Positions 1-39,868 of a stretch of DNA of 39,868 nt are shown here, piece by piece (the stretch's first letter is position 1; every line of letters begins with the position of its first letter). The notes below the pieces were generated by a model that did no database searches, was not told the origin of the DNA, and saw nothing but the letters and a program-made list of their open reading frames with translations. The translations under genes and the position numbers were made by a program. Source of the DNA: a virus (lineage: Duplodnaviria > Caudoviricetes); IMG/VR virus record IMGVR_UViG_3300025608_000041, positions 1 to 39,868 of that record. One strand, 5' to 3'.

Positions 1-1
1 T

Positions 2-535
2 CGGAACGCTCACCTTCTCGCTATCGCTCCAAACGCTAACAGTTCTATTCTCTGTGGGTGTAGTGCTAGCATTGAGCCTATTAAGTCTAATGCTTACACC
101 CATCGTACTCGTGCGGGTGCTCACCTCGTCAAGAACCCAAACCTCGAGGAGGTCTTAGATGCTTTGGGAAAGAATGACCAAGAAACGTGGAAAAGCATCG
201 TTAATGCTCAGGGCTCTGTTCAGCACTTGGAGTTTTTGTCGCCTGAACAGAGGGACGTTTTTAAGACTGCGTATGAAATCGATCAAGGGTCCGTCGTTGA
301 GCATGCGGGTGATCGACAACCCTACATTTGCCAAGCACAATCCGTCAATTTATTTTTCCCTGCTGGTTCGCCGGCGTCTTATGTTAACTCGGTACACCTT
401 CGCGCATGGAAGTCTAAACTCAAATCCCTTTATTACCTCCGCACAGATGCGGGCGTCGAGGCAGACAAGGTTGGAGTCGCAGTTGAAAGAGTGGCTCTAC
501 AAGACGCGGAGGAGTGCCTGAGTTGTCAGGGGTAA
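2..535 (+). CDS. nrdA: Class I ribonucleotide reductase alpha subunit, C-terminal part (5' truncated by window edge)
   Basis: The frame is open from position 2 and reads RNAHLLAIAPNANSSILCGCSASIEP...FKTAYEIDQ...QAQSVNLF...KSLYYLR...EECLSCQG. The APxxxSS, SIEP and YY motifs and the C-terminal CxxC are typical of NrdA. Confidence 0.96.
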   Translation, partial: RNAHLLAIAPNANSSILCGCSASIEPIKSNAYTHRTRAGAHLVKNPNLEEVLDALGKNDQETWKSIVNAQGSVQHLEFLSPEQRDVFKTAYEIDQGSVVEHAGDRQPYICQAQSVNLFFPAGSPASYVNSVHLRAWKSKLKSLYYLRTDAGVEADKVGVAVERVALQDAEECLSCQG

Positions 536-538
536 GCT

Positions 539-733
539 ATGCACCAGTATTACGATAATGAGGAGACTACTTGCTCTATTTGCACGTGCGGGTTCGACCC
601 TAATCTTGAAGGCGGGGTTAAGGGTACTATCGGTGTTTTGCCGATGGCTCTCTGCCCAATGTGCTTTTCAGGGTTAGACATGTTATTTACAGAGCTACAC
701 GGCTGTGAGGACGAAGATGACGAACAAAACTGA
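539..733 (+). CDS. Small putative zinc-binding protein (CxxC...CxxC)
   Basis: 64 aa with CSIC and CPMC; starts 3 nt after the nrdA stop. Confidence 0.7.
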   Translation: MHQYYDNEETTCSICTCGFDPNLEGGVKGTIGVLPMALCPMCFSGLDMLFTELHGCEDEDDEQN

Positions 734-878
734 CCGCCGATGGCGGGAGATGATGAGAAGCAGTGCGGGAAAAGGGACGGCCCTAAGACCCCGTGATGAA
801 AAAAAGTACAGAGACAATTGGGACAGGATATTTGACAATGACAAATCGGGAAAAGTTCGAGAAGTTCCACCAGAATAA
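717..878 (+). CDS. Small hypothetical phage protein, 53 aa (not in ORF track)
   Basis: MTNKTDRRWREMMRSSAGKGTALRPRDEKKYRDNWDRIFDNDKSGKVREVPPE. GAGG lies upstream. The GKGxxxRPxDxxKYxxNWDxIF pattern resembles small phage proteins I recall, and the ORF fills the gap between its neighbours. Confidence 0.7.
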   Translation: MTNKTDRRWREMMRSSAGKGTALRPRDEKKYRDNWDRIFDNDKSGKVREVPPE

Positions 879-1185
879 CCCCAAGATTTGGGAGTACTTC
901 TGTAAGTTTTCTAATGAGGCTATAGACAACGGTCACCGGAGAATTTCACACTGGCTGATCATGAATAGAGTCCGCTGGGAAACGTCCATTGTTACGGATG
1001 ACAAGGACTACAAGATCAGTAATAACCATATAGCGTACTATGCGCGGCTGTGGCAGGAGACCTTTCCTGACAGAGCGCACCTGTTTAACACGAAGAGGAT
1101 GCAGGATGAGCGTACAAAAGATACACAAGAAAATGCTACGCACGTATCACAAGCTTTTGAAAGCTTCTGTCAAGAGAAAATTTGA
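838..1185 (+). CDS. Hypothetical phage protein
   Basis: Likely start at ATG 838 after AGGA. Globular-looking sequence FEKFHQNNPKIW...RVRWE...YKISNNHIAYYARL. Confidence 0.8.
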   Translation: MTNREKFEKFHQNNPKIWEYFCKFSNEAIDNGHRRISHWLIMNRVRWETSIVTDDKDYKISNNHIAYYARLWQETFPDRAHLFNTKRMQDERTKDTQENATHVSQAFESFCQEKI

Positions 1186-1267
1186 CAGGGCTGATGATCT
1201 TAATTGGAAGCTATTACAGCTCGAAATCAAATTGAAACAGCTTGACGACCTAGATGGTAAGTCGTAA
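1106..1267 (+). CDS. Small basic helical hypothetical protein (53 aa)
   Basis: MSVQKIHKKMLRTYHKLLKAS...; GAGGA upstream; overlaps the 3' end of the previous ORF and ends just before a structured intergenic region. Confidence 0.55.
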   Translation: MSVQKIHKKMLRTYHKLLKASVKRKFDRADDLNWKLLQLEIKLKQLDDLDGKS

Positions 1268-1323
1268 CATAGGTAGTGGGATGTAAGTTTTCTCCCCCGC
1301 CGGATTGATCCCCGGCATTTTGT

Positions 1324-1346
1324 GGCCCCGGAAGGGGCCTTTTTTT
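1324..1346 (+). terminator. Rho-independent terminator upstream of nrdB
   Basis: GGCCCC-GGAA-GGGGCC followed by T7. Confidence 0.8.
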
Positions 1347-1371
1347 CCAACAAATAAAACAAGGACTTACG

Positions 1372-2331
1372 ATGTCTTTATTAGAAGAGTCAAAGGTTTA
1401 TAAACCATTCAAGTATCCGTGGGCTGTCGAGTACGCAGTTTCTCATGAGAAGGTTCACTGGGGAGAATGGGAGGCAAAACTGCAAGAGGATGTGGCACAG
1501 TGGCAGGGCGGCAAGCTCTCAGCGCAGGAGAAGCACCACATCACTCAGATACTCAAGTTGTTTACACAGTCTGACGTACAGGTTGGCACGAACTACCTCG
1601 AGTACTACATACCGAAATTTAAGAACAATGAGATACGTGCGATGCTCACGTCGTTCGCTAACCGTGAGTTTGTCCACCAGCGTTCTTACGCCCTGCTCAA
1701 TGACACCCTAGGGTTGCCTGAGACTGAGTTCTCTGCCTTCCTCGAGTACGAGTCTATGAAAAACAAGGTGGATTTCATGGGTGACATCGACATGAACTCC
1801 CACGCCGGGACTGCGATGGCGATTGCCCGTAGCGTCATGAACGAGGGTATGAGCCTGTTCAGTGCCTTCGCGATGCTCCTGAACTACCAACGGTACGGGA
1901 AGATGCGAGGCATGTGTGAGATTGTAGAGTGGTCTATCCGTGATGAGAGTATGCACTGTGAAGGAATGGTTAAGCTGTTTAGGGAATTCTGTGAAGAACA
2001 CCCCCGGATTGTTACGGATGAATTTAAGAAAAATATCTATGATATGTTCCGTACTAGCGTTGCACTTGAAGATAAAGTTATTGACAATGCGTTTGAGATG
2101 GGCACTGTGGAAGGTGTGTCGGCAGAGGAAATTAAGCAATATATCCGATATCTTGCGGACCGACGGCTCATTATGCTCGGGCTCAAGGGTAACTGGAAGG
2201 TTAAGGAGAACCCCCTCGAGTGGCTCGATTGGGTAATCAATGGGGCCAGCCATAAGAACTTCTTTGAGGGGACTGTGACGGACTACAACGCCGATGGGAT
2301 GGCAGGAGAATGGGGGTGGGCCGCCGCATGA
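1372..2331 (+). CDS. nrdB: Class I ribonucleotide reductase beta subunit
   Basis: Di-metal ligand motifs FTQSD, EFVHQRSY (includes the radical Tyr), NEG and RDESMH; C-terminal NFFE; RBS AAGGA. Confidence 0.97.
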   Translation: MSLLEESKVYKPFKYPWAVEYAVSHEKVHWGEWEAKLQEDVAQWQGGKLSAQEKHHITQILKLFTQSDVQVGTNYLEYYIPKFKNNEIRAMLTSFANREFVHQRSYALLNDTLGLPETEFSAFLEYESMKNKVDFMGDIDMNSHAGTAMAIARSVMNEGMSLFSAFAMLLNYQRYGKMRGMCEIVEWSIRDESMHCEGMVKLFREFCEEHPRIVTDEFKKNIYDMFRTSVALEDKVIDNAFEMGTVEGVSAEEIKQYIRYLADRRLIMLGLKGNWKVKENPLEWLDWVINGASHKNFFEGTVTDYNADGMAGEWGWAAA

Positions 2332-2504
2332 GAGACACTGACGTACAGAAGATGTTGGATAGACTCAAGCTCCAGATGGAGGCATGTGAGTTAAATCCTA
2401 CCCTCGGTAACGTGAAGGTACTTGAAGACGCCCACAAAATGATCTACAATCTTCGGAACAAGTTACGTTTCCGGAGAGAGTATGATCGAGATCACGCCAA
2501 CTAA
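2328..2504 (+). CDS. Hypothetical protein
   Basis: ATGA overlap with the nrdB stop; helical, 58 aa. Confidence 0.65.
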   Translation: MRDTDVQKMLDRLKLQMEACELNPTLGNVKVLEDAHKMIYNLRNKLRFRREYDRDHAN

Positions 2505-2988
2505 AGAGCAAATCAGAGAAGCCCGCATGTCCGCGGGGGGTTCCATCGGATTACAGGGGTCCATCACGCAAGGTGGTGGTTCCCCTGCCGGTGCCCTCGG
2601 GGAGATTGTCATACGGGATTACTTGGATTACGTACACGCTCCTACTCCTCACTACGACTTGTATACAAACGAAGGCACACGCATCGACGTCAAGACCAAG
2701 CGTTGTACCTCCGCTCCCAAATCTTTCTACGAGTGTTCCATTGCCGCTCATGGTACGAAGCAGGAGTGCGATGAATATATCTTCGTGCGTGTGTTAAATA
2801 ACTTGCAACGTGCGTGGATTTTAGGTAGGATTGCAAAAGATGAGTACTTTGATAAAGCAGTACGACACAAGAGGGGCGAAGTGGACGAGAGCAATAACTT
2901 CACATTCAAAGCAGATTGCTACAACTTACAGATAAGTGAACTATGGCCGATCCAAAAGCACAACTACTCAACTTCACAATTGACCTAA
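2482..2988 (+). CDS. Putative PD-(D/E)XK nuclease-fold protein
   Basis: GALGE...YDL...IDVKTK pattern matches the E...D...(D/E)xK catalytic motif; RBS GGAGAG. Confidence 0.7.
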   Translation: MIEITPTKEQIREARMSAGGSIGLQGSITQGGGSPAGALGEIVIRDYLDYVHAPTPHYDLYTNEGTRIDVKTKRCTSAPKSFYECSIAAHGTKQECDEYIFVRVLNNLQRAWILGRIAKDEYFDKAVRHKRGEVDESNNFTFKADCYNLQISELWPIQKHNYSTSQLT

Positions 2989-3152
2989 ACAGGGATGGTA
3001 ATGTCGAGTTCAACCTCGACTGCGTAGACACGGTAGGCTTGGAGCGAACGCTCCGTAACCTCGGTGACCCCGTGTATCCTCACAAGATAGGTAACATCGT
3101 ACGGCACTACTTCCGGGAGTTACAGGATAAGATCAAGGAAGAGAGGGCATAA
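2943..3152 (+). CDS. Hypothetical protein
   Basis: 69-aa ORF, last gene of the + strand block. Confidence 0.65.
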   Translation: MADPKAQLLNFTIDLNRDGNVEFNLDCVDTVGLERTLRNLGDPVYPHKIGNIVRHYFRELQDKIKEERA

Positions 3153-3177
3153 AAAAACCCCGGTGGTATGCCGGGGT
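3151..3177 (-). terminator. Rho-independent terminator ending the late (- strand) operon
   Basis: On the - strand, ACCCCGG-CATACCA-CCGGGGT followed by a T-run, at the convergence of the two gene blocks. Confidence 0.85.
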
Positions 3178-3202
3178 CAAGGTTATTGGAGTTATAACTT
3201 TT

Positions 3203-3523
3203 TTATTGTTTTGTCTTTGGAGCTCCGTGCATAGCACCTTGCTTTACGGCTCTGCTGACAGCTCCTATAACTTGCCGCGAGGCTTCATCACGCTCTTTAG
3301 ATAAACGCTTTGCGCTCGCGTTCATGTCGTCACGAATTGCCGCAAGTTCTTCACTTTTTTTCTGTAGTGCCCGAGTTGCCGCTTTTCTTACCTCATTACG
3401 GTGGGCATTTCGTGCCGCAGTCTCTGCTGATTTTGCGGCCTTCCTAGACGTTACCCCTTTAGCGTACTTCTTTGCCGCACTGGTAACTGCACGTACGGCC
3501 GCTCCTATAAGTGGTCCTGCCAT
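3203..3523 (-). CDS. Small basic Ala/Lys/Arg-rich protein (possible virion/core protein)
   Basis: 106 aa, tightly coupled to the upstream gene. Confidence 0.7.
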   Translation of the reverse strand: MAGPLIGAAVRAVTSAAKKYAKGVTSRKAAKSAETAARNAHRNEVRKAATRALQKKSEELAAIRDDMNASAKRLSKERDEASRQVIGAVSRAVKQGAMHGAPKTKQ

Positions 3524-3524
3524 C

Positions 3525-3905
3525 CTACTTCGCCTTCTTCTTGGTTTTCCCGCCGTACATCATCCCGGCTGGCTCTTGGTCACCCGAAGGCATTGCCGCC
3601 TTGTCTCCCTTCTCACGTAGGACACTCCGCGCCATCATCGCATCTGCGTCGTCCCCGTTTGCAATCTCGCGTAACTCAGCGATGGACATACGTCCGAGCT
3701 CTTCCATGCGTTGCCTTTGCATGGCCGCCTTGTCTTTTGCTGTAGCGCGTCCTGTAGCTACACGAGACTGGGTATCTGCATTCGCCGCGGCGTTAGCCTT
3801 AGCACGAGTGTCGCCGCCATTCATCATCTTCTTACGCTTTGTAGGGCCAGTGGACATTCCGCCGTACATCATCGGCTTGCGGGGTGAGTTTGTATACTGC
3901 TTCAT
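3525..3905 (-). CDS. Small basic protein with three MM(Y/N)GG motifs
   Basis: MMYGG, MMNGG and MMYGG; RBS AAGGA. Confidence 0.75.
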   Translation of the reverse strand: MKQYTNSPRKPMMYGGMSTGPTKRKKMMNGGDTRAKANAAANADTQSRVATGRATAKDKAAMQRQRMEELGRMSIAELREIANGDDADAMMARSVLREKGDKAAMPSGDQEPAGMMYGGKTKKKAK

Positions 3906-3914
3906 AGGATTTCC

Positions 3915-6900
3915 TTAATTGTTGGGGTTTCTGCCAAGAGCCCGCATCTGCTGTTGAATAGGGTCTAGAGGTTCTGGTTGAGGGGGAGGGGTAGGTTCTA
4001 CTGAGGGAAGCGTTGTTTCTCCAGTGGGGGTTGTACCAAAGGGTGTCCCCGGAGTACGCGCAGTCGGTACCGGGCGGTCCGGTAAGTCTCCGACCCGTGT
4101 TACTGGGCCGTAGTCATAGTATACAGAACCAGCAAATCGAGTAGCCGCGTCTTCGTTAGCCGCTTCTTGGCGGACAATCTCAAAGGATAGTGCCCGTATC
4201 CAGTCAGGCTCAACCCGGTACTTCGGAATCTTACCTGTCTCGATAATGTCGAGGATTTCCTTAGCGATTTTAGGGTCTGTCAGCATTGTCTGTAACAGCT
4301 TACCGCCTGCTTGACGCCCTGCTCGTATGAGCATTTCTGTGGCTACCCACTGCGTGGATACAACTTGGCGATTGATGTTGTAGATACGTGACAGAATGGA
4401 GTCCAGCGACAGGCCGGGAAGTCTCCCGTCCACGCCCGGTACACGCTCTTGTTGGATACGCATAACCGTACGGCCTACTAAGTCCCACGTTTGGTAGGCG
4501 TCGTCCCCAATGATTGCGCGGATGCGTCCCGCTTTTTCTGGATCACCTCCCGCTACCGCCCCGATGGATTCGAGGATGCTTCTTCCGTCGAGTCCCGTGA
4601 CAGGCATCCGTACTATTTCGCCGTCCTTTATCGTCTCCCCCATTCGAGATGCAACGGAGCTCGAGACCGTCTGGATGTGGCGGTTAACTAAGCGGGCGAC
4701 AGCTTCATCGACGTACTGAATAGCGTCGTCTCCGTCCATGCCATTTTCTTTCGCAGACTTAACCATCAGTTCTTTTATTTTACTGAGGTTAACTGCTTCC
4801 CCGGCCATCTCCCTCTCAAATGTGCCTGAAACTACTGCGCCAAAAACGCGCTCTGCTGTCAGGTCGATATTGGTGACACCTTGGGTTGGGCTAATAGCGT
4901 AAGTTCGCATGAAGTCGTTAACAAAATCATGGTCTGCCTTGACGCTAGCCCCCGCATTCTTGACGCTAGTTAAAGCACCTTTCTGCCATGAGCCCAGAAC
5001 ATTATATGCTTCGCTAAACGTAGAGTCGAGATCGTACCGGTTCATCTCTAATGCGTCGATACTGATAGCGTTAAACGCCTCTTCCTGCTCCACGAGCTTA
5101 CCCACCTCAGTGAAGCTACCGTCGGCGTTCTTCCTGAAAACGGGTACGTTAGCAAAAGAGTCAAAGCCTGCGCGGTTATACTCGAAAGTTTCTCCTATGT
5201 CTAGGAGTGGGCGGCCCCTAGCATCGCGTTGGACAACTTGTCGGCCTCCCTTTGTTTTGACTAGCTCTCCTTGCAACCACCGCAGTACAGACTTGCGAGA
5301 AGCGTTCGCTACTTTAACTGCGTTTGCGTCCTCCTTGTCTGCGCTTTCAACAACAATCCGGTACCGACCTGTGTTCGCGTCGTACATACCCACTTGTTTA
5401 GCGAGGGGCTCAATTACGTTCGTGTAGAGGTCTTCTCCACCATACGCTACCTTCGCTTGTAGGACGTTACCGTAGAGGTAGTTCAGAGCGTTGTTAGGTT
5501 TTAACTCCTTTTGCACCGCGCTGTAGGTAGGGGTGATATTAGCGATGTCGAGTTCTTCGCCCTCTTTCGCATCATTTATTACGCTAGCCGCCGCCTCTTG
5601 CCGGGGCTGGGTATGGGTACCGTTCAGCTTGCTCACGCGAGGATCATAGTAGTAACGCTCGGCGTATTCGTAGCGGTAAAAGTCTTGAATAGCACGGAAC
5701 TCTTCGTAAACTTCGTCCGCAACATTACTAGGGGCTTGCTCCCCAAACCACCCGACTTGGAATGCTATGGGGTTGTTTACTTTGTTACCCTGACCATCGT
5801 CAAGTTGCTTCTGGCCTACTTCCTGCCAGCGGTCCTTCAAGGCCATGTACATGCCGGCGTTATCCCCGCCTTTACCTGCCATCTTGTTTAGGTGCTTGTT
5901 CACCAATCGCCAGTCGGCTGTCGTGATGAGCATCGGTAAGTTTTCCGAGAAATCACGGGCAGACTGCTCATTACCCCCGAAGAATTTTAGGTATGCATCC
6001 CGGGCTTCCTCTGCGTTGGGGTCATCGAGGACTGTCTTTATACGCATAAACTGGTTGATAGGGTTAGCTCCCTCAACACCCATCTCAGAAAGAAGGGCAT
6101 CGAACTCTCCGGCCCTATCACCTAGACGCTGTCGAACAAGCTTGAGCCCACCTTTTGCTCCGCCGTTAAACAGAGACCCAAAGCCACGTGAAGTTTTACC
6201 GTAAAGGTTCTCACCGGCCATCGAGAGAGCACCGGATGTTACTTCGTCAGGTAGGTACCCAGAAAGTTCCTTCTGCGCTTCAGAAGAGAAGATTAGGTCA
6301 TATAAAGGGCCTACATTAGCGCGTACGTTGGGGTAATCCTTATCGAAACTCGAGTACATCTTGTCCACACGATTAAGAATCTGGTTCTTACGTACCGCAA
6401 CTGCAACCGTATGTACTACTGAAGCATCCCCGTTTGCCGCCTGTTCTTTATTTAGGTTATTAACAAGGTTGTCCACAAGCTTGACGTGTTGTTGTTCGAG
6501 ACTGTCGATGGTCTTAGCCGCGTCTATCATCGCTTGGGAAGGGTCTAGACCCGTCTCCGCAAGAGTTTCAGGATCGACATCGAGGCGGGCCGCTCGACTT
6601 TGCATATCCATGAACTCAATCGCGGAGTTGACCCCCTCGAGTGTTTTATCGTCTTTTAGGAGTGCGCCGCCAGTTACCATCGTCTCTAGTTGCTTACCTT
6701 GCGCCGCCACAAATTCAGAGAGGGCTTGCTTGTCTGCTTCTAGACGCTGAGCCTGTCCCTGAACAAATTTGTTCATGCGATAGCCGAGCTCTGAGATAGG
6801 GTGATCGTCGGGTAAGCCCGCCGTTATTTTGAGGTTGAGCATCTGGCGAGTCGCTGTTGCCATGTTCGTTATCAAGCCTTGCTGTGCTTGCATCACGGAC

Positions 6901-8954
6901 TGGCTTCTCTGTAGCTCTCCAGCCAGATTGCCGAGATTAGTCACTACAACTTTTTCGGAGATGTTTCTCGAGAGAGTTACTAGAGCACCAATATCAGAGA
7001 GGGTCGCTAGGTTTTCGATGAAGGCATCTTCGTTGATATCCACGCCTGTTTTCTCAGAGAGTTCGATTAGACCCCTGCGGATAACAGCCGCCTCTTCTGC
7101 ACCGGCGAGGAAAGACTGCCTCAACTCACTAGGCAGAGCCATGATTTCGTCGAGAGCATTACGGGCACCCCGCGACATATTTTGAGAGTTGCGAGCTTCC
7201 TTCCACGAGGTAGGGTCCATACGTAGGAGGTGTCGTGCGGCTACGATCTCACTTAATGCGCCCTTTGAAAACCGTGTAACTCCTTGGCCTACCTTCGGCA
7301 TTGTTAGCATACCGATGACGCCCCCCATTTCGAGGAATGGAGTTACAGCAGGATCGCTACCGAAGAACTCCGCGTAGACTGTGGTTGTTCCCGTGACCCA
7401 AGCTGTCGTTCCCCGCAACTCTTTAGCCGCATCATTAAGGTACTTCGGAAGGAGGAGATCACCCTCAATAGTTCTGATCTGCTTGTTAATATTCTTTGCG
7501 CGAGCCTCCGCTCTTTTGATAGCCGCTTTATTGTTTTGGCTACGAGCAACTGTGAGGTCCCCTTGAATAGCATCCTTTTCTTTGAGTAGGCTGTCCATCT
7601 GTGGGCGCAACAATTCGACACGCTGTTGGCTTCCCGGACGCATGACGGCCAAACCAAATGCGAGGTCAAGGTCCTTCTGGATTTTGTCTGCCGAAAACCT
7701 CGACGCATTCTCCGTGACAAAGTCACTCTGAATCTTCATAAAATCGACGCCTTCATCGGCGGCATTACGTAGGGCGTCTACAAAAGTGTCCCCGCCGTAG
7801 TTTCTTTTCATGAATAGGTCGAGCTCTGTCATCCGACGGAGAGCAGACCCTGTGCGCTTGAGACCGGCCGCCACATAAAGGGGCACATCCTCGGCAAGAA
7901 ATTTACCAGCCCTCGAAATAGCTCCTTGCGGTTGGATAGCGTATTCAACAACTTCAGGTAACATGTCGTACTTCTCAGCAATGTACTGAGAGTAGGAAGG
8001 GATTTCGTAGTTTAGAATCTGATCGTCTTGCATCTTCTCTACGTGTTTACGTAGATCAGAAACATCCGTACCTGACAGGAAGCTATAGAAAGGGAGGGCG
8101 ACGTCCTTCATCAGGAAGTTAACGCCTTTCTGCGCGTAAGCGGGCAGAGACAATACAAAGCCCGCCATATCTGCGGGACCCTGTATAATACTGTCGAACT
8201 CGAACTCGTTTGTAGCTATGCCCCGCATAATATACGTACGGGCGTTCTGGTTGAGTCCTAGGTTTTTTAGGTAGGTGTCTGCTTCTTGCATATCCCCGTA
8301 ACCCGTCGGCCCCACGAGTACGTCAGAAACAAACCCTCCGGCTTGATCGAGGGCTCCCTTACGCACGGGCATCTCTTTGTACTGGCGGTATTGCTGGGCA
8401 GGAATTAGATCGTAACGTAGAAAACCTCCTCCTTCTCTATCGAGGGAGCCATCTGGTTTGGACAGGGGCACTGCAACACCGTCATTTGCCATCATGTATC
8501 GGTATTTAGTCGTCAAGGGCAGATCAGGCCGGTCGAAGTCTACCTTAGTCCCGTCGGGGGTTATAAAGAATGGAGCATTACCTACCTGCACATCCTGCTC
8601 TAGGTCAGCTTGACTTTTTGGCATGCCCTTTTCACGGGGAGTGTAAAAAAATTCCTGAACTCTCTGCGCCTCTTCCTCATCCGATGAGTAGGGATCAGGT
8701 GTTCTGTAAGGGCTTGCAGGGTACTGCACCACCATATCAGGTGTCACAACAACTCGGTCTTCATCTTCAGGGGCAGTAGGTGCCACCTCCTCTTCAGTAG
8801 GGGCAGACTCTTGCGGGGGCGTGGGAGGATCAACCTGAATGGTCATGTCTTCCTCTGGGAGGGTTTGCTCTTCCTCCTCGTCTCGCATCACATTACTAAG
8901 TTGCGTACCCTCGAATGGATCGAAAGCAAATCCGCCCTGCTGTTGTTCAGCCAT
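3915..8954 (-). CDS. Large putative internal virion (ejection) protein
   Basis: 1679 aa, looks helical, with acidic/Pro-rich termini; lies at the distal end of a podovirus structural operon. The function is inferred from position and size only. Confidence 0.7.
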   Translation of the reverse strand: MAEQQQGGFAFDPFEGTQLSNVMRDEEEEQTLPEEDMTIQVDPPTPPQESAPTEEEVAPTAPEDEDRVVVTPDMVVQYPASPYRTPDPYSSDEEEAQRVQEFFYTPREKGMPKSQADLEQDVQVGNAPFFITPDGTKVDFDRPDLPLTTKYRYMMANDGVAVPLSKPDGSLDREGGGFLRYDLIPAQQYRQYKEMPVRKGALDQAGGFVSDVLVGPTGYGDMQEADTYLKNLGLNQNARTYIMRGIATNEFEFDSIIQGPADMAGFVLSLPAYAQKGVNFLMKDVALPFYSFLSGTDVSDLRKHVEKMQDDQILNYEIPSYSQYIAEKYDMLPEVVEYAIQPQGAISRAGKFLAEDVPLYVAAGLKRTGSALRRMTELDLFMKRNYGGDTFVDALRNAADEGVDFMKIQSDFVTENASRFSADKIQKDLDLAFGLAVMRPGSQQRVELLRPQMDSLLKEKDAIQGDLTVARSQNNKAAIKRAEARAKNINKQIRTIEGDLLLPKYLNDAAKELRGTTAWVTGTTTVYAEFFGSDPAVTPFLEMGGVIGMLTMPKVGQGVTRFSKGALSEIVAARHLLRMDPTSWKEARNSQNMSRGARNALDEIMALPSELRQSFLAGAEEAAVIRRGLIELSEKTGVDINEDAFIENLATLSDIGALVTLSRNISEKVVVTNLGNLAGELQRSQSVMQAQQGLITNMATATRQMLNLKITAGLPDDHPISELGYRMNKFVQGQAQRLEADKQALSEFVAAQGKQLETMVTGGALLKDDKTLEGVNSAIEFMDMQSRAARLDVDPETLAETGLDPSQAMIDAAKTIDSLEQQHVKLVDNLVNNLNKEQAANGDASVVHTVAVAVRKNQILNRVDKMYSSFDKDYPNVRANVGPLYDLIFSSEAQKELSGYLPDEVTSGALSMAGENLYGKTSRGFGSLFNGGAKGGLKLVRQRLGDRAGEFDALLSEMGVEGANPINQFMRIKTVLDDPNAEEARDAYLKFFGGNEQSARDFSENLPMLITTADWRLVNKHLNKMAGKGGDNAGMYMALKDRWQEVGQKQLDDGQGNKVNNPIAFQVGWFGEQAPSNVADEVYEEFRAIQDFYRYEYAERYYYDPRVSKLNGTHTQPRQEAAASVINDAKEGEELDIANITPTYSAVQKELKPNNALNYLYGNVLQAKVAYGGEDLYTNVIEPLAKQVGMYDANTGRYRIVVESADKEDANAVKVANASRKSVLRWLQGELVKTKGGRQVVQRDARGRPLLDIGETFEYNRAGFDSFANVPVFRKNADGSFTEVGKLVEQEEAFNAISIDALEMNRYDLDSTFSEAYNVLGSWQKGALTSVKNAGASVKADHDFVNDFMRTYAISPTQGVTNIDLTAERVFGAVVSGTFEREMAGEAVNLSKIKELMVKSAKENGMDGDDAIQYVDEAVARLVNRHIQTVSSSVASRMGETIKDGEIVRMPVTGLDGRSILESIGAVAGGDPEKAGRIRAIIGDDAYQTWDLVGRTVMRIQQERVPGVDGRLPGLSLDSILSRIYNINRQVVSTQWVATEMLIRAGRQAGGKLLQTMLTDPKIAKEILDIIETGKIPKYRVEPDWIRALSFEIVRQEAANEDAATRFAGSVYYDYGPVTRVGDLPDRPVPTARTPGTPFGTTPTGETTLPSVEPTPPPQPEPLDPIQQQMRALGRNPNN

Positions 8955-8969
8955 GTGTAATTCCTACTG

Positions 8970-11102
8970 TTACTGTAGTTGAAGAATAGGGAAACGACGG
9001 GTCTCCCCGTTAATTACCCGTTCTACGTATTGTTCGCCAGAACCGAGAGGCCCTGTGTAGCCTATAGTACCCCTACCCTCAAAAACTTGCGGAGCCCCAG
9101 ATCGTGCTTCTGCGTAGTTCTTAGGAGCCATACCGCCCATTGCTTGGTCATATAGGAAGACGGCCTCAAACTCTGCGTCATCTACTGCGTTGGCGTACCC
9201 ATTGTGGATTGCGTAGGTAGAACTCATCTGATCTTCTAGGTAGTCTAAGTTAGCCATAACCCCGGGGGTGTAGACGCTAAATCCAGTAAGGCCGAGCTTC
9301 TCTCTCTGGAACTGTACGTCTTGGTTAGAGATATCACGTCCCTGTGCGCCACCCTGAAGGGCCGCGGCTTGGTAATACGCTAGAGTTTCACCGAGGAGAT
9401 CGAACACATATTGTAGTCGTGCTGAATCACTAATTTCTGGGTTCTGCTCAATATCTGCCAGACCTTTCTGTATTCCGGATAAGGCCTCTTGGTTTTTCTC
9501 CCCAGATATTTGGGTAACTAGGACGTTGAAATCTTGGACAAGTTCGCCCAATCCGGCAAGCGTCTTTTTAACTTGAGACACTTTACCCGCACCGACCATT
9601 CCACTAGCCATCAGGTCCTTCATCTGAAGGATTACTGTCTTTGCTTTCTTAGAGGCGTAAGCACGTGCGCGGGCATCTTCTCGGCTGATGCCATACATAT
9701 CCCTGAATTTTTTATTATAAACGGCCTTAGTCTGCCCCTGCGATATTTCTACAGCAGTGACCTTACGGGGGCTATCATCTCGGGTAAATAGGCGGGCTAC
9801 TTCGATACCGTCTTGAGGCTCTAAGTTTTTAACGAGCTTGTACAGTCTATCGTTTGCCGCGGGGTTAATTTGAATCGCCCCGCTATTTTGTCTCGTGATT
9901 AAAGGTTTCACAACCGTCTGGGTATTTACGATTGCAGATAGTAGTTTTTCCGGCTCTTTTGCCCGGGACACTGTCTCGAGAATACGTATTGCAGACGCAC
10001 CACTAGCGGCTCGAATTTTAGTCACTTTATCCCAGATTTCTGGGCGAATTTGCTGAGAGTTTGAGCGGTCGGGATCAAAGTTAGGACTACCCATACCGAC
10101 GTACTCCGTGGCCCAGTTATAAGAATCCTCAGAAGCCCCTACAAACTGGTCATTAACCTCATCATACGTGAGAGGTAGTTGCTTAGGATACCCAATCGCT
10201 TCTTTTAAAGCGTCGGTAGTGACCCCGAGCTGAGGACCAATGATATTGTCAATCCACCACTCTTGCGTCTTCCTGTCTACTTGACCGTTCTTTGTGAGCA
10301 TCTCTAAAGCAGGGAATGCCGTCACAGGGTTTTGTATGTACTGGGTTCCCGCCTCATCCTTATTTAACAGAAGATTTGAGCGGATAGCTTTCTTGTCAAT
10401 ATTCTGTACTAACTGGGTACGCACCTCTTTCAACAACCCATGTGGGTCCCCGTTCTCAATGTGCCACCACAGTTCTGTGCCGATGCCGTCAGCAACATTA
10501 TAAATCTTCTGATTAACTCTGGCGATATCACTTTTGTGATACTTAACGTCTACTCCGGGAACGTACAGCGTATTCCCGGACTTACTTTTGAAGTTGAACA
10601 TGGGGAGGTCAGTATCGACACCAGCCATCGGGATAGCCCCCGTCAATTTACCCGATTCTTCCTGCGCGTTGTCGTAACCGTATACTGTCCACCCAGCAGG
10701 GGCAACAAAGGACTTCCCCTCTTCCGCGGCTTTGTTGGCTTTTATAGTTAAGTTGTCAATTTTGCTTAGAAGGTCGTCTCGTTTTTTTTGATCAGTAACT
10801 TGCTTTAGTTCTTCTTCATACGCTCGTATAGCCATAGCATTGCCTTGCTCTCTAACCATTCGATCTATTGCGTATTCATTCTCTGTCTCCGCTCTAAACT
10901 TTACGATATCTTTATCTAATCCATACTTGAGCATGGTTTGCGCTTGGTCGTATTTAAAGTTTTCTTGCGCTTGGAAGGCGTAGAGCTCTTTCTGGCGTTC
11001 AAACTCTTTTTCTGAAGCTATCTGCTCTGCCTCTGCCCGCTTAGCCTCAGTAAACGCTTGCGCGGCACCGCCGATAAAACCTAGTGTGAAAATGCCAGCC
11101 AT
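8970..11102 (-). CDS. Putative internal virion (ejection) protein
   Basis: 710 aa; N-terminal hydrophobic/Gly segment (GIFTLGFIGGAAQAF) followed by coiled coil. Confidence 0.65.
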   Translation of the reverse strand: MAGIFTLGFIGGAAQAFTEAKRAEAEQIASEKEFERQKELYAFQAQENFKYDQAQTMLKYGLDKDIVKFRAETENEYAIDRMVREQGNAMAIRAYEEELKQVTDQKKRDDLLSKIDNLTIKANKAAEEGKSFVAPAGWTVYGYDNAQEESGKLTGAIPMAGVDTDLPMFNFKSKSGNTLYVPGVDVKYHKSDIARVNQKIYNVADGIGTELWWHIENGDPHGLLKEVRTQLVQNIDKKAIRSNLLLNKDEAGTQYIQNPVTAFPALEMLTKNGQVDRKTQEWWIDNIIGPQLGVTTDALKEAIGYPKQLPLTYDEVNDQFVGASEDSYNWATEYVGMGSPNFDPDRSNSQQIRPEIWDKVTKIRAASGASAIRILETVSRAKEPEKLLSAIVNTQTVVKPLITRQNSGAIQINPAANDRLYKLVKNLEPQDGIEVARLFTRDDSPRKVTAVEISQGQTKAVYNKKFRDMYGISREDARARAYASKKAKTVILQMKDLMASGMVGAGKVSQVKKTLAGLGELVQDFNVLVTQISGEKNQEALSGIQKGLADIEQNPEISDSARLQYVFDLLGETLAYYQAAALQGGAQGRDISNQDVQFQREKLGLTGFSVYTPGVMANLDYLEDQMSSTYAIHNGYANAVDDAEFEAVFLYDQAMGGMAPKNYAEARSGAPQVFEGRGTIGYTGPLGSGEQYVERVINGETRRFPILQLQ

Positions 11103-11707
11103 TATTTCTCTTCCTCTTCCATAGTATCCGCGTCAATGCCGGGTGCTTCTTCCGCCGGTGGTGTTGGCATATCAGCTAGGAAACTCTGCTGTCTTGCGGC
11201 CGCAGTCTCTCTTTGGACTTTGTCGTTAACCTCGGGACGCTTCATCATGTACGCGGCAAACTCGGGGTTCCGGTCTTTCATGATGTTAAGAAGTTGCGCG
11301 TCTTCCATACCGTAGTTAGTGCGCGGCAGACCGTCTTTTGTGTTGAATACTTTTGCAGGTATTTGATACTCTGCCGCTAGCCCCATGAGGTAAAACGCGA
11401 GAGGTGCCTTAATTAGTTCTGCAACATCGACCGTAAATCTACCCTCAGTAAACCCCACCTTGGTCATTGTAGATACGAGCTCTTCGACAGATACCCCTGC
11501 GGCAAGTAGTTGAACGTATTGCTCCTCGACTTCTGGTTTTTCGAGATTGTCGATGATAGCGTCCACAGCTTCCCCCGGAGATGTGTGCTCAGGCGGGCCT
11601 TCCCACGGCCATTTTTTAGGGCTTCCCGTGAGAGAGAATCCGGGAGGTGCTTTATTAAAGCGACTTTCCGGTGTGAGTGTTTGTTTACGTCTCATTGGCC
11701 GTTGCAT
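11102..11707 (-). CDS. Conserved-looking virion-associated protein
   Basis: 201 aa with a PPGFSLT...PWEGPP motif; sits among the internal protein genes. Confidence 0.7.
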   Translation of the reverse strand: MQRPMRRKQTLTPESRFNKAPPGFSLTGSPKKWPWEGPPEHTSPGEAVDAIIDNLEKPEVEEQYVQLLAAGVSVEELVSTMTKVGFTEGRFTVDVAELIKAPLAFYLMGLAAEYQIPAKVFNTKDGLPRTNYGMEDAQLLNIMKDRNPEFAAYMMKRPEVNDKVQRETAAARQQSFLADMPTPPAEEAPGIDADTMEEEEK

Positions 11708-11720
11708 ATTAGGTTTCCTG

Positions 11721-12161
11721 TTACCGTGAACGAGGCTTCACAGAAATTTGAGGGGAGGTTATAGATAAGGTGGGGCCTCTAGAAGGCTTTGTTTGCAGTC
11801 TATCAATTGTCCCCTGTATAGACCCGCCTACCTTAGAGTTTTGGACGGCACGAATCTTATCCACAACACGTGCGGTGTAACCCATATTCGTTGCCGTAGA
11901 AGCGTACGATCCCGCCTCTACCCCTGACTTAATTGTAGGGCGTTTAGCTTTGGGTAAATTCGCGGCAGTTTCTTTGCTAGTTAAGGATTTGACCGCAGAG
12001 CTGGCAAACGTAGAGGCAATGGGGTTTTCTTTACCCCAAGCCTGCGCCCCTTTGTATAAGTCTGTAGCTCCGTCGTAAGTACTCTCAAGGAAGCTACCTT
12101 TGTATGCGTCTGACACAAAACTGCTGACTGCTTCCCAGCCACTCTTTAACATATTAAGCAC
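11721..12161 (-). CDS. Putative small internal virion protein
   Basis: 146 aa, amphipathic N-terminus and basic C-terminus. The start is GTG (12159-12161) or the ATG of MLKSG. Confidence 0.65.
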   Translation of the reverse strand: MLNMLKSGWEAVSSFVSDAYKGSFLESTYDGATDLYKGAQAWGKENPIASTFASSAVKSLTSKETAANLPKAKRPTIKSGVEAGSYASTATNMGYTARVVDKIRAVQNSKVGGSIQGTIDRLQTKPSRGPTLSITSPQISVKPRSR

Positions 12162-12163
12162 GA

Positions 12164-14233
12164 TTAATCATCCCTCGGAACAATAATACCCAGAATACCG
12201 GACAACGCCGCATTACCTACGGCAGATGCTGTCGCGTACTCGCTTTCGAGCCCGAACATGTCGATGCTAGAAGTTTTCTCAAATTCCAACATAGCTAGTT
12301 GATGTGCGCGGGCGGTTTGATTTTCTGTGGACTGCATAATCCACGCCGATTCATCACGATATCTCTGCCATAGAGCAGATAGTGCCGCCTGACTGGTTTG
12401 TAGTACGTTAGCGGCGTTTTGCCGATTAACTTCGTTTTGCGTAGCCGTATCTATCGTCGCAATATCCCGCCGCCACTGAGCGTTGGACTGCTCGATTTGG
12501 GCTTTCATCGTGCTATCAAAACGGTCTCGGGCATCCTCAAGAGACGTGTTAAATTGCGCTATCGAGTTTACTTGATCGACATTAAACTGCTCCATCGCAG
12601 AAGCGCGGTTCTGATTGGCGTTATCTACTTGAACCCCAAGCTCAGCAAAGAACTCATCCACCTGTTGTTGGGTTTTTGCGTTAAACTGAGACGCGGCGTT
12701 TTTTGCGGCCGCATCCGTAAACGCTGTCTGTAGCTGGCCTTGATAGTTAATGGTCTCCGTTGCCTGTTCGTTCGACAAGTTTTGCAGATCGATTGCTAAG
12801 AAACTTTGAGAGTTTTGAACGGCCGCCTTCATTCGAGCGTCGAGGTTAGCCATGTCCATTTGAGCAACGGTAGCGGCGTTCTGTAGAGCCGCCTGCTGTC
12901 GGTTGTTCAGATTCGCAACATTAATTTTCGAGTACTCAGCGGCATCTGCGGCGGCGATAGGCAACCCGGATTCTAGTATTGCTTGGGTAACGGCGGCAGA
13001 CGCCATACTACTTGTGCCCATGCCCCGTTTTTGCATTACTTGAGTGACACCACGAACCGCTCCTGCGGCCCAAGGGGGTAGGGGGGCACCGCTTTGAATA
13101 GAATTAAAAAGGTCCCCGAGTTGATAGCTAACAAGTTGTTTCTCTAAAACATCCGCTTCTGCGGCAGACGCTATCGCTTCGGGAGACAGTGCCCCTTGGA
13201 TTGCTCCGATTTTTACTTCTGTAGATACATCCGCGGATTCGAGCTTAGCGGCTGTAGCTTCATCCACGTCACCTACTGTAGTTGCTTCAATGTCGTAGTC
13301 ACCCTTTTCAGGTGTGGTAGGCTTCGCGACTTCGGTAGGAGCGGCCCCCTTTGTTGCGGTAACTTCGTCAATTTCTCCGAGCTTAGTATACGACGTTAGC
13401 TGGTCAGTATCCGCCTCTCCTATCTTCTCAGCCGTTATAGTAGTATTTGGCATGGACTGGCCTGTAGCCTGAGCTATCAAACCCTTTGTCAGTTCAGCGG
13501 GAGTTCCCGTGAGTGCGGAAACCTCTAGGGGAGTTAAGTCTGAGAGAGTTCTGTTAGGATCGGCGGGGATTTCGGGGTCTAGTTTCACCTCTTCTTCTTT
13601 TTTCTCGTCTGCCCCCGTACCGGTTCCTGTTTCCGACGCGTCTGTCTGACCGCTCGTGTACTGCTGAACAGCCTTCGACACATCGTCAAAGTTAATGTTG
13701 TAACCGGCCTGATTAAACTTTGCCAAGTCTTCGTTAATCTTGGCTGTTGCCCCAAAGTAATCTCCGGGATTTGCCGCGTAGACCTGACCAACGTAGCTCT
13801 GTATATCGTCCTGAGAAAAGCCGGCAAAATCAGTGGGGGGAGCTTCAATAGCCTGCCCTAATGAGGTGGTCGGTGCCGTAGGAGTTTCGATAGGAGTGGT
13901 AACATTACTTGATCCCGTACCGGTAGACAGACCCGCTGTGTCGGCCACATTTAGCGTTTGAGTTGGAGCACCGAAAGTAACAGGGGAGTTCTGTGCCTTG
14001 TATGCGTCAATCCCACCGGCCGTCGCAATATCATTGCCCGATGTCATTCCCGACCGTATATCAACCCCTGTCGCCTTTGCACGGTCAATCACATCCGCGA
14101 CATTAGCTTTTGTAGCAAGAGCTATCTGTGCCGCGGAAACATCCGCCGCCTTAGCCGCCTCTGCGATTTCCTTGTCGGAAGCATTTGGATTTGCGGCGAA
14201 CCACGCTCTTACGTCTGCGTCACTTACTGCCAT
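12164..14233 (-). CDS. Putative DNA-ejection/pilot-like internal protein
   Basis: 689 aa, Ala/Gln/Asn-rich C-terminal half with QFN repeats, hydrophobic C-terminus. Confidence 0.65.
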   Translation of the reverse strand: MAVSDADVRAWFAANPNASDKEIAEAAKAADVSAAQIALATKANVADVIDRAKATGVDIRSGMTSGNDIATAGGIDAYKAQNSPVTFGAPTQTLNVADTAGLSTGTGSSNVTTPIETPTAPTTSLGQAIEAPPTDFAGFSQDDIQSYVGQVYAANPGDYFGATAKINEDLAKFNQAGYNINFDDVSKAVQQYTSGQTDASETGTGTGADEKKEEEVKLDPEIPADPNRTLSDLTPLEVSALTGTPAELTKGLIAQATGQSMPNTTITAEKIGEADTDQLTSYTKLGEIDEVTATKGAAPTEVAKPTTPEKGDYDIEATTVGDVDEATAAKLESADVSTEVKIGAIQGALSPEAIASAAEADVLEKQLVSYQLGDLFNSIQSGAPLPPWAAGAVRGVTQVMQKRGMGTSSMASAAVTQAILESGLPIAAADAAEYSKINVANLNNRQQAALQNAATVAQMDMANLDARMKAAVQNSQSFLAIDLQNLSNEQATETINYQGQLQTAFTDAAAKNAASQFNAKTQQQVDEFFAELGVQVDNANQNRASAMEQFNVDQVNSIAQFNTSLEDARDRFDSTMKAQIEQSNAQWRRDIATIDTATQNEVNRQNAANVLQTSQAALSALWQRYRDESAWIMQSTENQTARAHQLAMLEFEKTSSIDMFGLESEYATASAVGNAALSGILGIIVPRDD

Positions 14234-14236
14234 ACT

Positions 14237-14611
14237 TTATTTCTTCTTTAAGTTCATGAGTTTATCGACGGAGCGCATTCCAAAGCTCGCGCTGACCGCA
14301 AGGAATAATAAGTAGCTGTACCAATCGGGAAGATTTTCGAGGGCCAAGAAGGCATCATTGAGACGGTCGATGATTGCGGTATCGCCTGTTGCAACACTGT
14401 AACCTACTAATATTATAGGGGCAGATAGCACAACTGTAAAGAATTCATCCTTCCAAGATGACTTCGTGGCGTCTGCCATGATGTTTTCCCAAGACCCTTC
14501 GTTCTGGAGGGCCTTGATTTTGACTTCCTGCTTGACCTTCTGTTCGTCGGCCTTGCCCTTAACGAAGTCCTTAGCGAGTTCTACTGCTGGCCCTAGGAGC
14601 ATCTGGAGCAT
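14237..14611 (-). CDS. Putative holin (3TM / GTA-holin-like)
   Basis: MLQMLLGP...SWKDEFFTVVLSAP...LPDWYSYLLFLAVSASFGMR: hydrophobic helices and a basic tail. Confidence 0.7.
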   Translation of the reverse strand: MLQMLLGPAVELAKDFVKGKADEQKVKQEVKIKALQNEGSWENIMADATKSSWKDEFFTVVLSAPIILVGYSVATGDTAIIDRLNDAFLALENLPDWYSYLLFLAVSASFGMRSVDKLMNLKKK

Positions 14612-14927
14612 TCTTACCTTCCTTCTTAGTAGATGTTATTGCAGATGCACCAAAGAACGCTGATACAAGTACTGCGATTGAGGCAAAGTATGTTGGTGCA
14701 ATGTCTGCGATGAGTTGAGCGGCTGTACCCATAGCGAAGGCATCAGCAAGAAAGATACCAAATGGATACAATAGAAGACCAATAAGAGCAAACCAAGCCA
14801 TCTTACGAATGGAGTCACGTTGGGCATCTGCATCTTCCATTTGTCTCCGCATGTCTTCCAGCATGATCTTGCGTTCTTCAGCATCAATCACTCCATCGCC
14901 ATTCAAGTCATACATTTCTTCTGTCAT
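14571..14927 (-). CDS. Two-TM membrane protein with N-terminal EF-hand-like loop
   Basis: Likely start MTEEM at 14927 (ATGA overlap with the upstream stop). DLNGDGVIDAEE is followed by two hydrophobic segments. Confidence 0.7.
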   Translation of the reverse strand: MTEEMYDLNGDGVIDAEERKIMLEDMRRQMEDADAQRDSIRKMAWFALIGLLLYPFGIFLADAFAMGTAAQLIADIAPTYFASIAVLVSAFFGASAITSTKKEGKNAPDAPRASSRTR

Positions 14928-15109
14928 TGCATCTGTACCCTGTCTGACTGTATACATACAGCTTCGTAGTTAATCTTTGGTTGAGGGGCAGTGATCATGA
15001 ATTCCTGCCGTGCCTCAAAACACTTATCCATTGTGGTGAAAAACCCTGTGGGAGAGACGTAGTATCTATCCGCATCAAGGAGTATTACGAATAGAATCCA
15101 CGTAACCAT
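14924..15109 (-). CDS. Small protein with hydrophobic N-terminus and two Cys
   Basis: 61 aa, coupled to both neighbours. Confidence 0.6.
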   Translation of the reverse strand: MVTWILFVILLDADRYYVSPTGFFTTMDKCFEARQEFMITAPQPKINYEAVCIQSDRVQMQ

Positions 15110-15110
15110 G

Positions 15111-15560
15111 CTACTTTCCTTTTGTGCTTATGAGCCAATATACGAAGTAAGCGCATATGCCAACAACAGAAAGGGTGGCAACGGTAACAAGGATACCAAT
15201 ACTCCAGTCTTTAATGAGTTTACGTCTACGGGCCTTCTGTGCGGCAATGCGTTTCTTTTCATTCTCTCTAAGTGTCTTTCTGTTGTGAATAAATTTACAG
15301 TAGTCATCCCACAAGCCGGGACGGCCTGCGTAGATAAACTGGCGTTTGATTTCAGCTTCATGATTCCTGATTTTTTCAAGTTCAAAGAAGCATTCCATGT
15401 CACCGTCTTTCGCTTTCTTTTCTATTTCTTCTTTAGCGTCAGCCAGTTTGGTAAGCTGTGGCCCCATCTCGCCTACAGAGGATACGTGCCCCGCAAACTC
15501 CTTGATTGCACCGATAGCCTCGTTGGCAATCTTAATTGCGGCTATTGCCTCAAATATCAC
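15111..15560 (-). CDS. Membrane-anchored hypothetical protein
   Basis: Coiled coil with a C-terminal TM helix; GTGA overlap with the upstream gene. Confidence 0.7.
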   Translation of the reverse strand: MIFEAIAAIKIANEAIGAIKEFAGHVSSVGEMGPQLTKLADAKEEIEKKAKDGDMECFFELEKIRNHEAEIKRQFIYAGRPGLWDDYCKFIHNRKTLRENEKKRIAAQKARRRKLIKDWSIGILVTVATLSVVGICAYFVYWLISTKGK

Positions 15561-15814
15561 TGTCGTGCTTCTATGAGTCGGTCAATCTTAGCGTCTAAGG
15601 CATCTAGACGATCCATGAGTCGTTCCATATCTTCCCTGACTTCATCTTTACGTGCATACTTCTCAGCGATAGATAGTTGACACTGCACAATCTCTTCACG
15701 GGTTTTGTTGAGGAGGATGGATAGGCGATGCATTTCTGAGTGCATCTGTATGCCAAACCAACCGACAAAGCCTAGAATGGCAGAGAGGACTATGTTCCAA
15801 AGCATCATGTCCAC
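15557..15814 (-). CDS. Small membrane protein (N-terminal TM + coiled coil)
   Basis: WNIVLSAILGFVGWFG followed by a heptad-rich helix. Confidence 0.7.
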   Translation of the reverse strand: MDMMLWNIVLSAILGFVGWFGIQMHSEMHRLSILLNKTREEIVQCQLSIAEKYARKDEVREDMERLMDRLDALDAKIDRLIEARQ

Positions 15815-15816
15815 GG

Positions 15817-16068
15817 CTACTCTCCTTGAGCCGCTAACCAGTCCGCGTACGAGTCGATCCCCGTAAACGTCATGTACCCCTCATCCGTTGTATTCGCGGG
15901 GAGGTCCCGTAAATACTGCCGGTAGTTTGTGTAGTTTGTTTTTGTTGCGTCGTCCAACGGGGAGTCCGGGAGAACGGCCCAGTCCGTTGCCGATAAGGCC
16001 TCGTTACGTAAGAGACGAAGTCCTTCTTCTGCTAAGGCAAGCGTGTCTGCATCGTACGTGTCTGTCAT
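15817..16068 (-). CDS. Tail fibre assembly chaperone-like protein
   Basis: LRLLRNEALSATDWAVLPDSP...YRQYLRDLP motif. Confidence 0.8.
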   Translation of the reverse strand: MTDTYDADTLALAEEGLRLLRNEALSATDWAVLPDSPLDDATKTNYTNYRQYLRDLPANTTDEGYMTFTGIDSYADWLAAQGE

Positions 16069-16076
16069 GATATTTC

Positions 16077-17255
16077 CTATTCTACGGTGTCTACATCTTT
16101 TACGTTTTCTGCGAGGGGGTACTCACGACCTAATCCCCACACGATTCGAGCACCGCCTTGGCCGCCCCTACAAAAAAGAGCGTTGCTATTGACAGAAGTT
16201 CCTCCACCAGCGGCTCCGCCACCAAACTTTCCACCCTCACCGTGGTATATGGTGTAGGCCGAACTTCCGGTTACTACCGTATCGTTTTTACGTACAGGCT
16301 GACTTGAGTTGCTGTTGTCTGCGCCGTCAAAACCCCCAGAACCGCCGTTACCGCCGTACCTTCCATCTGTGTAGAAAGAGTTGCCGTTGTTGTAGTCACC
16401 CTTCGTTCCGCTCTCTCCTCGCCCGAAGAGACCCACGCCGCCGCCACCTCCAAAAGAGTATGTAGAGGAGGCATAGCCGCCGCCGCCTCCACCGCCGCCT
16501 AATTTGCCGTCGGACTGGTCATTACTATACCCACCATTGCCCCCAAATGCATCGGCACCAGAGGTCGTGTTCCCGTACCCACCGGCACCGCCACCGCCAC
16601 CATAACCGTTGACTGATGTGTATCCGCCTCGTCCCCCAAAAGGAGTGACGGTTCCTGCGATGGGTTTACCTGATTCTGCGCTAGACGGGGTGCCCTGATA
16701 ATACCCTCCTCCCGCAGAAAAGTAGTCTCCGATAGAAGTTGCGCCCCCGTCTAGCGTTTGCTCTGTAATTGAAGCTACGGTAATCGATATAGACTCTCCC
16801 GGAGTAACTGCGAAAGTAGCGTATGCGAGGGCCCCGCCGGAGCCCCCGTGGTTAGACCAGCTTTCGTCTCCCCCTCCGCCTGCTCCGACAGCTACCGCAG
16901 ATATCCGAGTGACACCAGCGGGCACCGTGAAAGTTCCCGACGACTCAAAAAGTCTCTGTCCTTGGGCAATCCCCACCGTAACAGAGCCATCGGACGATAT
17001 CCACTGGTTCTTGTTTTTAGTATCGGAAACTCGCACAAACAACTTCCCTGTACTCGAGTTGAACCATAGTTGGTGGCGGGGTCCTTTGTTGTAATTTACC
17101 GGGGGATTTTCTACTGAAGAAACAACAATATCGTTAAAAGCTAGAGCTCCGGTTTCTCCCAAGGATAAAAATTGATGTGCAACCCCTAGTGAAGATGGGA
17201 ATTTAAAATCCTCACCGCTAGGGAGTCTTATCGAGTTTGCAAGTAGCTTGGGCAT
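16077..17255 (-). CDS. Glycine-rich tail fibre/adhesin protein
   Basis: SGTFTVPAGVT...AVGAGGGG...GGQGGARIVWG glycine-rich domain typical of phage fibre proteins. Confidence 0.75.
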   Translation of the reverse strand: MPKLLANSIRLPSGEDFKFPSSLGVAHQFLSLGETGALAFNDIVVSSVENPPVNYNKGPRHQLWFNSSTGKLFVRVSDTKNKNQWISSDGSVTVGIAQGQRLFESSGTFTVPAGVTRISAVAVGAGGGGDESWSNHGGSGGALAYATFAVTPGESISITVASITEQTLDGGATSIGDYFSAGGGYYQGTPSSAESGKPIAGTVTPFGGRGGYTSVNGYGGGGGAGGYGNTTSGADAFGGNGGYSNDQSDGKLGGGGGGGGYASSTYSFGGGGGVGLFGRGESGTKGDYNNGNSFYTDGRYGGNGGSGGFDGADNSNSSQPVRKNDTVVTGSSAYTIYHGEGGKFGGGAAGGGTSVNSNALFCRGGQGGARIVWGLGREYPLAENVKDVDTVE

Positions 17256-17272
17256 CGCTTTAGCCTTTAAGT

Positions 17273-18037
17273 TTAAAGAAGAGTAACTTGAACAGTAATC
17301 ATGCCGCGGTTGTACGTCCCGGCGGAAGCACTATGCTTCACACAAAAACCGTGCGTTGCAGTAGCTGGGGGAGCACTTGTGGCGTAGCTATCCCATGCCA
17401 TCTGCCCTAGGTTAGGAAAGTTGTAGGAAGTATTCTGTTGGTACATGTACGTCGAGTGAATTTGGTAGTTGCCGTAGTCTCCTTCTTTACGGAAGTGCCA
17501 GAGCATGTCGAAGGATAGACCACTACCATAGTTGTAATCCGTTATAGCAAGGTCGGCATATCCCGGAACGTACCAGTATCCGTTGTCACTATTGTGACCG
17601 TTTGTGTCTGTCACCGTCGTCCCATTGTAGTACTCGAAGTACCCGTATCCGAGGTACCCCGAAGTAATGTTGCCCGCACTACCTTTTCCGTAAAAGTACA
17701 GTCTTCCTACTGTGTCCCCGGATACACCTGTACCCTGAATTCGGACAGTTGCAATGTCCGTGTAGGACTTGCCAGCAGGTAGAATGTCAGCCCATAAGAA
17801 CGAAAGGCCGTCAGTGTAATCTGCGTTATTTACTGACAGGTCGTAACTTTTGGTCCAGACTTTCTGGTTTGAATTAACGTAGTTCGCAATAGCGGCATCG
17901 ACATCTACGTCTGTTGCTACGGACATTACCCCAGAACCGTCGGTAATGAGCTTACCACCGCCAGAAAGATCAGCGGAGGGTAGGGTAAATGTCGTGCCCG
18001 ACTCTCGCTGAAATTCATCTACAATAATTTTTGACAT
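17273..18037 (-). CDS. Putative fibre/adhesin protein (paralog of 18055-18822)
   Basis: MSKIIVD...FTLPSADLSGGG...TDGSG; beta-rich; aligns along its length with the neighbouring gene. Confidence 0.75.
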   Translation of the reverse strand: MSKIIVDEFQRESGTTFTLPSADLSGGGKLITDGSGVMSVATDVDVDAAIANYVNSNQKVWTKSYDLSVNNADYTDGLSFLWADILPAGKSYTDIATVRIQGTGVSGDTVGRLYFYGKGSAGNITSGYLGYGYFEYYNGTTVTDTNGHNSDNGYWYVPGYADLAITDYNYGSGLSFDMLWHFRKEGDYGNYQIHSTYMYQQNTSYNFPNLGQMAWDSYATSAPPATATHGFCVKHSASAGTYNRGMITVQVTLL

Positions 18038-18054
18038 GTTTTACTCCTAAAATC

Positions 18055-18822
18055 CTATTTATAAACCAAAGTTACACGAAGGTACCCGCGGTCAATGTCC
18101 CCGGCGGCTGTATTGGTGAGTGTGAATCCATGTGTGGGGGAAGCAGGAGGCACACTTGTTCCTTGGTTCATCCACCCGAGTTGCTCCACGTTAGGGTACG
18201 TCTGGTTGTTTTGTTTATACGTGCTACGGATATGTACGTTATGGTTGCCGTATGTATCCTCTAGGTGGGGATGCCACTCAATAGCGAAGGAGATACCCCC
18301 CGAGTAAGTTTGCCCTGTGTTCTCCACCGTAGTGTATTGAGGAAACTGCCACCACCCTTGGTTTGAGTTGTGAGAGGCCCCTTGGTTTGCGTTACCATAG
18401 TGGCTTCCGTGGTAGGTGTACCCGAAGTATCCGGTAGAGATTTGTCCACTTGCGTCTTTACCGAAGACTTTAAAATACCCTATTCCTGCGGCAGAGATAC
18501 CCGAGCCTTCCATCTTGATGTATGCGACATCACCCGCGAAAGTTTTACCTGAAGGTAGGATGTCGGACCATGAGACGTCTAAAGTATCCACTGGATTGGT
18601 AGTGAAGTTGTACATCTTAGAGGCTTCAGTAGACGCCCCTAAAACAGCCGTATCTGCGATGTCAGTGACAGTTGTTTCCGCGCCAGTTGGTAGCGTATTA
18701 GCTACTAAGATATTTCCAGAGCCGTCAGTCTGTACGAGACCGCCGCCTGATGTATCAGCAGATGGTAGCTGGAATGCTGTTTGACCAGCACGTTGAAGCT
18801 GATCTACGATTATTTTACCCAT
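18055..18822 (-). CDS. Putative fibre/adhesin protein (paralog of 17273-18037)
   Basis: MGKIIVD...FQLPSADTSGGG...TDGSG; shares W(S/A)DILP, GY(F/L)GY, HNS, PPA..THGF and RG motifs. Confidence 0.75.
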   Translation of the reverse strand: MGKIIVDQLQRAGQTAFQLPSADTSGGGLVQTDGSGNILVANTLPTGAETTVTDIADTAVLGASTEASKMYNFTTNPVDTLDVSWSDILPSGKTFAGDVAYIKMEGSGISAAGIGYFKVFGKDASGQISTGYFGYTYHGSHYGNANQGASHNSNQGWWQFPQYTTVENTGQTYSGGISFAIEWHPHLEDTYGNHNVHIRSTYKQNNQTYPNVEQLGWMNQGTSVPPASPTHGFTLTNTAAGDIDRGYLRVTLVYK

Positions 18823-18838
18823 GTTTTATTTCTCCAAT

Positions 18839-19222
18839 TTAGTCGTATACTGCAACGTACTGAGGGTCATGTAAGAAGAACTCACCGTCGACTGTTAAGG
18901 TAGCCTCGGGGTGAATCCAATAGTGTGCCGTCATAGAGACGGCCTTAGCATCAGACGCGATAGTTGCATCTGCTGAAAGATAGTTTGATTTGTCGTGGGT
19001 GTACGTGCCACTTTCATAAGGAAGAACGCGGCGCACAGTGTGCTCTCCTGCGAGATGCTCCGTTCCCGACACAGTGTACGGCGTAGGCACGTAGTGGTAT
19101 CCCGCAAAGGCGTTACCTGTGGCGGTCGTGTGCGTGAATTCGTAGTAGGGAGACGCCACCGCCTCATACTCGAGAGACGGAATGTTTGAGAGGTTACTTG
19201 CTAAGTCCCTTGCTTTACTCAT
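18839..19222 (-). CDS. Small tail-fibre-associated protein
   Basis: MSKARDLA N-terminus as often seen in phage fibre proteins; ATLTVDG at the C-terminus. Confidence 0.7.
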   Translation of the reverse strand: MSKARDLASNLSNIPSLEYEAVASPYYEFTHTTATGNAFAGYHYVPTPYTVSGTEHLAGEHTVRRVLPYESGTYTHDKSNYLSADATIASDAKAVSMTAHYWIHPEATLTVDGEFFLHDPQYVAVYD

Positions 19223-19228
19223 TATACA

Positions 19229-19735
19229 TCATACTGGCTTAGACGGCCAGTCCTCCTCGTCAAGAAATGGGAAATTCGTGTGGCTCGAGATGTCACGGAG
19301 AGCTTGCCGGTAGGTTTCCCACTCCGTGCTCATCGTGACATCTGACAAACCCATCCAGTCCGTGTCTTTCAACAGTTGATCTCGGCGGGTTCTAACACTC
19401 CTCGCGGCTTCATCGGACTTGTTCTGCTCGTACGTCGCGATCTGGTCCGCAACAGTCAGCGTATTGCCATCCATGTCTGTCATCTCGACAAACATATCCC
19501 GCTCAACCCACGCGTCAACCCAGTGGCCGTTCGCATCTTGGACTGCCCCATCCTTCACAACAATCTTATAGTCCCCACTCGGGTCTGGCTTGGGGCTGGC
19601 AATGACAGGGTCATACCCCATGCGGTCGAGGAGAGCGGCAGGCCATTTTTTGGGAAACGACTTGCCGGGATTTTCTCGCATGATCTGAGCTTGTGTTTTA
19701 AGCTCTCCTGTCTCTCGATTACGGAACTGTTTCAT
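19229..19735 (-). CDS. Tail fibre assembly chaperone-like protein
   Basis: C-terminal RTRRDQLLKDTDW...WETYRQALRDI...WPSKP. Confidence 0.8.
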   Translation of the reverse strand: MKQFRNRETGELKTQAQIMRENPGKSFPKKWPAALLDRMGYDPVIASPKPDPSGDYKIVVKDGAVQDANGHWVDAWVERDMFVEMTDMDGNTLTVADQIATYEQNKSDEAARSVRTRRDQLLKDTDWMGLSDVTMSTEWETYRQALRDISSHTNFPFLDEEDWPSKPV

Positions 19736-19746
19736 TTCCTCTCCGT

Positions 19747-22323
19747 TTATTTAATTGCGTAGTACAGGTAGTAAGACCCGTCCGCGTTTAAGTTTTCTGT
19801 AGCTGTTTGATTCACGGTGAAACCCCCGGGGACGGGGTCAATGACATCGGTAGTTGTGACTTCAGCGTCCGTGGTGTTTAACTTGAGGTACGGATCATTC
19901 CCAGCGACAATGCCCCGCTCAACATCAAATACGTACCACGGGCTTGTGGCTGAGTACTCTTTAATGAGTAGGAACCTAACATCGTCTGGTGTAGCGGTGG
20001 GGTATCGCGTGTTGCTCGTACCATTTCCGATGTAAAGTCCGGTGGTGGCGATATTTGATCCCCCAAATAAGTAAGCAATGTAGTCGATGTTGGCCGTATT
20101 ATTGTATGATCCAACACCAAAATCAGTCGTGCTAGCTGGGGCGTTACCCCAGAGGTACTGGTATGAACCTGTCGTACCGTAAACAGGACTACCCGTATTG
20201 ACGAACCAGAATCGTTCATGGGGGACAGTTGCACTCGAAAAGTGGTAGTAGAGAGTCCAATTGTATACCGTCGAATTTCTCGCTTTTACTAGAACGAACC
20301 GGGGCTCTTGCTCGAGATTGTGGGAGATACGGCGGTTAAAGGAGGTACCGTCGCCCGTCCACGTAACGACATCAAAGAACTTAGGCGCACGGCGGAACAT
20401 GTATGCGTATGAGCTACTCGTGCCATTTAAATCCGCACCATCCATTTGAGCTAATCCTGTGCCACTAAATAGTGACTCAGCCGCCGTAGTGGTTGTAGCA
20501 AGATATAAATTTCCGTTAGCTCTTAATCTATCCATAGCAATAAAATAATCGGAGCCGTATCGGTTATAACGCCGCAACCAAAAATCTACTGGAAATCCCG
20601 AATAGTATTGAGGAGAGGTGCTACTATAAGTAATGTCAGTAGCAAACACCTCCGCCGAACTCTTGGGAGTCTTCATCGGGCCACGGCGGATGGCGATGTA
20701 GATAAAAGTAGACCCGGCTTCATTGTATTCTCCTTGTCTAGTAGGAAAGAAAAATCCAGTTGCGGTTGGGTTAGGGGCGGCGGCATCTAAAGCCTCTGCT
20801 GAAGATGTATTTGGCTCTAAGGCCGCTGAATTACTGCCGTATGGCATACCTCGCATTATGTCACAAATCTGCCAATTTCTAGTAGAAGTAATATTTTTAA
20901 TCAAAACAAATTGAGGTTCAAATCCAAGCTCTACAACTTCTTTGCTACGATGGTCTGAACCGTTGTAGCTCCCACACTTAATAATGTCCTGATCGCCATT
21001 CTCACCAAAGCCACCATCATCATCGTTGTGGGCGAATAGGTAGGCTACGTAGGTTGCGTTATTTTCGTTGACAGTGTTGTCAATACCAACTGTAAATTGG
21101 CTATCAGTTGGGGCAGTGCTATTCCATGTATTGACATTATTTGCCGCCGCAAAAGTTTCATTAAGACGTAAATAATAATCTTCTGGAGATGCGTTAGAAC
21201 TGCGGTGATACACAATCCAAGGGTCTCCCGCACTTGTTTTTTTGACAATAATCATACCCGGCACACTACCAAGGTTATGACTAATGTTTTGTGGAGTTGG
21301 ATTTGTCCCAGTATACGTCACCACATCAAAGAACTTCTCTTGCTTGGCGAATGTCCATGAAACTACGTCATTCCCGGCTCCCATGTGAGAACCGTGAGTA
21401 AACCCATTGGCATTAAACGATGTTAATCCTGTGGACAAAGTACCTTCAGCATTAGTGGAGTTGCTAAGTAGATATTTAGTAGCACCACGCTCTGTATCAT
21501 ATAAATTGTGGCTGTAATTACCTGTACTACTTCTTTCTTTTAACCAAACCAACCCACCTTTGCCTTCAGTTTCCGATGTGAAGGGGCCGAATGCTCTAGC
21601 CTTAGCATCACCATTGACTGTAAGAGTGAGGGCGTTGCTTGAGTTGTCTACAAGGGGTGTGTCGCCTTGGCAAGTCAGTAGTGAAGTGCCCGATACGTCA
21701 GTAAGGGCTGTGGTGCTAGGGGTGAAGGCAGAGGTGTAGACCGCTGTATTTGTAATACGAACATTAGAAATGTACCCACCGAAATCATTTGTTACGGTGT
21801 TGGTTCGGCCCACTTGCAATGCGCTAGTTGCGTTTGTTCCATTGGTGCTGAAGGTTGCACCTTGAGCAACACCATTGATGTACATTGTGCCCGTAGTGCC
21901 ATTTGATACCACAGCAACGTGATACCATTCCCCTTGATTAAACGAATAGGTTCTATCTATCGTTCCGGCTGTCGTATAAAAACGAATAAAAGTTGTATCT
22001 AGGCGAATAAGGTAACCGCCAGAACCATCGTGTTTACTGACTAAGCCTGCGTTTGACTGAGCTTCTGATAAGTTAAACCAACACTCAATTGTAAAAGAAC
22101 TACCAAGTACATTTAAAGATGCGTCATTAGCAACACTTAAATAGTCCCCACTCCCATCAAACTCCACAGACCCGCCAGAGTTTGCATCGGTCAGTGCAAT
22201 ACCATTCTCAATAACTTGAGTGCCACCATTCCCAGTATACAAATACGTTGAAAACACACCCTCGACATAGGTGGCCTCACCTGCACCTGCGGCGGCGGCG
22301 GCGAGTAGTAAATCAGTTGACAT
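19747..22323 (-). CDS. Tail fibre / receptor-binding protein with LamG-like domain and internal repeats
   Basis: FDGSGDYL...FTIECWF...WYHVAVV...FGGYISNVRI (LamG/concanavalin-like), plus repeated FFDVVT(Y/W)TG / SHNL..P..(IIVK/VLVK) / YxAYLF units. Confidence 0.85.
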   Translation of the reverse strand: MSTDLLLAAAAAGAGEATYVEGVFSTYLYTGNGGTQVIENGIALTDANSGGSVEFDGSGDYLSVANDASLNVLGSSFTIECWFNLSEAQSNAGLVSKHDGSGGYLIRLDTTFIRFYTTAGTIDRTYSFNQGEWYHVAVVSNGTTGTMYINGVAQGATFSTNGTNATSALQVGRTNTVTNDFGGYISNVRITNTAVYTSAFTPSTTALTDVSGTSLLTCQGDTPLVDNSSNALTLTVNGDAKARAFGPFTSETEGKGGLVWLKERSSTGNYSHNLYDTERGATKYLLSNSTNAEGTLSTGLTSFNANGFTHGSHMGAGNDVVSWTFAKQEKFFDVVTYTGTNPTPQNISHNLGSVPGMIIVKKTSAGDPWIVYHRSSNASPEDYYLRLNETFAAANNVNTWNSTAPTDSQFTVGIDNTVNENNATYVAYLFAHNDDDGGFGENGDQDIIKCGSYNGSDHRSKEVVELGFEPQFVLIKNITSTRNWQICDIMRGMPYGSNSAALEPNTSSAEALDAAAPNPTATGFFFPTRQGEYNEAGSTFIYIAIRRGPMKTPKSSAEVFATDITYSSTSPQYYSGFPVDFWLRRYNRYGSDYFIAMDRLRANGNLYLATTTTAAESLFSGTGLAQMDGADLNGTSSSYAYMFRRAPKFFDVVTWTGDGTSFNRRISHNLEQEPRFVLVKARNSTVYNWTLYYHFSSATVPHERFWFVNTGSPVYGTTGSYQYLWGNAPASTTDFGVGSYNNTANIDYIAYLFGGSNIATTGLYIGNGTSNTRYPTATPDDVRFLLIKEYSATSPWYVFDVERGIVAGNDPYLKLNTTDAEVTTTDVIDPVPGGFTVNQTATENLNADGSYYLYYAIK

Positions 22324-23909
22324 TACGTGCTATACCTTGTTGATAGCGGATGACCATACCAAAAACCACCTTGGTACTGGAATACGATGGAATCTTCTGC
22401 GTTGGCCTGCGTAGAAAGCGTAGGAGCCCCAGCGGAATTAGCCCAATATATTGTGGTACCCCCAGTCCAGTCAATAGTGTACCCACTTCCACCCACATCT
22501 TGCTTGATATAAAGAATAAAAGCTGAACTACGACCACTGATTGTATTCGTCAAATTTACTGCTGTGATATCCTCGGATAGAGTGATAGCAAAGGTATTAG
22601 CGAGAGCTACGTCAATGTCGAGAACGCCAGAAGAACTTGATAAGTCATCTAAGTCTCCGTAAAAAGCATTCCCCATATCAATACGGTTTACGAAAAGTGT
22701 GCTGTTAATAGTTACAGCCCCAGTAGAGGACGCGGTTACTACCTTACTAGCTTCTGACTGACCCTCCGTCGCGACGGAAAGGCGATCTATCTCTGCCGAC
22801 GTGGCATTGATACCGAGGTTCGTCCGCGCCGTAGTGGCGTTCTCAAGGTCAGACAGGTTATTTGCGTAGTTGAGAAAACGACTATCCGACTGGACTTGCG
22901 TGTAAGTGTCAGCAATAGTGAAAGCACCATACGCGATGATGTCAATCTCGTCTCCTGCGGTAGCTCCCTGTGTTAAAACGATGTTGTCCCCATCGTCTGC
23001 TGTAAAATCGTCTACAGCACGGAGCTTCAAACCGTTGTAATAAACATCCACAAAACCGGGGTCATATGTAGACGCAAAGGTAGTCTGGCCCTCAGTTGCT
23101 ATGTAATTAGCCCGCTCTGCGGTGCCGTTGACAGGCGAGCCAGCCTCAATCCACGCTGTACCACTCCAGAAGAATGTCTTGTTGCTCGACGAGTTAAAAT
23201 ACAGAGCTCCCGCTACAAGGGGGTCACCGTCATTGTCAACCGTCGGGGCTGTCGCTTTGATACCAAGGTAACGGTCATCAAAAGTGTCGTAGGTGTCTGC
23301 GGCGGCCTGAGCAGAAGCGGCGGCATTTGACGCACTAGTTTGTGCGCTAGCGAGGGTGTCGGTAACCGACTCCATGTACGACTTTGTGACGGCGTCCTGT
23401 GGGTCTGTAGGGTTACCGAGGCCGGTAATCTTATACCCTCGCATAGGGATAGACGAGTACATACCATAAGAGGCGTCCCCCTGCTTAAACTGGATGAAAG
23501 CTGGCTGGACCGTAGAAGCATCAATAGTTCCGTAGTTGTAGATGTTACGGAAACGGTACGCATCCGATCCTAGATCGTAGAGTGTTGCGTTAGGGTATAC
23601 TCCACCACTCCCAAAAACTAGCTCGAGATTACTTCCTGAAGCACCATCCGGGAAGTACATCCCCACGCCACCCAGTCTGTTATTAGGCGCACCCGTCCCA
23701 AAAAGAGGATTCGTAAGTACTGTGGTGTCTGTGTAAACGTCTTTTATCGACGTAATATACGCACCGCCGCCTGTAGTACCGTCGTGGCGGTGACCGGTAG
23801 TATCGTTAAAAGCATCCTCAACGGCGTTAAACTCGTTATTGACGGGCCCCGATTTCACGGTGTTATTGGGTACGATGTCCCCTGCGGATTGTCGAGTGTA
23901 TCCAGCCAT
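22323..23909 (-). CDS. Proximal tail fibre protein
   Basis: MAGYTRQS...NNEFNA...GHRHDG N-terminus, LGNPTDPQDAVTKSY, FDDRYLG and NNLSDL...ARTNLG fibre motifs; follows tail tubular B. Confidence 0.85.
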   Translation of the reverse strand: MAGYTRQSAGDIVPNNTVKSGPVNNEFNAVEDAFNDTTGHRHDGTTGGGAYITSIKDVYTDTTVLTNPLFGTGAPNNRLGGVGMYFPDGASGSNLELVFGSGGVYPNATLYDLGSDAYRFRNIYNYGTIDASTVQPAFIQFKQGDASYGMYSSIPMRGYKITGLGNPTDPQDAVTKSYMESVTDTLASAQTSASNAAASAQAAADTYDTFDDRYLGIKATAPTVDNDGDPLVAGALYFNSSSNKTFFWSGTAWIEAGSPVNGTAERANYIATEGQTTFASTYDPGFVDVYYNGLKLRAVDDFTADDGDNIVLTQGATAGDEIDIIAYGAFTIADTYTQVQSDSRFLNYANNLSDLENATTARTNLGINATSAEIDRLSVATEGQSEASKVVTASSTGAVTINSTLFVNRIDMGNAFYGDLDDLSSSSGVLDIDVALANTFAITLSEDITAVNLTNTISGRSSAFILYIKQDVGGSGYTIDWTGGTTIYWANSAGAPTLSTQANAEDSIVFQYQGGFWYGHPLSTRYST

Positions 23910-25523
23910 TTAGCGTCTATCTCCTACTCCAAACAGCATACTAAACCCTTGTATACTGTGGCTTCCAAATTGATCGTTTGCCGAGTACCGAAGAGAAATC
24001 GCAAAACCTGAACCCGCTACATTTGTTCGCACAATAGGTGTGGGGTTACCATCATACACGGCATCACTATCAAACTTAGCGACGTTCCAGTATTCCGGAC
24101 GTCCAAAAGCTTCTACGTTATAATCCGCCGGTTTTGATGACGCGAGGTCTTCGTAATCGTAGTTTATTTTTAGTATTAGTTCCACACTACCCTCGGCTCG
24201 AATGTATGTGGATATTCTCGAGAAGTTTTTTCTCATCTCTGGGTCACCCATAAAAATGTAGGGTGTTTGAAACACAGAAAATATGTCTCGCCCATCGAAT
24301 GTGTTTTTAAATTCTTGACGATGTACGTATCCATCAGCGTCGCCGTGAAGTACGTACTCCTCTTGTCCGATGTAGTCCGAGTCTGCACAAGTAACTTGGA
24401 TGCCCGCAAGCTGAGCAAACTCGAACCCTATTTGTCCCTGCTTATTCTGCCGGATGGCTCCTAGAACGCCGAACGTATCTTCATTCTGGAAGAAGTAACG
24501 AAACTGAGACTTACCTTTGACAATAACAGAACGTAGTTGAGTGAGGTCCTGATTGAAGATAACGTCCTTCATCAAGCCCTGTATATTTTTCGAGATCGTC
24601 TCGAGGTTTACGTCCCCAATTTTATCCGTTCCAGATACCGGTCGGATACCGTCAGGACCCAAGAAGAGGAGGTCTCCCCCAATTTCCACGACACTATCAG
24701 CGGCAACACACCCAAGATCATCTGTTACAGACGCAACCTGAAAGTCTGCGATACTTGTGCCCGCGAGCTTCTTGATGTTGTTCCGGCCGAAGATGTACAG
24801 TTCATCGCGGAAAGGCTTGATCTGTACAATATCGAAACCGACATTAATACTACCAGCACCACTTGCAGGAGAGAAGTCATCCTCATTCAAAGGAGCTGAA
24901 AAGTAGAGCTCTTGAGGATTTGCAGATGCACCGGCTAAAAAGATGTGATTTTTAAACGACTGCCCCACCGAAGGATTGGTAGGCGCATTTGCGTGAGTTA
25001 TCTGGGTGTACGTTGTACCGTCGTAGTACGCCGCAGGATTAGCACCATCTAAGAGTAGTATTCGTTCACCTACCCAATTGTAGCGCACCATCTTAACTTG
25101 AGAAACACCAGTCATGTTAACGCTAGCAGGAGTCGTCACAGGAATCCACGCCGGGTAGGCTGTACCCCCGATAATTGTTCCTGACACGTCATATCTGTAG
25201 AAGTAGTCCGTCCCTGTCTCCGGTGCCCTAACAGCAAAGAACGAATCATTGATGTTATTGGCGACACAGACTCCGAGTACAGGTCCTGTACCGGGAACTT
25301 CTGGTTGATAACTAAAAGTAATTGCACCAGACAAATCGATGTCAACGTAGTTGATTAGCTTTTCAAATCCGTTGATACGACGGTAGCCCCCAAAAATAGA
25401 GGGCTCGTAGTTGATCAGGGAGATTGCACTACCGGGCTGTTGTTCTCCTTGGTACAGAACGTCTTGGTTGGTGTTTAAACCCCCCTCGCACGATACTGTT
25501 ACTACCTGTAGATCATCAGCCAT
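23910..25523 (-). CDS. Tail tubular protein B / tail nozzle (T7 gp12 / P22 gp10-like)
   Basis: 537 aa; GGLN N-terminus; beta-propeller-like GC...S...G.DLLFLGPDGIR; canonical position. Confidence 0.8.
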   Translation of the reverse strand: MADDLQVVTVSCEGGLNTNQDVLYQGEQQPGSAISLINYEPSIFGGYRRINGFEKLINYVDIDLSGAITFSYQPEVPGTGPVLGVCVANNINDSFFAVRAPETGTDYFYRYDVSGTIIGGTAYPAWIPVTTPASVNMTGVSQVKMVRYNWVGERILLLDGANPAAYYDGTTYTQITHANAPTNPSVGQSFKNHIFLAGASANPQELYFSAPLNEDDFSPASGAGSINVGFDIVQIKPFRDELYIFGRNNIKKLAGTSIADFQVASVTDDLGCVAADSVVEIGGDLLFLGPDGIRPVSGTDKIGDVNLETISKNIQGLMKDVIFNQDLTQLRSVIVKGKSQFRYFFQNEDTFGVLGAIRQNKQGQIGFEFAQLAGIQVTCADSDYIGQEEYVLHGDADGYVHRQEFKNTFDGRDIFSVFQTPYIFMGDPEMRKNFSRISTYIRAEGSVELILKINYDYEDLASSKPADYNVEAFGRPEYWNVAKFDSDAVYDGNPTPIVRTNVAGSGFAISLRYSANDQFGSHSIQGFSMLFGVGDRR

Positions 25524-26216
25524 TTATCGGACTACTCGGGATACAAACTCTGTAGGGAAATCTAGAAGAACGCGTCTCATGTACTCCAGCCCATCCCGGA
25601 ACTTCTGTACGTGAAACTGTACGGCCTGTTCGTTGGAGCGGAATCGCATCATGTGAGTTAACGCCCCTTCAATAATAATAAAGTCAAAACGATCAGGAAT
25701 AATGGTCGTATCGTCGTGGTTTACGAGTGGATTAGGGAAGGAGAAGTAGCTGTGGCGTATTTGATACGCTCTGTCTGGGACAGGGCTCACGCCAAACTTG
25801 TTGGCCTGTGTCTGGTAGATTAACTCAGGCTGTCCCCGGTCAGATACAGAGGAGTTTTCATCGTCTTCTCGATACCCTCTATTGTACTGGTCTAAGCTCA
25901 ATACATCAAGTTTTTTTGACTTAACTTCGGGGGTAAGAGTGTCGTCCTTACGTAAAAAGAAGGAGTCCCAGTCTATGACGTGTGTATCTGCGGTGTAGTT
26001 GTACTCTTGTGTACCCGGAACTAGCGTCACTGTACGGGTAGAGTGCATGAACGGCCACTGTTGAACGTAGGAGATAATCTCTTTGATGGAAGCGTTAACA
26101 GAATCTTTTGCTACCGCCTGTATATTTCGTACGTCAGCAAAGTCGGCACTCGTAATAGTAACCTCGTTAATTCGACGCAGAACCGTGTTAGTCAAGTTTA
26201 AGTACGTTAGTGACAT
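25524..26216 (-). CDS. Tail tubular protein A / head-tail adaptor
   Basis: TYLNLTNTVLRRINEV...WPF...G.QEY...PVPDRAY; lies upstream of tubular B. Confidence 0.8.
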   Translation of the reverse strand: MSLTYLNLTNTVLRRINEVTITSADFADVRNIQAVAKDSVNASIKEIISYVQQWPFMHSTRTVTLVPGTQEYNYTADTHVIDWDSFFLRKDDTLTPEVKSKKLDVLSLDQYNRGYREDDENSSVSDRGQPELIYQTQANKFGVSPVPDRAYQIRHSYFSFPNPLVNHDDTTIIPDRFDFIIIEGALTHMMRFRSNEQAVQFHVQKFRDGLEYMRRVLLDFPTEFVSRVVR

Positions 26217-26219
26217 CTT

Positions 26220-26573
26220 TTATCTCGGTGTTAGGAAGAATTCTTCGACGGTAACCATCGCGTCGACATGGGGTGTGGCTCCGGTCGCTGTGATGTGGAA
26301 AACGTCACCGGGTTCCATGACAACAATGCCATCGCTAAATTGTACGTACTCGCCCGTGCCCATGTTCTTTCCGCCTACGATGTGCTGGTGAGTACCGTCC
26401 GCACGGTCAAACTCTACGTCGACTGTTACAGTCCCCCCTACATTTGAGAAGAAGAGCAGGGACACGTGTGCCTGACAGTTTGCGGGGCAAGTGTATATGG
26501 TCTCTTCTTGAGCGTCTACGGTGCACTCTACATTTACGGTCCGCATCCGACTCGAGTAGGGCGTGTTAAACAC
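26220..26573 (-). CDS. Small beta-rich virion protein
   Basis: 117 aa, GTG start adjacent to the lysozyme stop; IYTCP...VMEPGD pattern. Confidence 0.7.
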   Translation of the reverse strand: MFNTPYSSRMRTVNVECTVDAQEETIYTCPANCQAHVSLLFFSNVGGTVTVDVEFDRADGTHQHIVGGKNMGTGEYVQFSDGIVVMEPGDVFHITATGATPHVDAMVTVEEFFLTPR

Positions 26574-27002
26574 TTAGACCCACTCCCCTGTAGCCATCGC
26601 TTGACAGAGACGCTCAGCCCGACGACCTACTTGTCTAGCCCACTTTGAATCCATCATTTGGTCTGCGGCTTCTTCCCAGTCCTCGTCTTCGATGGCATCC
26701 CACATTTTCTGGAACTTCATCAGGGTTGGGATGCCTAGATTGAAACCCATGTCAACAAGCACACGCTGACGAACAGAATCAAGTCCAGCCACTTCGGGTT
26801 TTCTCTCAAGAAGTTCATCTTCAACGATCATGATATCTGTCTGTAGCAAATACCGCGCTTCGTCTTCCGTGATGCCACGCTCTTCAATGTTTCGACCTAC
26901 ACCGATAGTTAGCTTGTCTGCTGTACAACGGTATGGTTTCAACTCCAACCCTTCGTGGTCGATGAGTTGATCTTCGAGGTCTTTAAGGGTGTATTTCATC
27001 AT
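26574..27002 (-). CDS. Lysozyme/endolysin, GH24 (T4-lysozyme-like)
   Basis: HEGLELKPYRCTADKLTIGVGRN (E-x8-C-x5-T), MGFNLG, SKWARQVGRRA. Confidence 0.92.
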   Translation of the reverse strand: MMKYTLKDLEDQLIDHEGLELKPYRCTADKLTIGVGRNIEERGITEDEARYLLQTDIMIVEDELLERKPEVAGLDSVRQRVLVDMGFNLGIPTLMKFQKMWDAIEDEDWEEAADQMMDSKWARQVGRRAERLCQAMATGEWV

Positions 27003-27003
27003 G

Positions 27004-27261
27004 TTAGCAATTCCACTTCTTGCGTGACCAGTAGTTGGCTGAGAATTTATCGTCCGTTCCTTTGATTCCGGAAGAACGAGCGCAGTAGGATTTCTTGTTG
27101 GCTTTCTGATCTTTCTTGATGCTCATATCAGGATCACCAAACCGGACCAGCTTAACTTTGTCTCCCTTCTTTGCAAGTACTGCAAACTTCTTCGGACCAT
27201 TGGGAGTTCTCTTCGGTTTGTTGTAACCGGAAAACTTCTCACCCCGATATTCAACCGCCAC
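27004..27261 (-). CDS. Small basic conserved-type phage protein
   Basis: Probable GTG start at 27261 after GGAG: MAVEYRGEKFSGYNKPKRTP...KKFAVLAK...VRFGD...SYCARS...SANYWSRKKW. Confidence 0.75.
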   Translation of the reverse strand: MAVEYRGEKFSGYNKPKRTPNGPKKFAVLAKKGDKVKLVRFGDPDMSIKKDQKANKKSYCARSSGIKGTDDKFSANYWSRKKWNC

Positions 27262-27544
27262 GTGCTTTACTCCATCGTTGTGTATAGCCACCCATTGCGG
27301 CACGATGTCTTGCTGTCTTCTCCGCAATCTTCTTGGGTTGCTTTACGTGTTGTTTCCCGGATGCTTTTCCGGCTCGCTTTGCTCGGGTAGTTGCGGCGTA
27401 TTCTTGGGAAGAGAGGGATTCTCTTGCACTCTTGGGGAGGTACCTTTCACCGGTCGCTTCCGAACCCTGTGTCGATGGCTTGCCACTTTTCGTTCCCCAG
27501 TCTTCTTTAGTCCAGTTTTTTAGGGACTTCTGAGGGGCCTTCAT
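27251..27544 (-). CDS. Small basic protein (resembles C-half of DUF5872-like proteins)
   Basis: Start ATG 27544 overlaps the upstream stop (ATGA). QKSLKNWTKEDWGTKSGK...GERYLPK...GKQHVKQP. Family name recalled from memory. Confidence 0.75.
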   Translation of the reverse strand: MKAPQKSLKNWTKEDWGTKSGKPSTQGSEATGERYLPKSARESLSSQEYAATTRAKRAGKASGKQHVKQPKKIAEKTARHRAAMGGYTQRWSKARGG

Positions 27545-27783
27545 GATGTGTAGCCACCGCCAGCATCTTTGTATTGCTTCGCTACCATCTGGGCTTTGCG
27601 GGCTGACCACTGTCCGGGTGCTCCGCCTTTCCCTCCGGCTTTGACTTTGTTAAAGATTCGTTTTCGCATACCCGGCTTGGTGTAGTTGCCGGCCTCATTG
27701 ACACGGCTCTCTCCTCCACTCGCCATACGAGCTCTTGACCACCGTTCTGTGTAACCACCCATCTTCTTTTTATCATACGCCAT
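27541..27783 (-). CDS. Small basic protein (resembles N-half of DUF5872-like proteins)
   Basis: NYTKPGMRKRIF...KGGAPGQWSARKAQMVAKQYKDAGGGY. Family name recalled from memory. Confidence 0.75.
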   Translation of the reverse strand: MAYDKKKMGGYTERWSRARMASGGESRVNEAGNYTKPGMRKRIFNKVKAGGKGGAPGQWSARKAQMVAKQYKDAGGGYTS

Positions 27784-27814
27784 GTATATGTACCCCTGCG
27801 GTACCGTTGGTGCG

Positions 27815-27843
27815 AGCCTAAAGTAAAAGTTTCTTTATGTCAA
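27815..27843 (-). promoter_or_regulatory. Sigma70-type promoter downstream of the capsid terminator
   Basis: TTGACA (27843-27838), 17 nt spacer, TAGGCT (27820-27815); about 30 nt upstream of ATG 27783. Confidence 0.65.
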
Positions 27844-27874
27844 CACCCCACATGTATTTTTGAGATGCTGACGT

Positions 27875-27896
27875 AAAGAAGGGGCCCGAAGGCCCC
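27875..27896 (-). terminator. Terminator after the major capsid gene
   Basis: GGGGCC-TTCG-GGCCCC-TTCTTT (C-UUCG-G tetraloop, imperfect U-tract). Confidence 0.8.
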
Positions 27897-27909
27897 AACT
27901 TAGTGGTAC

Positions 27910-28866
27910 TTAAAGTGCAGTACCTGTAGCGGCGTCAGTGTCGATAACACCACGAACAAGACCTTCTGGGCGAAGAACCTTGCGGCCGAATACGTGGAGA
28001 CCACGTACGATGTCAGCGAACGTACCAGTGTCACGTACGACTTCTGTCTTAGCGATGTGCGATGCAGTCGCTGTAGAAGACATGTGACCAGCAAGTACGA
28101 CGTTTTCATCATCGAGCTGTGACGCGATAGTTACAACATCAGTACCAGTGTTGTTTAACGCCGTTGTCTTGTAGCAGTTCATGCCTGCAATGTTACCCTG
28201 CATAACGAGACCGTTACGGAGAGGTGAACTTGCATCACCAGTGACCTGTACTTCTGCGAACTTAGAGCCTGCCTTGAACAGGATTTCATAGAATGCAGGA
28301 GGTGCTACGAAGAAACGATTTTCTTCTGGGATTGAGTTGTCGTCCAGAGCACGAGCCATCGCCAAGATTAAGTTGACAGCAGTGTCGCCGCCAGTTGCAC
28401 CTGAGATGTCGATACCGCCAGCCGCTGTACCATATGCGGCACCAGTAGTACCCGCACCGTCAGCCATTGCTTGGAGGACGTTAGCATCGTACTTACGCTT
28501 CAAGGAGAACGCACCTGAAGATGTAGCCAACGCTTCAAAGTTAACGTGTGACTGACGCTCTTCGATGTCGTCGATCTTGAACGCGAAAGCATTCGCTTGG
28601 TCTACAACCATTGTGATCTGATCGTCTGCTAAGTCCTGTGGAGACACAGTTGCGCCACGAGAGTATGCAGAGACAGTGATTGTAGGCTCTTTGATGATAC
28701 GTACTGTGTCACCGTAGTTTTCGATTTCACCAGCGTAGTCAGTGTTGGTGATGTCTTCTACTACAGAAGCACGACGGAAAAACTTCAGGACTTTCTGTGA
28801 GAAAATCTCTGGAGTAAAGTTACCATTTGGGAGGTTGGTATACCCCCCGGTGCTTGGAAATGCCAT
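27910..28866 (-). CDS. Major capsid protein
   Basis: NFTPEIFSQKVL...TNTDYAGEI..YGDTVRI...FADIVRGLHVFGRKVLRPE; follows the scaffold gene and precedes a terminator; RBS AAGGAAGG. Confidence 0.93.
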   Translation of the reverse strand: MAFPSTGGYTNLPNGNFTPEIFSQKVLKFFRRASVVEDITNTDYAGEIENYGDTVRIIKEPTITVSAYSRGATVSPQDLADDQITMVVDQANAFAFKIDDIEERQSHVNFEALATSSGAFSLKRKYDANVLQAMADGAGTTGAAYGTAAGGIDISGATGGDTAVNLILAMARALDDNSIPEENRFFVAPPAFYEILFKAGSKFAEVQVTGDASSPLRNGLVMQGNIAGMNCYKTTALNNTGTDVVTIASQLDDENVVLAGHMSSTATASHIAKTEVVRDTGTFADIVRGLHVFGRKVLRPEGLVRGVIDTDAATGTAL

Positions 28867-28901
28867 TTTATTTACCCTTCCTTATGAGATAGTTAGGTTA
28901 G

Positions 28902-29801
28902 TTATTGTGAGTAGTCTATTCGGCCTTCTGCACGTGCGGCATCGAGTTCAGCTTCTACTTTCTCGAATTGCCACGGCTTCATTTTGCCGATTTCGGATGC
29001 TGTCCAAATCTTCTGATTACCACTGTTTTCAGACACAACGTCTTTTACCGAAGGTACTTTCACAGAAGCGGCCGGATCATCCTTTGGGGCCCTTTTTTTC
29101 TTTGCAGTGCTAATTCCCATATCTGCTTTGTAGAGATCAACGACTCGAGAAGCCCATTGTGCATCACGATTATTCTTGTAGATTCCATCTGAAATCGTCT
29201 GTGGTTGTTGGTCTAACCACATCAAAAAGTTTTCGTCTGTCTTTAGGCTTGTAAAATCAGGATGTTTCGCAACGAGTTCTTTATAGGCTGACTGCACTTT
29301 AAGCTGTTCTTCTCGCGCCTTTATGGTGTCGAGTTCTTCTTTAAGTGACTGCAACTTATACTCAGCTTGCTGTGTCGAAATAGTTTCAACTACCGCGTAC
29401 ACATCGGGGTACTTCTCTTTAAAATCCTCTAATTGCTCAGGCGTTCGAGGTAATTGAGAAGGTGCGATGCCGCTTTCGCGTCCGACTTGTTGTGTCTTCA
29501 TGATCTCGTCTCGTTCCTGTTTCCATTCTTCGAGCTTTGAATCATAGTGACGTTTCAAATCGTCGTAGCGTTTTTTGTAGCCGTTTTCCGACTCGCCTTC
29601 CTGTTTTTTTGGGGCAACGAAACTTTCTTCATTTTCCTGTTGAGTAGCCTCTACTTGAGTGGAGGGGTCTTCAGGTGTTGCGTCTTCTTCGTCATCCTTG
29701 TACACTTCATCTCGGTAACTTCCGCGATACAGTGACTCGTCGTTGATAGTTCCAAAACTATCGTTGGGTTTATTGGCACGAGGCCCTCTTGCTTTTGCCA
29801 T
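28902..29801 (-). CDS. Capsid scaffolding protein
   Basis: Acidic N-terminus, YKKRYDDLKRHYD coiled coil, HPDF, C-terminal 'ARAEGRI'; directly upstream of the capsid gene. Confidence 0.85.
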   Translation of the reverse strand: MAKARGPRANKPNDSFGTINDESLYRGSYRDEVYKDDEEDATPEDPSTQVEATQQENEESFVAPKKQEGESENGYKKRYDDLKRHYDSKLEEWKQERDEIMKTQQVGRESGIAPSQLPRTPEQLEDFKEKYPDVYAVVETISTQQAEYKLQSLKEELDTIKAREEQLKVQSAYKELVAKHPDFTSLKTDENFLMWLDQQPQTISDGIYKNNRDAQWASRVVDLYKADMGISTAKKKRAPKDDPAASVKVPSVKDVVSENSGNQKIWTASEIGKMKPWQFEKVEAELDAARAEGRIDYSQ

Positions 29802-29816
29802 TTTATTCTCCTATCT

Positions 29817-29885
29817 CACGGGGCCTCATGGCTGAGGGTAGCCGTTAGGTTGATATACGCGGGGCCCATAAAATGGGGTAGCCGC
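29817..29885 (-). promoter_or_regulatory. Tandem conserved RNA hairpins in the scaffold leader
   Basis: CGGCTAC-CCCAT-ttt-ATGGG-CCCCG and CGGCTAC-CCTCA-gcca-TGAGG-CCCCG. Confidence 0.7.
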
Positions 29886-29900
29886 CAGAAAACCGGGAGT

Positions 29901-31556
29901 TTACGTCGTACTTGACGCGATACCACCTCCAGCCATCGTCATCCCTTCCGAAGGGTTAGTTGGCTGTGGAGGAGGTTGTTGAACTTCTTGATCTTGTTGA
30001 GGCTCAGCCTGTTGCTGGCGTTTCTCAACTTCTTTCTTTCCGCGATTGTTAATTTTATTTAAGCGGTCGTAGCCGATAATTTCAGCTAAGAGTTTGGGGA
30101 CAACTACTTCACCTTTTGATACGAGTAAAGAAACAGTCTCCTCCCTTGATATTTTATTGTCGCCTGTTGAAATGTCAATACCCTGTCTTTCAGCTTCTTG
30201 CATTGCGTTCAGAATCATTTTTTTGATGTCATCCGACCCCGCGAATTCAACAGCAGAAGCATTCAGGATAAAGGTACCTTCTTCGACGTCCATAGGTACG
30301 TCATCCGCTACTGTATCTTCAGGAGCTACCTGTTCGGGAGGAGCACCTACAAATCCCACGGGACCATTCAGGGCTTCGCCGCCCTGTTGCATTGGAGTAG
30401 GTAGATTTAACTTTCCACTTGCAACATCCATGATTTTTTTATTGTATGCATACACAGCACTCAAATCGTCTGCGGTTTTTGCTACACTAGGATCAATGAA
30501 GAAAGAATCCGGATTGCCCTTTACTTCTTCGGCCTGTCCCGCAAGATCAACAACGTCAGGGATGTCGACTGTAATGTTCTTAGCCACTCCCCCGTTCATC
30601 ATACGCTGAACTTCACCCCCTTCCGCCATTTCAGATACGGGTGTACCAAAAGTTGGTTGAATGTAAGGGGTTGCAAATTCCGCCGGCTCAATAGGAGGTG
30701 TTTCAGCCTGTCGTAAAAACGTGGAAAGAAAGATATTGTTGCGGCCTAGGGCTTTTGCGATAGCTTGAGTTTTTGGATTATTGCTGTCATCTCTATTCAC
30801 GCCCCATACATTTGTCTTATCTTCAAATTCTTTCACGGACATTACCGCGCCCGTATCTGAAAAGACATTTTTTACGAACATGCTAGGTTCAGCTTTCTCG
30901 TCTACGATGTCTTTAACTAGTGCGGTATCAATAGACATGCCGGGGATAGGAGAAATCACAGATGCCATGAGGTTTCCTATACCGTCCATCATAGCTCGGT
31001 CGTCAATTGTCTGCCCAATAAAATTGGTCTGAGGATCAATTGTGAAGTCCAAGCCTCTAGGAGTGCCCATCCAATCGGCAACGAGGTTAGTAACTGTTCC
31101 AATAAACCCCTTACCCTTTTCGGAGTACCCGGGAATAACGGATAGGTCTTTCCCTAAAAATTCTCCGTATGTCTTGGCTTCTTCAATATCTACCCGCCGA
31201 GCACCCTCTGAGTAGCTTTCAGGTTGTTGGGTAATTCCGTAGTTTGGTCCATAGCCCCCGACACTGTAGCCGTATTTTGTCATGCCGGTACTCAGGCTGT
31301 AATCATCTACAGCGGGAGGGGAGAAGTAGTTGCGGCCGGAATCCCCCGTAGAGAAGTCCGAAATAGCTGAGGTACCATACGCCCCCATGCCTAAGTCACT
31401 GGCAAGTCCGGAGGAACCGTAGTTAGGGTCATACCCACCACCTGTGCCTCCGATTGAGACCCCTAAACCCCCCATATCAGAAGATGAAGTGGCTCCCACA
31501 TCTTCAGAAGCGGCAGTGTTTGATACTGAGTTGTCGGTGTCTTCGTCTGGTCTCAT
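29901..31556 (-). CDS. Putative virion protein with low-complexity N-terminus, MxxGG repeats and tape-measure-like GE(F/V)V modules
   Basis: G/S/Y/D-rich N-terminus; MAEGG, MMNGG, MQQGG and MAGGG; ADDVPMDVEEGTFILNASAV; VSKGEVVVP...IGYDRLNKINNRG. Confidence 0.75.
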   Translation of the reverse strand: MRPDEDTDNSVSNTAASEDVGATSSSDMGGLGVSIGGTGGGYDPNYGSSGLASDLGMGAYGTSAISDFSTGDSGRNYFSPPAVDDYSLSTGMTKYGYSVGGYGPNYGITQQPESYSEGARRVDIEEAKTYGEFLGKDLSVIPGYSEKGKGFIGTVTNLVADWMGTPRGLDFTIDPQTNFIGQTIDDRAMMDGIGNLMASVISPIPGMSIDTALVKDIVDEKAEPSMFVKNVFSDTGAVMSVKEFEDKTNVWGVNRDDSNNPKTQAIAKALGRNNIFLSTFLRQAETPPIEPAEFATPYIQPTFGTPVSEMAEGGEVQRMMNGGVAKNITVDIPDVVDLAGQAEEVKGNPDSFFIDPSVAKTADDLSAVYAYNKKIMDVASGKLNLPTPMQQGGEALNGPVGFVGAPPEQVAPEDTVADDVPMDVEEGTFILNASAVEFAGSDDIKKMILNAMQEAERQGIDISTGDNKISREETVSLLVSKGEVVVPKLLAEIIGYDRLNKINNRGKKEVEKRQQQAEPQQDQEVQQPPPQPTNPSEGMTMAGGGIASSTT

Positions 31557-31558
31557 TA

Positions 31559-31786
31559 TTATCTCTCAGCGTCTAGGACAGCTATGTGGTTATCCTTCAG
31601 GTGTAGGAGGGTTTCCAGTAAATCCAGCTTCCCCTGCAACCGGAACATTTCCCGTTCCGACTGTGCCGCCACCAACCCCCGAATTGTCAACTGGTGGAGG
31701 TCCATTAGGTACAGATTCAGGGCCTCCCATGCCTGCGGGTGGTTGACCAGCGGGCCCACCTTCTGGGCCTGTTCCTTGTTGAGCAT
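31559..31786 (-). CDS. Small conserved post-portal protein (overlaps the portal 3' end)
   Basis: 75 aa; RBS AAGGA; helical W...MFRLQGKLDLLETLL pattern typical of small genes following podovirus portals. Confidence 0.75.
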   Translation of the reverse strand: MLNKEQAQKVGPLVNHPQAWEALNLYLMDLHQLTIRGLVAAQSEREMFRLQGKLDLLETLLHLKDNHIAVLDAER

Positions 31787-33686
31787 TCTGGAGTCCTTGT
31801 AGTACTTTTGCGTAGAGTTGTGCTTCGTCTAAGTCATTGACGAGTTCATCAGGGTCAATGTCCTGTGAAATCGCAAGCTCTTTAACCAAGTTAGGTAGCT
31901 TAATAAACGGCGCAAGCATTGGGTTGGCGACCGTCTGCAACAAGGCGGTGAGTCGTTGAGTTCGTACCTCTTTCTGCATGACGGCAGAAGTCCCGCGAGG
32001 TTTAATGGACAAATCTCCGATAATATCGGGGGACTCGTCGTTGTACTGCATATTCCACTGGAAGTATGCCTCTCCGAGGGGTTTTAAGAGGAAGTCGTCA
32101 ATATTTTTGACCACCGTCTTGATTGATAGACTGCCCGAGCTCAGCATCATTGAAAGACCTGAGGCTGTACGGCCGGTGCCGCTAACTCCTGTCTGTCCGT
32201 GAAGCACCGAAGGGATACCCGTCTCTTCGTCAGCCAATTGACGTGAAATCTGGTACATCTGGATGTTCTCAGGTGCAGTATTAGGGAATTTAAGCCCGTT
32301 AATAGCCGTGCCTGTAACTCCCGATTGACGCCGGAAAACTTTCCCCGGGAAAATATCAAAGTTCTGCCCCGGTACGAGACTTGCCTCATCGACATCAAAC
32401 ACCAGATTGCCTGCCAAGGCTAGGTTGTCAATTGCCATACGAACGTGGCCGTTCATTAGCATCTGTGCGTCTTCCATGTTCTCCGCAACCCCGACACCCC
32501 ATAACTGGTATGGGTTTACTTCATATGGGAAAGCGTGAAATGGAATGCGGGCAGGCGTGAAAGGGTTCAAGACACATCGAAGAACTTCATTACCGCAAAT
32601 CCAAGCGTTAATTTGTACCTGATCGAGTTCGCCTACGGTAGCTGGCAAGTCTAGGCCAACTTCACGAGCGAAGTCAGCATCTAACACACCCCAGTACTCC
32701 AGAACCTCGTACCGATTTTCTTGGTAGTACGGCTCTGTATCATCCTCACGGATAGTATCTTCGTAATACTTATCTTCGTAGTTTGGCCCGCCTACAATTG
32801 TGTTCTCAATAGCAGTGGCGTCAAAATACGGGCGATTCATGAGGTTTCGCAATTGCTGGCGACTCATGCGGTGGCGTTGAATAACGTACTCACAGTCCTC
32901 GATGCTACTTGCTGAAGGATCAGGGTGGAAATCCCAACAAGACACGTGCTCTATCCTAGGTACTACCTTTTCGTCCGGGACGTACACACGCTCCCCATTC
33001 TCGTCCCGCTCCCACTTGTGGATTCGTTTGTAGAAATTAAAGGGGCCCTTTACGATGCCAGTACCGAGTAACGAGGACTCAAAAATTGCATTCCGCATCA
33101 CGTTGACAGCATTAGTATCTAAAAGCTGGTCGTGTATGTACTTTTCGAGGGCTCTAGCGGCTTCTTTAGCCGGTTCAAGTTGAGGTTCACCTAGATTAGA
33201 CGGACCTTCAGATATTTGGTCTGCCATTTCTTGGTACTTACCGAAGTTAAGTGCGGTAGCACCCGGCTCAAGTTCCATACCATCACCCGCATAGCCAAAC
33301 GGACTTTTGATCTCGTCTGCCGGGGTTGATACGTGTGCGAACTCCTCAATACCTTCCGGTACAGGAGAAGACTCGACAACGATAGGAAACTTCTTGTTTG
33401 CAAAAAGAATGTCGATAATCTGGCCGTAAGCGGCAAGGACCTTCGTCTTCGTAATTTTAATGAAGACTTTGGATCGCTCAGAATCTCGGTACTGGGTAGT
33501 CGAGTCGTAAATACCGCGGAAGTTTTTGTAAGCTTGAAGCCACTTCTGCTCAAAAGTTCTACGACCGTTTTCTGAGTCCTCGAACTTCGTCCTTACATAC
33601 CCGGCAAGACCCGGCATTTTATCTTTTGCGTTTTGAACCTCAACTTGCCCATCATCAGGAGCACTGAGGAAACCCTCTTGGGACAT
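31590..33686 (-). CDS. Portal (head-tail connector) protein
   Basis: 698 aa; RSKVFIKITKTKVLAAY, GTGIVKGP, WGVGVAENMEDAQ...DNLAL.GN, RTASGLSM. Confidence 0.92.
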   Translation of the reverse strand: MSQEGFLSAPDDGQVEVQNAKDKMPGLAGYVRTKFEDSENGRRTFEQKWLQAYKNFRGIYDSTTQYRDSERSKVFIKITKTKVLAAYGQIIDILFANKKFPIVVESSPVPEGIEEFAHVSTPADEIKSPFGYAGDGMELEPGATALNFGKYQEMADQISEGPSNLGEPQLEPAKEAARALEKYIHDQLLDTNAVNVMRNAIFESSLLGTGIVKGPFNFYKRIHKWERDENGERVYVPDEKVVPRIEHVSCWDFHPDPSASSIEDCEYVIQRHRMSRQQLRNLMNRPYFDATAIENTIVGGPNYEDKYYEDTIREDDTEPYYQENRYEVLEYWGVLDADFAREVGLDLPATVGELDQVQINAWICGNEVLRCVLNPFTPARIPFHAFPYEVNPYQLWGVGVAENMEDAQMLMNGHVRMAIDNLALAGNLVFDVDEASLVPGQNFDIFPGKVFRRQSGVTGTAINGLKFPNTAPENIQMYQISRQLADEETGIPSVLHGQTGVSGTGRTASGLSMMLSSGSLSIKTVVKNIDDFLLKPLGEAYFQWNMQYNDESPDIIGDLSIKPRGTSAVMQKEVRTQRLTALLQTVANPMLAPFIKLPNLVKELAISQDIDPDELVNDLDEAQLYAKVLQGLQNAQQGTGPEGGPAGQPPAGMGGPESVPNGPPPVDNSGVGGGTVGTGNVPVAGEAGFTGNPPTPEG

Positions 33687-33698
33687 GGTTACTTACCT

Positions 33699-33899
33699 TT
33701 ATACAGGTTGCTTGTCCGCATTAAGAATTGCGGAATCGAGAGGTGCTTTTTTACCTGAGTTAGGGGCACTTTCGATTAGTACGTCTGTTTTTGCTACAGT
33801 GTCGAAATCCATACTCTCACGGTATAGGTTGTTCTCGCCGCAGTTGTAGTCAACTCCTTTTTTATCGGAATTCATGATGTCAGAAGCACCATACTTCAT
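33699..33899 (-). CDS. Small hypothetical protein (66 aa)
   Basis: Start ATG 33899 with RBS GAGGAG, immediately after the upstream stop. Confidence 0.7.
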   Translation of the reverse strand: MKYGASDIMNSDKKGVDYNCGENNLYRESMDFDTVAKTDVLIESAPNSGKKAPLDSAILNADKQPV

Positions 33900-33900
33900 A

Positions 33901-35781
33901 CTATTTCTCCTCATTAGGATATGTAATTTCAATGTCAGGACGGATGCCCTGTAACTCACTCATTTGCTTGTCCAAAGGACGGGCTGGAGCACCTCGTTGG
34001 GCTAGTCCAGCTTTCATCTGTTGTAGTAGTTCTTTTTCTTTTCTTTCAACGAAGGGGTAACTCGGTTTTCCTGCGGCATCTGAAGGCACAATATCAGAAC
34101 CTTTACCTGCCTCTTGAGGGCGCATAAAAGCTAGCGGAGTAGGCTCTAACGCTTCGTAAGCCCCTGTAGCGGCTCCTGCGCCTATTGCGCGTAGGGTACT
34201 ACCACTTTCTTGCATTTCTTTTGCGTACGCGTCTCTTGAAGCCGTTACGACGCCTGTTATACCTAGTCCCGCGAGAGCAAACTTACCAAACCCCTTAAAA
34301 AAGTCAGACATGTCCTGTGCTTTTTTTGTTGTTTCTTCATCGAAGACTTTAGGAGCGGGCTTATCCTCATCTGAGATTTTTTTCTTAATCTCGTCTTTTA
34401 GTCGCTTCTCTTCTGCTTGACCGCGGAGGAACTTCTCCTGCAAGGCTAAGTACTCTGGAGATGTTTTTGTTTCCATCTCCTCGATCTCTGCTTGAAGCTT
34501 TTTGAGAGACTCCTCTTGAGCTACACGTCCTGCGCGTTCGACAGCGGCCTTAGCATTTGCTTTGATCTCTTCCTCAGTTTCAGTGGAAACTTGAACACGA
34601 GGAGCTTCGACTCCTCTTTCCATCGTGTCTTCAGAAAAGGTAAATGGAGTAATTGGTGTAGCTTGGCGGGTGTTGTTTAAAGCGGGAAGTTCAAAACCGT
34701 AAGATGCTATTTTCGCATCAATCGTAGTGTTGTTAGTTTTTGCGGCCGCATCACCTAGGAGATTTTCAACGAGGCTTCCGACTGCAACATTACCTGTTTT
34801 ACCTGCGTAGTTTCTATCTACGATCTCGGTCTCTGTGTGCCCCATAAATGCCTTACGCATATCTACGGGAACTCTGAACTCATCTTTCAACATACGAGGT
34901 AGAATGTGTCGGATGGCAGTAGGAGACGAGACTACTTTTTTTGTCTTGTTGTCTATCGGTAAACGATCCGCGTATCTTTCTTCGAGCACAGGACGTATCG
35001 TCGAGTTGAATGTGCTAGTAAACTTTTCTTTCGATACACTAAACAGCTTTTCTCCGGGTTTTGCCCCGGCAGTTTTACGACTATCGGCTTGTTGTGCGAT
35101 TAAATCAGCGAGAGGGCCCGTTAAAACGACTTGCGGACGATTCTTTTTTGGGTTACCGTACATAGCGACGGTGACTTTTTTAGCACCGTCTTCGGAAGTC
35201 GTAACACTAATATCGGAGAGCTTAATGCCATTTTCCCCTACTAAGTGCTCAATACGAGTACCCGTGTATCGGTGGTACAATAAAGCCGCCCGAGTGTCTC
35301 CATCGGGTATCGTTTTTAATTTGTCGTCGTATATTTCTTCGAGCTCAGCATTCGTAATTAGGCCCCTCATAGGCCGTTCGCCAACTAGACCTGTACGCTG
35401 GGTACCCCCGAGGCCAAGTTTGTCTGCTCTGTTACCCGCACCTGCTAATACGGGGTATAGTGCCCGCTTTTCAGGGGGAAACTCTGCCGCTTCGATAGCT
35501 TGCTGTAAGGGTAACTCTAATGAACTTAAATTGCCGAACCTGTTAGATTCATCAGGTGCAAATTCAGGATTAAATAACTCGAGGGTAGTGGAGTTACGAA
35601 GATCGACGTAGGGCATGTCTACATCGAGGCCCATAGTCTTGAAACCAGACTGGAGAGCACTAATTTTCTTTTTAGCATTTGCGGATACGCCCGGACGAGA
35701 AAGTCCGTAGTCTATGACGTCACGTACAGTGAGAGACTGGTCAGCCGCCTTACTAATAAGTTCTTCGTAACTTAATGCCAT
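33901..35781 (-). CDS. Tyrosine recombinase/integrase-fold protein with long C-terminal extension
   Basis: YTGTRIEHL...IKLSDI (box I Arg), PKKNR (Lys), SPTAIRH (box II Arg; usual His replaced by Thr), FMGH...RNY (His, Tyr). About 290 further aa include a coiled coil and hydrophobic segments. Confidence 0.8.
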   Translation of the reverse strand: MALSYEELISKAADQSLTVRDVIDYGLSRPGVSANAKKKISALQSGFKTMGLDVDMPYVDLRNSTTLELFNPEFAPDESNRFGNLSSLELPLQQAIEAAEFPPEKRALYPVLAGAGNRADKLGLGGTQRTGLVGERPMRGLITNAELEEIYDDKLKTIPDGDTRAALLYHRYTGTRIEHLVGENGIKLSDISVTTSEDGAKKVTVAMYGNPKKNRPQVVLTGPLADLIAQQADSRKTAGAKPGEKLFSVSKEKFTSTFNSTIRPVLEERYADRLPIDNKTKKVVSSPTAIRHILPRMLKDEFRVPVDMRKAFMGHTETEIVDRNYAGKTGNVAVGSLVENLLGDAAAKTNNTTIDAKIASYGFELPALNNTRQATPITPFTFSEDTMERGVEAPRVQVSTETEEEIKANAKAAVERAGRVAQEESLKKLQAEIEEMETKTSPEYLALQEKFLRGQAEEKRLKDEIKKKISDEDKPAPKVFDEETTKKAQDMSDFFKGFGKFALAGLGITGVVTASRDAYAKEMQESGSTLRAIGAGAATGAYEALEPTPLAFMRPQEAGKGSDIVPSDAAGKPSYPFVERKEKELLQQMKAGLAQRGAPARPLDKQMSELQGIRPDIEITYPNEEK

Positions 35782-37494
35782 TTAGTATCCGAATGTTGAA
35801 TCTTGAGGCTGGAATGTGCTAGTCTTAATATCGTTCAAAGATTTTTGGATGGAGACATAGCCTGATGTGCGAGTCATCAACATATAACGTAGTGCGTCAT
35901 ATGCGTGATCTTCAGCTTTTGTATCGACATCTTCAGAATTTGACTTCGACAGTGGTATACCAGCTAGTTGTTTTATTGTGTTTGTACAGGTATTGAATAT
36001 TTTTAGAGTTGGTTCTCTCGTAAACTCGTTATCACCGAGACGGCGATGAATCTCCATTTTACCCTGAACACGAGCACGGTCGGAGGGTGTCCAACGACAT
36101 CCCATCCGTATCATGGTTTCAGCGATTGAGGGTCCGTAACCAGTACGGTTCCAACACGAAGAGTCGAGCACAGCATAGTGTGGAGTAGGATCGTACTCCT
36201 CCATCTCTAATATTTTAGCGGCCAATTGCTCTGCTGTAAAGTGTTTTACGTAAAGTTCCCTGTAAACCCATATGTTGTTGTCCCAATCGATTGCACCCCA
36301 GAGTACACACGAAGGGCTCGCATAACCGTAGTCAGCCGCACGGATACGGGGCCAATTGGTCGGTAATTCGTAAGGATCGACAACGTGCTTAAACTTGTTA
36401 AACTCGGGGAATGCACACCCCTCTGCGACATCCCAGTCTCCATCGAGGAGTCTTTTTCTCTCAGTTTCGGGGAGAGAGAGTAGCATGGCTTCGTACTGTC
36501 CGTCGGCCATGAGGAAGGGATTATCCGTGAGACGGGCCGGGACGAACTTACGCCAGTAGAGAGGTTTGCCGGCTTTAGCGTGACCATCGGGATAAACTAG
36601 CTGTTTCTCAGACTCGAGATCAGTCGGTACAAACGACTTACCGGGTTCTCCTTGGTCGATGTACATTTTCTTGACCCACCAGCCACCAACGCCGCCCGGG
36701 TTGGCAGTACATCGCATGGAGAGATTGGCAGAGAGCTCGGGGTCGGTTGACCGGAGACGAGAACGGAGATACTCCCAGACGTAAGGCGTAGGGTATTGTG
36801 TAACTTCGTCAATTGCGATCCAGTTAAAGGCTTGCCCCTGATATCGTGTAACATCTTTGTCTTTATCCAAGTACGAGAACCAGATAGTGGCCCCCGACGG
36901 AAAGACCCACGTAGACTTACTCTCGCGGAATACGGCACCGGGGAATGCTTTCGGGTAGAGTTGTTTTGATTTACTTATGAGTTCCGTTAACTCATCGAGA
37001 GTACGACGTAATAGAAGACCCCGGTGATTACCATTATGGCAATAACGTAGAGGATCAGCCAGTAGAGCAAAAGATTTTCCTCCTCCAGCCGCACCACCAT
37101 AGAGTACGTCCTGTTCAGGAGCCGAGAGAAACTCTTCCTGAGGTCCAGCATTGGGCTTAAATACAACTTCAGACTCGCCAACGAGTTCTCGAACTGCTTT
37201 CGGTAGTACATTCACGTCTCCTTGGTCGATTACACGTGACTTTTCACCCTTTAGGGCTGTTTCTACCTTCGAGGCGGCTTTAATTCTCTGGTTTGCTCGT
37301 TGATTTTGCTTCTGAGCGGCCGCTTTTTTACGTGCGGCCTCTTTTTTTGACCTAGTTATCGACGCTTGAGTTGCTCGACGGGCTTTTTCAGCCGTGGAGA
37401 GATGATAACGGCTTTTGGGTGCATTCGGGTCTTTTTTTGGGCGTCCGCGCTTCCGCTTTGGGGCGGGCGCGGCCGTGGTATCGTCGCTACTCAC
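35782..37494 (-). CDS. terL: Terminase large subunit
   Basis: Walker A GGAAGGGKS, Walker B IAIDE, coupling motif TANP, nuclease AADYG...DH..DALRY; GTG start. Confidence 0.95.
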   Translation of the reverse strand: MSSDDTTAAPAPKRKRGRPKKDPNAPKSRYHLSTAEKARRATQASITRSKKEAARKKAAAQKQNQRANQRIKAASKVETALKGEKSRVIDQGDVNVLPKAVRELVGESEVVFKPNAGPQEEFLSAPEQDVLYGGAAGGGKSFALLADPLRYCHNGNHRGLLLRRTLDELTELISKSKQLYPKAFPGAVFRESKSTWVFPSGATIWFSYLDKDKDVTRYQGQAFNWIAIDEVTQYPTPYVWEYLRSRLRSTDPELSANLSMRCTANPGGVGGWWVKKMYIDQGEPGKSFVPTDLESEKQLVYPDGHAKAGKPLYWRKFVPARLTDNPFLMADGQYEAMLLSLPETERKRLLDGDWDVAEGCAFPEFNKFKHVVDPYELPTNWPRIRAADYGYASPSCVLWGAIDWDNNIWVYRELYVKHFTAEQLAAKILEMEEYDPTPHYAVLDSSCWNRTGYGPSIAETMIRMGCRWTPSDRARVQGKMEIHRRLGDNEFTREPTLKIFNTCTNTIKQLAGIPLSKSNSEDVDTKAEDHAYDALRYMLMTRTSGYVSIQKSLNDIKTSTFQPQDSTFGY

Positions 37495-37894
37495 CGTGTT
37501 CTATGACCATCTCTTTCTTCGGCGGGAGTAATACCACGCCATGAATTGCGGTGACGTTATGATTGATGGTATCCTGCTTACCGAGTCCGACTCTGTTGAG
37601 GAGGGATTCAGCGGCTTGGAGGCGTATGTTATCTCCACGCTCAATTTCAGGTGCGTCGATAGTGGCAACCAGCTTATTTGCCGCCTTAATTGCACCCCCT
37701 GCGAGGATACTCCGTGATCTTTCGATGATTTCATCCGCGAGACTTTCCTTTAGGTAGCCTATTGATCCTTGAGAGTACCCGGATACTTCGCAGGCACGGC
37801 TAAAATTGCCGTTATTTTCAAAGAGTGCCTCGAGAAAACCCTTCTGCTTATCGGAGAGTTCTCTTTTCTTCTGTTGTTGGGGAAGGAGATTCAT
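37487..37894 (-). CDS. terS: Terminase small subunit
   Basis: LSDKQKGFLEALF..GN...ACEVSGYS helix-turn-helix, AAESLLNRVGLGK, VVLLPPK; directly upstream of terL. Confidence 0.85.
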   Translation of the reverse strand: MNLLPQQQKKRELSDKQKGFLEALFENNGNFSRACEVSGYSQGSIGYLKESLADEIIERSRSILAGGAIKAANKLVATIDAPEIERGDNIRLQAAESLLNRVGLGKQDTINHNVTAIHGVVLLPPKKEMVIEHGE

Positions 37895-37900
37895 GGGTGA

Positions 37901-37975
37901 TCATTCCTGTGGGGGAATAAATCCTCGGGGAGCATCCTCCGGTAGTCTTTCGTCGGGGTGACGCTGATTACTCAT
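37901..37975 (-). CDS. Putative 24-aa leader ORF upstream of terS
   Basis: GAGGA RBS upstream of the ATG; MSNQRHPDERLPEDAPRGFIPPQE; the stop lies 6 nt before the terS ATG. Confidence 0.5.
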   Translation of the reverse strand: MSNQRHPDERLPEDAPRGFIPPQE

Positions 37976-38099
37976 AGTTTTTCCTCGATAGGGAGATAAA
38001 AAAGGGGTGTTTCCACGTGTGGTTGTGAGACTCTTACGTTTAAAAGGGTTTTACAAGATTAAGTCGCTTCTCCGTACCACGTTGTTTCAACACAAGTTC

Positions 38100-38129
38100 A
38101 TTATGGGGGGCGGTAAAAAAGTTTGTCAA
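38100..38129 (-). promoter_or_regulatory. Sigma70-type promoter for the packaging/late operon
   Basis: TTGACA (38129-38124), 18 nt spacer, CATAAT (38105-38100); AT tract upstream. Confidence 0.7.
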
Positions 38130-38156
38130 TATAAAAAAAATATATTTCGCACCCTC

Positions 38157-38185
38157 TTGACGGGAGTATTTCTGGACAGTACAAT
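38157..38185 (+). promoter_or_regulatory. Sigma70-type promoter, divergent
   Basis: TTGACG (38157-38162), 17 nt spacer, TACAAT (38180-38185); A-tract (UP-element-like) at 38129-38147. Confidence 0.8.
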
Positions 38186-38191
38186 GGGATT

Positions 38192-38295
38192 GTAAGCCCG
38201 CGGGGGTAAACCCATATATTCTTCCCCGGTATCCCCAGCTTACCGCCTACCACCCGAGCCCTCGACAGTACCCCCTGCTGTCGGGGGTTTTTTTT
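38192..38295 (+). ncRNA. Candidate ~100-nt small RNA
   Basis: Bounded by a near-consensus promoter and a strong terminator; no ATG-initiated ORF; 5' stem GTAAGC/GCTTAC. Confidence 0.6.
38258..38295 (+). terminator. Rho-independent terminator
   Basis: GCCCTCGACAGTA-CCCCC-TGCTGTCGGGGGT followed by a T-run. Confidence 0.85.
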
Positions 38296-38308
38296 GGTTC
38301 CCCCGGTA

Positions 38309-38367
38309 CCCCGGTACCCCCGACGGTAAGCCGGCTGGCTCCCCGTTACCCCCAACGGTAAGCCGGC
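38309..38367. repeat. 27-bp direct repeat x2 (32-bp period), with a degenerate third copy at 38766-38788
   Basis: CCCCGGTACCCCCGACGGTAAGCCGGC (38309-38335) vs CCCCGTTACCCCCAACGGTAAGCCGGC (38341-38367), 25/27 identical. Confidence 0.85.
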
Positions 38368-38368
38368 A

Positions 38369-38390
38369 TGTGAAACACTCTGTGAAACAC
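38369..38390. repeat. 10-bp direct repeat TGTGAAACAC x2
   Basis: Copies at 38369-38378 and 38381-38390. Confidence 0.75.
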
Positions 38391-38793
38391 ACCCTAAAAT
38401 CCACAAAATTATGGGGAGATTGCTAGTGCTATACCCCTACCCCCCCGTGGCCCTAGCCCGCGCCCTCATTGGGGTCCATATTTTTATCCTCGGTGAAGCT
38501 CACCATACAGGCTCCCTAGGGTTTTCCTCGAGACCTAACCCTTAGCGTTCTTTTCCCCTTCCCTATTGGCGACACCATACGAAATTAGGTGGACCCTTTG
38601 ACGAAACATTCTGGGCAAACCCAGTGCAATACCGGTGGGATGTTCAAAAAGTAGACTGTCGGTCGGGGATTCTATAACCCCCACTGGACACCCCGAAAAA
38701 ACCCCAACACCAACAGCGGCAAGACCTCAGGTATTTTTCTGGGTTATCGGCAGTCAACCGGCGGACACCCCAAAGGTAGGCCGGCATGGGGAC

Positions 38794-38817
38794 AAAAAAA
38801 AGGGCCCCGAAGGGCCC
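38794..38817 (-). terminator. Terminator of the right-hand - strand gene block
   Basis: GGGCCC-TTCG-GGGCCC followed by T8. Confidence 0.9.
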
Positions 38818-38839
38818 GAAGAGGGAATGCTTTAGGGCC

Positions 38840-39052
38840 TTAGAGACCCTCGGATTTCCCGACGATAGCGGCGGTATCCATGCGGCCGAGAACACCGGCG
38901 AGGTCTTTCGCAAACTTCATCCGATTCTCTGAGACGTAAGCATCAATATGCCCGGTCTTTTCGTCGCGGGTTGCCCAACCAACAGTGTCGACAATGCGCT
39001 TCAGTTCGTTGAGTTGCTCGGCTGTGAAGTTCAAGGTTGTTTCAGTTTTCAT
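38840..39052 (-). CDS. Hypothetical protein
   Basis: 70 aa; RBS AAGGGG; ends before the terminator. Confidence 0.7.
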   Translation of the reverse strand: MKTETTLNFTAEQLNELKRIVDTVGWATRDEKTGHIDAYVSENRMKFAKDLAGVLGRMDTAAIVGKSEGL

Positions 39053-39063
39053 GTTCGATCCCC

Positions 39064-39498
39064 TTAGATCATAAAGTTTGTATTATCGCTGACCCCATCG
39101 GCCAGTGATTGAAGACTAACAACACCCCGTGATGTTTTCAAGTCCGCGATGCCATGATGGCGGCAGGTGTGCATCATCTGGGTGACTGTTGAGTCTTTGA
39201 CCCCGAGCAACCGAGCCACATGTTCGCGGTGCATCACGCCATACTCGTTCAGGATGGCTAGCATCCGGTAATGAGAAGAACAGAGGGAGCGACTGTCTTT
39301 CGATGGTTTGATGTCGTCGGCGGCGCGTACTAGATCAACGGCCTGATCCTTGTTGCTGACTGACTGGTCGTAGAGTCCATCCAGTTTCTCGACTAGGTCG
39401 CTCAAGAGTTCCTGCACCTTCTCGACGCGGTAGGTCGTTGCGTTGAGGTCGGTGCGTAGTGTGCCGAGGTCGGTCTTAAATTCGTTCAATGTTTTCAT
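39064..39498 (-). CDS. Coiled-coil + winged-HTH putative DNA-binding protein
   Basis: Likely start ATG 39498 (RBS AGGA). HYRMLAILNEYGVMHREHVARLLGVKDSTVTQMMHTCR resembles a helix-turn-helix. Confidence 0.7.
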   Translation of the reverse strand: MKTLNEFKTDLGTLRTDLNATTYRVEKVQELLSDLVEKLDGLYDQSVSNKDQAVDLVRAADDIKPSKDSRSLCSSHYRMLAILNEYGVMHREHVARLLGVKDSTVTQMMHTCRHHGIADLKTSRGVVSLQSLADGVSDNTNFMI

Positions 39499-39585
39499 GG
39501 TTTGATTCCTATCAAAAGATTTTCGCAAGTATTGCGAGTAAAACTACAATCATTAAGAAACGCCAAAGGGCCGCGAGTAATTCAG

Positions 39586-39867
39586 TCATGCGGCCTGTTC
39601 CAGTGCGAGCCAGTGTGGCGACTCGAGAACCTGACGCACCTTGGCTTCACGTTGGAGTCTGATCCGGTGCGGATTGGATTTTTCGCGGCCGGTCGTGAGT
39701 TCGGATACCGATCCATCCTCATTCTGGCGTTCCCATGTTTCGTCGACGTGGGTCGCCCAGTGGGTCAGGGCGTTGTAACCGGCCCACATACTCGAACCCA
39801 ATTCGCGCTGTTCCTCTTTGAATCGGTGGTTCATGTAGTCCAACAGACGGCCATTAACGCGGGTGGT
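39586..39867 (-). CDS. DUF932-like protein, C-terminal part (5' truncated)
   Basis: SMWAGYNALTHWATH matches the W..YNA.T...TH motif I recall for DUF932/DUF945 proteins. Confidence 0.65.
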   Translation of the reverse strand, partial: TTRVNGRLLDYMNHRFKEEQRELGSSMWAGYNALTHWATHVDETWERQNEDGSVSELTTGREKSNPHRIRLQREAKVRQVLESPHWLALEQAA

Positions 39868-39868
39868 C

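Follow-up and report, generated by a model that had tools for sequence, protein, structure and literature searches.

A tyrosine recombinase with a separately exchanged C-terminal tail in a polymorphic slot between terL and portal of uncultured marine phages

We found that a 626-aa protein encoded at positions 33901..35781 (minus strand) of a 39,868-nt viral DNA stretch, here called the window, is by fold and catalytic residues a member of the tyrosine recombinase superfamily (Int/Xer/Cre), carrying a C-terminal tail and representing core type A of a polymorphic slot between the terL and portal genes. The fold, the conserved catalytic residues, purifying selection, the fixed place in the head operon and the exchange of both cores and tails could be demonstrated from sequences together with structure models. 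With regard to function, we see close to an even chance that the protein is a head-packaged site-specific recombinase injected with the genome, much as a retroviral integrase is, and that it forms a polymorphic cassette with a swappable core and a separately swappable loading tail, rearranging phage or host DNA before phage gene expression, with a C-terminal motif serving as head-loading signal. A lineage of uncultured marine phages with an HMO-2011-type head module carries a recombinase at an unexpected place, missed by Pfam and PHROG in the query. As judged by titles and abstract openings of the open-licence literature, no virion-borne or terminase/portal-linked tyrosine recombinase has been described, and a recombinase role at infection would have no counterpart there.

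Fold and catalytic residues of the recombinase core

The query protein matched no Pfam and no PHROG family, and sequence searches of the PDB gave nothing useful, with SSV1 integrase appearing only at E 1.5. No homolog in a cultured phage was found by tblastn. Exhaustive searching gave 77 representatives matching the recombinase at E<=0.001, and PF00589 was matched by 13 of 64 family members at E<=0.05 (best 2.1e-7). Those 64 rows, being the query and 63 near full-length matches with fragments excluded, were used for assigning the catalytic residues by alignment. The residues (all minus strand) were R176 in a TGTR motif (35254-35256), K213 (35143-35145), R291 in a TAIRH motif (34909-34911), and H315 (34837-34839) with Y325 (34807-34809) in an MGH-x9-Y motif. 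R176, F247, R291 and Y325 were invariant in all 64 rows, K213 was kept in 63 and H315 in 57, with R in four and Q in three, so that the catalytic set read from the sequence in the initial annotation was borne out. The first His of HxxR is replaced by T288 (34918-34920, minus strand, within TAIRH); the commonest residues at that position among the 64 rows were S (34), K (9), T (8) and A (4), with no His in the 38 rows examined. This His-to-Thr change, previously held to set the protein apart from canonical integrases, is hence real but not diagnostic: CRP-3 is a proven integrator, and its integrase also lacks this His (reading LRDLRR).

The AF2 model had a mean pLDDT of 83, mostly >90 across residues 1-310, and resembled Int/Xer/Cre structures over residues ~16-350. 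Its comparison by Foldseek with integrases, Cre, TopIB and protelomerases, proposed at the outset, returned the Int/Xer/Cre fold, matching lambda Int, XerH and Cre (best E 1.0e-3), and the viral matches were integrases, 13 of them at E<=0.001 and with Mx8 Int at rank 3. Using VIA-align, XerA (4a8e) aligned over residues 16-358 with Z 12.1 and rmsd 7.7 for 244 residues. Residues 1-135 (35377..35781, minus strand) form a predicted core-binding (CB/SAM-like) helical domain with no arm-binding domain ahead of it, aligning in the model from residue ~16 to XerA, lambda Int and Cre, and residues 136-350 (34732..35376, minus strand) constitute the catalytic domain as judged by alignment and structure match. 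The combined CB+CAT fold was like that of XerA, Tn1549 Int and Cre, and the Atlas features of the protein scored 0.97-0.98 to integrase clusters. According to the model, residues ~1-350 are a predicted complete arm-less recombinase, more than a catalytic fragment.

Compared with the arm-less recombinases (XerA 4a8e, XerH, Cre, the Tn1549 Int core and lambda Int 75-356), the query has the same predicted CB+CAT fold and R-K-R-H-Y residues, whereas it is 12-20% identical to them, has the first HxxR His replaced, carries a helical tail of ~290 aa and is found in a head operon with polymorphic cores and with no site found in scans. It also has its catalytic-domain fold in common with type IB topoisomerases and protelomerases; the TopIB matches were confined to the catalytic domain, and the protelomerase TelA came at Foldseek rank 50 (E 0.055). 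We do not class the protein as a lysogeny integrase, Cre, TopIB or protelomerase.

Gene order and exchange of cores in the slot

The ATG of the recombinase gene directly follows the TAA of terL (terminase large subunit, 35782..37494, minus strand) with a gap of 0, as the initial annotation had described for the 626-aa frame. One base past the recombinase stop begins a 66-aa frame (33699..33899, minus strand), a conserved small gene that is always immediately downstream of the recombinase, with the portal gene at 31590..33686 (minus strand). A probable small terminase subunit gene, terS, was seen at 37487..37894 (minus strand; phrog_51, E 0.005), in the position of annotated terS in relatives. 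The small gene was considered as a dedicated recombinase partner and rejected as such, as HTVC033P gp78/gp79 match its profile and HTVC033P has no recombinase. Contigs from four other runs crossed the recombinase frame with few substitutions, showing that it is no assembly artefact, and contigs from RNA libraries of two studies extended to the 3' end of the gene, being silent on level, strand and timing. A contig of run X2 (window position 34376) had part of the tail-coding region in common and then continued into unrelated sequence, possibly being another allele with a different tail end.

The head module was that of an HMO-2011-type podovirus, with capsid and portal nearest to those of HTVC033P, HTVC115P, the CRP phages, HMO-2011 and phiM6. 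Between terL and portal, no recombinase gene was present in the four cultured relatives inspected (HTVC033P, HTVC115P, HMO-2011 and phiM6), nor in CRP-9. In a TerL tree with fragments <420 aa excluded and with long outgroup branches, the 33 recombinase-bearing rows made up one clade, separate from the four cultured phages (99/97). A complete relative, G001, encodes primase, helicase, DNA polymerase, a Cas4-like nuclease, an endonuclease, MazG and RNR. Qin et al. described the HMO-2011-type subgroups IV-X as having no identifiable lysogeny genes, and in their rows for subgroup X the gene numbers of terL and portal mostly differ by three, hypothetical proteins filling the interval (PMC9038755), which may be the same recombinase arrangement.

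Among 49 viral loci, many of them near-duplicates, terL was directly upstream of the recombinase in 46 of 46 informative cases, and the gene immediately after the recombinase was the 66-aa one in 44 of 44. Twenty-four further metagenome loci, from which the record of the window was excluded and which include several duplicates of viral loci, had terL upstream in 22 of 22 informative cases, and the recombinase was between phage genes in all 24. As a less circular test of the slot, we used the 30 longest-looking of 80 contigs found via a 201-aa gene of the head module; terL was present in 12 of these, and the slot was filled in 11 of the 11 having a visible post-terL gene, always by a 555-755-aa protein. 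No empty allele was hence seen in these 11 informative genomes, and no decayed copies were found except for one contig that was probably mis-sequenced. Scanning 35 records (8 at >=90% complete) with PF00589 gave no match outside the slot, and no second integrase was found in them. Whether homologs are always located between terL and portal had been asked in the initial annotation; in these loci they were, never in a lysogeny or early module, and by position this supports the earlier view that the protein is no ordinary lysogeny integrase. The early integrase CRP-3 gp02 of HMO-2011-type subgroups I/III, although from the same phage group by head module, differs from the query in being 357 aa, in lying upstream of replication genes and in having no tail and no significant similarity.

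The slot holds at least five core types that are 12-24% identical and are interchanged among phages having 95-96% identical TerL. The catalytic domains of six of the 11 slot proteins, together with one more, were 14-21% identical to that of the query, with the Arg, Arg and Tyr motifs of the divergent proteins (types B-E) recognised by eye. Clustering of 100 slot proteins by core gave groups of 89, 3, 3, 3, 1 and 1, and profile comparison linked type A strongly to E (97.8%) and C (93.9%) and weakly to B and D. In three pairs of loci (L031/L167, L040/L163 and L169/L159), cores were 16-22% identical despite TerL identities of 95-96%, and L041 and L045/L164 had divergent cores with TerL being 98-99% identical over a 150-aa fragment. 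DNA similarity ended at the terL stop and returned at the small gene or within the last ~250 nt of the tail, so that the swap breakpoints were at gene ends with no co-swapped flank. Types B and C sit in separate TerL subclades, and the types are scattered on the TerL tree. Crude dN/dS was lower in the core (0.105 over 90 pairs and 0.023 over 8) than in the tail (0.41 and 0.34), indicating that selection within a type is strongly purifying on the core and less so on the tail.

Tail modules, neighbouring genes and presumed virion loading

The tail, as modelled, starts with predicted long helices or coiled coil at residues 401-471 (34369..34581; helices from residue 403 in the AF2 prediction), followed by amphipathic Gly/Ala-rich helices at residues 482-545 (34147..34338), common to proteins with unrelated recombinase cores, and then by a C-terminal segment at residues 546-626 (33904..34146), all on the minus strand. 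It had no clear transmembrane segment, as the maximal Kyte-Doolittle 19-mer value was 1.31, with 1.6 reached in 3 of 37 tails. Of the coiled coil and amphipathic/hydrophobic segments described initially, the helices and the amphipathic character were borne out by the model. Searching the tail with Pfam, PHROG and Atlas revealed neither MuF nor any other known delivery domain, and Atlas gave no usable match.

The query tail was 32-47% identical to that of six proteins without a BLAST match in the core, so that tails move independently of cores; among 100 proteins, 32 tail pairs crossed core clusters. Some slot recombinases also have an N-terminal extension of ~120 aa (L163:1667-1284(-), L168:10930-10547(-), L005, L012 and L167), and one such extension of 128 aa was 92% identical between one type B and one type A protein, making it a third swappable module.

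About half of the homologs' C-terminal segments end with an acidic-[GSNT]F[LIVM] motif. This motif was originally noticed by eye, and when it was counted with one frameshift-like tail excluded, it was within the last 25 aa in 33 of 65 non-redundant tails, in the next window in 10 of 65 and beyond -50 in 0-3 of 65. The query does not have this end, having instead a motif of the D-K-Q-M-S-E-L type, which ends 10 of the 65 tails and is found also in the 1679-aa protein of the window. The latter belongs to a presumed ejection-protein cluster (146/201/710/1679 aa) that in sizes recalls T7 gp13-gp16. The 201-aa member (11102..11707, minus strand) belongs to a family having the C-terminal motif in common with recombinase tails: in a separately fetched set, the motif ended 28 of 30 of its homologs, compared with 8 of 195 other proteins, and among presumed ejection proteins it was seen in 0 of 45 for the largest and 6 of 45 for the second largest. 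A matrix trained on the 201-aa family only recognised 11 of 69 recombinase C-termini, 2 of 20 members of the post-portal family and 3 of 397 controls, with 0.8 in shuffled sequences. The 201-aa gene was found in 24 cultured records and belongs to the core genes throughout the HMO-2011/CHOED/phiM6 head-module group. Residues 40-120 of its product are confidently predicted as a helical core, and an acidic-SFL motif is conserved at the C-terminus; no solved fold matched its predicted fold (best Z 5.6), and by gene position alone it is presumed to be a virion protein.

Beyond the portal gene, a second hypervariable slot encodes a 551-aa protein (29901..31556, minus strand) that is a probable virion cargo. 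In relatives (those examined including L005, L015, L033, L034 and L161) the slot proteins were 668-1235 aa with several [FYM]xxGG motifs, and 4 of 22 scanned post-portal proteins had peptidoglycan hydrolase domains, these being Hydrolase_2 in three and the lysozyme-like PF16754 in one. Because of the shared C-terminal motif and this cargo-like neighbour, we consider it somewhat more probable than otherwise, judging from sequence patterns, that the recombinase is loaded into the virion. The ejection-protein-like tail suggested initially finds indirect support in the motif common to tails and the 201-aa family, and is weakened by the query itself not carrying that motif. If delivered by the virion, this would be a tailed-phage recombinase acting ahead of gene expression, and the slot would offer several new recombinase specificities as well as a short candidate capsid-loading tag.

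DNA target and competing explanations

The non-coding DNA ahead of terS has a conserved element at 38411..38461 (minus strand), ~520-570 nt from that gene and inside the 37976-38830 region proposed initially as a test substrate. Because the element was also found in HTVC033P, a relative without the recombinase, it was rejected as a recombinase-specific site. Similar sequence lies ~60 nt from the predicted pac end of phiM6 (PMC6256558), with the likeness judged by eye, and the element is a probable pac/terminus element. A scan of the gene, the region upstream of it and six genomes, which degenerate sites would escape, gave no family-wide lox-like palindrome with 11-13-bp arms and a 6-8-bp spacer, and neither a tRNA-type att core nor a dif-like site was found (24 XerD-arm-like sequences seen compared with 17.6 expected). 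Scans for repeats, promoters, tRNA and Rfam families likewise turned up neither a site nor an RNA linked to the recombinase gene. A peak of synonymous conservation at codons 136-156 in one group (0.86, with mean 0.60 and sd 0.08) was discarded since a second group did not show it. In the first group only, an imperfect palindrome (10 of 13 pairs) recurred at codon ~236; it is absent from the query, shows no compensatory change by eye and is a weak lead. Since the flanks do not move along when a gene is swapped as a whole, a cis site specific to one type and located elsewhere in the genome is disfavoured, and the target would then be intragenic, of loose definition or part of foreign DNA.

The reading we favour, although at well below an even chance, is that of a likely virion-loaded and active simple recombinase that would join redundant genome ends on entry. 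A predicted arm-less tyrosine recombinase with conserved catalytic residues would likely be produced late, as suggested by its operon position, would likely enter the head via its tail and would likely be delivered with the phage DNA, whereupon the redundant ends would be joined Cre-style ahead of phage gene expression. The likeness to P1 Cre/loxP is in the proposed circularising of a terminally redundant genome, the arm-less enzyme and a gene near the packaging origin; P1 Cre is expressed after entry and its site is a palindrome of 34 bp, whereas the query has a cargo-like tail and a palindrome of the lox kind was not found. The substrate is the most speculative part of the circularisation reading. 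Swaps of the whole gene are compatible with site-specific action only where the site moves along with it or the specificity of the enzyme is relaxed, and an intragenic site would be ~2.7-4.6 kb from the presumed pac element and thus possibly within the headful redundancy. Having the same head module, phiM6 is predicted to be of pac type and terminally redundant, its pac end being placed ~600 nt ahead of terS (PMC6256558), and MQM1 is reported to have predicted direct repeats of 327 bp (PMC10410586); with repeats of the MQM1 type, the recombinase gene would lie outside them. Counted against circularisation are also the lack of a lox-like palindrome conserved across the family in the scan above, the query's lack of the shared motif, its near absence from the largest presumed ejection proteins and the cultured relatives that manage without the gene, and circularisation alone leaves the exchange of at least five deeply divergent cores unexplained.

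That exchange would be accounted for by a virion-delivered polymorphic conflict effector, nicking, inverting or excising non-self DNA such as host loci, defence islands or co-infecting phages, with cores swapped as targets or host surveillance change. The variable core with separately exchanged tail and N-terminal extension, the breakpoints at gene ends with no co-swapped flank and the second hypervariable slot beyond the portal gene all fit such a role. The MuF/portal-linked polyvalent virion effectors, as described in their survey (PMC5512222), provide a precedent, having likewise a variable enzyme domain in a head gene cluster and being presumed packaged and injected; they differ in that the searches of the query tail gave neither MuF nor any other known delivery domain. 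The words recombinase and integrase are absent from the main text of that survey (PMC5512222), and the core is under strong purifying selection within a type. We consider this role unlikely, placing it second to circularisation.

Rather unlikely is an enzyme coupled to packaging, a resolvase or type IB topoisomerase-like protein that would be anchored through its tail at the portal, the procapsid or the terminase and would relax or resolve concatemers late without being ejected. Its stop-start coupling to terL would suit this, the catalytic domain matches TopIB 2b9s (Z 10.8, rmsd 2.9, 150 residues), and relaxed specificity would render cores interchangeable. However, a full CB domain is predicted, as in site-specific recombinases, endonuclease and Cas4-like nuclease genes are already present in related genomes, and a housekeeping role predicts TerL-like conservation, whereas catalytic-domain identity is 14-36% where TerL identity is 84-91%.

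A cryptic integrase, made late or carried in the virion and having attP inside its own gene, would make a phage group regarded as lytic temperate. The SSV1 and Mx8 integrases have attP inside their own genes and integrase cassettes are commonly exchanged; an internal attP would move with the gene, and the integrases among the Foldseek viral matches, Mx8 Int included, point the same way. Other HMO-2011-type phages are reported to integrate, CRP-3 doing so at tRNA-Met (PMC6918029). We nevertheless consider an integrase quite unlikely here, with tRNA T-arms in 46 genes being at the expected level (3 seen compared with 2.95 expected), no prophage copy or relative in two pattern scans of GTDB genomes of limited sensitivity, the gene placed between phage genes in the 24 further metagenome loci, the scanned early ORFs of two near-complete genomes yielding an HTH protein of ~150 aa but no repressor of CI type, and a best BLAST E of 0.016 to the CRP-3 early integrase.

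A selfish homing-like cassette, cutting rival alleles at the terL-portal junction in co-infection, would agree with whole-gene replacement, breakpoints at gene ends and types scattered on the TerL tree, yet is improbable, as there was no empty allele in the 11 informative genomes, no decayed copy save the one doubtful contig, and no explanation for the conserved tail organisation. Least credible is a non-catalytic DNA-binding protein with a recombinase fold, an MrpR/SroF-like repressor or genome-coating protein, for although MrpR is reported to have that fold without recombinase activity (PMC10516654) and SroF 9rd5 was a weak structural match (Z 7.2), R176, K213, R291 and Y325 are kept in 63-64 of 64 rows, divergent cores included.

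Some further features were seen in these genomes. The non-coding region upstream of terS has GC-rich direct repeats (27 nt, 93% identical, 32-nt spacing) at window 38224-38367 and a strong hairpin at 38256-38290, and length variants of the region occurred in other runs. The G001 contig (L056, L058, L059) carries ~6.5 kb of tail-fibre genes at both ends in variant copies, probably an assembly overlap of a circularly permuted ~55-kb genome. A class I ribonucleotide reductase small subunit is encoded at window 1372-2331 (plus strand), G001 having a single 642-aa RNR of another PHROG family. A tRNA-Cys gene was located amid early genes at L165:15875-15948 (minus strand), with none in the other 21 stretches scanned. 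Small basic ORFs of 80, 107 and 119 aa adjoin a lysozyme-like gene at window 26574-27783 (minus strand), the one of 107 aa matching short segments of larger head and methylase families.
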